Shown piece after piece: positions 1 through 64,000 of a stretch of DNA of 64,000 nt. The DNA is from an uncultured Gemmatimonadales bacterium (GTDB taxonomy: Bacteria; Gemmatimonadota; Gemmatimonadetes; Longimicrobiales; RSA9), in the NCBI GenBank assembly GCA_963708135.1, contig OY970192.1, forward strand, positions 4,128,001-4,192,000, read 5' to 3'. The notes beneath the pieces are model-generated. The model worked only from the letters and a program-made list of their open reading frames with translations. It did no database searches and was not told where the DNA came from. The stretch's first letter is position 1. The number at the start of each line of letters is the position of its first letter. The position numbers and the translations under genes were made by a program.

Positions 1-1162
1 GCGCGTGGCGCCCCGCCTCACCGCCGGCTTCACGCCCGACTTCATCGGCCGCGACGACGGGCTGCCCGGGCTCCGGCGCGCCTACGGCCTGCACTTCGGC
101 GCCGTGCACTCGCTGCTTCAGGCGGTCAAGTACCGCGCGCTCGCGACGGGCAAGGTGGACGTCATCGACGGCTACTCCACGGACGGGCTCATCGCGCGCT
201 ACCACCTGGTGGTGCTCGCCGACGACCGCCACTTCTTCCCGCCCTACCAGGCCGCCGCGCTCGTCGGCCGCGGGCTGGCCGCGAATGCCCGCGCCGTGGC
301 GGCCCTGACCGAGCTCAGCGGCCGGCTCGACGAGGCCCGCGTCCGGGCGTGGAACGAGCGCATCGAGGTCCGCGGCGAGCCCGCCTCGCGGGTGGCGGCC
401 GACGCACTCGCCGAGGCGGGGGTGTGGGGCTTCCTCGCTGCCGCGCCGCCCGCGGCGGGCGCGACCCCGCCCGGCGGAACGCCCGGCCCGGCGGCCGCAG
501 CGAGACCGGCGGAGCGCGAGAGGGGCGCGGCGGGATTCGTCGCATACCTGTGGGAGCGCCGGGCAACGCTCCTCCGGCTGGCGCTGCGCCACCTCCTGCT
601 CGTGGCGATCTCTCTCGCCGCGGCGATCGCGGTGGCGGTGCCGCTCGGACTGGCGCTCGAGCGGGCCCGGCGCGGCGCGGAAGCGGTGATCCGGGCGGCC
701 GCGGCGCTGGAGACCGTGCCGGGCATCGCGCTGCTCGCCTTCATGATCCCGCTGCTCGGAATCGGCGTCGTGCCCGCGCTCGTCGCGCTGTTCCTCTACT
801 CGATCTACCCGATCCTGCGCAACACCTACACCGGCGTGCGGGACGCGGCGCCGGAAGCGGTGCGCGCCGCCGAGGCCCTCGGCATGACGCCGCTCCAGCG
901 CCTCCGCTACGTGCGGCTGCCGCTCGCCGCCCCCGTGATCATGGCGGGCATCCGCACCGCCGCCGTGCTGGACGTCGGGACCGCCACGCTCGCGGCCTTC
1001 ATCGGCGCGGGCGGCCTCGGCGATCCGATCGTGGCGGGACTCGCGCTCTCCGACACGCGCATGATCCTGTCCGGCGCGATCCCTGCGGCGCTGCTCGCGC
1101 TGCTCGTCGATGCCGTGCTCGCGCTGTGCGAGCGTGCCACGCGGCCAGGCGGGCTGGCGTGA
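1..1162 (+). CDS. Osmoprotectant (glycine betaine/choline) ABC transporter, substrate-binding domain fused to permease; 5' end outside window
   Basis: OpuAC-like VDVIDGYSTDG...DDRHFFPPY motif followed by a permease with the EAA loop (AAEALGMTPLQRLRYVRLPLA) and IGAGGLG. Confidence 0.85.
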   Translation, partial: RVAPRLTAGFTPDFIGRDDGLPGLRRAYGLHFGAVHSLLQAVKYRALATGKVDVIDGYSTDGLIARYHLVVLADDRHFFPPYQAAALVGRGLAANARAVAALTELSGRLDEARVRAWNERIEVRGEPASRVAADALAEAGVWGFLAAAPPAAGATPPGGTPGPAAAARPAERERGAAGFVAYLWERRATLLRLALRHLLLVAISLAAAIAVAVPLGLALERARRGAEAVIRAAAALETVPGIALLAFMIPLLGIGVVPALVALFLYSIYPILRNTYTGVRDAAPEAVRAAEALGMTPLQRLRYVRLPLAAPVIMAGIRTAAVLDVGTATLAAFIGAGGLGDPIVAGLALSDTRMILSGAIPAALLALLVDAVLALCERATRPGGLA

Positions 1163-1287
1163 CCCCGGGAAGCCGCGCCGTTGCTGCCGGCCCCCGGCCC
1201 CGGCAGATTCTTCGCCGGTGGGGCGTCGGCCCCGCTATCGACCATTTCGCGGCCCGAGCAGCGCGGCCGCTCCCCGGGGAGGATGAC

Positions 1288-2133
1288 GTGGAGGACCAGG
1301 ACCTGTTCCAGGAGGGCGTCCCCTACGGCCGTACCGTGGCCGAGCGCTTCGAGCGGCGCGTGCAGATGAACGTGCCGGACCGCCGCAACCCGAAGCTGCG
1401 CGGGTTCGTCGAGCGCGCCAACACGGATGACGAGCTGTACGCGCTCTGGCTCGCGGTCAACGTGAACGCGATCGAGCGGCTCGGGATGACCGACCACGGC
1501 CCCGTGCACGTGAAGATCGTCATGAACATCGCCGTGAAGCTGCTACGGCTGCTCGTGGATGCCGGCATCGAGCCGTCCGTGGTGAAGAACTACGGCCTCT
1601 CGAGCGGCGATGGCGAGGTGATCGTGGCCGCCGCCTCGCTGCTCCACGACCTCGGCATGTCCATCCACCGCGCCGACCACGAGGGCTACTCGCTCTTCAT
1701 CGCGCAGGAGAAGCTGCGCGGGCTCCTCAATGGTCTCTACGACGTGCCCACCGCCACGATCGTCCGCTCCGAGATCCTGCACGCGATCATCGCCCACCGC
1801 TCGGGCGGCAAGCCGCTCACCATCGAGGCGGGCGTAGTGCGGGTCGCCGATGCGCTCGACATGGCCAAGGGGCGCTCGCGCATCCCCTTCGAGGCCGGCT
1901 CGACCAGCATCCACTCGATCTCCGCCTCCGCCATCGAGGCGGTCCACATCGAGGCGGGCGAGTCGAAGCCCGTCCGCCTGCGCGTGGACATGTCGAACTC
2001 CGCCGGCGTCTTCCAGCTCGACCAGCTCTTCCGCGACAAGCTCGCCGGCAGCGGCCTCGAGGACTTCATCGAGCTCGAGGCCAAGCTCGAGGGCGAGGGC
2101 GAGCGCCGCCTGTTTCACGAGTTCCGGCTCTAG
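1288..2133 (+). CDS. HD-domain metal-dependent phosphohydrolase
   Basis: DHGPVH, LLHDLG, IIAH and VADALD motifs; GTG start at 1288 with GGAGG RBS at 1278-1282. Confidence 0.85.
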   Translation: MEDQDLFQEGVPYGRTVAERFERRVQMNVPDRRNPKLRGFVERANTDDELYALWLAVNVNAIERLGMTDHGPVHVKIVMNIAVKLLRLLVDAGIEPSVVKNYGLSSGDGEVIVAAASLLHDLGMSIHRADHEGYSLFIAQEKLRGLLNGLYDVPTATIVRSEILHAIIAHRSGGKPLTIEAGVVRVADALDMAKGRSRIPFEAGSTSIHSISASAIEAVHIEAGESKPVRLRVDMSNSAGVFQLDQLFRDKLAGSGLEDFIELEAKLEGEGERRLFHEFRL

Positions 2134-2232
2134 CCGCCACCCAACGCTGCCGGCGTCCCGCTTGTAGGATGCGTATCCGGCCGTGCGGCTCCCGTCGCCC
2201 GGCCCGCAGCACCGTGTCTCCGGAGAACGACC

Positions 2233-5200
2233 ATGCCCGCCGCCCCGGCGAGGTCCCGCTGGTCCGCCGCAGCCAGGTCCGGCCTCGCCCTCGCCGGCTG
2301 TACCGCCCTGCTGCTCCTTGCAGCCACCGGCACGCTGAGCGCCCAGAACGCGGACCTGATCACCGGCCGCATCGTCGATGACGCCGGACGCCCGGTGCCC
2401 GGGGCCCGCGTCACGGCGATGTCCATCGAGTCCGAGATCACCCGCTCGGTCCTGACCGACGCCAGCGGCCGCTACGTCATCGACTTCCCCGACGGCGGCG
2501 GGCGCTACGTGCTCCGCGTCTCCTTCCTCGGCATGGCCGACGTCACGCGTACCCTCGTCCGCGAGGGCAGCGAGGAGCTGCTGCTCGCCAACATCACCCT
2601 CTCCTCGGAGCCGATCACGCTCGACTCCCTCCGCGTCACGGCGCGCCGGCCCCCGCCCGGCCGAGGGAACGCCGGCGAGCGGTCCACGAGCCTCACGCAG
2701 GACATGCTCAACCGGCTGCCGCTGCCCGACCTGGATCCCAACACCCTCGCGCAGCTCGCCGCCGGCGTGGTCTCGACGCAGCTCGATTCGCTGAGCGGTC
2801 AGATGGGCTTCTCGGTGGCGGGCATGAGCGACATGCTGAACCAGGTCCTGCTCGACGGCATGATCCTCGGCGAGAGCGGGCTCCAGGTGCCGCAGGAGGG
2901 GATCCGCCGAACGCAGGTAACCACCAGCACCTTCGACGCATCGCGCGGCGGGTTCGCCGGCGGGCAGGTCTCGATGACCTCCGCCCGCGGCAACAACCGG
3001 CCCGGTGGCGCGCTCTCCTACCAGCTGAACAACAGCGCGCTGCAGCTCGGCTCCTCCTCCACCGTCAACGCCTTCACGCGCCAGAACCTCGGCGGCGCGT
3101 TCGGCGGGCCGGCGCTGCGCGATCGCCTCTTCTACAACGTCGCCTTCGGGCTCCAGCGAAACGTGGACCACCGGTTCGCCATCGCGCCCGGCGACCCGAC
3201 CGCCGCGCTGCGGGCCGGCGTGGCGCTCGACTCGATCGACCGCTTCATCACCGCGCTCGAGAGCTTCCAGGTCCCCGTCGCGCCCGACGGACGCTACGAC
3301 CAGCTGCGCGACCAGCTCTCGCTGCAGCTGCGCGCCGACTGGAACGCCGTCGAGCGGCAGTCTCAGGCGCATACCCTCTCGCTGCGCCTGAACACCTCGT
3401 CCAACGACCAGGACAGCACCCGCATCAACACCCTCGACCTCGCGCAGCACGGAGGCGACACCGGGGCGCACAACCGCGCCGCCGCCCTGACGCTCGACTC
3501 CCGCCTCGGCTCCACCCTCACGAGCGAGCTCGCCGCCTCCTACAACGAGGGTTGGAACGACGCCGTACCTTACGTTGCCATGCCCGAGGGGCGGGTCCGC
3601 GTCACGTCCCAGCTCCCGGACGCCACGGCCGGCACGCAGACGCTCGTCTTCGGCGGCAACCGCAACATGCCGACGGACGCGTACCGCAGGAACCTGCAGC
3701 TCTCCGAGGACCTCTCCTTCCTGCTGCCAATGGGCGCGGAGCTGCACCGGATCAAGCTCGGCGGGACGCTCCAGAAGAGCCGCAGCATCCAGCGCTCGAC
3801 GACCGATCTGCTCGGCTCCTTCACCTTCAACTCGATCGCGGACTTCGAGGCCGACCGGCCCGCGCGCTACGACCGCTCGCTCGCGCCACAGGACACGCGC
3901 ACGGGCACGTTCACCGGCGGGCTCTACCTCGGGGACACCTGGCGCGTGAGCGAGCCGCTCGAGATCACCGCCGGGCTGCGCTGGGACTACTCGCGCCTGG
4001 ACGACCGGCCGGCCCGGAACCCCGCTGTCGAGCAGGCCTTCCGCCGCCGTACGGACGTGGCGCCCGTCGCCTCCACGCTCAGCCCGCGCCTCGGCTTCAA
4101 CTACGTGCTCGGCAGCGGGGGCGGCCTGCGCAGCGGCCGCGTGCTGAGCGGCGGGATCGGGCTCTTCGCCGGGCAGCCGCCCACGAGCCTCTTCGCGACC
4201 GCCGTCCGCCAGACCGGGCTGCCGGGCACGGATGCCGTCCTGAGCTGCGTCGGCGGCGCCACGCCGATCCCGGACTGGGCCGCCTACATCACCGATCCGG
4301 CGACGATTCACACCGGCTGCGCCGGCGCCGCGAGCGATCCCGGGCCGCTCTCCTCCGTCGCGCCCACGGTGACGCTCATCGACCCCGCCCAGAAGCTCCC
4401 CACCTCGTTCCGCGCGCAGCTCGGTTACCTGGCGCCGCTGCCGCTGCGCATGACGGGCAGCCTGCAGTATGGCTACGCGCGCGGCCTCGGGCTCTGGGGC
4501 TTTCACGATCTCAACCTCGACGAGGGCCGCAGGTTCACGCTCGCCGACGAGGGACGCCCGTTCTTCGGCCAGCCGGCCGACATCGTGCCGGCTACGGGAC
4601 AGAGCATCCTCGCCGGCTCCCGCGTCGATGATGCGTTCGGCAACGTCTGGGATCTCCGCGCCGACCGCGCCTCCAGCGCGCACCAGCTCATCGCCCAGGT
4701 CTCCGGGATGCTGCCGCACGGCATCACGCTCGTCACGAACTACACGCTCGGCTTCGTGCGCGACCAGGGCTCCGGTTTCCGGCCGCCACCCACCGCCGGC
4801 GACCCGAACGCCGTCCAGTGGGCGCCGGCCGACAACGACCGCCGCCACACCCTCAACGTCACGCTCGCGAAAGCGCTCTCTCCCGAGGTCGAGATCGCCG
4901 CGCTCGGGCGCTTCTTCTCGGGCGCACCCTTCACGCCGATGGTCGGCAGCGACGTGAATGGCGACGGGGCCGCGGACGACCGCGCCTTCGTCTTCGACCC
5001 CGCCGCCGCGCGGGACACCGCGCTGGCCAACGGGATGAGCCGACTCCTCACCTCGCTGCCGGGGCGCACCCATGACTGCCTCGCCTCGCAGCTCGGCCGC
5101 ATCGCCGACCGCAACAGCTGCCGCGGCCCCTGGTCGGCCTCGCTCAACCTGCGCGCCAGCCTCCGGCCCGACCTGCCCCGGCTCCAGCGCCGCCTCACCG

Positions 5201-6450
5201 TCTCCGTCAATGCGCAGAACGTGCTGCAAGGGCTGGATCAGCTCCTCCACGGCGCCAACGGGCTCGCCGGCTGGGGCGAGACGCTCCGCCCCGACACCCG
5301 CCTGCTCAATGTGCGCGGGTTCGATCCCGCGGCGGGCGCCTTCCTCTACCAGGTGAACGAGGACTTCGGCCAGACGCGCCGCGGTCCCAGCGCGATCCGC
5401 AGCCCGTTCACCCTCCGGATCAACGCCCGCCTCACCGTCGGCGGAATCCCCTTCCTCAGCAACCGGGGCTTCGGCAACCCGCCGATGATCGCCTCCGACA
5501 TGGGCGGGGGAGAGGGCAGGCGCGGCGGCTTCGGCGGGCGGGGATTCGGCGCCGGCGGCCTCCCGGGCGGCGGCTTCGCCGGGGGCTTCGGGAGGTTCGG
5601 GGCCGCAGACACCGCCGCGATCAACCCGGACACGATTGCGGCGCACATGCTGTCGAACCCGCTCCGCGGCATCCTGGCGCTGCGTGATTCCCTCGAGCTT
5701 ACGCCCGTGCAGCTCGCCGGCATCACGGCCGTCTCGGACTCCCTCGAGACGCGACTCGACCTGCTGCGCGACAACCTCGCCCGAGCGCTCGCCCGCATCG
5801 ACCTCTCACCGCTGCGCCGGCAGGCCGCCGCCCGCGCCGTGGCTTCCCCGCTCGGCCGCGACTTCGGCGGCCGCGGGCCGGGCGGGCCGGGCGGGCCGGG
5901 TGCCGCGGCCCGAGAGACCATGCAGCGGCTCCAGCGCGCCGCGGCCCCCGCGCTCGACTCGGCACGCGCCGACATCGCGAGCGCCCTCGCCGCCACCCGC
6001 AAGCTGCTTCAGCCGGCACAGTGGGATGCGCTGCCGTTCGCCCTGCGCCTGCCCGCCGCGTCCGGAGCCGCTGCCGGCGGCCGCGGCTTCAATGCGCTCG
6101 GCCTCATCGACCGCATGCTGGCCAACCCGATCCCCGTGCTGCTCGAGCTCCGGGACACGATCGGGCTGAACACGGAACAGGTCGCCCGCATCCAGGCCAT
6201 CTCGGCGAAGCTCGATGCGAAGCTCGCCCGACAGCGGGAAGCACTCGGCCGCCGCTTCGACAACACCGCCGCTGCCGACCAGGGACGGCTCTTCTCCGAG
6301 ATCCAGCCCGCCATCCAGGCCACCCGTCAGGATGTCCTGAACGCGCTCCAGGACGTGCGGAAGGTGCTGACCCCGAAGCAGTGGCTCGAGCTGCCGCCCG
6401 AGGTGACGGCGCCCTTCCAGCGCCGGCCCGGCGGCCGCCGCGCCGGTTGA
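2233..6450 (+). CDS. TonB-dependent-receptor-like outer-membrane protein with N-terminal carboxypeptidase-regulatory-like domain and long helical C-terminal extension
   Basis: Signal peptide; ITGRIVDDAGRPVPGARV; plug-like FDASRGGFAGG; barrel-like YLGDTWRV...ITAGLRWDY and LSPRLGFNY. Confidence 0.75.
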   Translation: MPAAPARSRWSAAARSGLALAGCTALLLLAATGTLSAQNADLITGRIVDDAGRPVPGARVTAMSIESEITRSVLTDASGRYVIDFPDGGGRYVLRVSFLGMADVTRTLVREGSEELLLANITLSSEPITLDSLRVTARRPPPGRGNAGERSTSLTQDMLNRLPLPDLDPNTLAQLAAGVVSTQLDSLSGQMGFSVAGMSDMLNQVLLDGMILGESGLQVPQEGIRRTQVTTSTFDASRGGFAGGQVSMTSARGNNRPGGALSYQLNNSALQLGSSSTVNAFTRQNLGGAFGGPALRDRLFYNVAFGLQRNVDHRFAIAPGDPTAALRAGVALDSIDRFITALESFQVPVAPDGRYDQLRDQLSLQLRADWNAVERQSQAHTLSLRLNTSSNDQDSTRINTLDLAQHGGDTGAHNRAAALTLDSRLGSTLTSELAASYNEGWNDAVPYVAMPEGRVRVTSQLPDATAGTQTLVFGGNRNMPTDAYRRNLQLSEDLSFLLPMGAELHRIKLGGTLQKSRSIQRSTTDLLGSFTFNSIADFEADRPARYDRSLAPQDTRTGTFTGGLYLGDTWRVSEPLEITAGLRWDYSRLDDRPARNPAVEQAFRRRTDVAPVASTLSPRLGFNYVLGSGGGLRSGRVLSGGIGLFAGQPPTSLFATAVRQTGLPGTDAVLSCVGGATPIPDWAAYITDPATIHTGCAGAASDPGPLSSVAPTVTLIDPAQKLPTSFRAQLGYLAPLPLRMTGSLQYGYARGLGLWGFHDLNLDEGRRFTLADEGRPFFGQPADIVPATGQSILAGSRVDDAFGNVWDLRADRASSAHQLIAQVSGMLPHGITLVTNYTLGFVRDQGSGFRPPPTAGDPNAVQWAPADNDRRHTLNVTLAKALSPEVEIAALGRFFSGAPFTPMVGSDVNGDGAADDRAFVFDPAAARDTALANGMSRLLTSLPGRTHDCLASQLGRIADRNSCRGPWSASLNLRASLRPDLPRLQRRLTVSVNAQNVLQGLDQLLHGANGLAGWGETLRPDTRLLNVRGFDPAAGAFLYQVNEDFGQTRRGPSAIRSPFTLRINARLTVGGIPFLSNRGFGNPPMIASDMGGGEGRRGGFGGRGFGAGGLPGGGFAGGFGRFGAADTAAINPDTIAAHMLSNPLRGILALRDSLELTPVQLAGITAVSDSLETRLDLLRDNLARALARIDLSPLRRQAAARAVASPLGRDFGGRGPGGPGGPGAAARETMQRLQRAAAPALDSARADIASALAATRKLLQPAQWDALPFALRLPAASGAAAGGRGFNALGLIDRMLANPIPVLLELRDTIGLNTEQVARIQAISAKLDAKLARQREALGRRFDNTAAADQGRLFSEIQPAIQATRQDVLNALQDVRKVLTPKQWLELPPEVTAPFQRRPGGRRAG

Positions 6451-6600
6451 ACGGGACGCAGAGACCGGCGCGGCCGTTTCGTCCGGGCAACGCTCGGCGG
6501 GGCCGCCCCTCCGGGCGCGCGCGCCAACACCAACCACGGCTCGGCGCGCCCCCGGCGCGGACGGAGCGGCCGCGGCCGTTCTGCCGCGGCGCCCGCTGCG

Positions 6601-6629
6601 TTGCATTTCACCGCTCGTTTGAGTATCTT
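6601..6629 (+). promoter_or_regulatory. sigma70-type promoter of the DEAD-box helicase gene
   Basis: TTGCAT-17 nt-TATCTT in an AT-richer patch. Confidence 0.6.
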
Positions 6630-6771
6630 TTCATCTGGGACAATGTGAGGCCGGGCAGCCGTATCGACCTGGATCCCGGGCGCCACTGGCGCCGGCCGGT
6701 CGGACGCGGTTCCCGGCCTCACGCGTGATGGCCACCTCGGATGGCGGCCGATACTCGTTTCAGGAGAACGT

Positions 6772-8010
6772 ATGACATTCAGGGAGCTCACGACGGCTCC
6801 GCATCTGCTGGAGGCGATCGAGGACCTGGGTTGGACGGAGCCGACGCCGATCCAGGAGAAGGCGATTCCGCTGGCACGGACCGGAAGAGACGTGGTCGGG
6901 ATCGCGCAGACGGGGACGGGCAAGACGGCGGCGTTTCTGCTTCCGGCGCTGGAGAAGCAGCTCGGCGCGGACGGCCTGTGCACTCTGGTGATCTGTCCCA
7001 CACGCGAGCTCGCGCAGCAGGTCGCGGCCGATGCGCGCGATCTCACGCGCCACACCGACCTCTGGGTCGGCGAGGTGATGGGCGGGATGCCGATGCGGCG
7101 GGAGGTCAGGGACCTGCGGGCCGGATTCGATGTGCTCGTCGCCACGCCCGGCCGGCTGCTGGATCACCTCGAGCGAGGCAACGTCCGGCTCGACGAGCTG
7201 CAGACGCTCGTGCTGGACGAGGCGGACCGGATGCTCGACATGGGGTTCCGCCCGCAGATCGAGGCGATCCTCGGATACGTGCCGAAGGTGCGCCAGACGC
7301 TGTTCTTCTCCGCCACGATGCCCAATGGTGTGCACGCGCTCGCGCTACGGATCCTGAACGATCCCGAATGGATCGCGGTGACGCCGCAGGCCACGGCGGC
7401 GGACGGGATCGAGCAGGTCGTGTACTCCGTGCGGCGCGAGCGGAAGCGGGATCTGCTGCTCGACCTGCTCTCCCAGCCCGACTGGGACCAGGTGCTCGTC
7501 TTCACGCGCACGAAGCACGGCGCCGACGTGCTGGGCGCGCAGCTCGCGGCGGCCGGCATCGAGGTCACGGTACTTCACGGGGACCGTGACATGCGGCAGC
7601 GGAAGGGCGCGCTGCACGAGTTTGCTGAGCGCAACGTGCGCGTGCTCGTGGCCACGGATGTGGCACAGCGCGGGCTGGACATCGAGGGGATCAGCCACGT
7701 CGTCAACTACGACACGCCGCGCGACCCCGAGGACTACATCCACCGCATCGGCCGGACCGGCCGGGCGGGCGCGACGGGAACGGCCGTCACGTTCATGACC
7801 GGCGGAGAGCTGGCGCAGGTACACGACATCGAGCGCCTGCTCGGCGAGCGCATCCAGCGCGTGTCGCTGCCGGAGTACGACTACGCGGGTGGCGGCGATG
7901 CTCCGATCCGCCCGTCGGTGCAGGTCAACCGGACCGGCAGCCGGCTCGGCTCGCGCCGGGCCGAGGAGCTCACGCCGGAGCAGCTCAAGGAGCTGCTGAA
8001 GGTCGGCTGA
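6772..8010 (+). CDS. DEAD-box ATP-dependent RNA helicase (RhlE-like)
   Basis: Q motif PTPIQ, AQTGTGKT, PTRELA, TPGR, DEAD, SAT, HRIGRTGR; AGGAG RBS. Confidence 0.93.
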   Translation: MTFRELTTAPHLLEAIEDLGWTEPTPIQEKAIPLARTGRDVVGIAQTGTGKTAAFLLPALEKQLGADGLCTLVICPTRELAQQVAADARDLTRHTDLWVGEVMGGMPMRREVRDLRAGFDVLVATPGRLLDHLERGNVRLDELQTLVLDEADRMLDMGFRPQIEAILGYVPKVRQTLFFSATMPNGVHALALRILNDPEWIAVTPQATAADGIEQVVYSVRRERKRDLLLDLLSQPDWDQVLVFTRTKHGADVLGAQLAAAGIEVTVLHGDRDMRQRKGALHEFAERNVRVLVATDVAQRGLDIEGISHVVNYDTPRDPEDYIHRIGRTGRAGATGTAVTFMTGGELAQVHDIERLLGERIQRVSLPEYDYAGGGDAPIRPSVQVNRTGSRLGSRRAEELTPEQLKELLKVG

Positions 8011-8019
8011 GGCACCCCA

Positions 8020-11000
8020 TCACCCCGGCGGCGCCCGGACCGCGTCCGGAGCCGCCGGCCGGCCCAGGGCGGCGCGTACGGCCAGGGTCAGCCCTTCCGG
8101 CGTGAAGGGTTTCTGCAGGAAACCAGCCTCCGCCTCGATCGGATCCTGTCGGCTCGCCTCGTCGGTGTACCCGGACATGTAGAGCACTCGCATCTCGGGC
8201 CGGTGCGGCCGCAGCCGCTGGGCCAGCTCGCGGCCGCCCACGTGCGGCATGATGATGTCCGTCAGCAGCAGATGGATCGGCCCCTCGTGGCCATCCGCGA
8301 TGCGCAACGCCGTCACCCCGTCGTCGGCCACCAGCACCTGGTAGCCGTCGCGCTCCATCAGCTTCCGCACGAGCGCGCGCACCGCCGGCTCGTCCTCCGC
8401 CACGAGCACGGTCTCCCCGCCTCGCGGCCTGGTCGCCGGTCCGCTGGCGTCCGTCGGCGCCGCTGCCTCCTCGACCCGCGGGAGCCAGATGGTGAACGTC
8501 GAGCCACGCCCCGGCACACTGTCCACGTCGATCACGCCATCGCTCTGCTTCACGATCCCGTAGACGGTCGACAGGCCGAGCCCGGTGCCCTTTCCCTGCT
8601 CCTTGGTGGTGAAGAACGGCTCGAACGCCCTCCGCTGCACCTCCTCCGACATCCCGCTCCCGGTGTCGCTGACCTGGAGCCGCACGTACGGTCCGGGGGC
8701 GATCGGCGGCGCGAGCCGCGCCGCCTCCGCCGCGTCGACCTCCACCGCCTCCGTCCGGATACGCAGCACACCGCCGGTCGGCATGGCGTCTCGCGCGTTC
8801 ACCGCCAGATTCAGGAGCACCTGCTCGAGCTGGCTCCGGTCCGCCCTCACCCGCCCCGCGTCCACCCCCTCGGTCACCAGCCGGATCTGCTCGCCGATCA
8901 GTCGGCCGAGCATCCGCTCCATCTCGGCCACCACGTGGTGGGGGTCGAGCACGCGCGGCTGCAGCACCTGTCGTCGGCTGAAGGCGAGAAGTTGCCGCGT
9001 GAGCGACGCCGCCCGTTCCGCCGCCTTCACGACCTCCTGCAGGTCCGGCTGGACCGGGCTGTCCTCCGGCAGCGTCTCGCGCACGAGGTCGGCGTGGCCC
9101 TGGATCGCCGTGAGCAAATTGTTGAAGTCGTGCGCCACGCCGCCCGCGAGCTGGCCGACCGCCTCCATCTTCTGGGCCTGCCGGAGCTGCTCCTCGCTCG
9201 AGCGCAGCGCCGCCTCGGCCTCCAGCCGCTCCGAGATGTCGCGGCCATGGGACACGACCCCAGCCACGGAGGGGACGTGCAGCAGGTTGTGGCGCACCAC
9301 CTCCATGGTGCGCCAGCCGCCGTCGCCGTGGCGGTAGCGCGCGACCACCGTCAGCTTCCGTCCCGGCTCCTCCATGACGCGGCGGAAGCTCGCCGCCGCG
9401 TGCTCTCGGTCGTCCGGGTGCACGAACTCGCGGAAATTGGCGCCGATCCATGCCGAGGCGGGCACCTCGAGCACGCGCTCGATCGCCGGGCCGACGTAGC
9501 GCAGCCGGCCTTCCGCGTCGCTGACCGTGATCATGTCCGAGGTGTTGTCGATCAGCGAGCGGAAGTACTCCTCGCTCTGGCGCAGCGCCGCCTCCATGCG
9601 CTTGCGCTCCGTGATGTCGTGGAGGATCCCCTGATAGCCGGCCAGCCGCCCGTCCCGGCGGACCGCCGTGGCCGTGAGCAGGCAATGGACCGTCTCGCCG
9701 TCCTTGCGCCGCAGCTCGACCTCCATGTCCCGGACGAAGCCCGGCCCGGCAATGGCGGCCTGGAACAGCTGGCGCGCCTCCGGATCGACGTAGAGATCGG
9801 GCGTCCGCACCGGCGCGGCGTCGGCCCGGCTATAGCCGAGCAGCTCGTAAGCGGCGTCGTTCGCCTCGAGGACCCGCCCTTCCTCATCCGAGAAGAAGAT
9901 CGCGTCGCGCGAGCTCATGAACAGCGCCGCGAAGCGCTCCTCGCTCTCCCGCAGCCGCTTCTCCGCCTCCCGGCGCTCGCTCACGTCGCGCGAGTTCAGC
10001 ACGATCCCGTGCACCACCGGGTCGTGGAGCAGATTCGTGGACGTGACCTCCAGGATCCGGTAGGCGCCGTCGGCGCCGCGCGCGCGCAACTCGACCGTCA
10101 CCGCCGCGCCCGGCGAGGCCAGGATCGTCCGGAACGCCTCGCCCACCCGCGGCAGATCTTCGGGATGCACTACATCGAAGGCCGGCCGGCCCTTCCGCGA
10201 CGCGGGGTCCCATCCGAGCATCCGCTCCATCGCGGGGCTCGAGTACTGGACCGTGCCGTCTTCGTCCAGGATGCTGACCAGGTCCGACGCGTTCTCGATC
10301 AGCGAGCGGAAATACTGCTCGCTCCGCCGCAGCGCCGTCTCCGCCCGCTTCCGCTCCGTCACGTCCCGCACGATGAACTGCAGCTCGCCGGTGGCCAGCC
10401 GGGTCGCGCCGATCTCGGCGGGGAAGCGCGTACCGTCCTTCCGCACCAGGGGCCGCTCCACCACCACCGCCTCGACGCCGATCGACGGCAGGTCCAGGGG
10501 CGCCTGCTCAAGGCTCTCCGGCGCCACCACATCCCCCAGCGTACGGCCGCTCACCTCGTCGCGGCCGAGCCCCAGCATCTCGGCGCCACGCCGGTTCGCC
10601 GCGCGGAACCGCCCGGCGGGATCCGTCAGGAAGATGCCGTCCGAGGCCTGCTCCAGCACCATCCGGTAGCGCGCCTCGCTCTCGCGGAGCGCTTCTTCCG
10701 TCCGGTCCCGTTCCGTCACGTCGCGGATGATGCCCTGATAGCCGAGCACGCCGCCGTCCGCTCCGCGCCGAAGCGTGGACGTGAGAAGGCAGCGCATGAC
10801 GCTCCCGTCCTTCTTCCGGAGCTCCACCGGGAAATCGCGCACCGAGCCGGTCCGCTCGACCGCCTCCTGGAAGCGCGCCCGCTCCTCTTCGCGCACGTAC
10901 AGGCTGGCCGCGCCGCCCGCGATCTGCTCGGGGCTGAACAGCTCCAGCGCCGCGTCGTTCATCTCGAGGATGCCGCCGTCCCGCGAGGTGATGTAGACCG

Positions 11001-11451
11001 CGTCCCGGCAGTCCTGGAAGAGGATCCTGTACCTCGCCTCCAGCTCGCGCAGCGCCTCGCGGGCGCCGCGCCGCTCGAGTGCATCCCGGACGGCTCGCTC
11101 GATCAGCTCCACGGCCGCATGGTCGGTGCGGACGTAGTCGTCCGCGCCCCGCCGCAGCGCGGCGACCAGGGCGCCATCATCGGCGCCCCGGGCGAGCACC
11201 AGGATGGGCGTGTCCGGCGCAGCCGCGCGCAGCCGCGCGCAGCCCCGGTCGCCGCCCTCCTCGCCGAGAACGCTCACGTCCAGCAGGATCAGCGCGTACC
11301 GGCGCGCGGAGAGTGCCTTCAGCGCTGTTTCGACGGACGTCGCGCGAAAGCGCGGAGACGGGGCGCCGTCCGCGGCGAGCGCAGCATCCACCGTCGGATC
11401 GTGGACGCCCGGTGCCCGGATCAGCAGGATCTGGATCGGTTGGACTGCCAT
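8020..11451 (-). CDS. Hybrid sensor histidine kinase: degenerate N-terminal receiver, five PAS domains, HisKA/HATPase, C-terminal receiver
   Basis: H-box GGVAHDFNNLL, NARDAMP, DTGSGM, FFTTK, GTGLGL; C-terminal VAEDE...LLTD...LQKP. Confidence 0.92.
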   Translation of the reverse strand: MAVQPIQILLIRAPGVHDPTVDAALAADGAPSPRFRATSVETALKALSARRYALILLDVSVLGEEGGDRGCARLRAAAPDTPILVLARGADDGALVAALRRGADDYVRTDHAAVELIERAVRDALERRGAREALRELEARYRILFQDCRDAVYITSRDGGILEMNDAALELFSPEQIAGGAASLYVREEERARFQEAVERTGSVRDFPVELRKKDGSVMRCLLTSTLRRGADGGVLGYQGIIRDVTERDRTEEALRESEARYRMVLEQASDGIFLTDPAGRFRAANRRGAEMLGLGRDEVSGRTLGDVVAPESLEQAPLDLPSIGVEAVVVERPLVRKDGTRFPAEIGATRLATGELQFIVRDVTERKRAETALRRSEQYFRSLIENASDLVSILDEDGTVQYSSPAMERMLGWDPASRKGRPAFDVVHPEDLPRVGEAFRTILASPGAAVTVELRARGADGAYRILEVTSTNLLHDPVVHGIVLNSRDVSERREAEKRLRESEERFAALFMSSRDAIFFSDEEGRVLEANDAAYELLGYSRADAAPVRTPDLYVDPEARQLFQAAIAGPGFVRDMEVELRRKDGETVHCLLTATAVRRDGRLAGYQGILHDITERKRMEAALRQSEEYFRSLIDNTSDMITVSDAEGRLRYVGPAIERVLEVPASAWIGANFREFVHPDDREHAAASFRRVMEEPGRKLTVVARYRHGDGGWRTMEVVRHNLLHVPSVAGVVSHGRDISERLEAEAALRSSEEQLRQAQKMEAVGQLAGGVAHDFNNLLTAIQGHADLVRETLPEDSPVQPDLQEVVKAAERAASLTRQLLAFSRRQVLQPRVLDPHHVVAEMERMLGRLIGEQIRLVTEGVDAGRVRADRSQLEQVLLNLAVNARDAMPTGGVLRIRTEAVEVDAAEAARLAPPIAPGPYVRLQVSDTGSGMSEEVQRRAFEPFFTTKEQGKGTGLGLSTVYGIVKQSDGVIDVDSVPGRGSTFTIWLPRVEEAAAPTDASGPATRPRGGETVLVAEDEPAVRALVRKLMERDGYQVLVADDGVTALRIADGHEGPIHLLLTDIIMPHVGGRELAQRLRPHRPEMRVLYMSGYTDEASRQDPIEAEAGFLQKPFTPEGLTLAVRAALGRPAAPDAVRAPPG

Positions 11452-11643
11452 TGAGGGTGTGCCGCCGCTCGGCGCCGCCGCGCGAGTACGGGTGCTGTTG
11501 GGATCGATGAGTGCCGCGGGCGTCCGGGGTCGGTCAGCGGAGTGATTCGATTCCCAAGATCGCACCGCCCGCACCGGCAGGCAAGCGTTCGGCGCCGCGG
11601 TTCCTCCCGCTGCGCGCCCTGCCCTCCTTTCGCGGCGGCCGGG

Positions 11644-12489
11644 CTACTCCAGCGCGGGCATGCCCGGGTTGGCAGCCGCGGCGGCCTCGGCGGCCGCCTG
11701 TGCCGCGCGGCCGTAGTACTTCTCGGCGAACTCGCGGGCGCCCGTCGTGCGCGCGTACAGCACGCGCGCCAGCCGCACGATCGAGAGGGCGCGGATGTAG
11801 ATCCAGCCGATGTCGAACTCCCACCAGTGCGCCTTGAACTTGGCGGAGCGCGGGTCCGCGTGGTGGTTGTTGTGGAGCTCCTCGCCCACGATCCAGAAGC
11901 CGAACGGGTAGATGTTGTGGCTCTCGTCGCGCGTGTCGAAGTTGCGGTAGCCGAGCGCGTGGCCGATACCGTTGATGATGTTGCCCATGATCGGCACCCA
12001 GACCGCCGTTCCCGTCCACGCGAGTGCCCCGACCAGGGGGCCGAAGAGCAGGATGTCGAGCCCGAGAAGGAGCACGAGCCCGGTGAAGGGGTGTGCCGAG
12101 TAGACGTGCCTCTCGATCCGGTCGTCCGGACAGTCCTTGCCGTACTTCTCGATCATCGCATGGTCGGCCGTGGCCTTCCTGTAGAAGAAGACCCCGCCGA
12201 GCACGATGGCCCAGAACCCCTCCTCCGCCGGCGAGTGCGGATCGCCCGGGCGGTCCGCGAAGGCATGGTGCTTCCGGTGCACCGCCACCCACTCGCGCGT
12301 CTTCATCCCGGTCGTCAGCCAGAGCCACGCCCGCATGGCGTGCGCGACGATGGGGTGGAAGACGACCCCCTGGTGCGTCATGGAGCGGTGCAGGTAGAGC
12401 GTCACGCATACGTTCGTCAGGTGCCCGACCACCGCCACGTACAGGACGGGCAGCCACCAGGTGTGCGCGAGGGAGCCGAGCAGGGGCAT
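11644..12489 (-). CDS. Fatty acid (delta-9 type) desaturase
   Basis: His boxes HRSMTH, HRKHH, HNNHH; GGAGG RBS. Confidence 0.9.
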   Translation of the reverse strand: MPLLGSLAHTWWLPVLYVAVVGHLTNVCVTLYLHRSMTHQGVVFHPIVAHAMRAWLWLTTGMKTREWVAVHRKHHAFADRPGDPHSPAEEGFWAIVLGGVFFYRKATADHAMIEKYGKDCPDDRIERHVYSAHPFTGLVLLLGLDILLFGPLVGALAWTGTAVWVPIMGNIINGIGHALGYRNFDTRDESHNIYPFGFWIVGEELHNNHHADPRSAKFKAHWWEFDIGWIYIRALSIVRLARVLYARTTGAREFAEKYYGRAAQAAAEAAAAANPGMPALE

Positions 12490-12615
12490 GCGGGTGTCCT
12501 CCTGTTGAACAACGACGGCCCGGCGCGACTCCGCGCACGGGCCTTTGACTCTGAAGTATCGCGGCGCCGCGCAGGGCCCGCAACCCGCGCACCCGAACCG
12601 ACGAACGCGCGCCTT

Positions 12616-13374
12616 CTAGCGGCCGCCAGCCACGCTCACCACCTCGCCCGTGATCCAGCCGGCATAATCGGAGGCCAGAAACAGGACCGCGTGGGCAATG
12701 TCCGCCGGACTGCCGAGCCGCCGCAGCGCGATCCGCTCCACCAGCGCGCGCTGGCCCTCCGGCCCGTAGGATTCCCACTGCCGCTCGGTGGTCGGGTTCG
12801 AGCGGACGAACCCCGGGGCGACACTGTTGACCGTGATCCCGAACGGCCCGAGCTCGTGCGCGAGCTGCCGGGTGAGCCCGATCTGCGCCGCCTTGGCCGC
12901 CGCGTACGCCTGGATCCCGGTGAGGCTCACCCCTAGACCGGCGCCGCTCGAGACGTTCACGATGCGGCCGTAGCCCGCCCGCTTCATGCCCCGCGCCACC
13001 GCCTGCGAGAGGTGGAAGGAGCCCGTGACGTTGACGTCGAAGATCGCCTGCCACTCCGCGGACACGACGTCCTCCAGCGGGCGACCGACCTGCCCCAGCA
13101 CCCCGCCCGCGTCGTTCACCAGCACGTCCACGGGACCCGCCTCCGCTTCCGCTTCAGCGACGAGCGCGCCCACCGCCTCGCGGTCCGTCACGTCCGCCAC
13201 CCGGGCGCGGCACGCTGCACCGCACAGCGCCCGGGTCTCCTCGAGCTCGTCGGCGAGGATGTCGCATGCCCAGACGCGCGCGCCCAGCGCCGCGAGCTGC
13301 CGCGCGATCTCCCGGCCGAAGCCGTGCGCCGCCCCCGTCACGATCGCGCTGCGCCCGTCGAAGCGGACGTTCAT
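12616..13374 (-). CDS. SDR family oxidoreductase
   Basis: TGAAHGFG, YAAAK, VNSVAPG; start overlaps the upstream stop codon. Confidence 0.9.
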   Translation of the reverse strand: MNVRFDGRSAIVTGAAHGFGREIARQLAALGARVWACDILADELEETRALCGAACRARVADVTDREAVGALVAEAEAEAGPVDVLVNDAGGVLGQVGRPLEDVVSAEWQAIFDVNVTGSFHLSQAVARGMKRAGYGRIVNVSSGAGLGVSLTGIQAYAAAKAAQIGLTRQLAHELGPFGITVNSVAPGFVRSNPTTERQWESYGPEGQRALVERIALRRLGSPADIAHAVLFLASDYAGWITGEVVSVAGGR

Positions 13375-14408
13375 GGCCGCGCCTCCTCCACTTCGAGATG
13401 CCGGCGCAAAACCTCTACCGTGGCCACCGCCTGCGGCCGCGAGCCGGCCTCGACCTCGTGGATCAGCGCCACCAGCCGCGCGTTCAGCGGCGTCGGCACG
13501 CCGGCGCTCGCGCCCCGCGCCACGACGGGCCCGAGCTGCGCGTCCACCTCGGTGCTGCGGTGGCGCACGGCCAGATCGCGCCAGATCCCGCTGTGCGTCT
13601 TGGCGGAGCCGCGGTTGTGCCGCACCAGGCCGTCCAGCGACCGCTCCGCCGCGTCCGGCGGTGCCTCCGCCGCGAAGGCGGCCGGCTCGAAGCCGTCGAA
13701 GGACTCGAGGCGAACTCCCTCGGCCACGGCGACCGCCAGCACCTCGCGGGCGAGGGCGGTGTAGAGCGCGCGGTGCTCGGGGCGCGCCAGCGCGTCGGCG
13801 ATCCCCTCGTCGCTCAGCGCCGTGCAGAAGAGCATCGATGCATAGGCCAGCTTGCTCCACAGGTAGCCCTGGACGTTCTGGCTGAGCAGGGCGCGCGGCT
13901 CGAGGGCCCGGAACAGCGCATGGATCCGCCGCGCCCGTGCCGTCAGTCCCCCATCGACCTCGCCTACCACGACCGTGCCCCGGCCGCCGTGGTGGATCAC
14001 CCCCGGCTCGAGGTAGTCCGCGCCGAAGTTGACGAAGCAGCCGAAGGTCCGCTCCGGCCCGACCACCTCCGCGATGACCGGCTCGTTGAGCCCGTTCTGC
14101 ACGGAGACGACGACGCCGTCCGCCGCGAGATGCGGCGCGATCTGGCGCGCGGCCGCGGAGGTGTGGTGCGCTTTCACGCACAGCAGCACGGTCCCGAGCG
14201 GCCCTTCCACCTCGCCCGGGAGCGCCGCGGCCGCGGGCACCGTGTACGCCTCGACGGGACCCGTGATGCGCAGCCCCCGCTCCCGCATCGCCGCCACGTG
14301 CTCCGGCACCGAGTCGACGAACAGCACGTCGTGGCCGGCGCGGACGAGGGCCGCGCCGAGCGTGCCGCCGATCGCGCCCGCGCCCCAGACGACGAGCTGC
14401 GCGCTCAT
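13371..14408 (-). CDS. Ketopantoate reductase (PanE/ApbA) family protein
   Basis: GAGAIG, LCVKA, QNGL, LWSKL, TEVD motifs. Confidence 0.85.
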   Translation of the reverse strand: MSAQLVVWGAGAIGGTLGAALVRAGHDVLFVDSVPEHVAAMRERGLRITGPVEAYTVPAAAALPGEVEGPLGTVLLCVKAHHTSAAARQIAPHLAADGVVVSVQNGLNEPVIAEVVGPERTFGCFVNFGADYLEPGVIHHGGRGTVVVGEVDGGLTARARRIHALFRALEPRALLSQNVQGYLWSKLAYASMLFCTALSDEGIADALARPEHRALYTALAREVLAVAVAEGVRLESFDGFEPAAFAAEAPPDAAERSLDGLVRHNRGSAKTHSGIWRDLAVRHRSTEVDAQLGPVVARGASAGVPTPLNARLVALIHEVEAGSRPQAVATVEVLRRHLEVEEARP

Positions 14409-15106
14409 GCCCACGGCCCCTCGATCACCCGCCGCGTCTCGGCCACGGCGGTCTCCCAGAGGGCCAGCATCTCCTCGTCGCTGCGCTGGTAGACGCCCGC
14501 GAAGTTGCCGTCCCCGAGGTAGTCTCGGACCTCGGCCGGCGTCATGAGCGCCATGCGCTCGCGCTCGATCGGGGCCTTGCCGACCGCCGGCATCTCGACG
14601 CCGGTCAGCCTCGTCCACGGGAAGTTCTCCATCCAGGAAGCGTGCGAGGCCACGGGATCGATCGCCTGCACCTTCGCCCAGGTCTCGGGCGCGTTCCACC
14701 AGTTGTGCACCTTCACCCGGACGCCCGGACGGTCTGCCATCCACTCCACCGCCCGCGCGGCGCCCGGCGCGTTGCCGCCGTGGCCGTTCACGAGCACGAT
14801 GCGGCGGAACCCGGCGCCCGCCAGACTGTCGAGGATGTCCGCGATGATCCGGACGTAGGTCTCCACCCGCAGCGCGACCGTGCCGGGGTAGCCCAGGAAG
14901 TACGGCGAGATCCCGAACGGTAGGACGGGGAACACCGGGACGCCGAGCGGCTCGGCCGCCTCCACCGCGACCCGCTCCGGCAGGATGCTGTCCACGAGCA
15001 GGCTCAGATAGCCGTGCTGCTCGGTGCTTCCCAGCGGCACGACCGCGCGGTCGTCGCCCTCGAGGTACGCCTCGACCCCCATCCAGCTCATGTCCCGGAT
15101 CCTCAC
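14405..15106 (-). CDS. Creatininase family amidohydrolase
   Basis: GSTEQHG, NGHGGN, SHASWME. Confidence 0.88.
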   Translation of the reverse strand: MRIRDMSWMGVEAYLEGDDRAVVPLGSTEQHGYLSLLVDSILPERVAVEAAEPLGVPVFPVLPFGISPYFLGYPGTVALRVETYVRIIADILDSLAGAGFRRIVLVNGHGGNAPGAARAVEWMADRPGVRVKVHNWWNAPETWAKVQAIDPVASHASWMENFPWTRLTGVEMPAVGKAPIERERMALMTPAEVRDYLGDGNFAGVYQRSDEEMLALWETAVAETRRVIEGPWA

Positions 15107-16467
15107 GGCTCGCCTCCCAGCAGCATGTAAAGCCGGCTCATGACGCGCATCCCCTTCTGCAGGTGATCGATCGGGAACCACTCGTTTGGCGCGTGCATGT
15201 TCGCCCCCGGCAGCGCGAGGCCGAGCACCGCCACCGGCGCGCCCAGCGCGTCGCGCAGCTCGGGCGCGATCGGCAGCGTGCCGCCATGGGCGACGAGGAC
15301 CGGCGCCACGCCGAAGACCTCCTCGAGCGCACGCCCGGCGGCACGGAACAGCGGCGCGTCGGGATCCTCCCTCCACGGCCGGTTCCCCTGGAGCGTTCTG
15401 AGAGCGACGCTCACGCCCTCCGGCTTCACCCGCTCAATGTGTGCCCCGAGCAGCGCGCCGATCCGCTCCGGCTCCTGTTCCGGCACCAGCCGGCAGCTGA
15501 GCTTGGCCACGGCTCTCGCCGGCAGCACCGTCTTCTTGCCCGGGCCGGTGTAGCCGGAAACCAGCCCGTTGACGTCCAGGGTCGGCCGGATCCACAGGCG
15601 CTCCGGCGTGCTGTAGCCGGCCTCTCCCACCAGCGCGGCGCCCCCGGCCGTGGCGCGGAATGCGGACTCATCGAAACCCAGCGCCGCCCACCCCTCGCGC
15701 ACCCCGGCGGGCGGGGGGGCCACGTGGTCGTAGAAGCCCTCGATCGCCACGTGTCCCGGGGCGTCGTGGAGTGAGGCGATGATCGCCGCGAGGGCGTTGG
15801 CCGGGTTCGGCACGGCGCCGCCGTACTGTCCCGAGTGCAGGTCGATGGTGCCGATCCGCACCTCCAGCTCGAAGTAGGCGATGCCGCGCATCCCGAAGAT
15901 CAGCGAGGGCCGGCCGGGCGCGAACATCATTGAATCCGCGATCAGCGCGTGATCCGCGCCGAGCAGCGCGGCATGGCGATGGACGTACGGCACCAGGTTC
16001 GGCGAGCCGATCTCCTCCTCGCCCTCGAGGAGCAGGATCAGATTGAGCGGCACCGCTCCCGTCGCCAGCGCGGCCTCGGCCGCCGCGACCTGCACCAGAA
16101 CCTGCGTCTTGTCGTCGGCCGCGCCCCGGCCGAGCAGCCGTCCATCCCGCACCTCCGGCTCGAAGGGGGACGTGTGCCACTCCGCCAGCGGGTCCGCCGG
16201 CTGCACGTCGTAATGGCCGTAGACGAGGAGCGTTGGAGCGTCAGGTCCGGCGAGGTGCCGGGCCAGCACGAGCGGGTGGCCGCCGGTTTCCTCGACCGAC
16301 GCGCTCAGCCCCGCGCGGGCCGCCCGCGCCGCCAGCCATTCCGCGGTCCGTCGGACCTCGCCTGCGCAGCCGGGGTCGGTGCTGATGCTGCGCAGCCGCA
16401 GGAGCTCGAGCAGCTCCTGGCGGAAGCGTGGCAGCTCCCTCGCGATATAGGCATCGGCGTCGGTCAT
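15103..16467 (-). CDS. M20/M25/M40 family dipeptidase
   Basis: YGHYDVQP, GRGAADDK, EGEEEIGS, DLHSG, HAPNE. Confidence 0.9.
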   Translation of the reverse strand: MTDADAYIARELPRFRQELLELLRLRSISTDPGCAGEVRRTAEWLAARAARAGLSASVEETGGHPLVLARHLAGPDAPTLLVYGHYDVQPADPLAEWHTSPFEPEVRDGRLLGRGAADDKTQVLVQVAAAEAALATGAVPLNLILLLEGEEEIGSPNLVPYVHRHAALLGADHALIADSMMFAPGRPSLIFGMRGIAYFELEVRIGTIDLHSGQYGGAVPNPANALAAIIASLHDAPGHVAIEGFYDHVAPPPAGVREGWAALGFDESAFRATAGGAALVGEAGYSTPERLWIRPTLDVNGLVSGYTGPGKKTVLPARAVAKLSCRLVPEQEPERIGALLGAHIERVKPEGVSVALRTLQGNRPWREDPDAPLFRAAGRALEEVFGVAPVLVAHGGTLPIAPELRDALGAPVAVLGLALPGANMHAPNEWFPIDHLQKGMRVMSRLYMLLGGEP

Positions 16468-16590
16468 GGCCGCGGGCTCGGCGGATCCGGGATCGGACGG
16501 GATAGCGCGGCTAAAGCTCGGCCTTCGGGCGCACCGCCGCAAGCGAGCGGTCCGGCTTGACGCTCCGGAGCCGCTGCGCTATTCCACAGC

Positions 16591-16887
16591 ATGAGCCGTC
16601 GCCTTCTCACCACCCGTCGGCGTATCCCGCTCGACCGCCTGGAGGAGTACCTGGCCGACTGGCGCGAGGTGCGCCGCGCCGTGCGCGCCGCGGGCGGACA
16701 CGCCTGGCTGTTCCGCGGCGAGGAGCGCGAGGATCGCTTTCTCGAGTTCGTCGAGTCGGATGTGTCTATCGAGCTGGCTGCGGAGCCGCGGGTGGCCGAG
16801 GCGCGCGAGACGCTGGAGGACGGGTTCGGCCAGGAGTGGAGCGACGTGTGGACCGAGGCCCCGGAGGGAGCCGACGATGGAGAATGA
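16591..16887 (+). CDS. Hypothetical protein, probably leaderless and coupled to pyrE
   Basis: Coding-like composition; TTGACG-17-TATTCC directly upstream of ATG; overlaps pyrE start. Confidence 0.65.
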   Translation: MSRRLLTTRRRIPLDRLEEYLADWREVRRAVRAAGGHAWLFRGEEREDRFLEFVESDVSIELAAEPRVAEARETLEDGFGQEWSDVWTEAPEGADDGE

Positions 16888-17455
16888 GCGCGCTCGACTG
16901 CTGCGCCTCCTGATCGATCGATCGCTGCGCCGGGGCAGCTTCGTCCTGGCGAGTGGCGCGCACTCGGACTACTACATCGACGCGCGCCGAACGACGATGG
17001 CGGGACTCGGACAGTTGCTGATCGGGATCCTCGGCCTCGAGGCGATCGATGCGCAGGGCTGGGCGCCCGCGGCCGTCGGCGGGCTCACGCTCGGCGCCGA
17101 CCCCGTCGCCTACGCGATCGCGCACGCCGCCGCGCGCGCCGGCCGCACGCTCGATGCCTTCACCGTCCGGAAGCAGCCGAAGGGGCACGGCGCCGGGCGG
17201 CTGATCGAGGGGGCCTTCGAGCCGGGGATGCCGGTCGTCGCCATCGAGGACACGGTCACGACGGGCGAGAGCGCCCTCCGCGCGGTGGCCGCCGTCGAGG
17301 CGGCGCGCGGATCCGTCGCGGGAGTGCTGGCCGTCGTGGACCGCGAGGGTGGTGGACGGGAGCGGATCGAGGCGGCCGGCTACCCGCTGCATGCGCTGTT
17401 CACCTCGGCCGAGCTGCTTGCCGCCCCGGCCACCGGGGGTTCGAGCCCCGGCTGA
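16877..17455 (+). CDS. pyrE: Orotate phosphoribosyltransferase
   Basis: FVLASG..SDYYID, VRKQPKGHG, PRPP-binding IEDTVTTGES. Confidence 0.93.
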   Translation: MENERARLLRLLIDRSLRRGSFVLASGAHSDYYIDARRTTMAGLGQLLIGILGLEAIDAQGWAPAAVGGLTLGADPVAYAIAHAAARAGRTLDAFTVRKQPKGHGAGRLIEGAFEPGMPVVAIEDTVTTGESALRAVAAVEAARGSVAGVLAVVDREGGGRERIEAAGYPLHALFTSAELLAAPATGGSSPG

Positions 17456-17459
17456 GAGG

Positions 17460-18051
17460 CTAGGGCGCGCTGGTGGGTCCCGGCCAGATCAGCTCCCGAT
17501 CGATCTGGCGCGTCAGCGGCAGCAGCTCCTCCTGTGCCGCTTCCAGCCGCCCCTCGTAGACCCGCTTCCGCTCCGGGTCCATGTGGGCGCGAAAGTACTC
17601 GCTCGTCATGACCGGCCCGGGTCTTCCCTCCACCACTCCGACGACCTCCCCCAGAAAGAAGGTGGCCGCGCCGGTGTCCATGGCGTTGACGACGCGGCAG
17701 TCGAAGCCGGCCACGCAGTCCGCGAGGAGAGGGCAGCCGGTCTCGGAAGTCACGACGTCGATCCCGGCCAGCTTGTCCACGTCGCGACCGCTCTGCAGCC
17801 CCAGGTGCCAGATCAGCTCCCACTGGTCGGCCCGGAGCAGGTGTGCGCCGAAGACGCCGCTACCCCAGATGAGGTCGTGCGTCAGGTTCGTCTTGGACAC
17901 GTACATCGAGACCCGAGGGATCGACGGAACGAGCGAGGCGCGCTGGGCGCTGTTCACGATCATGCCGTTCGTCCGCCCCCCCGCCGAGCTCGTGATGGCG
18001 ACGACGGGCAGTGTCAGGTTGCGGAGCATTCTGATAGAGCGGATCCAGCAC
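17460..18051 (-). CDS. Flavin reductase family protein; likely GTG start at 18051 with an apparent extra base near 18030 (alternative in-frame ATG at 18029)
   Basis: PVVAITS, SGRDVDK, GCPLL, FFLGEVV; upstream GTG CTG GAT CCG CTC TAT CAG with RBS lies one base out of frame. Confidence 0.8.
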
Positions 18052-18113
18052 GGTCCCTTCCTTCCCTGGTCTCGTCCCGGCTGGCGACGCCGGATCGGGC
18101 GGCGATGATGCCT

Positions 18114-19226
18114 CTAGTCGAGCAGCCGGAGCGGCATGACGAGGCACAGGTAGTCGGGCGCCGCCCCGCCCTCCCCCACCGGCACCACCGTCGCCGCCCG
18201 CTCCGGCGCCTTGAAGCCCATCTTCACTTCATCCGTCGGCATGTAGCGGAGCACCTCGAGCAGGTAGCTGGCATTGAAGCCGATGTCGAGAGGCTCGCCC
18301 TCGTACTGCACCTCGATCTCCTCCTGGGCTTCGCCCAGGTCCGGAGTCTCGACCGCGAAGCGGAGCACACCGTTGTTGAAGGAGAGCCGAACCCGGTGCG
18401 TCTGCTCGCTCGCCACCACGGCCATGCGGCGCAGCGCCTGCGAGAGCACTCCCTTGTCCACGACCGCGAACCGGTCGTTGTCCTTCGGGATCACCCCCTC
18501 GTAGTTCGGATACGGGCCCTCGATGAGGCGGGTGAAGACGCGCGTGCCGCCGCGGCGGAAGCCGAGGTGGTTCTCGCTCCGCGCCACCTCGATCTCCTCC
18601 TCATCGCCGAACAGCCGGTCCACCTGGGCCAGCGCCTTGGGCGGCACGATCAGCTCGGCCTTCGGCGCGCCGGGCGTCGTGAGCTCGACCGACATGAGCG
18701 CCAGGCGGTGCCCGTTCGTGGCCGCCATGCGCATGTCCTTGTCCCCCAGCTGCCAGTAGACGCCATTCAGGATCGGCCGGCTCTCCTCGGTCGACACCGC
18801 GAACGAAGTCTGCCGGATCAGGTTGCCGAGCGTGCCGCCGGGAATCCTCCAGCGCTCCGAGAAATCCACCGCCGGGAAGGTCGGAAACTCGTCCTTCGGC
18901 ATGCCGTTGAGCTTGAAGCTCGCACGGCCGCAGCTCAACTCGAACCGGTCCCCCCGGGTAGAGATCTTGACCGGGTTCTCCGGCAGCTCGCGGGCGAGCT
19001 CCTGGAGCTTCTTGGCGGGCACCGTCAGGGCGCCCTCCTCCTGCACCTCGGCCGGAACCTCGAGGCCGACCGCGATGTCCAGGTCGGTCCCGCTCATCCG
19101 GACCCCCTCGCCATTGGCCTCGATGAGGATGTTGGAGAGGACGGGCAGGGTGGTCCGCGTCGGGATGCTCGCGCCCACCGAGGCCAGGCCCTGCTGCAGG
19201 TTGTCTCGTGTGATCGTGAATTTCAT
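18114..19226 (-). CDS. dnaN: DNA polymerase III beta sliding clamp
   Basis: TLPVLSNILI, ATNGHRLA, RLIEGPYPNY, LVMPLRL; directly downstream of dnaA. Confidence 0.97.
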   Translation of the reverse strand: MKFTITRDNLQQGLASVGASIPTRTTLPVLSNILIEANGEGVRMSGTDLDIAVGLEVPAEVQEEGALTVPAKKLQELARELPENPVKISTRGDRFELSCGRASFKLNGMPKDEFPTFPAVDFSERWRIPGGTLGNLIRQTSFAVSTEESRPILNGVYWQLGDKDMRMAATNGHRLALMSVELTTPGAPKAELIVPPKALAQVDRLFGDEEEIEVARSENHLGFRRGGTRVFTRLIEGPYPNYEGVIPKDNDRFAVVDKGVLSQALRRMAVVASEQTHRVRLSFNNGVLRFAVETPDLGEAQEEIEVQYEGEPLDIGFNASYLLEVLRYMPTDEVKMGFKAPERAATVVPVGEGGAAPDYLCLVMPLRLLD

Positions 19227-19254
19227 GGACCCCTCACGCTCCGGTTCCCGGCCA

Positions 19255-19500
19255 GGACTTCTGCACACCCAAGGGAGAAGACTTCAATGGTAAATCTATT
19301 TCCCGTAGTAGTAATAGGCGGTGTGGACTCGTGGATATCCCGATCGGCCGTCCCGGAGCGCTTCTCCCCCACCGCATCGCGCGGCGGGAGGCGATGTGGA
19401 TTCGAGGTGGACGGCGCCACCACTTCCCGCCGGATACCCACATTCCGGGGCCCGCTGTGGAAAGCGGCCCCGTCGTCCACACTCCCTCCACGGGGATATC
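19255..19500. other. oriC: Chromosomal replication origin (oriC): AT-rich unwinding region, DnaA-trios and degenerate DnaA boxes
   Basis: dnaA-dnaN intergenic; TAGTAGTAATAG 19306-19317, then GCGG, then TGTGGACTC/CGTGGATAT; further TGTGGATTC, TGTGGAAAG and TCGTCCACA boxes; GC skew appears to invert here. Confidence 0.88.
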
Positions 19501-19518
19501 CAGCGCTCGCCGGACCCA

Positions 19519-20934
19519 TCATCCCAGCAGCTCCCGGCGCACCCCGTCCACCTTCTCGCGGAAGCGGGGATCGGCGGCCATGTCCTCCTCCACCTTCTGG
19601 ACCGAGTGGATCACCGTCGAATGGTCGCGGCCGCCGAACAGCCTGCCGATCTCGACCAGCGGCAGGTCGAGCATCTCGCGGATCAGGTACATGGACACCT
19701 GCCGCGGCACCGTCAGCTCCTTCGTTCGCTTCTTCGAGACGAGGCCCTCTACCGCCACCTTCCACCGCTCTGCGACGCGCGCGCGAATCCCCTCCCCGGT
19801 CAGCTCGGCCGCGGCGCCGCCGCCACTCAGCACCTGGCCGAGAGCGTCGCGCGCCAGCTCGATCGTGATCTCGCGCCGGGTCAGCGAGGAGTAGGCGAGC
19901 AGCTTGATGATCGCCCCCTCCAGCTCGCGCACGTTCGACCGGCAGTTGCGCGCGATGAACTGCAGCACCTCATCCGCCAGCACCAGCTGGTCCTCCTCCG
20001 CCTTCTTGCGGAGGATCGCCTCGCGCGTCTCGAGGTCCGGCGGCTTGATATCGGTGACGAGACCCCACTCGAAGCGCGAGACCAGGCGCTCCTCCAGGCC
20101 AGGGATCTCCTTCGGCGGCCGGTCGCTCGTCAGCACGATCTGGCGCTGCGCATCGTGCAGCGCGTTGAACGTGTGGAAGAACTCCTCCTGCGTGCGCTCC
20201 TTCTCGCCCAGGAAGTGGATGTCGTCGATCAGCAGCAGGTCGATCTCCCGGTAGCGACGCCGGAAATCCGCCGTCGTCCCCTCCTGGATCGCCGAGATCA
20301 TGTCGTTCGTGAACCGCTCGCTCGAGACGTACGCTACCCGCTTCGACGGATCGCGCCGCAGGATGTCGTGGCCGATCGCGTGCATGAGGTGCGTCTTCCC
20401 CAGCCCCACGCCGCCGTAGATGAAGAGCGGGTTGTACATCCGTGCCGGCGCATCCGCCACCGCCCGGCAGGCGGCCGCCGAGAGCTGGTTGTTGCTCCCC
20501 ACCACGAAGCGCTCGAAGCTGTAGCGCTCGTTCAGTGGCGAGCCGATCACCGTGCGCGCCGGGCGCAGTCCCGTGGCCGCTGGCCTCGCCGCCGCCGTTG
20601 CCGCTTCGGCCGCCATCGGCGCGTGCTCGCCGGCATATCCGGTCGGCCGCTCGCCTGGAAGCGGCCGCCGCGCCGCCGCCTCCCGCGGCCGGTGCTGGAA
20701 CGACAGCATGAGCCGCCTGCCGAGGACCTGCTCCGCCAGCTCCGTCAACAGCCTGCCGTACTTGTCCTCGATCCACTCCGCCGCGAACTCGCTGTGCACC
20801 GCCACGGCCAGCAGGTCCTGCGAGAGCGCCACCGGCTCCGAGTTGCCGAGGAACGTGCGGAAGCTCTGGTCCGGCAGCGTCGTGCGAGCACGCTCCAGAA
20901 TGCGGGACCAGGCTTCTTCGGCGGTGAACTCCAT
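19519..20934 (-). CDS. dnaA: Chromosomal replication initiator
   Basis: [45 protein letters not shown]. Confidence 0.98.
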
Positions 20935-20985
20935 TGGCGTCTTCGAATCAGGAGGCCGGGTGGGCTGTGCAATGGCGCGGGGCGG

Positions 20986-21014
20986 AAGCTAGAGATCGGA
21001 TGTGGATAAGTCAA
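20986..21014 (-). promoter_or_regulatory. dnaA promoter containing a perfect DnaA box
   Basis: Minus strand TTGACT-17-TAGCTT; TTATCCACA at 21001-21009 overlaps the -35 element and spacer. Confidence 0.7.
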
Positions 21015-21072
21015 CGCCGCCCGGATGCGATCTGCACGCCGGCGGGCGCGCGTCCGGGCGGGTGGCGCGTGC

Positions 21073-21102
21073 TTGACCAGGAGACGCAAAACGGGTTATA
21101 GT
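21073..21102 (+). promoter_or_regulatory. rpmH operon sigma70 promoter
   Basis: TTGACC-18-TATAGT. Confidence 0.7.
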
Positions 21103-21144
21103 GTAAGGCTCTGGAACACCGGCAAACGATCCCTGGAGTGACTC

Positions 21145-21297
21145 ATGGGCCAGCCCACCTACCGGCCGCACAACCGCAAGCGCAAGAACAAGCACGGGTT
21201 CCGCGCGCGCATGAGCACGCGTGGCGGACGCGACGTGCTGAACCGGCGGCGCAAGAAGGGGCGGAAGCGGCTCGTCGTCACGATCGGGACGAAGTAG
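21145..21297 (+). CDS. rpmH: 50S ribosomal protein L34 (below the ORF-track size cut-off)
   Basis: [43 protein letters not shown]; divergent from dnaA. Confidence 0.96.
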
Positions 21298-21311
21298 CCG
21301 GCGCGAGGCGT

Positions 21312-21701
21312 GTGCCGGCGCCGGGGGAGAGCGCGGGGGAGGCGCGGCGCCTGCCCAGGGCGCGCAGGATCACCCGGAGCCGAGAGATCCGCACCCTCTT
21401 TCAACGGGGGAGGAGGAGCAGGACGGCCCACCTGGACGTCTTCGACTCCGCTTCCCCCGTGGCGCATCCGCGGGTGGGGGTTGTGGTAGGCAAGCACCGG
21501 CACGGCTCGGTCGAGCGAAACCGCGTGAAGCGGCGGCTGCGCGAGGCGCTCCGGAACGAGGTGCTGCCGCGGCTCGGAGACGCCGGGCTCGTGCTGGACG
21601 TGCTGGTGCGGGCGCGGCGCGAGGCGTACGATGCGGGGTACGCGGAACTGAGGGACGAGCTGACGGCGTGGGTGGAGGGGCGATGCTCGCGCGTCTCATG
21701 A
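21312..21701 (+). CDS. rnpA: Ribonuclease P protein component (start approximate)
   Basis: [22 protein letters not shown] (RNR motif); synteny. Confidence 0.92.
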
Positions 21702-21895
21702 TCGGCATGCTGCGAGGCTACAAGCGCTGGATCTCGCCCGCGCTTCCGCCGTCGTGCCGCTATACGCCGACCTGCTCGGAGTACGCCATGGAGGCCATCG
21801 AGAGGCACGGGGCGGCCCGCGGTGCCTGGCTCGGCTTCCGTCGCCTCATGCGCTGTCACCCGTGGGGTGGCAAGGGCTACGACCCGGTTCCGTAG
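21683..21895 (+). CDS. yidD: Membrane protein insertion efficiency factor
   Basis: [17 protein letters not shown]...RCHPWG.GYDPVP. Confidence 0.95.
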
Positions 21896-21955
21896 CGGAC
21901 GGAGCGGCACCCGCGGGCGCCGACGCATCCACTCAGCGCGGACGGACTGCAGTCG

Positions 21956-23695
21956 ATGGACAGCGCACGATTCATCCTGGCGATCGTCCTCATGATCGCC
22001 GTGATCTTCTTGACGAACCTGCTCTTCCCGCCGCCGAAGCGGCCGGCGAAGGGGCCGGCGGAGGCCACGGCCCCGTCCGCCGTGCCGGCGGGATCCGTCG
22101 CCGCCACCGCCTCCCGGGCCACGGCGCCGCCGCCCGCGCCGCCCGCGCCGCAGGAGAGCACCGCCACCGCCGCGCCGGCATCGACGCCCGCGGCCCCTGC
22201 GGCGCAGCCGGTGCTCAGGGCAGCGCCGGCGGTCATCGTCGAATCCCCGCTCTACCGCTACGCCATCAGCCGCCTCGGCGGGGCCATCACCTCGGCCGAG
22301 CTGCTGGAGTACAAGTCCTTCACGCGCGAGGGGCCGGTCCAGCTGGTGGCGGATGACATGGGCCCGCTCGTGAGCTACAGGGTGCGGGTCGGCACGCGCG
22401 TGGTCGATCTCCGGAACGCGGATTTCCAGGTGCAGGGCCGCAACCCGGCGGCGGATTCGCCGGCGGTGTCGCCTCTGACGCTGGAGGTGGCGGGCGGCCA
22501 GGCGCCGGTGACCGTTCGGATGGTGCACCGCGACACGGCGTATTCCGCGGAGCTCGACTACACCTTCGCCCCGGACCGCTACCTGGTGCAGGTGCGGGGA
22601 CGGATCCAGGTAGCGGGGGAGAGCGGCCCCGAGGTGCTGATAGATCTCGGACCCACCCTGGCCACCAACGAGGCGGAGCCGGCCGAGGACTACCGGAGCC
22701 TGGCCTACGTCGTGGACAACACGCTCAACGGGATCGACAGCCGGTCGCTCGACAAGGTGAAGGAGCAGCAGATCGAGGAAGGCCCGCTTGCCTGGGTGGC
22801 CGTCAAGAACAAGTACTTCCTGCTCGCTGCGCTGGCGCCGTCCGACTCAGCGAGCCACGCCTTCGGCGGACTCATCGCGCGCCCTTTCGGCGCGCCGCAC
22901 GCGGCGCTCCTCACGGCGACGATCCCCGCTTCGGCCGGCGGCGGCTTCGCGTACGACCTGTACATGGGCCCCCAGGAGTACAACCGGCTGGCCGCGATCG
23001 ACCGCGACATCCAGGACGTCAACCCGTACGGCTGGCGCTTCCTGCGCCCCGTGATCCGGCCGCTCGCGCACGTCATCACCTGGGCGGTGCTCGCGATGCA
23101 CCGCATTCTCGCCGTCGGCTACGGCTGGATCCTGATCCTGTTCGGGGTCCTCGTGCGCCTGCTGCTCTGGCCGCTGAATGCGAAGGCGATGCGCTCCCAG
23201 CTCAAGAACATGGAGCTGCAGCCGCGGATCAAGGAGATCCAGGAGAAGTACAAGAACGAGCCCGAGAAGCTGCAGAAGGAGATGCTCCGGCTCTACAAGG
23301 AAGAGGGCTTCAACCCCCTCGGCGGCTGCCTGCCGATGCTGATCCCCTTCCCGGTGCTCATCACGCTGTACTACGTCTTCCAGGCGACAATCGAGTTCCG
23401 CGGGGTCCCGTTCCTGTGGCTGCCCGACCTCGCGCGCGCCGACCCGCTCTACATCCTGCCGATCCTGCTCGGCGTCAGCATGTTCGCGCTGCAGTGGCTG
23501 GGGACGCGCACGACGCAGCAGTCGAACCCGCAGATGAAGATGATGATGTACTTCATGCCCATCTTCATGACCGTCATCTTCCTCAAGCTGGCCTCGGGAT
23601 TGAACCTCTACTACGCGGCCTCCAACATCGCGTCCATCCCGCAGCAGATCCAGATCGTGCGCGAGAGGGCGGCCATCCAGAACCGGCGCACCTGA
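21956..23695 (+). CDS. yidC: Membrane protein insertase
   Basis: KNKYF, YMGPQ, NPLGGCLPML, FLWLPDL, SGLNLYY. Confidence 0.96.
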   Translation: MDSARFILAIVLMIAVIFLTNLLFPPPKRPAKGPAEATAPSAVPAGSVAATASRATAPPPAPPAPQESTATAAPASTPAAPAAQPVLRAAPAVIVESPLYRYAISRLGGAITSAELLEYKSFTREGPVQLVADDMGPLVSYRVRVGTRVVDLRNADFQVQGRNPAADSPAVSPLTLEVAGGQAPVTVRMVHRDTAYSAELDYTFAPDRYLVQVRGRIQVAGESGPEVLIDLGPTLATNEAEPAEDYRSLAYVVDNTLNGIDSRSLDKVKEQQIEEGPLAWVAVKNKYFLLAALAPSDSASHAFGGLIARPFGAPHAALLTATIPASAGGGFAYDLYMGPQEYNRLAAIDRDIQDVNPYGWRFLRPVIRPLAHVITWAVLAMHRILAVGYGWILILFGVLVRLLLWPLNAKAMRSQLKNMELQPRIKEIQEKYKNEPEKLQKEMLRLYKEEGFNPLGGCLPMLIPFPVLITLYYVFQATIEFRGVPFLWLPDLARADPLYILPILLGVSMFALQWLGTRTTQQSNPQMKMMMYFMPIFMTVIFLKLASGLNLYYAASNIASIPQQIQIVRERAAIQNRRT

Positions 23696-23723
23696 GCCGC
23701 AGGGGGTCCGGCCTTCTTCTAGA

Positions 23724-23993
23724 CTAGCCCACGATCCGGAACGGCCACGGTAGGTCGCCCCCGGAGGCCGGGACCTCCTCCACCCGCACGACGGCTGCGG
23801 CCGGCGGGCCGGCCCGGAGCCGCTCGCGCAGCTCCGCGATCGCTTCGTCGCTCCCACCCACCTCCAGCTCCACGCTGCCATCGGCGGCGTTCCGCACGGT
23901 GCCGGAAAGGCGCAGCTCCCGCGCCTGCTGGCTCGCCCACCATCGGAAGCCCACTCCCTGCACGCGCCCCGTCACCCGGAACCTCTGCCGCAC
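23724..23993 (-). CDS. acyP: Acylphosphatase (start approximate)
   Basis: VTGRVQGVGFR, GTVRN..DGSVE. Confidence 0.9.
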   Translation of the reverse strand: MRQRFRVTGRVQGVGFRWWASQQARELRLSGTVRNAADGSVELEVGGSDEAIAELRERLRAGPPAAAVVRVEEVPASGGDLPWPFRIVG

Positions 23994-24069
23994 CGCTCCC
24001 CCTTGCGGCGCCCGCTCACCGCGGATCGCGCCGGCACGGCCGGAGCTCTCGCGGCGCGCGGGCACCGGA

Positions 24070-24558
24070 TCAGGCCGTCAGCTCGCGCCGGAAGTCACGC
24101 ACCTCGCGTTTCGCCCAGCGCGAGTCGGCTCGCAGCGTTCGGATCGTGGACTCCGGGCGCAATGCGTTGCGCTTCAGGTCCTTCGCCGCCGCGAGCGCCA
24201 GGAAGCCGCCGCACAGCGTGAGGAGTGCCCCGATGATGAGCGCGCTGAGCCAGTAGTTGTCGCCGAGCAGCTCGCCGAAGATGATGATCGCGAATGTCGT
24301 GAGCGCCAGCCCGCCAACGGCGAGAAGGCTCACTGCAATGGCGAGTTTCACGACGTCCGTGACGGCCGCGCCCGCCATCTCCCGCACCTCGAGCTTCGCC
24401 AGCGCGACCTCCTGCCGCAACAGGCGCGTGCTCTGCTCTCCCAGGTCGCGGATCAGGTCCGCGATCGTCTCGCCCGCGCGGTCGCGTCCGCTCGGGGCCG
24501 CGCGCCCGTCCCCGGCCGCTCCGGCCGAGGCAGTGGATGTGCTCGTTTCCGTGGCCAT
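24070..24558 (-). CDS. YhjD/holin-like two-TM membrane protein
   Basis: IADLIRDL...LLRQEVALAKLEV, two TM segments, PESTIRTLR. Confidence 0.8.
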   Translation of the reverse strand: MATETSTSTASAGAAGDGRAAPSGRDRAGETIADLIRDLGEQSTRLLRQEVALAKLEVREMAGAAVTDVVKLAIAVSLLAVGGLALTTFAIIIFGELLGDNYWLSALIIGALLTLCGGFLALAAAKDLKRNALRPESTIRTLRADSRWAKREVRDFRRELTA

Positions 24559-24769
24559 GGTCCTCCGGCTCCGTCGATTCAGGGGCGGCGCCTCGCGCCC
24601 TGTGCGCCGCGGTCGCGGTCGGGCGGAACGCCGGGGGAGAGGGGTGCAACGCGTGTGCCGGGAGCGCGGCTGCACCTCCTCAGTCGCGCGCGGTTCCGTG
24701 GCCGCGGGGTCGGACCGGGCGGTTTGCGGTGGGGGGGCAGCTGGCGGTAACCCGAATAAAACCCGAATA

Positions 24770-24785
24770 TGTTTCACGTGGAACG
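24770..24785. promoter_or_regulatory. parS: parS site (near consensus)
   Basis: TGTTTCACGTGGAACG. Confidence 0.85.
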
Positions 24786-24891
24786 CGTCCCCGGCGCGCC
24801 TGGCTTGCCGCGAGAGGAAAGGGCCGGAGAAGCGCCCGGGGCATTCCCTCGGCGCCCGCGCCTCCGGGCGGGGGAGGCGAGAGGCGGGGGA

Positions 24892-25017
24892 GGCGAGAGG
24901 CGAGAGGCGAGAGGCGAGAGGCGAGAGGCGAGAGGCGAGGGGCGAGGGGCGAGGGGCGAGGGGCGAGGGGCGAGGGGCGAGGGGCGAGGGGCGAGGGGCG
25001 AGGGGCGAGGGGCGAGG
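24892..25017 (+). repeat. Heptamer tandem repeat: 6 x GGCGAGA followed by 12 x GGCGAGG
   Basis: Counted directly from the sequence. Confidence 0.95.
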
Positions 25018-25382
25018 AGAGCGCGGCGGAGGGCGCACCGACAGCCAGCCCGCGGGTGTAGGGACCAGTGGAGGCGGAGCACCCGGGCCCACGGGTCGGG
25101 CTGCTGCCGGCAAAGATGCGGACAGGGGAGCGGACGGCGCGGAGGGAATTGAGTGCGAGGCGGACGCGGCGGAGGTCGCGCTATCCGCGGTCGGCAGCCC
25201 GTGCTTCCGATGTTCGCGGTTCGCGCGCGGAAGGAAGGCCGCCGGCGCGGCGAGGATCGACCCGCCCTGTCACTCCCGCACCCGCCGCTGGCGCCTGCGT
25301 CTGGCATTTCCGCATGGGCGCCGCCGCCCCTCCCTTGCGCCGGGGCCGTGCTTCCTGCGCCGCAGGGCAGAGCGGCGGCATC

Positions 25383-25398
25383 TGTTTCACGTGAAACA
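25383..25398. promoter_or_regulatory. parS: parS site (perfect palindrome)
   Basis: TGTTTCACGTGAAACA, the canonical bacterial parS. Confidence 0.95.
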
Positions 25399-25411
25399 CG
25401 TCGCGTCGCTC

Positions 25412-25897
25412 TCAGCGCTTCTCGAGCGCCGCCGTCACCGTTGCCGGCACCGTCGTGCCGTGGAACGACCACGCGGACTCCTCCCGGAACGAGAGGCGCA
25501 GCAGGCTGCCGTCCAGAACGTAGCCCACCGTGTCCGCGGCCCCTCCGCCGGAAATGATCAGGTTGCCGCTCTCGGCGCGCGCCGTGCCCGCGACGGTCGT
25601 GTCGTTCACCGGGCTGAGCAGTTGCAGCTGCGCCGCCCCGTTTCCTGACAGGGTGAGGTACACGGAGGCAAGGCCCTGCGCGACCAGGTTGATCGTGTCG
25701 GCGGCGTTCGAGGTCGAGTGCAGCGTCAGGCCGCAGCCGTCCGCCACACAGTTGCCATCCGCCGCCCAGGAGCCGACCAGCTCCGCCGGCACCCCCGAGG
25801 TCGGGCCCGTCCCATCGCCGCCTCCGCAGGCGGCGAGGAGCAGGGCGCCGAGGCAGCCGGCGACGGCGGACACGGAGAAGCGAACGGCAAAGCGCAT
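25412..25897 (-). CDS. Hypothetical lipoprotein
   Basis: Signal peptide with lipobox LLLAAC; AGGAG RBS; beta-rich mature region. Confidence 0.7.
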
Positions 25898-26192
25898 GGC
25901 GGCTCCTGAAAGAGGTGGACGTCACAATCTCCGCGTCCACGGCGGCAGGGTCAAGGCGCCACTCGCCCCATCCCGCTATCGCGGCGCCCCCGCCGGGCGC
26001 GCACGAACGCGCCTGCCCGTCACGCGCCGCGTGGACCCAATTGGCGAACCCGCTCGAGGTCAGGGCGGCAAACCTGGTCAGGGAGGCCACCGTCGAATGC
26101 GGTCGCGCGCGCGAGGGCACGGCCGGGACGTTTTGCGAGCGGCAAGCCGCGGAGGCCGAGGTCGCGCGGGCGGTCGTTGCGGCCGCGCGTTC

Positions 26193-26221
26193 TTTACCGG
26201 CCCCTCCAGCGGGGATATATT
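26193..26221 (+). promoter_or_regulatory. parA promoter
   Basis: TTTACC-17-TATATT. Confidence 0.55.
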
Positions 26222-26259
26222 GGGCCTCCCGCGACGGTCTCACTGAAGCGCCGAGGCGC

Positions 26260-27085
26260 ATGTCCCGCATCATCGCGATCGCGAACCAGAAGGGCGGAGT
26301 GGGCAAGACCACGACCGCGATCAACCTCGGCGCCTGCCTGGCGGTCGCCGAGAAGCGTACGCTCCTGATCGACATGGACCCGCAGGGGAACGCCACCAGC
26401 GGGGTCGGCGTGGACAAGGCTTCGGTCGCCCGGACGGTCTACGATGTCCTGGTTGACGGGGCACCGCTCGATTCGGCCATCGTGTCGGAGGTCCATTTCC
26501 CGTACCTGGACGTGGTGCCCTCGAGCCAGGACCTGGTGGGCGCGGAGGTCGAGCTCGTGGACCGGCCGGAACGCGAGATGATGCTGAGGCGGGCCCTGCG
26601 GTCGGTTCGGGACCAGTACGACTTCGTACTCGTGGACTGTCCCCCTTCGCTGGGGCTGCTGACGCTCAACACGCTGTCGGCCGCGGACGCGGTGCTGATC
26701 CCGATCCAGTGCGAGTTCTACGCGCTCGAGGGGCTGTCACAGCTTCTGAACACGGTGCGGCTGGTCCAGCGTAACCTCAATCCTCGCTTACAGATAGACG
26801 GTGTTCTGCTGACCATGTACGATCAGCGCCTGAATCTGTCGAAGCAGGTGGCGGACGAGGCGAAGGAGTACTTCGGCAGTCGGGTCTACCGGACGGCGAT
26901 CCCGCGAAACGTGAGGCTGGCGGAGGCGCCGAGCTTCGGGAAGCCGATCGTCCTGTACGACATTCTGTTCAACGGGGGCGCAGAGCTACCTCGCCCTGGC
27001 GCGAGAGGTGATCGCGCGGGGCAAGGCACCGCAGGTGAACCCCGCGTCCGGGCACGACGGCGACCGTCGTGCGACGGCGGACTGA
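26260..27085 (+). CDS. parA: Chromosome partitioning ATPase ParA/Soj with an apparent extra base at ~26968-26978
   Basis: [35 protein letters not shown]; removing one base restores [13 protein letters not shown] and a stop just before parB. Confidence 0.92.
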
Positions 27086-27089
27086 ATCA

Positions 27090-27983
27090 ATGGCGCGGCG
27101 AGACCGGCTCGGGAAGGGGCTCGGCGCCCTGCTGGGGGAATACCTCGGCGAGGACGGCCCGGGAGAGGCGGGCTCCTCGCGAAAGATCGCGGTGTCCGCG
27201 ATCGCGCCGAACCCGTTCCAGCCGCGGCGCGAGTTCTCGGACGAGGAGTTGTCGGAGCTGGCGGCGTCGATCCGGGAGAACGGGCTGCTGCAGCCGATCG
27301 TGGTGCGTCCTGCGCCGGAGGGGACGGGGAGCGAATGGGAGCTGGTGGCGGGAGAGCGGCGCTGGCGCGCCGTGACGCGGCTGGGCTGGCGAGAGGTTCC
27401 GGCGATCACGCGAGAGGTGGACGACCGGACGCTCCTGGTGCTCGCGCTGGTGGAGAACCTGCAGCGCTCGGGGCTGAACGCACTGGAGGAGGCCGAGGGC
27501 TACCAACGTCTACAGGAGGAGTTCAAGCTGTCGCACCAGAGCATCGCCGAGGCGGTCGGGAAGGACCGCTCGACGGTGACGAACACGCTGCGCCTGCTGC
27601 AGCTTCCGTCCTCCGTCCGCCGCCTGGTGGCGGCGGGGCGGCTCAGCGCGGGGCACGCGCGTGCGCTGCTGGGGGCGGGGAACGAGCATCGCATGGCGGA
27701 TCTGGCCCGGAAGGCGGCGGAGGAGGGGTGGAGCGTCCGCGACATGGAAGCGCGCGTGCAGGGCGCCCGTCCGGCCGCCCGGGGTCGGCGTGCCGCGCGG
27801 CCGCGGCCGGCGGCGGAGCAGCAGCTGGAGGATGAGCTCCAGCGCAGGCTAGGCACGCCTGCGCGGATCCGGCCAAGCAGGGGCGGCAAGGGTCGAATCG
27901 AGATTCCGTACTACAGCGCGGATGATTTCGAGCGGCTGTTCGAGCTGCTGGTCGGGAAGGCCGCCACCGACGTGGTTTCCTGA
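27090..27983 (+). CDS. parB: Chromosome partitioning protein ParB/Spo0J
   Basis: [31 protein letters not shown] region, [10 protein letters not shown]. Confidence 0.96.
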
Positions 27984-27995
27984 AGCGGGCGGGGC

Positions 27996-28460
27996 ATGGA
28001 CGACCGGAAGCTCACGTTTATCGTCGTGCCGCACGGGGACCTCGAGACCCGCACGTTCGGCATCAGCTATGGCAAGCTGAAGATGCTGCTGGGGGCGGGC
28101 GTGCTGGTGCTCGTGCTCTTCGTCGTCATGGTCTCGTCCTGGTGGTACGTGGCCGCGCAGGCGTCGCGAGTAGCGGGCCTGGAGCGGGAGGTGCACCGGC
28201 TCGAGCTCGAGCGCGCCCGGGTGGCCGAGCTGGCCAGGACGCTCGAGCAGGTGCAGGCGCAGTACCAGAAGGTCCGCCAGCTGCTCGGCGCCGATTCGAC
28301 CGCCCGACAGGGTCAGACGATCCTGCCCCCGCTCGACCGGGCGCCGGCAGACAGCCCGGCAGCCGCCCCGTCCGCGCGCGGGTCCACCTCCGCCGCTCCC
28401 ATTCGTCCCGAGGCGAGCGCGGCTCGCCGGGTGGCGCACGGGGCGAAGGGCAGCTCGTAG
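27996..28460 (+). CDS. Hypothetical single-TM coiled-coil protein resembling the N-terminal half of bactofilin-associated M23 peptidases
   Basis: TFIVVPH N-terminus, TM segment, coiled coil, low-complexity tail; no M23 metal motifs. Confidence 0.65.
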   Translation: MDDRKLTFIVVPHGDLETRTFGISYGKLKMLLGAGVLVLVLFVVMVSSWWYVAAQASRVAGLEREVHRLELERARVAELARTLEQVQAQYQKVRQLLGADSTARQGQTILPPLDRAPADSPAAAPSARGSTSAAPIRPEASAARRVAHGAKGSS

Positions 28461-28521
28461 CCGCGGCGGGCGCCGGCCGGCCGCCGGGGGCCGGCGTTGC
28501 CATCGCAAAGGAGAAACCCAC

Positions 28522-28998
28522 ATGGCCAGAGACAAGCAGACGGCGGAGGCGCCGCGCGAAGCGGCGATCTCGATCATAGGACCCGGTATGCGTGTCATCG
28601 GCGACTGTGAGACCGAGGGCACGCTCCGCATCGAGGGCACCGTCGAAGGGAAGGTCCGCGCCGGGAAGGCCGTCGTGATCGGGAAGGATGGCGTCGTCGA
28701 GGGCGACGTCTTCACCCAGGATGCCGTCGTCGGAGGACGCGTCAACGGCACCATCCTGGCCGAAAGCCGGCTCGAGCTGCAGGCAACCTGCCTCATCGAG
28801 GGGGAAGTTCGCGCCCGAAGGATCAAGCTCGATGAGGGCGGCCGGGTCAACGGACAGATCCAGACCGGCAATGTGCAGGTGCCGCCTGCGACCGCGCCCC
28901 GGCTCGAGCCCGGCGGACCCCGGCCCGCGCGCGGAGGGCAGGCGCTGCCGGAACACGGCCCGCCCACACACGCGGCGCCGGCCGGGCCGGCCGCCTGA
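28522..28998 (+). CDS. Bactofilin (polymer-forming cytoskeletal protein)
   Basis: SIIGPGMRVIGD...LRIEGTVEG...G.VEGDV beta-helix repeats; AAGGAG RBS. Confidence 0.92.
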   Translation: MARDKQTAEAPREAAISIIGPGMRVIGDCETEGTLRIEGTVEGKVRAGKAVVIGKDGVVEGDVFTQDAVVGGRVNGTILAESRLELQATCLIEGEVRARRIKLDEGGRVNGQIQTGNVQVPPATAPRLEPGGPRPARGGQALPEHGPPTHAAPAGPAA

Positions 28999-29096
28999 GC
29001 CAGGGTTCGGCGCGTGCGCAGGGGCTCCCCCTTACCGTCTGCGAACTCTGCTTCCGTGCGGGGTTTCGCGCCCGAATACGTCGGCACCGAGAGGGA

Positions 29097-29205
29097 TTGT
29101 CCACATATCGTGGAAACGTCGCAACTCCTTGTGCGGCAATAGCTTGAATCATTAACGCCATTTTTTCACATCTGGCTGTGGATAACATCCCCCGCCTTTT
29201 CCACA
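29097..29205. promoter_or_regulatory. Remote DnaA-box cluster 1
   Basis: TTGTCCACA 29097, TTTTTCACA 29162, TGTGGATAA 29177, TTTTCCACA 29197 in an AT-rich intergenic patch. Confidence 0.75.
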
Positions 29206-29248
29206 TCACCTGGACCGCCCGTGCGGGCGCCAGAACGGGGCCGCCGGA

Positions 29249-30004
29249 ATGGAACTCAGCGAGCTGACGTCGTACCTGAACGAGTACCTGAGCATCGACG
29301 CGCTGCCCGATTCGGCGGTGGCGCTGAACGGGCTGCAGGTGGAGAACGGGGGCGAGGTGAAGCGGATCGCGGTGGCGGTGGATGCGAGCGAGGCGGCGAT
29401 TGGGGGAGCGGCAGCGGGCGGCTGTGATCTGCTGCTGGTTCACCATGGGCTGTTCTGGGGAGGGCTGCAGCCGGTTCGGGGCCGCTCGTACCGCAAGCTC
29501 AAGCTGTTGCTGGACCGGGACATAGCGGTGTACAGCGCACACATTCCGCTGGACGTGCACCCGGAGGTTGGCAACAACGTGGTGCTCGCGCGGGAGCTGG
29601 GGGTGGAGGTGAGGGGGGCGTTCGGGCTCTACAAGGGGACGACGACGCTGGGTGTCTGGGGGGAGCTCGAGCTGCGCCGGGAAGCACTCGCCGCCCGTCT
29701 GGACGAGCTGCTCGGTGGCCGCGTCCGCCTTGTGGCCGGTGGCCCGGAGCGCGTGCATCGGGTGGGGATCATCTCGGGGGCGGCGGCCGGAATGATTGCG
29801 GACGCGGTGGCGCTCGGGCTGGACGCCTTCGTGACGGGGGAGGGCGCGCACCACACGTACTTCGACGCCATGGAGGAGCGGGTGAACGTGTACTACGGGG
29901 GTCACTACGCGACGGAGACCTGGGGAGTGAAGGCGCTTGCGGCGCACCTGGAGGCGCGGTTCGGAATTTCGTGGGAGTTCCTGGACCTCCCGACTGGGAT
30001 GTAG
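29249..30004 (+). CDS. Nif3-like dinuclear metal centre protein (YbgI family)
   Basis: NGLQVE, VHHGLFW, HIPLDVHPEVGNN, GHYATE. Confidence 0.93.
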   Translation: MELSELTSYLNEYLSIDALPDSAVALNGLQVENGGEVKRIAVAVDASEAAIGGAAAGGCDLLLVHHGLFWGGLQPVRGRSYRKLKLLLDRDIAVYSAHIPLDVHPEVGNNVVLARELGVEVRGAFGLYKGTTTLGVWGELELRREALAARLDELLGGRVRLVAGGPERVHRVGIISGAAAGMIADAVALGLDAFVTGEGAHHTYFDAMEERVNVYYGGHYATETWGVKALAAHLEARFGISWEFLDLPTGM

Positions 30005-30073
30005 AGAGCGGGGCGCATCGGGGGGCCAGCGGAGGGCGGAGAAGGCTCGGAAACCAGCAATCACGAGGGGCGA

Positions 30074-32485
30074 ATGGGAGCGATGGCGCGCAGGACCGTC
30101 TGGATGGCGGCGGCCGGGCTGCTGGCGTGGGCTCCGGGGGCGGCTGCGCAGGCGACGAGGGTGGATTCCCGGGCGGAGCGTGCGCCGGCCGCGTCGCCTT
30201 CAGCGATTCCGGATCCCGACGGCTATCTGGGGTTCACGCTGGGATCGGACCGTCACCTCGCGGACTGGAAGCAGATCAGCGGGTACTTCGAGGCGCTGGC
30301 GGAGGCGAGCGCGCGAGTTCGGCTGGACACGCTGGGCAAGACGACGCTCGGGCGGCCGTTCATCATGCTAACGATCGCGGAGCCGGGGACGCTCGCGCAC
30401 CTGGAGCGGTACCGGGAGATTCAGCGGAAGCTGGCCGATCCGCGGCTCGTGCAGGGAGAGGCGGAGGCGGAGCGGCTGATCTCGGAGGACAAGGCGGTCG
30501 TGCTGATCACGGCGGCGATCCATTCCACGGAGGTGGGCGGCTCGCAGGTGCCGCTACGGATCGCGTACCGCCTGGCCACGTCCAACACGCCGGAGGACCT
30601 TGCGATCCTGCACGACGTGATCCTGCTGCTGATCCCGAACCTGAATCCGGACGGCACGCAGATGGTGGTGGACTGGTACCGGAGCACGCTCGGGCAGCCG
30701 TGGGAGGGTGCCTCGCCGCCGTTCCTGTACCACTGGTACACGGGACACGACGACAACCGGGACTGGTACGCGTTCACGCAGACGGAGACGCGGCTGACGG
30801 TGGAGAAGGCGTACAACGTCTGGCATCCGCAGATCGTGCACGACATCCACCAGCAGGGCTCCGAGGGATCGCGCTTCTTCCTCCCGCCGTTCATGGATCC
30901 TTGGGAGCCGAACGTGGACCCGATCCTGACGGAGGGGGTGAACCAGCTCGGCAGCTACATGGCGTGGCGGGTCGGGCAGGAGGGCCTTCCGGGGGTGGTG
31001 ATCAACAGCACGTACGACGCCTGGACGCCGGCGCGCGCCTACCAGCACTACCACGGTGCGGTGCGCATCCTGAGCGAGACCGCGTCCGCCGACATGGCGA
31101 CGCCGATCACGGTGCCGTTCGACTCGCTGCGTCGCGGGCGCGGCTTCGATGCGCGCGAGGCGACGTGGAACTTCCCCGACCCGTGGCCTGGCGGGGAGTG
31201 GCACCTCTCCGACATCCTGCGCTACCAGGAGGCGGGCGCGTTCGCGCTGCTGGACAACGCGGCCGAGAACCGGGAGTACTGGCTGCGCTCGTTCTATCGC
31301 GTGGGCCGAAAAGCGGTCGCCGGGTGGAAGCGGTGGCCGGAGGCGTGGGTGGTGCCGGCGGTGCAGGCGGACTCGACAGCGGTCGCCGAGCTGCTGCGCA
31401 TCCTGACCACCGCGCAGGTGGAGGTGCGGCGGGCGGAGTCGCCGTTCACGGCCGGGGGCCGACGCTATCCGGCAGGGACGTACGTGATCCCGATGCGGCA
31501 GCCGTACGCCTCCTTCGCGCAGGCGGTGCTCGAGCGGCAGGACTACCCGGACCTCCGGCTCTACCCGGGCGGCCCGCCAAAGCCGCCATACGACGTGACG
31601 GCCCAGACGCTGCCGCTGCTCCTCGGGGTGGAGGCGGTGCAGGCGCGCGACCTGGAGCCGGGGCCGGACGCGCTCTCGCTCTCCGCCCCGATCGCCACGC
31701 CGGAGGTGCGGACGGTGGCGGAGGGGCTGTCGAGGGGAACGACGCCCCGGCCGCCGCGCATCGCGGTCTACCAGAGCTACGCGCCTTCCATGGACGAGGG
31801 CTGGACGCGCTGGGTGCTGGACCGCTACCGGATCCCGTTCACGACGGTCCACGATGGCGATGTCCGGGCGGGCGGCCTGGCGGGCAAATACGATGCGGTG
31901 ATCCTGCCGTCGGAGTCGTCCGTGGCGCTGTATTCCGGCCGGCGCCCGGGCACGCTCCCGGAGAAGTACACCGGGGGACTCGGCGAGGCCGGAACCAGCG
32001 CGCTGCTGCGCTTCGTCCAGGATGGCGGGACACTGATCACGCTCGAGGAGGCGTCCCGCTACGCGATCGATCACCTGGGCGTTCCGCTCACGGACGTGGT
32101 GGCTGGGCTTCCGCCGCGGGAGTTCTACATCCCGGGCTCGATCCTGAGCCTCGATCTGGTCGCGGCGGACCCGCTCACCGCGGGGATGCCGGCGCACGCG
32201 GCCGCGTGGTTCGGCCGGCGCGGGATGGCGTTCGCCGTGCGGGGGGATTCGGCGCGGATTCTCGCGCGCTACGGCGCTTCCCCCACGCTGCTCTCCGGCT
32301 GGGCGTTGGGAGGAGAGAAGGTGGCGGGCCAGGGCGCGCTCGTGGATGTGCCCGTCGGCAGGGGCCGCGTGGTGCTGTTCGGCTTCGAGCCCCAGTACCG
32401 GGGACAGCCGATGGCGACGTTCCCGCTCCTCTTCAACGCGCTTCGCCGCTCGGTCCGGGGCGAGCCGCGGGCGTCGGGGCCGTGA
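30074..32485 (+). CDS. Secreted M14 zinc carboxypeptidase family protein (start may be 30083)
   Basis: Signal peptide; IHSTE, NPDG, DNRD, HDIHQ; C-terminal DEGWTRWV...GG glutamine-amidotransferase-like domain. Confidence 0.88.
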   Translation: MGAMARRTVWMAAAGLLAWAPGAAAQATRVDSRAERAPAASPSAIPDPDGYLGFTLGSDRHLADWKQISGYFEALAEASARVRLDTLGKTTLGRPFIMLTIAEPGTLAHLERYREIQRKLADPRLVQGEAEAERLISEDKAVVLITAAIHSTEVGGSQVPLRIAYRLATSNTPEDLAILHDVILLLIPNLNPDGTQMVVDWYRSTLGQPWEGASPPFLYHWYTGHDDNRDWYAFTQTETRLTVEKAYNVWHPQIVHDIHQQGSEGSRFFLPPFMDPWEPNVDPILTEGVNQLGSYMAWRVGQEGLPGVVINSTYDAWTPARAYQHYHGAVRILSETASADMATPITVPFDSLRRGRGFDAREATWNFPDPWPGGEWHLSDILRYQEAGAFALLDNAAENREYWLRSFYRVGRKAVAGWKRWPEAWVVPAVQADSTAVAELLRILTTAQVEVRRAESPFTAGGRRYPAGTYVIPMRQPYASFAQAVLERQDYPDLRLYPGGPPKPPYDVTAQTLPLLLGVEAVQARDLEPGPDALSLSAPIATPEVRTVAEGLSRGTTPRPPRIAVYQSYAPSMDEGWTRWVLDRYRIPFTTVHDGDVRAGGLAGKYDAVILPSESSVALYSGRRPGTLPEKYTGGLGEAGTSALLRFVQDGGTLITLEEASRYAIDHLGVPLTDVVAGLPPREFYIPGSILSLDLVAADPLTAGMPAHAAAWFGRRGMAFAVRGDSARILARYGASPTLLSGWALGGEKVAGQGALVDVPVGRGRVVLFGFEPQYRGQPMATFPLLFNALRRSVRGEPRASGP

Positions 32486-32853
32486 GCCGTGAGGAGGCCG
32501 GGCGCCGCCGCATCCTGCTCGTCGATGACAACGCTCTGACGGCGGAGGCGACGGCCGCGGTGTTGCGCGTGGGCGGCCACAATGTGCGCGTGGCCACGCG
32601 GGCCGGCGAGGCGCTGGCGGGCTTCGCTCCGGGCAGCGTGGATCTCCTGTTGACGGATCTGGGATTGCCCGATGTGGATGGCTGGCAGCTGATCGATCGG
32701 CTGCGACGGATCGATCCGGCGCTCCGCGTGGGGGTGATCACGGGGCTGGAGGGGGTGTCGCGCGAGGAGGCGGAGGCGCGCGGAATCGAGCTGGTCCTTC
32801 TGAAGCCGGTCCCTCCGGAGGAGCTCCTGGAACAGATCGCGGCGCTTGGCTGA
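32482..32853 (+). CDS. Single-domain response regulator
   Basis: ILLVDD, LLTDLGLPDVDG, ITG, LKP; overlaps the upstream stop codon. Confidence 0.85.
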   Translation: MSREEAGRRRILLVDDNALTAEATAAVLRVGGHNVRVATRAGEALAGFAPGSVDLLLTDLGLPDVDGWQLIDRLRRIDPALRVGVITGLEGVSREEAEARGIELVLLKPVPPEELLEQIAALG

Positions 32854-32925
32854 GAACCGGCAGCGGCCGGGGAACCATGACCGGGCGCGGCGAGTTGCGG
32901 GCGGCTGCGGGACCGCTACAGCCGC

Positions 32926-33696
32926 TCAGGACTTCGAGAGGAACGCCTTCGCCTCCTGCTCGTAGCCGGGGAGCACCTGCGCGTGGTCCCTGTACTCGGG
33001 CAGGTCCTTCGACCGCTGCGCCGCGTAGACGTCCACGAGGTGCTGGTAGTACCCGCGGGCGGCATCCCGCTGCCCCTGCGCCAGGGCGGCTTCGGCCGCC
33101 GCTCCGAGCGCGAGGATGTTGTCGGGGGCGCCGGCGAGGACCTTCTCGGCGGTCGCACGGGCGGCCGCCGCGTCGCCCTGCATGTTCTGGAGCAGGCTGA
33201 GGTGATAGAGCCCATCGTCGTCGAGGGGCTCCGCCATCTGGTATGCCTGGATGCCCATCGGCAGGAAGAAGGCGGCGCGGGACGAGTCTCCGGACTCCTT
33301 GAGCTGCATGATGTGGTTGAAGAGTCGGTCCGCCTGCTCGCGGGGCGAGCCGGTGAGCGGGGGCGGTGTCCCCTCCGCGGCGCCACCCGTCCCGGGCGCG
33401 CCCATGTCCCCGACTTCGGGCGCCGGCATTGCGGAAGCGACAGGGGCGGCGCCGGAACCAGCGCGCGAGCGGGAGGCGGGGAGCGTCAGGACGACGATCA
33501 GCGCCACCAGCGCAGCGCCGGTGATATACCAGGGGAGGTTCGAGCCCTGGCGCCTGAGCGGCTCGCCGCAGCTCGTGCAGAAGCGGGCGCCCGGCACCAC
33601 CGGCCCCTTGCATGCAGGGCACGTCGCCTTCAGCGGCGTGCCGCACTCCGGGCAGTATGCGCCGGAGGATTCCGTCTGGCAGGAAGGACAGATCAT
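32926..33696 (-). CDS. Double zinc-ribbon, single-TM, TPR-like protein
   Basis: CPSC/CPEC/CPAC/CTSC, TM helix, helical repeat C-terminus. Confidence 0.8.
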   Translation of the reverse strand: MICPSCQTESSGAYCPECGTPLKATCPACKGPVVPGARFCTSCGEPLRRQGSNLPWYITGAALVALIVVLTLPASRSRAGSGAAPVASAMPAPEVGDMGAPGTGGAAEGTPPPLTGSPREQADRLFNHIMQLKESGDSSRAAFFLPMGIQAYQMAEPLDDDGLYHLSLLQNMQGDAAAARATAEKVLAGAPDNILALGAAAEAALAQGQRDAARGYYQHLVDVYAAQRSKDLPEYRDHAQVLPGYEQEAKAFLSKS

Positions 33697-33789
33697 AGGG
33701 GTGGAAGCTTAACCGGGCGCGCAGGTTGCGTCCAGTGCGGATCGGGCGCGGGCGTGGCCGGCGCACCGGGCCTCCCGTATCTTCCGGCG

Positions 33790-34821
33790 ATGCGGGTGTT
33801 CCTTACGGGCGGCACCGGTCTGCTGGGCTCCCACGTGGCGGAGCACCTGCGCGCGCGCGGCCACACGGTCGTGGCGCTGGTCCGCCCCACCAGCCGGACC
33901 GAACACCTCCGGCGCGTAGGCGCGGAGCTCGTGACGGGCGACCTCACAGACCCGGAGCCGGCGCTCGCCCGGGCGGCGGGAGGGTGCGACGCCACGATCC
34001 ACGCGGCCGCGCTGCTCTACCGCAGGGACGCGACGGAGGTGGACTACCAGGCGGTGAACGTGGATGCGACGGAGCGGCTGCTCCGCGCCGCCGGCGCCGC
34101 GGGCGCGCGACGCGCGGTCCTGGTGTCCAGCACGGCGGTCTACGGGGCCGGCGAGCCCGGCGAGCTCCACACGGAGGACTCCTGGTTACGGCACCCGCCG
34201 CCGGCTCGAGTTCAGTATGCGCGCTCCAAGCGGGAGGGCGAGCAGGCGGCGTGGCGGCTGCACGGGGCGGGAGTCGTCCGGCTCAGCACGGTGCGGCCGG
34301 GTGTGCTGTACGGTGAGCGCGACCGCTGGTTCACGGCGGCGCTGGCGCGCACCGTTGGCTGGCCCGCCGTGCCGCTGCCCGCCGGCGGACGATGCACGGT
34401 CCCCGTGGTGTACGCCGGCAACGCTGCGGTGGGCGTGGTCGCGGCGCTGGAGCGGGAGGAGGCGGTGGGAGAGGCATACAACCTGTCCGAGGATGCGCCG
34501 TTGACGGTTCGCGCACTGATCGAGAACTTCGCCCGCGGGCTGAGCCGCAGGCCCGTGCTGGTGGCGGTGCCGGGCTGGGCGGTGCTCGCTGTGGCGGCGG
34601 TCGGAGACGGGATCCTTCGCCTCCTCCCGGCGGCGCGCGGCGCGGATGCGGATCTTCGGCGCGCGGCGCGACGGCTCCTCGAGGACAACGCGTATCCGGC
34701 GGAGAAGGCGCGCCGCGCGCTGGACTGGGGAGCGCGGGTTCCGCCGGCCCTGGCGCTCGAGCGGACGGCGCGGTGGTGGCTGGGGATGCACGCGGGCGCG
34801 GAGGAGGTTGGCCAGAGATGA
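33790..34821 (+). CDS. NAD-dependent epimerase/dehydratase family protein
   Basis: TGGTGLLG, SSTAVYG, YARSK. Confidence 0.88.
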   Translation: MRVFLTGGTGLLGSHVAEHLRARGHTVVALVRPTSRTEHLRRVGAELVTGDLTDPEPALARAAGGCDATIHAAALLYRRDATEVDYQAVNVDATERLLRAAGAAGARRAVLVSSTAVYGAGEPGELHTEDSWLRHPPPARVQYARSKREGEQAAWRLHGAGVVRLSTVRPGVLYGERDRWFTAALARTVGWPAVPLPAGGRCTVPVVYAGNAAVGVVAALEREEAVGEAYNLSEDAPLTVRALIENFARGLSRRPVLVAVPGWAVLAVAAVGDGILRLLPAARGADADLRRAARRLLEDNAYPAEKARRALDWGARVPPALALERTARWWLGMHAGAEEVGQR

Positions 34822-35718
34822 GCGAGCGGGATCGGGGCAAGGGCGAGGTGGTCTTCGAGGCGGAGCCTGAGGAGGTCAAGGCGCTCAAGCCGCCGCCTGG
34901 CCGGCGCACGGAGGACGAGCAGCTGCTGGCGGGGCGTGCCGGGCAGCCGCCCACCGCGCAGGACTACACGAAGGATGCGTGGCGGGTGTTCCGGATCATG
35001 GGCGAGTTCGTGGAAGGCTTCGACACGCTGGTGGCGATCGGCCCGGCCGTCACGGTGTTCGGCAGCGCGCGCACGCTGCCCGACGATCCGATCTACGCGG
35101 CGGCGGAGGAGACGGCGCGGCTGCTGGCGCAGGAAGGCTTCGCGGTGATCACGGGAGGTGGTCCCGGGATCATGGAGGCGGCGAACAAGGGTGCCTACGA
35201 GGCCGGCGGCGAATCGGTGGGGTGCAACATCGAGCTGCCGTTCGAGCAGGGGATGAACGCGTACGTCGAGACCGCGATCAACTTCCGGTACTTCTTCGTG
35301 CGGAAGACGATGTTCGTGAAGTACGCGGAAGCGTTCGTGATCTTTCCGGGCGGCTTCGGCACGATGGATGAGCTCTTCGAGGCGCTCACGCTGATCCAGA
35401 CCGGCAAGGTCCGCAACTTCCCGGTGATCCTCTTCGGCAGTGCGTACTGGGGTGGGCTGTTGGGGTGGCTGAAGAACTCGATGATGGCGGAGGGCAAGAT
35501 CGCGCCGGAGGACCTGAAGCTGCTGATCGTGACCGATTCGCCGGAAGAGGCGGCGCGGCACGTGGTGGACTGCTACGACCGTCTCTGCTTCGAGGCCGCG
35601 CAGGCGTCGGAGGGCGCGCGGGAGGAGGCCGCGCGGGAAGGACGGCTGCGGCACAACCGCGGGGGGTTCAAGCCGCCGGTCCCGCCGACGCGGGTGCCGG
35701 TGAACCAACGGGAGAGCA

Positions 35719-35729
<11 letters not shown>
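34818..35729 (+). CDS. LOG family nucleotide phosphoribohydrolase (TIGR00730-like)
   Basis: [30 protein letters not shown]. Confidence 0.92.
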
Positions 35730-36861
<1,132 letters not shown>

Positions 36862-36868
36862 GAGAGGG

Positions 36869-37777
36869 GTGAGGGTCGCGATCACCGGCTCGACGGGCCT
36901 GATCGGCTCGGCGTTCCGCCGCGTCTGGGAGGCGGCCGGCCACGACATCACGGCCGTTGTGCGCCACCGCCGTCCGGCGGACGCGCGCCGGTCGATCGAA
37001 TGGCGTCCCTCGGAGGGCACGATCGACGCGGCCGGTCTCGAAGGGCACGAGACGGTCGTCCACCTCGCCGGCGAGAGCATCTTCGGGCTGTGGACCGCGG
37101 CCAGGCGCCGGCGGATCCTGGTGAGCCGAACGCGGGGCACGCGGCTTCTCGCCGAGGCGCTCGCCCGGCTCCAACGCCCCCCCTCACTGCTGCTCTCCGC
37201 CTCCGCGTTCCATTACTACGCCGAAGGAGAGGGCGGCCCGGAGGTGGACGAGACGTCCCCGCCCGGCCGGGGGTTCCTCGCGCAGGTGACACAGGAGTGG
37301 GAGGCCGCCACGGCGCCCGCCGAAGCGGCGGGGATTCGCGTCGTGCACATGCGGTTCGGACTCGTGCTCAGCCGCCGCGGGGGAGCCCTCGCCGCGATGC
37401 TGCCGGTGTTCCGGCTCGGGCTGGGCGGCCCGGTCGGCGGCGGGCGCCAGGTCTGGAGCTGGATCGTGCTGGACGAGATCGCATGGGCGGCCCTGCACCT
37501 GGTCGGGAAGGAGGCCGTCCGCGGCCCGGTGAACTTCGTCACCCCCAATCCGGTCACGAACCGGGAGTTCACGCATACGCTGGGGCGCGTGGTGCACCGG
37601 CCGACGCCGCTCGCGGCGCCCGCCTTCGCCGTGAAGCTGGCGGCGGGCCAGATGGGCGAGGAGCTGCTGCTGATGGGCGCCCGCGTGCGCCCGCACAAGC
37701 TGCTCGAGAGCGGATACTCCTTCCGCTGGCCGGACCTCGAGCTCGCGTTGAGGGATGCCGTGGCCGGCAAGGTCTAG
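36869..37777 (+). CDS. TIGR01777-like NAD(P)-dependent oxidoreductase (YfcH family)
   Basis: ITGSTGLIG, HLAGE, SR..GT, GLGGPVGGGRQ.WSWI. Confidence 0.9.
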   Translation: MRVAITGSTGLIGSAFRRVWEAAGHDITAVVRHRRPADARRSIEWRPSEGTIDAAGLEGHETVVHLAGESIFGLWTAARRRRILVSRTRGTRLLAEALARLQRPPSLLLSASAFHYYAEGEGGPEVDETSPPGRGFLAQVTQEWEAATAPAEAAGIRVVHMRFGLVLSRRGGALAAMLPVFRLGLGGPVGGGRQVWSWIVLDEIAWAALHLVGKEAVRGPVNFVTPNPVTNREFTHTLGRVVHRPTPLAAPAFAVKLAAGQMGEELLLMGARVRPHKLLESGYSFRWPDLELALRDAVAGKV

Positions 37778-37892
37778 GGACGCAGGGCCGGGGCGCACCG
37801 GAGGCGGGGCGCGGGCCGGGATGGCACGCGCATCGCATGAAAGCCACCCGGCTCGTTTCTCCCTCGGTTCCCTGGCTCCCGGAGGCCCCAGC

Positions 37893-38186
37893 ATGCTCAC
37901 GAAGCGCAACTTCAAGAAGGAGAAGAAGGTGAAGGTCACGTTCGCCCTGCCGGCGGGCACGGCACGCGATCACGCCCACGTGGTCGGCGACTTCAACGAC
38001 TGGCAGGCAGCCACCCCGATGAAGAGGCAGAAGGACGGCAGCCTGCGGGTGACGGTGGACCTGGAGCCGGGGGAGGCCTACCAGTTCCGCTACCTGATCG
38101 ACGGCGACAACTGGATGAACGATCCGGACGCGGATGCCTACGTGGACAACCCGTTCGGCTCGCAGAACTGCGTGCTGCGCACGTGA
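37893..38186 (+). CDS. Isoamylase early-set (CBM48-like) domain protein
   Basis: VTF.LP, VVGDFNDW, YQFRYLIDG..W.ND; GGAGG RBS. Confidence 0.88.
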   Translation: MLTKRNFKKEKKVKVTFALPAGTARDHAHVVGDFNDWQAATPMKRQKDGSLRVTVDLEPGEAYQFRYLIDGDNWMNDPDADAYVDNPFGSQNCVLRT

Positions 38187-38344
38187 TTTCCCAGCCGGCC
38201 GGCCGCCCCCGGGTGTCGTTGCAGGGGGTTTCGGGGCGGTGTATCTTGTGGGGCTCGGGCAGATAGCGGATTCGGGCGCCCGCCGGCGCGAACGGTGGAC
38301 CGGCGCGGCCGGCCCGGGTGGGCGGTCCAGACGCGAGGAACGCG

Positions 38345-39445
38345 ATGGCTGGGAACGGCGATGCGGCGCGAGGCTACGCGCCGCACGGCAAGGATACAGG
38401 GATCGTGAAGTCGAAGGGGACGGCGCGGCTGCCGATCCTCGAGGGTGAGGCACTGCCGCTCACGACGCGCAAGCCGCAGTGGCTGCGCGTCCGCTCGCCC
38501 GGCGGGCCGAACTACCTGCGGCTCAAGAGGCTCATGCGAGGTCAGCGCCTCCACTCCGTGTGCGAGGAGGCGGGCTGCCCGAACATCGGCGAATGCTGGG
38601 AGGCGGGAACGGCGACGTTCCTGATCCTTGGGGATGTGTGCACGCGGGCGTGCAAGTACTGCGCGATCGCGCATGGCATGCCGACGGAGCTGGACTGGGA
38701 CGAGCCGAGGCGGGTGGCGGAGGCGGTGGCGGCGCTGGAGCTCGCGCACGTCGTGGTCACGAGCGTGAACCGCGACGAGCTGGCCGACGGCGGCGCGGCA
38801 GTGTTCGCGGCGCTGATCGAGCAGACGCGGGAAGTGCGTCCCGAATGCACGATCGAGGTGCTGATCCCGGACTTCAAGGGGGATGAGGCGGCGCTCGAGA
38901 CGGTGGTTCGCGCGCGGCCGGACATCCTGGCGCACAACCTCGAGACGGTGGAGCGGCTGCACCCCTGGGCGCGGCCGGGTGGACGGTACTGGCGGAGCAT
39001 CTCGCTGCTCGGCGCGGCCAAGCGAATGGACCCGGGCATGCTCACGAAGTCGGGGCTCATGCTGGGGCTGGGCGAGGCGCGGGAGGAGATCCGGCGGGCG
39101 ATGGCGGACCTGCGCAAGGCGTCGGTGGACATCCTGACGGTGGGGCAGTATCTGCGCCCGTCCAGCCACCACGCTCCGGTGGCGCGCTTCGTCACGCCCG
39201 AGGAGTTCGGGGAGTGGAAGCGGGTGGGGGAGGCGGAGCTGGGCTACCGTCACGTGGAGTCGGGGGCGCTGGTCCGCTCGAGCTACCATGCCGAGAGGCA
39301 GGCGCGCACCGTGCAGGCGGGCGGGGTCGGGGAGATCGCCGAGATCCTCGAGGCCGACATCCCCGCGCCCGCCGAGATCGTGAACGCGGCAGAGGCTCGC
39401 GGGCTCGTCCAGCTGGAGGATCGGCGCGAAGCGGCGGGCGGCTAG
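38345..39445 (+). CDS. lipA: Lipoyl synthase (start may be 38405)
   Basis: CEEAGCPNIGEC, CTRACKYC, RSSY. Confidence 0.96.
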   Translation: MAGNGDAARGYAPHGKDTGIVKSKGTARLPILEGEALPLTTRKPQWLRVRSPGGPNYLRLKRLMRGQRLHSVCEEAGCPNIGECWEAGTATFLILGDVCTRACKYCAIAHGMPTELDWDEPRRVAEAVAALELAHVVVTSVNRDELADGGAAVFAALIEQTREVRPECTIEVLIPDFKGDEAALETVVRARPDILAHNLETVERLHPWARPGGRYWRSISLLGAAKRMDPGMLTKSGLMLGLGEAREEIRRAMADLRKASVDILTVGQYLRPSSHHAPVARFVTPEEFGEWKRVGEAELGYRHVESGALVRSSYHAERQARTVQAGGVGEIAEILEADIPAPAEIVNAAEARGLVQLEDRREAAGG

Positions 39446-39597
39446 GCGAAGCATCGAGACGGCCGTTCCCATCCGGAGCGGGCGAGCGGGGAGAGCCGGG
39501 GACGGCTCCCCGCCCTCCCGCTTCTTGTTGGCGGATGCAGTGCTCGAAGAGGGCGAGACGAACCGGCGGCGGGCGCGTCGCCGACAGGGAGTGCCCC

Positions 39598-40683
39598 ATG
39601 GCGGATGCGAAGACCACCACGAAGAAGACGCAGGCGACGGCCAGCGGCAACGGCCGGCAGCTCGGGGGGCTGGATGAGGAGGCCCTGCTGGAGCTGCTCC
39701 GGAAGATGCTGCTCGGGCGCCGATTCGAGGAGAAGAGCGCCGAGTCGTACGCGCTCGGCAAGATCGGCGGGTTCTGCCACCTCTACATCGGGCAGGAGGC
39801 GGTGGCGGTGGGCGCGCTGAGCGTGCTGCGGCCGGACGACTACGTGATCACGGCATACCGTGAGCACGTGCAGGCGCTGGTGAAGGGAGTGCCCCCGAAG
39901 GCGGTGCTGGCGGAGCTGTACGGGCGGGTGGACGGCACATCCCACGGCAAGGGCGGCTCGATGCACATCTACAGCGCCGAGCACAATTTCATGGGCGGGT
40001 GGGGGATCGTGGGCGGGCAGATCCCGATGGCGACCGGCATCGGCTGGGGCATCAAGTACCGGGAGGAGGACCGGGTCTGCCTGTGCTTCCTGGGGGAGGC
40101 GGCGGTGAACCAGGGCGCGTTCCACGAGTCGCTCAACATGGCGGCGCTGTGGAAGCTGCCGGTGATCTACATCGTGGAGAACAACCGCTTCGGGATGGGC
40201 ACGGCCTGGGAGCGGGCATCGTCGCTGTACGACATCGCGCAGAAGGCGCACGCCTACGACATGCCGTCCTCGGTAGCCGACGGCATGGACGTGTTCGACA
40301 TGCGGGCGAAGGTGCAGGAGGCGGTCGGGCGGGCGCGCTCCGACTCGACGCCGACGCTGATCGAGGCGCGCTGCTACCGCTTCATGGGACATTCGATGTC
40401 GGATCCGGTGAGCGGCGTGTACCGGACGAAGCAGGAGGTGGAGGAGGCGAAGAAGAAGGATCCGATCCGGATCTTCATCGACCGGGTGAAGGATGGGGGG
40501 ATGCTGTCGGACGAGACGCTGCAGGGAATCGACGAGGCGGTGAAGCGGGAGGTGGAGGAGGCGGCCGAGTTCGCCGACCAGTCGCCCGAGCCGTCGGCGG
40601 AGGACCTGTACAAGGACGTGTACGCGGAGCTGAACGAGCACGGCCGCCTCTTCTTCGACCGGCAGGACCGGGTGGAGGGCTAG
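39598..40683 (+). CDS. pdhA: Pyruvate dehydrogenase E1 alpha subunit
   Basis: GFCHLYIGQEA, GKGGSMH, GEAAVNQG, YRFMGHSMSDP. Confidence 0.95.
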   Translation: MADAKTTTKKTQATASGNGRQLGGLDEEALLELLRKMLLGRRFEEKSAESYALGKIGGFCHLYIGQEAVAVGALSVLRPDDYVITAYREHVQALVKGVPPKAVLAELYGRVDGTSHGKGGSMHIYSAEHNFMGGWGIVGGQIPMATGIGWGIKYREEDRVCLCFLGEAAVNQGAFHESLNMAALWKLPVIYIVENNRFGMGTAWERASSLYDIAQKAHAYDMPSSVADGMDVFDMRAKVQEAVGRARSDSTPTLIEARCYRFMGHSMSDPVSGVYRTKQEVEEAKKKDPIRIFIDRVKDGGMLSDETLQGIDEAVKREVEEAAEFADQSPEPSAEDLYKDVYAELNEHGRLFFDRQDRVEG

Positions 40684-40686
40684 CCG

Positions 40687-41670
40687 ATGTCCACGATCAC
40701 GTACCGCGAGGCGCTCAACGCCGCGCTGGACGAGGAAATGGCGCGCGATCCCGATGTCTTCCTGATGGGCGAGGAGGTCGGGATGTACAACGGCGCCTAC
40801 AAGGTCTCGAAAGGGCTCCTCGAGAAGTACGGTGAGAGACGGGTGGTAGACACGCCGATCACGGAGCTCGGCTTCACCGGGCTCGGCGTGGGCGCGGCGA
40901 TGGTGGGGCTGCGCCCGGTCATCGAGTTCATGACCTTCAACTTCTCGCTCCTGGCCACCGACCAGGTGTTCAACAGCGCGGCCAAGCTGCACTACATGAC
41001 GGCGGGGCAGTTCAGTTGCCCGATCGTCTTCCGCGGCCCGACCGGCGCCGCGCTGCAGCTCTCCGCCCAGCACTCGCAGGCGCTGGAGTCGATGTACGCG
41101 CACTTCCCCGGCCTGAAGATCGTCACGCCGGCGACCCCGGCGGACGCGAAGGGGCTGCTCAAGGCGGCGATCCGGGACGACGACCCCGTCGCCTTCTTCG
41201 AGGGCGAGCTGCTCTACGCGCTGAAGGGGGAGGTCCCCGATGACGACGACTACGTGGTGCCGCTCGGTGTGGCCGACGTGAAGCGGGAGGGCGGCGACGT
41301 CAGCATCATCACGCACGGCAAGATGGTACATGTGGCGTTGCAGGCCGCGGCGCGGCTCGAGCGCGATGGCGTCTCGGCCGAGGTGCTGGACCTGCGCTCG
41401 CTACGCCCGCTGGACGTGGCGGCGATCCGCGCGACGATCTCCAGGACGAACCGCGCGATCTACCTGGAGGAGGGCTGGCCTTACATGGGCGTGGGCGGCT
41501 CGATCGCGAGCATCATCCAGGAGGAGAGCTTCGACGACCTGGACGCGCCGGTGCTGCGGGTGACCCAGGCCGACGTGCCGATGCCGTACAGCAGGAACCT
41601 GGAGAAGCTGGCGAAGCCGTCGGTGGAGCGGGTGGTGGAGGCGTGTAACAGGGTGATGTACAGGGATTAG
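40687..41670 (+). CDS. pdhB: Pyruvate dehydrogenase E1 beta subunit
   Basis: MGEEV, DTPITE, EFMTFNF, AQHSQ. Confidence 0.95.
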   Translation: MSTITYREALNAALDEEMARDPDVFLMGEEVGMYNGAYKVSKGLLEKYGERRVVDTPITELGFTGLGVGAAMVGLRPVIEFMTFNFSLLATDQVFNSAAKLHYMTAGQFSCPIVFRGPTGAALQLSAQHSQALESMYAHFPGLKIVTPATPADAKGLLKAAIRDDDPVAFFEGELLYALKGEVPDDDDYVVPLGVADVKREGGDVSIITHGKMVHVALQAAARLERDGVSAEVLDLRSLRPLDVAAIRATISRTNRAIYLEEGWPYMGVGGSIASIIQEESFDDLDAPVLRVTQADVPMPYSRNLEKLAKPSVERVVEACNRVMYRD

Positions 41671-41721
41671 GGGATCCTGAATCCCTGGTCCGGCCCGTGG
41701 TCCCCGGAACACGAGGTGAGG

Positions 41722-43149
41722 ATGGCGACGAAGGTCCACATGGAGGCGCTTTCCCCGACCATGGAGGAGGGGCAGCTGGTCCGCTGGCTGAAGCAGGAGG
41801 GGGACCAGGTGGCGGAGGGCGACGTTCTGGCGGAGATCGAGACCGACAAGGCCACCATGGAGCTGGTGGCGCGAGGCGCGGGGGTGCTCCGGAAGCAGCT
41901 GTTGCCGGAGGGCGCGAGCGCGCCCGTGGGCGCGGTGATCGGCGTCGTCGCGGGGGCGGACGAGGACATCTCCAGCATCCTTGCAGAGGCGCCGACGAGC
42001 GCCGGGCAGCCGGCCCATGGCGGGGAGTCGGAGGCGGCGCCGGAATTGGCCGCGGCGGCGGCGGTATCGGCGGCCGGTGAGTCGGAGCGGGACGAGGCGG
42101 CCGCCGGCGTCCAGGCTGCCGTGCAGGCGCCGAGCCGCCCCGCCACACCGACTCCCCCGTCCGCTCCCGCCGGACGTGCATCCACGCCGGCGAGCGGCGG
42201 CGAGGCCACGGGGAACGGGGCAGAGCGCGGCGGCCGGGTAAAGGCTTCGCCGCTCGCGCGGCGACTAGCCGCCGAGGCGGGGCTCGAGTTGAACTCGGTG
42301 CGTGGCACGGGTCCGGGCGGGAGGATCACGAAGCGCGACATCGAGGGCGCGCGCGAGCGGGCGCCGCAGCGCGGGGCGGCCGCGCCCGCGGCGGCGGCAG
42401 CGCGTGGCGCAGCGCCCGCGGCCGCGGCCGCCCCGGCGCTCCGCGAGGCGAGCGAGCGGCCGGAGGTCGAGGAGGTCCCGGTCAGCCAGATGCGGAAGAC
42501 GATCGCGAAGCGGCTCGTCACCTCGATCGGGCCGGTGCCCACCTTCTACCTCACCGTCGAAGTGGACATGGGGCACATGAGCGAGGCGCGGGCGCGGATC
42601 AACGACCGACTGGCGGCGAGCGGCCAGAAGGTCTCCATCAACGACCTCCTGATTCGCGCAACGGCCGAGGCGCTGCGGCGGCACCCCGAGGTGAACGCGG
42701 CCTGGGGCGAGACCGTGATCCGCCGCTACGGCCGCGTGCACATCGGAATGGCGGTGGCGGTCGAGGACGGGCTCATCACACCCGTCATCCGGGATGCCGA
42801 CCGCAAGGGCGTGGCCCAGATCGCCCGGGAGGCGCGCGAGCTGGCGGCGCGGGCGCGCGACCGGAAGCTCACCCCCGAGGAATACACGGGCGCGACCTTC
42901 TCGATCTCGAATCTCGGGATGCTCGACATCGATGAGTTCACCGCGATCATCAACCCGCCCGAGGCTGCCATCCTGGCCGTCGGACGGGTGGAGGAGAAGC
43001 CGGTCGTCGTGGACGGGCAGGTGGTGCCGGGCAAGCGCATGCGCATGACCATGAGCTGCGATCACCGCGTGGTCAACGGCGCCACCGGCGCGCGCTTCCT
43101 CCAGACGCTGCGCGCGTTCCTTGAGGAGCCGACAATGATGCTGGTATAG
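41722..43149 (+). CDS. pdhC: Pyruvate dehydrogenase E2 dihydrolipoamide acetyltransferase
   Basis: Lipoyl motif [22 protein letters not shown]. Confidence 0.95.
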
Positions 43150-43167
43150 GCGAAGCGAGCAGGTCCT

Positions 43168-43463
43168 GGATGCAAGAACCCCCGCCGCCAGCCGAAGCCG
43201 GACGTCGGGGGTTCTTGCCACTGGCGAGGCTCGGGTCCGCTGAGGTTCGGGGCCACGCCGCGAGGCGTGCCCGGATCCCGTGTCTCTCTGCCCAGCACCG
43301 CGCGGTCTGCGGGTGGGGCGCCCCTGGCCGGGGGCAAACGGCTGCGGCCAGTAACCTCGCAGCCGACTCGCCGGGTCCGAACGTCCGACGAGCATGTCTC
43401 GCGAAAAGCGTCCCTTTCGGAGACGACGTCCCTGGCCGCGAAGACCGCCGGCCGTTGACGTCT
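43168..43463 (-). ncRNA. Candidate structured non-coding RNA (~290 nt), family unknown
   Basis: Promoter TTGACG-17-TATCCT (43498-43470), then about 8 consecutive hairpins ending in a UUCG-capped stem; no short ORF. Confidence 0.5.
43172..43218. terminator. Strong hairpin, probably terminating pdhC and/or the minus-strand RNA
   Basis: 13-bp arms GCAAGAACCCCCG/CGGGGGTTCTTGC; on the minus strand the apex is CCGGC-UUCG-GCUGG. Confidence 0.65.
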
Positions 43464-43560
43464 GCGACAAGGATAAGCGTCTTGGCGTGCGCCGTCAAGG
43501 CCTTCTTTCAGGCCCACAAGCCGTTGTTATGAAACAAGATGCTGGACTGGTGGGAAATGT

Positions 43561-43728
43561 TGTGGAAACCTGGAACGGCGGTGGAGCGGCAACATTCCTT
43601 CGCCGTTCGGGTTAGCGGTTTGTAACGATTGGATCCACAGGTTTCTTCAATTTTTCTACAGGTTTTCCACCGCCGTTCGGCCGTTGTCCACGTGGGCCCC
43701 GGGCTTTGTTCACGCGCTGTGTGGAAAA
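43561..43728. promoter_or_regulatory. Remote DnaA-box cluster 2
   Basis: TGTGGAAAC 43561, GGATCCACA 43631, TTTTCTACA 43652, TTTTCCACC 43663, TTGTCCACG 43684, TTGTTCACG 43706, TGTGGAAAA 43720. Confidence 0.65.
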
Positions 43729-43821
43729 TGGGCGGGCGGAGCGGCGGTGGGCCGAGGGCGCGGCTGCCGGACGTCGCGGGGCGATGGCTCCGCAGGTGGC
43801 CCCGGGGGGCGCCGGGAGCGA

Positions 43822-43850
43822 TTGTCCGGGCCTGGGCGGCGTCGTAGTAT
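43822..43850 (+). promoter_or_regulatory. lpdA promoter
   Basis: TTGTCC-17-TAGTAT. Confidence 0.5.
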
Positions 43851-43890
43851 TGGAAGCTACGAGCGAAACACTCCGAGTGAGAGGTGAGGC

Positions 43891-45288
43891 GTGGCGGAGA
43901 ACACCTTCGACCTGATCGTGATCGGGGCGGGGCCGGGCGGTTACGTTGCGGCGATCCGCGCGGCGCAGCTGGGGATGCGGGTGGCGTGCGTGGAGGCGGA
44001 CAAGCTGGGGGGCGTCTGCAACAACGTGGGGTGCATTCCGACGAAGGCGCTGCTGGAAGCGGCAATGTACGCGCGGCGGATTCCGGAGCTGAAGGAGTTC
44101 GGGATCACGGTGGCGGATGTGAAGCTGGACCTGGGGCGGGCGGGCAAGCGGGCGAAGACGGTGGCGGGCCAGGGGTCGAAGGGGGTGGGCTACCTGTTCA
44201 AGAAGAACGGAGTGGAGCCGGTGTCGGGCTGGGCGCGTCTCGTGGGGGGGGGCAAGGTGGAGGTGGAGGGCTCGGAGGGGAAGCGGACGCTGACGGCCAA
44301 GGCGATCATGCTGGCGACGGGGTCACGGCCGAAGTCTTTGCCGATGCTGAAGATCGACGGGCAGCGGGTGTGGAGCTCGGATCAGGCTGTGTTTCCGACG
44401 GAGGCGCCGGGGACGCTGGGGATCATCGGCGCGGGGGCGATCGGAATGGAGTTCGCGGACGTGTACAACGCGTTCGGCACGAAGGTGACGCTGGTGGAGG
44501 CGATGGAGCAGGTGCTTCCGCTGGAGGATGCGGATGCGGCGAAGGTGGTGGAGAAGGCGTTCAAGAAGCGGGGCATCGAGGTGATGACGGGCGCGAGGCT
44601 GGAGAGTGCGGAAGTGGGGAAGCAGGGGGTGAAGCTGGTGGTGAAGACGAAGGGGGGCGAGGAGAAGGCGGTCGAGGTCGAGCGAGTGCTTGTGGCAGTC
44701 GGCCGGGCGCCGATCGTGGAGGATGTGGGGGCGGAGAAGGCGGGCGTGAAGGTGGAGCGGGGCTTCTTCCAGGTGGATGACCAGCTGCGCACGACCGCGG
44801 CGGGGGTCTGGGCGATCGGGGACTGCGCGCGGCCGCCGCTGCTGGCGCACAAGGCGTCGCACGAAGGGATCGCGGTGGTGGAGGCGATCGCGGGCGTCGG
44901 TCACGGGATGGTGGACTACGACAACATCCCGAGCGTGACGTACTGCCATCCGGAGGTGGCGTCGACGGGACTGACGGAGAAGGCGGCGCGGGAGAAGGGG
45001 CTGGACATCGAGGTGGGGGTGTTCCCGTTCAGCGCGAACGGCCGGGCGCGCACGGCGGGGGAGACGGAGGGGTTCGTGAAGGTGATCCGTGAGAAGCGCT
45101 ACAGCGAGATCGTGGGCGCGCACATCGTGGGCCCGCACGCGAGTGAGCTGATCGCCGAGTTCGTGGTGGGACGCGAGCTCGAGACGACGGCGGAGGAGAT
45201 GGACCGGGCGATGCACCCTCATCCGACGCTCTCGGAGGCGGTGGCGCAGGCGGCGCTGGCCTCTCTTGGGCGCCCGATCGACCTGTAG
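43891..45288 (+). CDS. lpdA: Dihydrolipoyl dehydrogenase (E3)
   Basis: GAGPGGY, GGVCNNVGCIPTK, GAGAIGME, HPHPTLSE. Confidence 0.96.
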   Translation: MAENTFDLIVIGAGPGGYVAAIRAAQLGMRVACVEADKLGGVCNNVGCIPTKALLEAAMYARRIPELKEFGITVADVKLDLGRAGKRAKTVAGQGSKGVGYLFKKNGVEPVSGWARLVGGGKVEVEGSEGKRTLTAKAIMLATGSRPKSLPMLKIDGQRVWSSDQAVFPTEAPGTLGIIGAGAIGMEFADVYNAFGTKVTLVEAMEQVLPLEDADAAKVVEKAFKKRGIEVMTGARLESAEVGKQGVKLVVKTKGGEEKAVEVERVLVAVGRAPIVEDVGAEKAGVKVERGFFQVDDQLRTTAAGVWAIGDCARPPLLAHKASHEGIAVVEAIAGVGHGMVDYDNIPSVTYCHPEVASTGLTEKAAREKGLDIEVGVFPFSANGRARTAGETEGFVKVIREKRYSEIVGAHIVGPHASELIAEFVVGRELETTAEEMDRAMHPHPTLSEAVAQAALASLGRPIDL

Positions 45289-45293
45289 CGGCG

Positions 45294-46658
45294 ATGGAGG
45301 CGGTGCCTTTCCTGTCCGCGATTCTGGCGCACGAGGCGCCTGCCGTCGGCGGGTATGCCCGGGGCGAGGTGCGTCCCCGGCCGAAGGGGTGGGCGGCGGT
45401 GGCGGTGGGGGCGGCAGGGCTGGTCACGGCGACGGTGCTCATGCTGCGGGATGCCGCCCCGTTCGCGACGATGTACTACGTGTTCGCGTGGTACAGCACG
45501 CTGCTGGCGCTGTATGGCGTGCTGGCACTGGTGTCGGGCCGGTCGCCGGCGCTGCGGCGGCCGGCGTCGCTGGCGACGATGCTCGGCTGGTCGGTCGTGG
45601 TGTGGCTGTTCTTCGAGCTGCTGAATCTGCGGCTGCGGGATTGGTACTACGTGTTCGTGCCGAGGGAAGGGGCGGTGCGCTGGGTCTACATTGCCGTCTC
45701 CTTCGCGACGGTCCTGCCGGCGGTGTTCGGCGCCGAGGCGCTGCTGGAGGGATTGGGCGTGGCGGAGCGGGCGCGCTGGCCGCGGCTCCGTGTGACGCCG
45801 CGGCTGCTGCGGGGGGTCCGCGCGGCCGGCGCGCTGGCGCTGGTTCTGCCGCTTCTCTGGCCGCGCTGGTTCTTTCCGCTGGTGTGGGGCTCGGCCACGC
45901 TGTTGCTGGAGCCATCGGTGTACCGGCGGGACCCGGCGCGCTCGCTGCTGCACGACCTGGAGGAGGGCCGACCCGGGCGGATGCTGCGCATCCTGCTCGG
46001 CGGAGCCGCGATCGGATTCCTCTGGGAGATGTTCAACATCCGTGCGCGTGGGAAGTGGATCTACACGGTTCCCGGCTTCGACGACGGCAAGCTGTTCGAG
46101 ATGCCGGTGCTGGGGTTCTTCGGGTTTCCGCCGTTCGCGGTGGACTGCTATGTGATGTGGCAGCTGCTGGTCGTGCAGGGGCTCGCGGTGCCGCTCGCGG
46201 GGCGCCCGCTGCCGGCGCGCCGGCTGAAGCGCTGGGGCAGCGCGCTGGGGGCGGTGGCGTTCAGCGCCGTGGTCCTGCGGGGGATGGAGGCGCGCACGAT
46301 CTCCTCGGTCGCGCCGCGACTCTCGGACGTGCCCGGGATCCCGGCGCCGGCGCTCCGCGACGCCGGCTACGACGTTTTCTCGCTCAGCTCCGCGTCACCG
46401 GCGGCGGTGGCGCTGGCCACGGGCGCGAGCCCGGAGGAGTCGGCGCGCTGGGTGTCGGCGGCGCGGCTGGTCACCCTGCGGGGGATCGGCACGCGCAACG
46501 CGCGCGACCTGATGGCGGTAGGGATCCAGTCGCCCGGCAGGCTGGCGGCCGCGGACCCGGCGTGGCTCGCCCGCGCGCTGCGCGCGCGGACCGGGCGGCC
46601 GGTGGTGGATGCGCGGCTGCGCGTCTGGATCCGCGCCGCGCGCGCGGCCACTCCGTAG
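45294..46658 (+). CDS. Multi-pass membrane protein with C-terminal helix-hairpin-helix (DUF4332-like) domain
   Basis: Several TM helices, WEMFN..A.GKWIY...LFEMPVLGFFGFPPF, C-terminal LRGIG. Confidence 0.7.
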   Translation: MEAVPFLSAILAHEAPAVGGYARGEVRPRPKGWAAVAVGAAGLVTATVLMLRDAAPFATMYYVFAWYSTLLALYGVLALVSGRSPALRRPASLATMLGWSVVVWLFFELLNLRLRDWYYVFVPREGAVRWVYIAVSFATVLPAVFGAEALLEGLGVAERARWPRLRVTPRLLRGVRAAGALALVLPLLWPRWFFPLVWGSATLLLEPSVYRRDPARSLLHDLEEGRPGRMLRILLGGAAIGFLWEMFNIRARGKWIYTVPGFDDGKLFEMPVLGFFGFPPFAVDCYVMWQLLVVQGLAVPLAGRPLPARRLKRWGSALGAVAFSAVVLRGMEARTISSVAPRLSDVPGIPAPALRDAGYDVFSLSSASPAAVALATGASPEESARWVSAARLVTLRGIGTRNARDLMAVGIQSPGRLAAADPAWLARALRARTGRPVVDARLRVWIRAARAATP

Positions 46659-46749
46659 ACTCCTGGCGGAACGCCAGGCGGCGCCGGCAACGTCGATGCG
46701 GGCGGCGTCCCTCGCGTGAGCCGCACCTGCTTCCGGGAGGCGCTGGCTC

Positions 46750-47818
46750 TCACGGCGTGACCTCGAGCCGTCCCGCCTCACCTTCCAGCACGGCCCCGAT
46801 GACGACGCCGGTGCCGCCCTGCGCGCGCAGGGCAGCCACGAGATCCCCGGCCTGCTCGGCGGGCAGCGCCACGAGAAGGCCACCCGAGGTCTGCGCGTCC
46901 GTCAGGAGCGCCCGCACGTCCTCGGGAACGTCCGGCCGCCAATCCACGTCCGCCGCTTCCTCGAGGTTGCGGCGGCTGCCGCCCGGGATGTGGCCGGCGC
47001 GGGCGAGCTCGAGAGCGTCCGGCAGGAGCGGCACGGCGCCGGCGCTCAAGCGGCCGGCGACGCCGCTCGCGCGGAGCATCTCCCGCAGGTGGCCCACCAG
47101 CCCGAAGCCAGTGACGTCCGTGGCGGCGTGGGCGCCCGCCCGGAGCATGGCCTCCGCGGCGGCGCGGTTCAGGGTGGCCATGCTGGCGACGGCGGCCTCC
47201 ACCGAGCTCGCGGCCGCGGCTCCGGCCTTGAGGGCAGTGGAAACGATCCCCGTGCCGAGCGGCTTGGTGAGGACCAGCCGGTCGCCGGGACGGGCGGTGC
47301 TGTTGCGGACGATGGCGTCGGGCACCGCCTCTCCGATGACCGCGAGCCCGAACTTCGGCTCCTCGTCGTCGATGGAATGGCCGCCGAGGATCGGCACCCC
47401 CGCCAGGCGAGCGGCCTCGCCTCCGCCACGGACGATCTCCTCGAGCAGTCCCTCGCCGAGCAGCCGCCGGGGGAACGCCACGAGGTTCAGGGCGAAGAGG
47501 GGCCGGGCACCCATGGCGTAGACGTCGGAGAGCGCGTTGGCCGCGGCGATGCGCCCGAAGTCGTAGGGGTCGTCCACGATGGGCGTGAAGAAGTCCACCG
47601 TGGCGACGAGGGCGCGCCCGGCGTCGAGCCGGTAGACGGCGGCATCGTCCGCGGTGCCGGCATCGACCAGCACGGCGGGATCGTGGAACGGGACCAGGTG
47701 ACGCAGGACCTGCGTCAGCTCGGCAGCGCCGAGCTTGCAGGCTCAGCCCGCGCCGTGCGAGAAGCTGCGTGAGGCGCAGCCTCGGCCGCTGGTCCCTCGG
47801 CGAATCGATGCTTTCCAT
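46750..47818 (-). CDS. selD: Selenide, water dikinase containing Sec (UGA at 47745-47743); apparent extra base near 47764
   Basis: RLTQ-FSHGAG-U-ACKL, DDAAVY, DFFTP, ANALSDVYAMG, GGHS, DVTGFGL, DAQTSGGLL. Confidence 0.93.
47708..47742 (-). promoter_or_regulatory. Bacterial SECIS element
   Basis: Immediately 3' of the UGA: GCCUGC-A-AGCUCGGC-GCU-GCCGAGCU-GAC-GCAGGU stem-loop with G first in the apical loop. Confidence 0.75.
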
Positions 47819-47907
47819 GGCGGGAATGTAGGGGCGGCGCCCGTTGCGGGGAATGGAAGTTGCTCCTGTGGACGACCGAACGTCCCGAGCCGGGGGGGGG
47901 GTGAGGC

Positions 47908-48219
47908 ATGTCCGAGCACACGGGTCCGGAGGGACCGGCCGAGTTCACCACGCAGGAGGGGATGTCGCTGGCGCTGTCCTACCTGGACGATCCGTCGGAC
48001 GTGGACTGCCCGCGCTGCGGTCCGGGGCTGATGGAGGTCGTTTGCTTCCTGGACGCGGGATCGATCGGGGACGGCGCCGTGGTGCCGACGATTCCGGAGG
48101 GCGACTATACGGTGGTCCTCTACTGCCATCAGTGCGGACGGGCGGCGGCGCTGGACCTGACGCGCGACACGAAGGAGCCCGGGGGCGAAGGTCCCGGAGA
48201 GGGACGGGAGGCCGCGTAG
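47908..48219 (+). CDS. Small acidic putative zinc-binding protein
   Basis: CPRC...CHQC; GGTGAGG RBS. Confidence 0.7.
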   Translation: MSEHTGPEGPAEFTTQEGMSLALSYLDDPSDVDCPRCGPGLMEVVCFLDAGSIGDGAVVPTIPEGDYTVVLYCHQCGRAAALDLTRDTKEPGGEGPGEGREAA

Positions 48220-48392
48220 CCCCGCTTGCCTTCCTTGGCGTGCCGTTCCCGGCACGATTACCTTTGATCGAAACAATGACAGCAGCCGGCGAACGGCGTT
48301 GCGCGGCGCGCGGGGGAGCGCGCCGCGCGCACTCGTGCGACGCGGCGGGGCGGTGGCATGGGGCGGTGAGGGAACGAACGGGAGCGGAGTCA

Positions 48393-48674
48393 ATGAGCAA
48401 GTTCTCGCGGCCGAAGTCGTGGATCGAGCACCGGCTGGCGGACGCGCTGATGGTGGACGGCGTCGAGTACCGGGCGGACCTGGTGGCGCGGCGGGGCACG
48501 GGGGTGCAGGGCTTCCGGGTGAGCGCGGTGTTCCTGCCGCGGGGCGAGGGGCGGGAGGTCGAGGCGTCGCTGCCGAACGCGGCCAGCACGGCCGAAGTGC
48601 ACGGGCTGGTCCGGGAGCTGTCGGCGGATCCGGCGCGGCTCGAGGCGCTGTACCGGGAGGCGGCTGGATCGTGA
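48393..48674 (+). CDS. Hypothetical protein
   Basis: GGAG RBS; coding-like codon use; overlaps the next gene's start. Confidence 0.65.
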   Translation: MSKFSRPKSWIEHRLADALMVDGVEYRADLVARRGTGVQGFRVSAVFLPRGEGREVEASLPNAASTAEVHGLVRELSADPARLEALYREAAGS

Positions 48675-49504
48675 CGGCGCCGGCTTCGCCGCGCGCGCGC
48701 TTCGCGGCCGTGGTCTCGGCTTCGGAGCCGGAGCTCGACCTGGCGGCGGCGGCGCTGCTGGTGGCGGCGGAGGAGTACCCGCAGCTCCAGCCGGGGCCGT
48801 ATCTGCGGCGGCTCGACCTGCTGGCGGAGCGTGTACGGGACCGGCTGGCCAACGAGACGGCGCCGCTCGTCGTGCTGCAGGAGATGAACCGGGTGCTGTT
48901 CGAGGAGGAGGGCTTCCGCGGCAACGCGGCGGACTACTACGAGGCCCGCAACTCCTTCCTGAACAATGTGCTCGACCGCAAGCTCGGCATCCCGATCACC
49001 CTGAGCGTGGTGTACCTGGAGGTGGGCTGGCGGCTCGGGCTGCCGCTCACGGGGGTGAACTTCCCGGGCCACTTCCTGGTGCGCTACGCGGGTGAGGCGA
49101 TGCAGCTGCTGGCGGACCCGTTCCAGCGCGGGCAGCTCCGCTTCGACGATGAGGTGCAGGGACTGCTCGACCGCGTGTACGGGGGCATGGTCCGGCTGCA
49201 GCCGGAGTTCCTCAGGCCCGCCGACCGGAAGGACATCCTGGTCCGCATCCTCTCGAACCTCAAGAGCATTTACCTGAACGCGCGGGATGACGAGCGGGCG
49301 CTGGCCGCGATCGATCGGATCCTGCTGGTCCGGCCGGGCGCCGCCGGCGAGATCCTCGACCGCGGCATGCTGCTGGCGCGGCGCGGCCGCGGCGGAGAGG
49401 CGGCGCGTGACTTGGAGCACTACCTCGAGCTCGCGCCCGACTCGCCCGAGGCGGAGCGCGCGCGGATGCTGCTGGACGAGCTGCAGCGGGGGCCCGCGCA
49501 GTGA
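48671..49504 (+). CDS. SirB1/YchA-like transglutaminase-fold protein with TPR
   Basis: GFRGN..DYY..RNSFL..VL.RK.GIPITL, NFPGHFLV, C-terminal TPR. Confidence 0.88.
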   Translation: MTAPASPRARFAAVVSASEPELDLAAAALLVAAEEYPQLQPGPYLRRLDLLAERVRDRLANETAPLVVLQEMNRVLFEEEGFRGNAADYYEARNSFLNNVLDRKLGIPITLSVVYLEVGWRLGLPLTGVNFPGHFLVRYAGEAMQLLADPFQRGQLRFDDEVQGLLDRVYGGMVRLQPEFLRPADRKDILVRILSNLKSIYLNARDDERALAAIDRILLVRPGAAGEILDRGMLLARRGRGGEAARDLEHYLELAPDSPEAERARMLLDELQRGPAQ

Positions 49505-50562
49505 GCCTGCGGGAGCGACACGCCGCGCTGGGGGCCCGGTTCGCGACGGAGGGGGGCCTGGAGGTGCCCCGCCACTACGGCGAGCCGGCGGCGGAGTACG
49601 CCGCGGCGCGGGATCGCGCCGCCGTGTTCGACCGCGCCGAGCGCACCTTCCTGCGGGTGCACGGCCGTGATCCCGTGCGCATGATCCAGGGACTCCTCAC
49701 CAACGACCTGTCCGGCGCGCCGGCCGACCGCGCGGTCTACGGCGCGTTCCTCACGCCGAAGGGGCGCATGGTGGCCGACGCCCGTGTGCTGCGGGAGGAG
49801 GGCGGCGCCCTGCTGCTCGACGTCGAAAAGACCGCCCGGGACGCGCTGGTCGCGCACCTCCAGCGCTACGTGCCGCCGCTGTTCGCGCGCGTCGATGCGG
49901 GGCCCGCCGGGGAGCCGGCGATGCTCGGCGTCTACGGGCCCACGGCCGCGGCGGTGCTCGAGACGGTGCTGGGCACGGCTCCCCCCCCGGCAGCCGCGGA
50001 GCACGCGTTGTGGACGCTGTCGTGGCGGGCCGGCGAGGCGCGCGTGCTCCGCAGCGCGCTGACGGGCGATCCGGGCGGGTACGACGTGATCGTGCCGGGC
50101 GCGGCGCTGCCCGCGCTGTGGGACGCGATGATCGCGGCGGGCGCGCGACCGGCGGGCCACGGCGCGCTGGAGGTGCTGCGGATCGAGGCGGGCCGGCCGC
50201 GTTGGGGCCGCGAGCTCGACGAGACGGTGATCCCGCTGGAGGCGGGGCTGCGGGCGAGCGCGATCAGCGAGACGAAGGGGTGCTATACGGGGCAGGAGGT
50301 GATCGTCCGCATCCTCCACCGCGGCCACGTGAACCGGTCGCTTCGCGGGCTCCTTCTCGGCGACGTCCCCGCGCCGGCCTCCGGCGCGCCGCTGACCTCG
50401 CCGGACACGGGCCGGGAGGTCGGACGCGTGACCAGCGCGTGCGCCTCGCCCCGACTCGGGCAGACGATCGCGCTGGCGTACGTGCGGCGCGAGATCGAGC
50501 CGGACGGCCGGGTGCTCGTCGGGGGAGACACCGAAGCGAAAGTCGTGGCGCTGCCCTTCTGA
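49501..50562 (+). CDS. Folate-binding YgfZ/GcvT family protein
   Basis: KGCYTGQE signature; LTPKGRM. Confidence 0.9.
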   Translation: MSLRERHAALGARFATEGGLEVPRHYGEPAAEYAAARDRAAVFDRAERTFLRVHGRDPVRMIQGLLTNDLSGAPADRAVYGAFLTPKGRMVADARVLREEGGALLLDVEKTARDALVAHLQRYVPPLFARVDAGPAGEPAMLGVYGPTAAAVLETVLGTAPPPAAAEHALWTLSWRAGEARVLRSALTGDPGGYDVIVPGAALPALWDAMIAAGARPAGHGALEVLRIEAGRPRWGRELDETVIPLEAGLRASAISETKGCYTGQEVIVRILHRGHVNRSLRGLLLGDVPAPASGAPLTSPDTGREVGRVTSACASPRLGQTIALAYVRREIEPDGRVLVGGDTEAKVVALPF

Positions 50563-50603
50563 ACGTGGGTCCCCGGACCCGCAGCTCCAATGGGAGTCGT
50601 GTC

Positions 50604-51860
50604 ATGGTGCCGACGCGCACGCTGCGGCAGGATGCCCCCGGCACGGCGGCCCGCCGCCGCCTCGGCCGGCTCCGTGTCATCGGCCCGGGCGCGATCGTGG
50701 CCGCGGCGTTCATCGGGCCGGGCACCGTGACGACGGCGACGCTGGCGGGAGCGCGCTACGGCTACGCCCTCCTGTGGGCGCTCACATTCTCGGTTATCGC
50801 CACGCTCGTGCTCCAGGAGATGGCGGCGCGGCTCGGGCTGGTCACCGGGGCAGGCCTCGGGGAGGCGGTCCGGCACCGGTTCCAGGGCCCGGCGGCGCGG
50901 CTCGTCGCGGTGGGGCTCGTCATCTCGGCGATCGCGTTCGGCAACGCCGCCTACGAGACGGGCAACATCCTCGGCGCGACGCTCGGCGCGCAGGGCGCGG
51001 CGGGCGGGGGCACCGGGATCTGGGCGGTGGGACTGGCCGCGCTCGCGTTCCTCCTTCTCTGGACGGGTAGCTACCGGCTGGTGGAGCGGGTGCTGATCGG
51101 GCTCGTGGTGCTCATGTCCGTGGTGTTCCTGGCCACTGCCGTGGTGCTGCGCCCGCCGCTCGGCGCCATGCTGCACGGCCTCATCGTTCCGTCGCTTCCG
51201 GGCGGGCGTGCGGGCCTGGTCCTGACCGTGGCGCTGATCGGCACGACCGTGGTGCCGTACAACCTGTTTCTGCACGCGGCCGTCGTGCGCGAGCGGTGGC
51301 CGGGCCCGGAAGCGCTCGGCGCGGCCAGGCTGGACCTGGGGATCTCGATCGTTCTCGGTGGCGTGATCAGCATGGCGATCGTGGCCACGTCCGCCGCGGC
51401 GATCGGCGGCGGCAGCGCGATCGCCAGCGCGGCCGACATGGCGCCGCAGCTCCAGCCGCTGCTCGGCTCCTGGGCGCGCATCTTCTTCGCGGCCGGGCTC
51501 ATGGCCGCTGGACTCAGCTCGGCCATCACGGCCCCGCTCGCGGCAGCCTACGCCACGGCCGGCGCGCTCGGCTGGAGCCGCGACCTGCGTGCGGGACGCG
51601 TGCGGGCCGTCTGGGCGACGGTGCTCCTCACCGGCCTCGCCTTCTCGCTCTCCGGCGTGAAACCCGTCCCCGCGATCGTCTTCGCGCAGGTGGCGAACGG
51701 GGTGCTGCTCCCCGCCATCGCCGTGTTCCTGCTGCTCGCGGCCAACGACCCGGACGCGATGGGCGCGTGGCGGAACCGCATGTGGATGAACGTGCTGGCC
51801 GGGCTCGTCGTGCTGGTGGCGCTGGGGCTCGGTCTGTGGGCGGTCGCGCGCGCGGTGTGA
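50604..51860 (+). CDS. Nramp-related divalent metal transporter
   Basis: GPGAIVAAAFIGPGTV, QEMAARLG, GTTVVPYNLFLH. Confidence 0.88.
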   Translation: MVPTRTLRQDAPGTAARRRLGRLRVIGPGAIVAAAFIGPGTVTTATLAGARYGYALLWALTFSVIATLVLQEMAARLGLVTGAGLGEAVRHRFQGPAARLVAVGLVISAIAFGNAAYETGNILGATLGAQGAAGGGTGIWAVGLAALAFLLLWTGSYRLVERVLIGLVVLMSVVFLATAVVLRPPLGAMLHGLIVPSLPGGRAGLVLTVALIGTTVVPYNLFLHAAVVRERWPGPEALGAARLDLGISIVLGGVISMAIVATSAAAIGGGSAIASAADMAPQLQPLLGSWARIFFAAGLMAAGLSSAITAPLAAAYATAGALGWSRDLRAGRVRAVWATVLLTGLAFSLSGVKPVPAIVFAQVANGVLLPAIAVFLLLAANDPDAMGAWRNRMWMNVLAGLVVLVALGLGLWAVARAV

Positions 51861-52137
51861 TGCGGCGGGCGAGATCTGGCGCTGCCCGGTCGAGCGGCTG
51901 TCGCGGCTCGACGCTCACGAGGCGATCGCCGATCGGCTCTTCCGGCGGGTGGGCATGCTGGTGGGCGACGTGCCGTGCTGGGCATACGTGGCGGGGCCGC
52001 GCCTGACGAAGTCGCGCGGCCCCGCCAGGCGGATCGCGGCGGGTCGGTGGCGGGAACCCGTCTTGCAACTCGGCGGCACGTTGCGCGGCCCCACGGATGG
52101 CGGGCCGGGCCGCCGCGCCCCCGGTTTCCCGCCGTGA
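51859..52137 (+). pseudogene. C-terminal remnant of a gamma-glutamylcyclotransferase (AIG2-like) gene
   Basis: Frame reads GEIWRCP..LSRLDAHE....LFRRV......CWAYVAGP...RIAAGRW; no N-terminal FVYG motif or matching start. Confidence 0.5.
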
Positions 52138-52148
52138 AGGAGGGAGCC

Positions 52149-52694
52149 ATGAAGCCCGACCGCACACGGGTGCTCCTCGAAGGCCTCATCGCCGGCGCGC
52201 TTGGCTATGCCACGATCGCGCTGACGCTCGGCACCCTGGACCTCGCCCTCGGCAAGCCGCTCTTCTACACGGCGGCCATCCTCGGTCATGCCCTCTTCTT
52301 CCCCGGCGGAGACCCCGCGCTCGCGCCGATCGCGGCGGGCCCGATCATCGCCGCCAACGGAGCGCACCTCGTGCTCTCGCTGGTCGTGGGGACGGGCGCG
52401 GCCTTCCTCGTACTGGAGGCGGAGCGCCATCCCGATCTCTTCTACGTGATCTTCCTCCTCGCCCTGTTCTTCGTCCTCTCCACCACGGTCGCGCTGCTCG
52501 GCGTGCCTTCGTCGATCGGGCGCGCGGTGCCGTGGTGGGCGCTGCTCGTCGCGAACGTGGCGGCCGCGCTCGTCGCCGGAGCCTACCTCTGGCGCGCCCA
52601 TCCGCGGCTGCGGCAGGAGCTCGAGATGCTGGCCGGCGACGATGGCAGCATGGCGGCCGGGACGGCCGGCGTCGGGCAGCCCTCGGCGGGCTGA
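52149..52694 (+). CDS. Hypothetical four-TM membrane protein
   Basis: GGAGGGAG RBS; hydrophobic helices. Confidence 0.75.
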   Translation: MKPDRTRVLLEGLIAGALGYATIALTLGTLDLALGKPLFYTAAILGHALFFPGGDPALAPIAAGPIIAANGAHLVLSLVVGTGAAFLVLEAERHPDLFYVIFLLALFFVLSTTVALLGVPSSIGRAVPWWALLVANVAAALVAGAYLWRAHPRLRQELEMLAGDDGSMAAGTAGVGQPSAG

Positions 52695-52826
52695 GGCCCG
52701 GGATCCCGGGAGGCGGGCGTCGGTCGGTCGATCCGACCGGGCGTTTCGTCCGGCCGCCGGGGCGCTATACGACAACGTCCGCCTGGGTCGGTTGCCACAA
52801 CACCCGGTCGTGTCCATACTTGTGAC

Positions 52827-53285
52827 ATGCCAGCCCGATCGGGATTTCCCCGTGCGACGGCGCGCGCCGTGGTGGCCCTTGCGGGCGGCCTGCTCGCGGG
52901 CGCGTGCGGGTCCGGCCACCTCTCACCGTACCGGGCGCAGCTGGAGGGGAGCTGGCGCTGGGTCGAGTCGTCGGGTGGAGTGGCGGGGAGGACGCTGACG
53001 CCGGGGTCGGAGGGGTACGGCGTGACGTTCCGCTTCCTGGCGGAGCATCGGCTCTCGGTGCTGCGTGACGGCCAGGTGCGTGTTAGCACCGGATACAGGC
53101 TGGAGGACTCGACGGCGCGGGGCCAGCCCGGCGCGGTGCTCGTGCGCTACGGGCTGCCGGTGGATGTGTTCAGGTTCGATCCGGACCTCGCGGCACAGCG
53201 GATCGCGCGGCTGACGGCGGACACGCTCCGCCTGGCGGATCCGTGCTGCGACCGATACGAGCACCTGTTCCTGCGGGCGCGCTGA
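52827..53285 (+). CDS. Hypothetical lipoprotein, probably leaderless
   Basis: Lipobox LAGAC; W.WVESSGG.AG and DPCCD motifs; TTGCCA-17-CATACT-6-ATG. Confidence 0.7.
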   Translation: MPARSGFPRATARAVVALAGGLLAGACGSGHLSPYRAQLEGSWRWVESSGGVAGRTLTPGSEGYGVTFRFLAEHRLSVLRDGQVRVSTGYRLEDSTARGQPGAVLVRYGLPVDVFRFDPDLAAQRIARLTADTLRLADPCCDRYEHLFLRAR

Positions 53286-53325
53286 GTCGGCGCCGCCCGT
53301 CTCTCCTCGAAAAGGATGACTTGTC

Positions 53326-54294
53326 ATGGAAGCAGACCGGGGCGGCCCGGCCATCGTGGTGCGGGCGGCGCGGAAGGCGTTCGGCGACATCGTGGCTGTG
53401 GGCGGCATCGACCTGACGATCCCGCGGGGCGCGACGTACGGGCTGCTCGGGCCGAACGGGGCGGGCAAGACGACGACGATCCGGATGATCCTGGGGATCA
53501 TCGAGCCGGACTCCGGCGAGGTGGAGATCCTGGGGCGCCCGGCGTCGCGGGAGCAGCTGGACCGGATCGGCTACCTGCCGGAGGAGCGCGGGTTGTACCG
53601 GCGCATGACGGCGGCGCGGGCGCTGGCGTTCTTCGCGGAGCTCAAGGGGGTGCCGGCGTCGGTCTCGGCTCCGCGCATCCGGCATTGGCTGGAGCGGTTC
53701 GATCTGCTGGACCGGATCGACTCGAAGGTGCAGGAGCTCTCGAAGGGGAACCAGCAGAAGCTGCAGCTGGTGGCGACGCTGCTGCACGAGCCGGAGGTCA
53801 TCGTGCTGGACGAGCCCTTCAGCGGGCTGGACCCGATCAACCAGCAGGTGTTCAAGGACATCATGGCTGAGCTCAAGGCGAAGGGGCGGACGATCCTGTT
53901 CAGCACGCACATGATCGAGCAGGCGGAGCGTTCGTGCGATCACGTGTGCATCATCGCGCGGGGCGAGAAGGTGGTGGACGGCCGGGTCGCGGACGTGAAG
54001 GCGGAGCACGGGACGGTCAACGTCGCCGTCGGGCTGGAGCAGTGGTCGGCGGAGGCGGTGGACCTGGTACGCCGCTCGCCGGTCGTGGCGGAGGTGCGGG
54101 CGGACGGCGCGGACGTGGAGGCGGTGCTCCGGCCGGGCGGCGATTCGGACGAGCTGCTCCGGGAGCTGGTCCGGGCGGGCGTCCGCCTGCGCCGGTTCGA
54201 GCGCATGGAGCCCTCCCTGGAGCAGATCTTCGTGGAACGCGTACGGCGCCAGCCGGACCTCGCGGCGGAGCCGCTGGAGGTGGCGCATGTCTAG
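53326..54294 (+). CDS. ABC transporter ATP-binding protein
   Basis: GPNGAGKTT, LSKGN, LDEPFSGLD. Confidence 0.93.
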   Translation: MEADRGGPAIVVRAARKAFGDIVAVGGIDLTIPRGATYGLLGPNGAGKTTTIRMILGIIEPDSGEVEILGRPASREQLDRIGYLPEERGLYRRMTAARALAFFAELKGVPASVSAPRIRHWLERFDLLDRIDSKVQELSKGNQQKLQLVATLLHEPEVIVLDEPFSGLDPINQQVFKDIMAELKAKGRTILFSTHMIEQAERSCDHVCIIARGEKVVDGRVADVKAEHGTVNVAVGLEQWSAEAVDLVRRSPVVAEVRADGADVEAVLRPGGDSDELLRELVRAGVRLRRFERMEPSLEQIFVERVRRQPDLAAEPLEVAHV

Positions 54295-55567
54295 GACGTG
54301 GGCGGTGGTCAAGCGCGAGTTCACGGAGGTGGTGCGCCGCCGGTCGTACCGGCTCATGACCGTGCTCTTCCCGGTGTTCTACGTGGGAGTCCTCGCTTTC
54401 TTCGTGCTGATCATGCGGGGTGGGGGCGAGGCGCGGGTGACGATCGTGGATGCGACGGGAGTGGGGCTCGGGCAGCGGGTGGAGCAGACGCTCACGACGC
54501 TGCCGCCGGGCGCGGACGCGAGCAAGAGGACGACGTTCCACGCTTCGCTGCTGGCGGTGGGCGCGCAGGACACGGCGGAGGCTCGCTCGGGGCTGCTGGA
54601 GCGGATCGAGGCGAAGCAGCTGGACGGCTACATCCTGCTCCCGCCGGGTGTTCTGACCGGGGCCGAGGCGGTTTACGAGGGGCGGAGCTCGACCAACCTG
54701 CGGCAGATGGAGCAGATCCGGAGCGCCGTGCAGTCGGCGGTGCAGGGTGCGCGGCTGGCGGACCAGGGGGTGGACCCGGTGCGGCTGGCGGCGGCGTTGC
54801 GGCCCATCAAGTTCGAGGCGCTGAAGGCGGGGAAGGGGGCGGCCCAGGGGACGGGGCAGTCGCTGTACCTGCTCGGCTACATTCTGGGCTTCATGGTCTA
54901 CCTGCTGGTGATGATCCACGGGCAGGCGGTGATGCGCAGCGTGCTTGAGGAGAAGAAGGACCGGATCGTGGAAGTGGTCGTGAGCTCGATCCGGGCCAAG
55001 CAGCTGATGCTCGGGAAAGTGCTCGGCATCGGGGGGGCCAGCCTGCTGCAGGTGGGGATCTGGATCGTCACGGGGCTGGTGCTGCTGCGCGCTGCGCCGG
55101 GCATCGCGGCGAGGCTCGGCGGCAGCCTGCCGCCGCTGCCGCAGGTGCCGGTCTCGGTGGCGGTGACGTTCCTGCTGTTCTTCGCGCTCGGCTTCCTGTT
55201 GTACGCCTCGATCTTCGCGGCGCTGGGCGCGATGGCGACTTCGGACCAGGACCTCCAGCAGCTCCAGTTCGTGCCGACGATGCTGCTCATGGTCAGCTAC
55301 TTCGTCATGTTCAAGGCGATGTTGGATCCCGAGGGTACGGTGTCGGTCGTGGCCTCCTGGGTGCCGATCTCGTCGGTGATGGTGATGCCGGTGCGGGCGG
55401 CCATCGTGGCGGTGAGCCCGCTCGAGATCGCGGGCTCCCTCGCGGTGCTGATCGTGACGGGGCTGGGCTTTGTGTGGGTTGGGGGCAAGATCTACCGGAT
55501 CGGCATCCTGGCTACGGGCAAGCGGCCGTCGCTGTCCGAGGTGGTGCATTGGGTGCGCACGGCCTGA
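54287..55567 (+). CDS. ABC-2 type permease (NatB/YhaP-like)
   Basis: VKREF, EEKKDRIVEVVVSS...GKVLG, KIYRIGIL. Confidence 0.9.
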   Translation: MSRTWAVVKREFTEVVRRRSYRLMTVLFPVFYVGVLAFFVLIMRGGGEARVTIVDATGVGLGQRVEQTLTTLPPGADASKRTTFHASLLAVGAQDTAEARSGLLERIEAKQLDGYILLPPGVLTGAEAVYEGRSSTNLRQMEQIRSAVQSAVQGARLADQGVDPVRLAAALRPIKFEALKAGKGAAQGTGQSLYLLGYILGFMVYLLVMIHGQAVMRSVLEEKKDRIVEVVVSSIRAKQLMLGKVLGIGGASLLQVGIWIVTGLVLLRAAPGIAARLGGSLPPLPQVPVSVAVTFLLFFALGFLLYASIFAALGAMATSDQDLQQLQFVPTMLLMVSYFVMFKAMLDPEGTVSVVASWVPISSVMVMPVRAAIVAVSPLEIAGSLAVLIVTGLGFVWVGGKIYRIGILATGKRPSLSEVVHWVRTA

Positions 55568-55616
55568 GGCAGGGGCGGCGGGCGGTGGGCGCGGCCGCTC
55601 CGGGGCGGCGCAGCGG

Positions 55617-56669
55617 ATGAGCCCGGGCTGGGTGGTCGCGGCGCTGGTCCTCGGCGGGCTGCTTGCGTGGGTGGCGCTGGAGGTCCGCCGGCTCACGCGC
55701 GGGACGCCCGAGCCGGTGGCGCGGCTGGAGGCGAAGGTGGAGGCGCTGACGGTGCAGCTCGGCGAGCGGCTGGGCGCGTCGGCGGAGGCGTCCGGGCGGC
55801 TCGCGACGCTCGTGCAGGGGCAGCTGACTGAGGCGGGCCGCACGATGGCCGCGCTGGGGGAGCGGCTGGGGCGGCTGGACGAGGCGACACGGCAGGTCGA
55901 GCGGGTCGGCCAGTCGATCGCGGGGCTCGAGCGGCTGCTGGCCTCGCCGAAGCGGCGCGGCATCTTCGGGGAGGCGGCGCTGGAGGAGCTTCTGGCGGAG
56001 GTGCTGCCGCCCGCGTACGTGCTGCGGCAGCACCGGCTTCCCACGCGGGGCGTGATCGTGGACACGGCGGTGCGGACGGCGGATGGCCGGCTGATCCCGA
56101 TCGACAGCAAGTTTCCGATCGAGGCGTACCGCCGCTTCTCCGAGGCCGAGGGCGGCGAGGAGGGCGAGCGGGAGCGGCTGCGCCGGGAGCTGCAACGCAC
56201 GGTGCGGGCGCGGGTGGACGAGATCGCCACGAAGTACATCTCGCCCGACGACGGCACGCTCGACTTCGCGCTCATGTTCATCCCGGCGGAGAGCGTGTAC
56301 TACGAGCTGGCCGTGCGGGAGAGCGGGCTCGAGCTCGCGGCGTATGCCCGGGAGAGCAGGGTGCTCCTGTGCTCACCGGGGACGCTGTACGCCTATCTCC
56401 AGGCGATCCTGCTGGGGATCCGCGGCGTGGAGGTGGCGCGCCGGGCGCGGGAAATCCAGGCCGCGCTCTCGCACCTGGCGCAGGACGCTTCGGAGGCGCG
56501 CGACTGCCTCGAGCGGGCCGGGCACCAGCTGCGCAACGCCGGCTCGAACGTCGAGCTGGGACAGAAGGCGCTGGAGAAGCTGGAGGCCCGGCTGACGGGG
56601 ATCGCAGCGGTGGAGAGCGGGGCTGTCGACGCCCTGGCGCCGGTTCACGCGGGAGCGGACCGCGGGTAG
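55617..56669 (+). CDS. rmuC: DNA recombination protein RmuC family
   Basis: RG.FGE, IDSKFP, KYI.P...T.DFA.MFIPAESVY. Confidence 0.9.
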   Translation: MSPGWVVAALVLGGLLAWVALEVRRLTRGTPEPVARLEAKVEALTVQLGERLGASAEASGRLATLVQGQLTEAGRTMAALGERLGRLDEATRQVERVGQSIAGLERLLASPKRRGIFGEAALEELLAEVLPPAYVLRQHRLPTRGVIVDTAVRTADGRLIPIDSKFPIEAYRRFSEAEGGEEGERERLRRELQRTVRARVDEIATKYISPDDGTLDFALMFIPAESVYYELAVRESGLELAAYARESRVLLCSPGTLYAYLQAILLGIRGVEVARRAREIQAALSHLAQDASEARDCLERAGHQLRNAGSNVELGQKALEKLEARLTGIAAVESGAVDALAPVHAGADRG

Positions 56670-56686
56670 GTCGTAATGCGGCGGGC

Positions 56687-57715
56687 TCAGCCGCTGGAGC
56701 CGCGGTCGGCTCCGTCGATGGCACCGGCGTGGCGGTAGTTCATGACGCTGGCCGTGGCCAGGCCGGTCAGCTCCACGAGCGCTGGCGCCTCACGCCTCCC
56801 CGCGCGCAGCTCCAGGGCGGCGGCCCGGCGGCCGAGGAAGTCGAGGAAGGCGTGAACCACCGGCGCCGCCTCACCGGTCCAGTAGACGACCCGCTCCGCG
56901 AGCTCCGGCTGATGGACGGCGATGAAGTCGGCCGCGCGACCGCCATCCGGCTCTCCCGTGGCGCCGCGGAAGATGTTCCGCAGATCCGCATCGAACCGGT
57001 GCACGTCCCCGATGAAGAGCGCCGCCTCGCAGTACCGGTACGGCTCCTCCACGGCATAGTGCAGTCCCTCGATGGACGCATCCGGGCGGCGGTCGCCGGG
57101 GCGAGCGGGGAGGTGCGGCCCGATCTCGTGCGCGAGCCGATCGACGTACTCGAGCTTGCGCAGCGCGGGCCAGCGGGCGTACGCCTCGCGCCACTCGCCG
57201 GGCGGGGCGAGCCACGCCGCGAAGGTCTCCGCGAAGTCCTCATTGGGGTGCTTCTGCGCCAGCCAGCCGGGCAGATGCCGGACGAAGTCGCGCGACAACG
57301 GGTCGGCGTGGAACCGCTCGAGGCGCGGTCGGGAGGCGGGCCCGAACCGCTCGCGCCAGGCGGGCCGCTCGTTCAGCCGGTAGGCGGAGGCGAAGGCGTG
57401 GCCTGCATGGTGCCGCAGCAGCATCATCGGCTCACGTCCGGCGTCCGCGGCGCCGGCGCTCTCGGCCTCGAGGGCGGCCAGCACGGGGTCGGCCAGGTAG
57501 AACGGGACCGTGATGACGGCGCCGGCGGCCGGGCAGCGCCAGCCGTCGTCCAGCTCGACGGGCGGGCGAAAGGCGAGCGCACGGGCGTCCAGCTCCGCGT
57601 AGAGCTGCTCGACGAGCCGCTCGAGGGGCGCGCCATGGAGCCGGTCCCGCAGGTCGGACATGCGCCGGCCAACGAGCTCCGCGCGCTGCTGCTCCCACAG
57701 TTCGATGGTTGTCAC
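56687..57715 (-). CDS. Putative zinc-binding metallopeptidase family protein with degenerate HExxH (start uncertain)
   Basis: PFYLA, LLRHHAGHA, HPNEDFAETFAAWL, ALRKLEYV. Confidence 0.7.
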   Translation of the reverse strand: MTTIELWEQQRAELVGRRMSDLRDRLHGAPLERLVEQLYAELDARALAFRPPVELDDGWRCPAAGAVITVPFYLADPVLAALEAESAGAADAGREPMMLLRHHAGHAFASAYRLNERPAWRERFGPASRPRLERFHADPLSRDFVRHLPGWLAQKHPNEDFAETFAAWLAPPGEWREAYARWPALRKLEYVDRLAHEIGPHLPARPGDRRPDASIEGLHYAVEEPYRYCEAALFIGDVHRFDADLRNIFRGATGEPDGGRAADFIAVHQPELAERVVYWTGEAAPVVHAFLDFLGRRAAALELRAGRREAPALVELTGLATASVMNYRHAGAIDGADRGSSG

Positions 57716-57964
57716 GCCGGGCGGTTGCGGGCAAGCTCCGTACCCGGTGTGGAGCGCGGGAAACCGGCGTTCTTCCGTTGCGGAAGCAGGCATCATAGGA
57801 CAGCATGGCCGACCGGGCGGAGGCGGATGGCGACATGAGTGTACCAACGGCGGGTGGGGGTGGGCGTTAGGGTGGGGCAAAAACGGGGGCACGAGGGGTG
57901 GGGATACGACGGGAGGAACCGCGGTTGGGGGGCGCGGATGGGGGGAGTGCAGGGTGTGCGGGGC

Positions 57965-60280
57965 TCAGTCGGCGACCATGCGCGGGGCCGCGGCGATGTC
58001 AAAGCCGATGCGGTGGCGGCCGCGCGGGTTCTCGCGCTTGAGCTCCTCGGCGAGCGACTGATACTCCCGCTCCATCTCCGGGGTGACGGAAGCGCGGGTC
58101 TCGGCGAGCGCCTTCTCGAAGAAGCGCATGGAGACGCTGCCGGCTTCGAGATCCTCGCGGAGCGCCTGGAGCCCGGCGCGACGGACGAGGTCCTCGAGGT
58201 CGGCGCCGGTGTAGCCGCGGGTCCGCTCGGCGAGGACGTCGAGGTCGACGTCGTCGGCCAGCGGCATCTTGGTGGTGTGGATGCGCAGGATGTGGAGTCG
58301 GCCCTCGCGCTCGGGGATCGAGACGTAGACGAGCTCGTCGAAGCGCCCGGGCCGCATGAGCGCCGGGTCGATCAGGGTCGGCCGGTTGGTGGCGCCGATG
58401 ACGACGGTGCCCTGGAGCTCCTCGAGGCCGTCCAGCTCGGCGAGCATGGTGTTGACCACACGCTCCGTGACGGCCGGCTCGCCCAGGCCACCCCCGCGCT
58501 GGGGCGCGAGCGAGTCGATCTCGTCGATGAAGATGACGGCGGGCGCGACCTGGCGCGCACGCTGGAAGAGGCGCGAGATCTGGCGCTCGGACTCGCCGTA
58601 CCACTTCGAGAGCAGGTCGCTCGACTTGGTGGCGATGAAGTTGGCCTCGGCCTCGCGGGCGACCGCCTTGGCGAGGAGCGTCTTGCCGGAGCCGGGCGGG
58701 CCGAAGAGCAGGAACCCCTTGGCGGGGCGGATGCCGAGGCGGCGGAAGGCGTCGGGGTGCTTCAGCGGCAGCTCGACGCCCTCGCGCAGCGCGCGCTTGG
58801 CGTCCTCGAGGCCGCCGACGTCGTCCCAGCCGACGTCGGGCGCCTGGATCATGATCTCGCGCAGCGCGGAGGGCTGGACGCGCTTGAGGGCGTTCATGAA
58901 GTCGTCCCCGGTGACCTGGAGCTGCTCGAGCACCTCCTGCGGGATGCCGCCGCCGTCGAGGTTGATGCGGGGCAGATTGCGGCGCAGCGTCTCCATGGCG
59001 GCCTCGCGGGCGAGGGCGGAGACGTCGGCGCCGACGAAGCCGTAGGTGACGCGGGCGAGCTCGCCGAGGTCCACGTCGCCGGCGAGCGGCATGCCGCGGG
59101 TGTGGATACCGAGCACTTCGCGGCGGCCCTGGAGATCGGGGACGCCGACGACGATCTCGCGGTCGAAGCGGCCGGGGCGGCGCAGCGCCTCGTCGAGGGC
59201 GTCCACGCGGTTGGTGGCGCCGATGACGACGACGTTCTGGCGCGGCTCGAGCCCGTCCAGCAGCGTGAGCAGCTGGGCGACGACGCGGCGTTCCACCTCG
59301 CCCGTGACCTCCTCGCGCTTGGGCGCGATGGAGTCGATCTCATCGATGAAGATGATCGAGGGCGCCTGCTGCTGCGCCTGCTGGAAGATGTCGCGCAGCC
59401 GCTGCTCCGACTCGCCGTAGAAGCGGCCCATGATCTCGGGGCCGCCGATGTGGAAGAACTTCGCATCCGCCTCGTTGGCGACGGCGCGGGCGAGGAGCGT
59501 CTTGCCGGTACCGGGCGGGCCGTAGAGGAGCACGCCCTTGGGCGGGTCGATGCCGAGGCGCTGGAAGAGCTCAGGGTGCTTGAGGGGGAGCTCGATCATC
59601 TCGCGGACCTGGGCCAGCGTGTCGCCGAGGCCGCCAATGTCGTCGTAGGTGACGTCGGCGGCGCCGGCCTCCTCCGCCTCGACGTACTCGGGGAGCAGCT
59701 CGATCTCCGTCTCCTGCGCCACGCGCACGACGCCGCGCGGCTGGGTGGAGATCACGCGCAGGCGGATCTCCTGAAGGCCGAAGGCGGGCTGCTCGAAGAA
59801 GATGCGGAACAGGTCCTCGGGGAAGGCGCCGCGCTCGGCGGGCGGTTTGCCGCCACTGCCGCGCTGGTAGATCGAGGTCGAGATGACGTCGCCCACGACG
59901 AGGGGGCGCTGGAACAGGGTGCGGCGCAGCATCTCGCCGGAGCCCATGAGGCGCAGGTTCTTCTGGGCGGGAGCGAGCTGGATGCGGCGGGCCGGCTTGA
60001 CGTCGGCGCGGCGGATGTCCACATAATCGCCGATGCTGACGCCGACGTTGGTGCGCTGCAGGCCGTCGAGGCGGATCACGTCCAGCCCCTCGTCCTCGGC
60101 GTACGGCGGCAGCGCGGTGGCGGCGGTGGTCCTCTTGCCGACGATCTCCAGGACATCGCCATCGCGAGCGCCCAGGCCCCGCAACGTGGCGCGGCTGAGG
60201 CGCACCGTGCCCGTCCCCACGTCCTGCGGCTTGGCTCCGGCGACCTGCAGCCGGACGCTCTCCTGCGGTTGTTCGGGCAT
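57965..60280 (-). CDS. CDC48/VCP family double-ring AAA+ ATPase
   Basis: N-domain (IRLDGLQRTN), two Walker A motifs GPPGTGKT and GPPGSGKT, FIDEIDS, RPGRFD x2; GGAGG RBS. Confidence 0.95.
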   Translation of the reverse strand: MPEQPQESVRLQVAGAKPQDVGTGTVRLSRATLRGLGARDGDVLEIVGKRTTAATALPPYAEDEGLDVIRLDGLQRTNVGVSIGDYVDIRRADVKPARRIQLAPAQKNLRLMGSGEMLRRTLFQRPLVVGDVISTSIYQRGSGGKPPAERGAFPEDLFRIFFEQPAFGLQEIRLRVISTQPRGVVRVAQETEIELLPEYVEAEEAGAADVTYDDIGGLGDTLAQVREMIELPLKHPELFQRLGIDPPKGVLLYGPPGTGKTLLARAVANEADAKFFHIGGPEIMGRFYGESEQRLRDIFQQAQQQAPSIIFIDEIDSIAPKREEVTGEVERRVVAQLLTLLDGLEPRQNVVVIGATNRVDALDEALRRPGRFDREIVVGVPDLQGRREVLGIHTRGMPLAGDVDLGELARVTYGFVGADVSALAREAAMETLRRNLPRINLDGGGIPQEVLEQLQVTGDDFMNALKRVQPSALREIMIQAPDVGWDDVGGLEDAKRALREGVELPLKHPDAFRRLGIRPAKGFLLFGPPGSGKTLLAKAVAREAEANFIATKSSDLLSKWYGESERQISRLFQRARQVAPAVIFIDEIDSLAPQRGGGLGEPAVTERVVNTMLAELDGLEELQGTVVIGATNRPTLIDPALMRPGRFDELVYVSIPEREGRLHILRIHTTKMPLADDVDLDVLAERTRGYTGADLEDLVRRAGLQALREDLEAGSVSMRFFEKALAETRASVTPEMEREYQSLAEELKRENPRGRHRIGFDIAAAPRMVAD

Positions 60281-60400
60281 CGCCTCCTCCGGGGGATGGT
60301 TCCGAGGCGAGGGAGGAAGCAAGATGCGTGCGTTGCAGGGGCGGGGGCAGGGGGCTGGGGCAGGGGGCTGGGGCAGAAAGGGAAGGCAGAAGGCAGAAGG

Positions 60401-60512
60401 CAGGGGCAGGTTCAGGGGCAGGTTGAGGGGCAGGTTCAGGGGCAGGTCGAGGTTCAGGTTCAGGGGCAGGTTGAGGGGCAGGTTCAGGGGCAGGTTGAGG
60501 TTCAGGTTCAGG
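60401..60512 (+). repeat. Degenerate hexamer tandem array (AGGGGC/AGGTTC/AGGTTG) with a ~48-bp higher-order duplication
   Basis: Read directly; lies between the divergent CDC48 and PAP2 genes. Confidence 0.85.
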
Positions 60513-60548
60513 GGGATGGGGTAGGGGTCAGCGGACGGGGAGGACGGA

Positions 60549-61379
60549 ATGAGGAACGAGATCGGGCGCGTGCTGCTGGTGGTCGTGGTGCTGCTCGGAG
60601 GCGGGGGGCGGGGGGTGGCGGCGCAGGGGGGAGCGGGGGGAGGGGTGGTGGGGGCGGATTCGGCGCGAGGGTTCTTCCTGGTGCAGGACATTGGGGTGGG
60701 GCTGCGGGGCCTGGGGCACGTGCTGACGCGGCCGGCGCACTGGAGCACCACGCAGTGGGCGGTGGTGCCGGCGGGGGCGCTGGCGCTCGGTGCGCTGTCG
60801 GGGCTCGATGGGCCGGTGCGGGACTGGGCGGACCGGCACCACTCGCGGGCGGCGAACGACGTCGTGGCGCAGGTTGAGCCGTTCGGAGAGCTGCGCTCGC
60901 TCTACGTGGTGGTCGGCGCGTACGCGGGCGGGCTCGCGCTGCACCGGCCGGGGCTACGGCGAACGGCCGTGGAGGCGGCCACGGCGAGCATCGCGGCGGG
61001 CGGGATCGTGACCCCGCTGATCAAGCTCGCGGTGGGGCGGGCGCGGCCGCGGCAGCACGAGGGCGCGTACGCCTTCCACGGCTTCTCGGGCGACGCATCG
61101 TTCCCGTCGGGCCATACGACGCAGGCGTTCGCGGTCGCCTCGGTGCTGGCGGCCGAGGCGCACCCGCTCTGGGCGAAGGTGGCGGCCTACGGGCTGGCGA
61201 CGGGGGTGGCGGGGTCGCGGATCTACCACGACGCCCACTTCGTGACGGACGTGACGGCGGGGGCGCTCATCGGCACGGTGGTGGGGCACAGCGTGGTCGG
61301 CTACGACGACCGGATCCGGCTGAGCGCCGCGCCGGTGGGCGGCGGCGGCGCGGAGCTGGGGCTGGTCTGGCGGTTCTGA
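60549..61379 (+). CDS. PAP2 family phosphatase
   Basis: K.AVGRARP, FPSGH, SRIYHDAHF.TDV. Confidence 0.9.
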   Translation: MRNEIGRVLLVVVVLLGGGGRGVAAQGGAGGGVVGADSARGFFLVQDIGVGLRGLGHVLTRPAHWSTTQWAVVPAGALALGALSGLDGPVRDWADRHHSRAANDVVAQVEPFGELRSLYVVVGAYAGGLALHRPGLRRTAVEAATASIAAGGIVTPLIKLAVGRARPRQHEGAYAFHGFSGDASFPSGHTTQAFAVASVLAAEAHPLWAKVAAYGLATGVAGSRIYHDAHFVTDVTAGALIGTVVGHSVVGYDDRIRLSAAPVGGGGAELGLVWRF

Positions 61380-61461
61380 GTCGCGCCTGGCCGGGGCGGT
61401 CGAACCGCGGCGCTCGGGGCGAGGCGGCGTGGCGCCGGTCGCGCGAGGGCGGCGACGTCGC

Positions 61462-63357
61462 CTAGAGCTTCCTGATGTTGTTGCTTCGCACGACGTCCAC
61501 GATGACGGTGTCGGGGTCGAGCACGACCTCGCTCGGGCGGGTGGGGGTCACGACTTCGACGGTCTGGCTGCGATCGTGGGAGTCGAGGCGCTTGCGCACG
61601 CTGCCGACCTGGAGGGTCACGGGCATCCAGGCCTCGCCCGCGCGCGTGACCTCCACGGTGGTCTTCCAGCTCCCATCGGGCTGCTCGGCGGTCGTCGCCC
61701 CGGCGACGGCGTAGTCCAGCGTATCGGTGGTGTGGAACCACTCGTCGAAGAACCAGTCGAGCTTCTGGCCGCTGGCTTCCTCCATGGCGTGCTGGAAGTC
61801 GGCGAGGGTGACGTGGGTGAGCTCGTTCTCGGCGTAGTAGGCGCGCAGCCCGCGGGCCATGACGTCGTCACCGAGGTAGGCCTGGAGCATCCGGTAGACC
61901 ACCGACGGCTTCGTATAGGTCATGAGGTTGTAGGTGCGGAAGTCCCGGAACTGGGCGGACTCGAGGTCGAGCGGCTGCGAGACGCCGGCGCTGTCGAGGC
62001 TGGCGACACCGGCGAAGGAGCGGTCCCAGATGTCGGGGTTGCCGTGGGTCTGGAAGTACCACGCGGTCTGGAACGATGTGAAGCCCTCGTCCAGGTAGCC
62101 CTCCCGCCACTCGTTGTTGGCCAGGATGCCCATGGTGTAGTTGTGGCCGAGCTCGTGGATGATCAGGCCGAGCCCGGGGCCGCCGAGCATGATGACCATG
62201 GGGAACTCCGTGCCGCCGCCCTCGATGCGGTGGAGGCTCGTGATCTGGGGCCAGGCGAAGGGGCCGTAGATGCGCTCGAGCCAGGCGAGGGCGGTCCTGG
62301 TGTTTTCGAGGGCGGCCTCGTGCCACGCGGTGTCGCCGGGCTCGTAGAGCACGTGGATCGCGACCTTCCCCAGATGACCTCCCTCGTACGTGTAGTCGGG
62401 CGCGGTGCTCCAGGCGAAGTTGTGGACCATCTTCGCGAGCCAGCGGATGCGCCGGCGGCCGGCGGCGGGCGCGCCCTCGATGAGCCCCAGGGCCTCGGCG
62501 GCGGGGGCGGCGCCATAGACGTCGCGGCCGTAGAAGAGGGAGTCGGCGAAGCCGGACGCGGCGACGGCGGCCCAGCCGGGGTCGCCCTCGATGGGGACGC
62601 CGGTGGCGCCCACGACCTGGTCGGCGGCGAGGTCCATGGTGACGTCGTAGGTGCCGAACTCGCCGTAGAACTCGCCCTGCGGCATTAGGGCGTGGGGCTC
62701 CCAGCCGCGCTGGTCGTAGACGGCCACCTTGGGGAACCACTGGGCGAAGTCGTAGTGGCGGCCGCGGCGGCCCTGGCGGCGGGGCAGCGTGGAGGGGCGG
62801 GCGTCCCAGCCCATGTCGAAGGTGACTGTCGCGCCGGGCTGGATGGCGCGCGGCAGCGCGAACCCGACGACGGTGGAGTCCGGGGCGCCCGGATAGAGGG
62901 GTGTGAGCGGCCTGCCCTCGAAGCGCATGAAGTGGAGGTGGTCGAAGGCCTGGTCCTCGGGCGAGAGGTCCTGGAAGCGGCGGATCCCGAACTCGAGCTC
63001 GCGGCGTGCCCACGCGCTGTTGGGGCGGAACGCGTTCAGGTAGAGGTGGAAATAGACGCTGTCGAGCGCGTTGGCGGAGTTGTTGGTGTAGCGCAGCCGG
63101 GCGCGACCGTGGAGCACCTCGGCGCGGTCGTCGAGGACGGCCTCCATCCGATAGGCGATGTGCTGCTGGAAGTAGCCGGGGCGCCAGGGCTTCGCGGGCG
63201 TCGCGGCGGCGCGCGCGGCCGGCCTCCTGGCCGCGGCGGTGTCGGCCCCGGGAGTCGGGGCGGCAGCGGGAGCGGGGCCGTGGGCGCAGGCGCCGGTTGC
63301 GGCGGCGGCGAGCGCGAGCACGAGGGGCTGGATGAGGGATCGGCTGGCTCGGGGCAT
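61462..63357 (-). CDS. M1 family metalloaminopeptidase (lipoprotein-like signal)
   Basis: GGTEFP, HELGH-x18-E (YLDEG), YTK. Confidence 0.9.
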   Translation of the reverse strand: MPRASRSLIQPLVLALAAAATGACAHGPAPAAAPTPGADTAAARRPAARAAATPAKPWRPGYFQQHIAYRMEAVLDDRAEVLHGRARLRYTNNSANALDSVYFHLYLNAFRPNSAWARRELEFGIRRFQDLSPEDQAFDHLHFMRFEGRPLTPLYPGAPDSTVVGFALPRAIQPGATVTFDMGWDARPSTLPRRQGRRGRHYDFAQWFPKVAVYDQRGWEPHALMPQGEFYGEFGTYDVTMDLAADQVVGATGVPIEGDPGWAAVAASGFADSLFYGRDVYGAAPAAEALGLIEGAPAAGRRRIRWLAKMVHNFAWSTAPDYTYEGGHLGKVAIHVLYEPGDTAWHEAALENTRTALAWLERIYGPFAWPQITSLHRIEGGGTEFPMVIMLGGPGLGLIIHELGHNYTMGILANNEWREGYLDEGFTSFQTAWYFQTHGNPDIWDRSFAGVASLDSAGVSQPLDLESAQFRDFRTYNLMTYTKPSVVYRMLQAYLGDDVMARGLRAYYAENELTHVTLADFQHAMEEASGQKLDWFFDEWFHTTDTLDYAVAGATTAEQPDGSWKTTVEVTRAGEAWMPVTLQVGSVRKRLDSHDRSQTVEVVTPTRPSEVVLDPDTVIVDVVRSNNIRKL

Positions 63358-63526
63358 CGTGCTCCGTCGGTCGGGGAGGCGGTCGGGCGCGTGGCGCCGC
63401 GGCGAATCTAGGGCGGTCGGGAGAGGGCGGCCACCCTTGGTGCGATGTAAACGCAAGCCGGCCTCGTCGCGTCCCATGGGCGTGGGGGGAGCGAACGCCG
63501 GAGGTGGCTTGGCTTCGGAAACGGGC

Positions 63527-64000
63527 ATGGACGAGGCGGCGCTCCTTGCGCTGGTCGAGCGCGCGCGTGGCGGCGACGCCGGGGCGGGGCAAGCGCTCGC
63601 CGCTCGCGCACGGCCGCTGCTCGCGCGCTGGGCCCTGGCCCGGACCGGCGACGCGGCGGCGGCGGAGGACGTGGCGCAGTCGGTCCTGCTCCGGCTGGAC
63701 GGCGCGCTGGCCCGCTTCGATGGCCGCTCGCGCTTCACCACGTGGCTGTTCCGCGTGTGCGCCAACGCCGCCACGGCGTGGCAGCGGCGCGAGGCCGCGG
63801 AGGCGGCGCGGCGGGAGCGGCTCGGCGCGGTGCCGCGGGATCCGCCCGCCGGCGGGGGGGCGGCCGCGGCCGCGGCCGACCGGGTGAGCGACGCGCGCGC
63901 CGCGGCCCTGGTCCGCCACTTCTTCACGATGCTGCCGGCGGGGCAGCGCCAGGTGTTCGACCTGGTGGACCTGCAGGGCTACACCCCGACGGAGGCGGCC
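63527..64000 (+). CDS. ECF RNA polymerase sigma factor; 3' end outside window (alternative in-frame ATG at 63476)
   Basis: AEDVAQ, RFDGRSRFTTWLFRV..N, region 4 LPAGQRQVF.L..L.GY. Confidence 0.88.
   Translation, partial: MDEAALLALVERARGGDAGAGQALAARARPLLARWALARTGDAAAAEDVAQSVLLRLDGALARFDGRSRFTTWLFRVCANAATAWQRREAAEAARRERLGAVPRDPPAGGGAAAAAADRVSDARAAALVRHFFTMLPAGQRQVFDLVDLQGYTPTEAA

Follow-up and report, generated by a model that had tools for sequence, protein, structure and literature searches.

Candidate non-coding RNA family with three covarying long-range pairings in Gemmatimonadota

A structured RNA gene between pdhC and lpdA

The minus strand of positions 43168 to 43467 of the window (the whole stretch of 64,000 nucleotides analysed) very probably holds an independently transcribed gene for a compact non-coding RNA of about 295 nt, which represents an uncatalogued family and would act in trans via its fold. 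Members of this family, present in one to five copies per genome where they occur, were found in the class holding the Gemmatimonadales and Longimicrobiales. Their alignments showed selection on the sequence to keep one compact fold, which includes three tertiary pairings. What is new is an RNA family without detectable relative; orphan structured non-coding RNAs as a category are already known. The gene, termed copy A, lies in the 741-nt gap between pdhC and lpdA, in the following setting:

39214-40683, plus strand: pdhA, upstream in the pdh operon
40687-41670, plus strand: pdhB, pdh operon
41716-43149, plus strand: pdhC (E2), with Pfam domains 2-oxoacid_dh, E3_binding and Biotin_lipoyl; convergent with the RNA and outside it
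43168-43467, minus strand: RNA gene copy A, covariance-model match (237.9 bits with model R1, 230.3 bits with model R2; alignments A1, A2 and A6)
43498-43470, minus strand: sigma70-type promoter (-35 TTGACG, 43498-43493; 17-nt spacer; -10 TATCCT, 43475-43470)
43499-43541, minus strand: promoter-upstream region of copy A, an A-rich stretch beside the -35 hexamer plus a degenerate subfamily-1 dyad
43891-45288, plus strand: lpdA (E3), with Pfam domains Pyr_redox_2 and Pyr_redox_dim; divergent from the RNA promoter and outside the RNA

A near-consensus sigma70 promoter on the minus strand had been noticed in an earlier note, made from the letters of the sequence, and was found again at 43498-43470, where TTGACG-17-TATCCT scored 9/12 in a consensus scan; its hexamers recur before the paralogues and orthologues. 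Two promoter-like sites were counted in the region, whereas 50 shuffles averaged 0.0. Since the -10 hexamer ends 2-3 nt ahead of model position 1 in 36 distinct subfamily-1 upstream regions, transcription likely starts at RNA position 5/6 (window 43463/43462; RNA position p is window coordinate 43468 - p), in agreement with the start near 43463 suggested earlier. The start, the 3' end and the transcription of the RNA are predictions, the mature RNA of copy A likely extending from about 43463/43462 to about 43170 on the minus strand. A search for sequencing runs listed four, all of DNA, from soil and rhizosphere metagenomes. Its end lies about 19-24 nt past the pdhC stop codon (43149), with zero overlap with the pdh coding sequence. 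By our own reading of the alignment of 36 promoters, copy A keeps the upstream dyad only partly. As this dyad is degenerate and no U run follows the terminal hairpin, copy A could be weakly expressed.

Between the RNA promoter and lpdA, a lower-GC stretch with nested inverted repeats was noticed (43545-43690, plus strand), comprising a 13-nt perfect inverted repeat (43573-43585 / 43666-43678) and a 19-nt inverted pair with 79% complementarity (43554-43572 / 43638-43656). Folding of this stretch gave z = -3.15 for the plus strand (0/200 shuffles) and z = -1.65 for the minus strand. Its role may be that of an lpdA leader or of an operator common to the divergent promoters; a DNA search of 41 relatives returned no match for it. 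Directly after lpdA, a 454-aa ORF (45294-46658, plus strand) displayed weak C-terminal matches to Cdd1 and DUF4332, both helix-hairpin-helix-like and below cut-off.

Copies and distribution

BLAST of the pdhC-lpdA gap against its own genome matched 43169-43476 twice more, at about 74.5% identity, and a DNA search retrieved the stretch in 14 of 41 relatives. Twelve distinct copies could be aligned over about 300 nt, in which the -35 and -10 hexamers were kept and the spacer was not. A covariance model (R1) was built from these 12 aligned copies, followed by a second, broader model (R2). Five copies are present in the genome of the window (contig C1):

Copy A: window 43168-43467, minus strand
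Copy B: C1:5366443-5366741
Copy C: C1:5256475-5256773
Copy D: C1:2165669-2165971
Copy E: C1:1437474-1437768

R1 gave them 237.9, 254.9 (twice), 98 and 90.6 bits, and R2 gave 230-246 and 162-164 bits. The paralogues are 70-75% identical, except for the pair B/C, whose transcribed part is identical. As the block common to B and C (98% identity) is no longer than about 540 bp, the RNA gene and its promoter alone seem to have been duplicated, or converted, recently.

Of the 73 genomes examined from the same family, R1 retrieved the RNA in 58, in up to five full-length copies per genome, a count that takes in the unpublished genomes G015, G016, G019 and G076 (all matched) and becomes 54 of 69 when these are left aside. 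Over the order, R1 matched 75 of 151 genomes (families f1, 37/48; f2, 34/63; f3, 3/39), each positive f2 genome containing exactly one copy. A phylum-wide sample searched with R2 yielded 24 of 151 genomes (f2, 9/16; f5, 10/31; f4, 3/72, only one of these being strong), and none of the 28 genomes of families f6 to f12 was matched. Hence, the RNA occurred in two further families of the order and in another order of the class, and it was found nowhere outside one class among the genomes searched. The distribution is widespread but patchy and, given the 3/72 of f4, the RNA is not essential to the lineage.

A loose DNA pattern with two gaps, run over all species genomes, gave at least 119 stretches, mostly chance matches, 80 of which were listed. 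Among the matches listed, R1 confirmed 15 of 80 loci, all 15 labelled as Gemmatimonadaceae, Gemmatimonas, Gemmatimonadales, Gemmatimonadetes/-ota or Longimicrobiales, and none of the 64 listed loci with other labels; one further listed locus, labelled Gemmatimonadales and cut by a contig end, had no R1 match. In several relatives (L055, G012:C2:1336000-1346000; L025; L033; L041; L042), two to three tandem subfamily-1 copies with their own promoters were seen within 0.3-1.6 kb.

Hairpins and terminal hairpin

The 296 nt downstream of the promoter folded at -166.3 kcal/mol on the minus strand (z = -3.55; 0/200 shuffles as stable) and with z = -2.57 on the plus strand of the same stretch (1/200 shuffles). 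The proposed structure consists of nine to ten helices, every pair of which is canonical in copy A:

43425-43462 (RNA 6-43), minus strand: hairpin P1, with outer GACGUC:GACGUC, inner GGCCG:CGGCC and loop GCGGUCU (43442-43448)
43396-43424 (RNA 44-72), minus strand: hairpin P2, with near-invariant loop GGGACGC
43366-43393 (RNA 75-102), minus strand: hairpin P3, with loop GUUCGG (43377-43382)
43339-43365 (RNA 103-129), minus strand: hairpin P4, with conserved 11-nt loop AGGUUACUGGC containing ACUGGC (43347-43352); 95-98% paired
43320-43335 (RNA 133-148), minus strand: hairpin P5, with variable loop; 77.6% paired
43298-43312 (RNA 156-170), minus strand: hairpin P6, with 7-nt loop AGACCGC (43302-43308); 92-95% paired
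43226-43286, minus strand: 3' domain, in which P8/P9 (RNA 182-196 with 229-242) enclose P7 and single-stranded CCGAAC
43251-43271 (RNA 197-217), minus strand: hairpin P7; 90.8-93.8% paired
43173-43217 (RNA 251-295), minus strand: terminal hairpin T, with C(UUCG)G cap and 3' arm GGGGGUUCUUG, then CAUCC; 90.5% and 91.6% paired

Eight hairpins had been read from the letters before (43425-43462, 43396-43424, 43367-43392, 43339-43365, 43320-43335, 43290-43319, 43246-43275 and 43172-43218), and each of them corresponds to one helix of this structure (P1 to P7 and T, respectively). P4 was paired in 95-98% and the outer part of P2 in 89.2%, with compensatory change in 7/7 pairs of the latter; P1a (81.5%) and P1b (78.2%) were counted in alignment A6, which is fitted to these helices. 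P8, P9, P1b and P5 are only moderately supported, and P5, P8 (68.7-84.4% paired) and P9 (70.9%) must be considered tentative. For 72% of 53 sequences, the minimum-energy fold had a helix of at least 4 bp closing the 3' domain; closing pairs averaged 6.3, versus 2.9 in shuffles. An additional helix P6a (RNA 151-154:174-177), paired in 38%, was dropped.

Hairpin T is taken as the terminator of the RNA. The stem capped by C(UUCG)G that had been described there is indeed present, and its UUCG loop recurs in most subfamily-1 copies. Orthologues of family f2 possess the same terminal hairpin, followed by a clean U run. The U-rich part of copy A lies within the 3' arm, so that its U run is interrupted, and a simple terminator scan made no call at this hairpin because of the absence of a T run. 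Being palindromic and starting 24 nt after the pdhC stop codon, hairpin T may also end pdh transcripts. A switch between this terminator and 5' GACGUC, as considered in the earlier note, did not hold up, as the inner-terminator GACGU is present in only about four of the 12 aligned copies (our own reading). The assignment to the minus strand, formerly argued from G-U wobbles, was borne out by a test over all paired cells (808 G.U and U.G versus 356 A.C and C.A), with which the orientations of promoter and terminator agree.

Long-range pairings and covariation

Three long-range pairings involve the hairpin loops. A 7-bp kissing loop (KL) joins GCGGUCU of the P1 loop (L1) to AGACCGC of the P6 loop (L6), GUUCGG of the P3 loop pairs with CCGAAC (PK3; RNA 218-223, 43245-43250) and ACUGGC of the P4 loop pairs with GCCAGU (PK4; RNA 243-248, 43220-43225). 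An unbiased scan of all column pairs of the family alignment recovered KL, PK3 and PK4, as well as P2, P3, P4, P6, P7 and T. The consensus fold obtained when all 74 sequences were aligned globally with MAFFT was poor, and model-based alignments were used instead. In alignment A2, whose 62 distinct rows were fitted to R1 (a model with KL and with neither PK3 nor PK4), KL was paired in 89.3%, with two positions alternating (G-C 44 / A-U 14 and U-A 30 / C-G 28), PK3 in 92.3% and PK4 in 96.6%, the first pair of the latter being A-U in 33 and G-C in 20 rows. Overall, 33 sequences have A-U and 62 have G-C at this first pair of PK4, which flips between the subfamilies.

Alignment A6, with 103 distinct rows representing two orders, was fitted to R2, a model holding none of the three long-range pairings. 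Here, 85.3% of the pair cells were canonical, compared with 66.2% in shuffles (0/500 reaching 85.3%) and 35-44% with slid partners, and compensatory change was seen in 102 of 105 pairs. KL, PK3 and PK4 were paired in 79.6%, 88.0% and 93.3%, respectively; P4, P7, P6, T, P2 and P3 in 88-95%; P1a and P1b in 78-82%; and P5, P8 and P9 in 69-78%. Counting in alignments fitted to covariance models favours the modelled helices, and related sequences inflate shuffle statistics; the fairer tests are the slid-partner control and the pseudoknots that the models do not contain, which were nonetheless paired in 88-97% (PK3 and PK4). The main reading of the earlier note, a standalone, promoter-driven structured RNA of an uncatalogued family, stands in view of the paralogues, the orthologues, the covariation and the empty Rfam searches.

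Subfamilies, promoters and gene neighbours

The family consists of two paralogous subfamilies, each with its own conserved motif upstream of the promoter. Subfamily 1 (copies A, B and C) is characterized by P4 loop GAGGUNACUGGCC and 3' GCCAGU, and subfamily 2 (copies D and E and the single copies of f2, f3 and f5) by P4 loop GRGGUCGCUGG and 3' GCCAGC; this difference in P4 loop and 3' strand is itself the PK4 covariation. Among 36 distinct promoters, the subfamily-1 consensus was CTTGACc-N17-TAtc.T with a variable spacer sequence, preceded by an A-rich stretch and a dyad of about 30 bp (gTAAc-N4-tTG-N5-cAA-N3-TTAc), a putative site for a dimeric factor. Subfamily-2 promoters (16 distinct upstream regions) carry two CCGAA direct repeats abutting a weaker -35 hexamer, which may represent a site for an activator of the response-regulator type.

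A motif resembling the subfamily-1 dyad was noticed in an IS element of about 1.33 kb, encoding a transposase of 389 aa (DDE_Tnp_1 and DUF4372) and present in the genome of the window in six full and two partial copies with more than 99% identity (C1:1715306-1716632 and seven more, e.g., C1:2369310, 5046962, 5139704, 4753880 and 1817457). Just upstream of the transposase promoter lies GTAAC-N17-GTTAC with inner TGCTACAT, close to the dyad of copies B and C. This likeness may reflect a common factor-binding site or coincidence.

Synteny across families is seen at the subfamily-2 locus: at 10 of the 30 loci examined, copy E among them, the RNA follows the gene for a 2-oxoacid dehydrogenase E2 and/or lipB on the same strand, often convergent with rnhA and beside carA. 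This order, i.e., E2 and/or lipB, the RNA on the same strand, convergent rnhA and then carA, was seen in two families of the order, at loci L052, L063, L065, L067, L072, L074, L075, L076, L081 and L083. In one f2 genus, the RNA is located after RNase G-rplU-rpmA instead. Copies B, C and D have unrelated neighbours, and copy A adjoins a second E2 gene, pdhC, on the opposite strand, which may be chance and constitutes a weak lead. As the other copies have unrelated neighbours, the placement of the RNA beside pdh is incidental. More generally, the RNA lies repeatedly beside lipoate-dependent 2-oxoacid dehydrogenase genes, copy A being placed after pdhC and the ancestral copy after E2/lipB; as a further, weak lead, it may be functionally tied to those complexes.

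Comparison with catalogued RNA classes

A search of window 42500-44500 against the covariance models of Rfam 15 (E<=10) gave three matches of 10.9-14.7 bits, none of them within 43168-43498, and ten divergent-copy loci (E<=1) gave only two sub-threshold chance matches. One of these two, to RF02424 (22.4 bits, cut-off 70), touches the terminator of copy E. The earlier note had seen no hallmarks of tmRNA, RNase P RNA, SRP RNA and tRNA; the genome contains its matches to RNase P RNA (C1:3382505-3382908, 257.7 bits), tmRNA (C1:1854512-1854879, 166 bits) and, weakly, small SRP RNA (C1:953877-953973, 32.9 bits, cut-off 40) elsewhere, and ARAGORN detected neither tRNA nor tmRNA in 42500-44500. RF00013, the 6S RNA model, gave no match over cut-off in 41 genomes of the order, the own genome among them, with a single sub-threshold match in the unpublished genome G026. 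It also fails in nine of 14 control genomes, so that little weight can be given to its lack of a match here. Current models cover the housekeeping RNAs of this lineage poorly (6S RNA, 0/41; small SRP RNA, 32.9 bits versus cut-off 40).

A protein-coding reading was rejected, as 85 of 89 indel events relative to copy A were not multiples of 3, and a small ORF likewise, as no frame is open throughout the copies; the earlier failure to see a short ORF is in line with this. A riboswitch or leader was rejected too, the next ORF being convergent in 10 of 16 subfamily-1 cases of other genomes (our own reading of the ORF table); in the window, pdhC is convergent, and the neighbours of subfamily-1 loci in other genomes are unrelated. 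A sponge of the CsrB/Rsm type was discarded because no two loops are alike and three take part in internal pairings. The gene does possess the architecture of an sRNA gene with sigma70 promoter and intrinsic terminator, promoter and hairpin being conserved and a U run following in f2.

Listings of the Gemmatimonadota literature yielded no description of such an RNA and no study of non-coding RNAs of the phylum. Nothing relevant appeared by title among Gemmatirosa transcriptome publications, and a term search within a Gemmatimonas transcriptome paper (PMC9862903) met no mention of non-coding, sRNA or intergenic.

Proposed function and alternative explanations

KL, PK3 and PK4 would tie the 5' and 3' halves of the RNA into one globular fold, and it is through this three-dimensional fold that the RNA would act in trans, and not by antisense pairing with pdh. 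The invariant unpaired elements left, namely GGGACGC in the loop of P2, GAGG in that of P4 and a purine-rich strand ahead of P8, form a candidate surface for binding of a protein or ligand. To judge from this anatomy, the RNA would most likely be the RNA part or the binding partner of a protein, in a regulatory or scaffold ribonucleoprotein, and its paralogues are probably switched on by different transcription factors. When the possible mechanisms are roughly split, a protein partner or ribonucleoprotein would have about an even chance; binding of a small ligand would be far less likely, catalysis, self-assembly via the kissing loop and base pairing would each be somewhat less likely still, and a 6S-like role would be the least likely.

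A bolder reading, that the RNA is specific to Gemmatimonadota and either founds a catalytic or self-assembling class of its own or forms the core of a novel ribonucleoprotein machine, appears unlikely. The three covarying loop pairings would then shape a pocket organised in advance; or else the L1/L6 kissing loop, which is palindromic (GGCC in copies B and C), would join molecules into oligomers. Comparable RNA-only assemblies have been described recently.

Several more conventional explanations were weighed against an RNA acting in trans through its fold. Nearly all conserved loops are used in internal pairings, which argues against a multi-site protein sponge as well as against an sRNA that regulates mRNAs in trans by base pairing through a conserved single-stranded segment. 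The own promoter and terminator, the paralogues and the regulated promoters are typical of the latter class, but the RNA is three times the usual size and, with nearly every conserved loop in a covarying internal pairing, retains little free seed, which makes this explanation distinctly improbable. About as improbable is a replacement of 6S RNA (or an RNA like Ms1), which would be abundant, bind RNA polymerase and tune transcription, with paralogues comparable to 6S-1/6S-2. The strong, regulated-looking promoters, the paralogues and the lack of an RF00013 match over cut-off in 41 genomes of the order, the own one included, speak for it, but the 6S model fails in controls too (9/14), the RNA was not found in 69 of 72 f4 genomes, and a long rod with a central open bubble is lacking; instead, many hairpins and three pseudoknots make up a globule in which the 5' end is free, the 3' end is a terminator and the two do not pair with each other.

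The earlier note had named an antisense or attenuated antisense RNA to pdhC among its options, and a cis-acting antisense or attenuator RNA controlling the pdh operon would be consistent with the position of copy A, which is flanked by pdhC and lpdA, runs opposite to them and has its hairpin starting 24 nt past the pdhC stop codon. Another E2 gene or lipB also lies just upstream of copy E and of the only copy in many relatives (10/30 loci). This claim had to be abandoned, and such control is very improbable, since there is no overlap with pdh coding sequence, the RNAs linked to E2/lipB are on the same strand and not antisense, and selection acts on the RNA's own fold. Moreover, copies B, C and D and 23 subfamily-1 loci of other genomes have unrelated neighbours, none of the 37 ORFs flanking the latter containing an E2 or E3 domain. 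Finally, several copies per genome, the B/C block of about 540 bp at 98% identity and a GC-rich, palindrome-rich sequence could suggest a repetitive or mobile element (REP or MITE), or a riboswitch or leader, instead of an RNA gene. This can practically be dismissed: the five copies, apart from B/C, are 70-75% identical and yet keep their pairs by compensatory change, terminal inverted repeats and target duplications were not seen in a non-systematic look, and the synteny of subfamily 2 is kept across families, with downstream genes mostly convergent.

Relation to known structured RNAs

To our knowledge, large bacterial RNAs shaped by several conserved tertiary pairings are rare. Those with known roles are mostly ribozymes, riboswitches or the cores of ribonucleoprotein machines. 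Gemmatimonadota is a little-studied phylum that is abundant in soils. With more than 100 natural variants aligned, an architecture with three pseudoknots and up to five apparently differently regulated paralogues per genome, the family presents a new fold for structural work and a way into the study of regulation in Gemmatimonadota.

The raiA motif RNA is an orphan structured non-coding RNA of Firmicutes and Actinobacteria. It shares with the RNA described here a size of a few hundred nt, an own promoter and terminator, hairpins and pseudoknots, restriction to a lineage and an orphan function, whereas the present RNA belongs to a different phylum, is multi-copy, is divided into two subfamilies and has three loop-mediated long-range pairings of its own. 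No family of Rfam 15, raiA included, matched it. OLE, ROOL and GOLLD are 'ornate' large bacterial RNAs. Similarly, these non-ribosomal RNAs possess elaborate conserved tertiary pairings, with kissing loops that are possibly intermolecular. In contrast to them, the present RNA is half their size or less, has no link to phages or to the gene partners of those RNAs, and has no Rfam match. Like 6S RNA and Ms1, it is stand-alone, probably abundant and accompanied by paralogues, in a lineage without detectable 6S RNA; unlike these, it lacks the architecture of a rod with a bubble and is not universal in the phylum. Lastly, it resembles the protein-sponge RNAs RsmY/RsmZ and CsrB/CsrC in having paralogous RNA genes behind promoters with a conserved upstream operator (dyad or direct repeats), but in place of repeated GGA loops, each of its conserved loops is different and internally paired.
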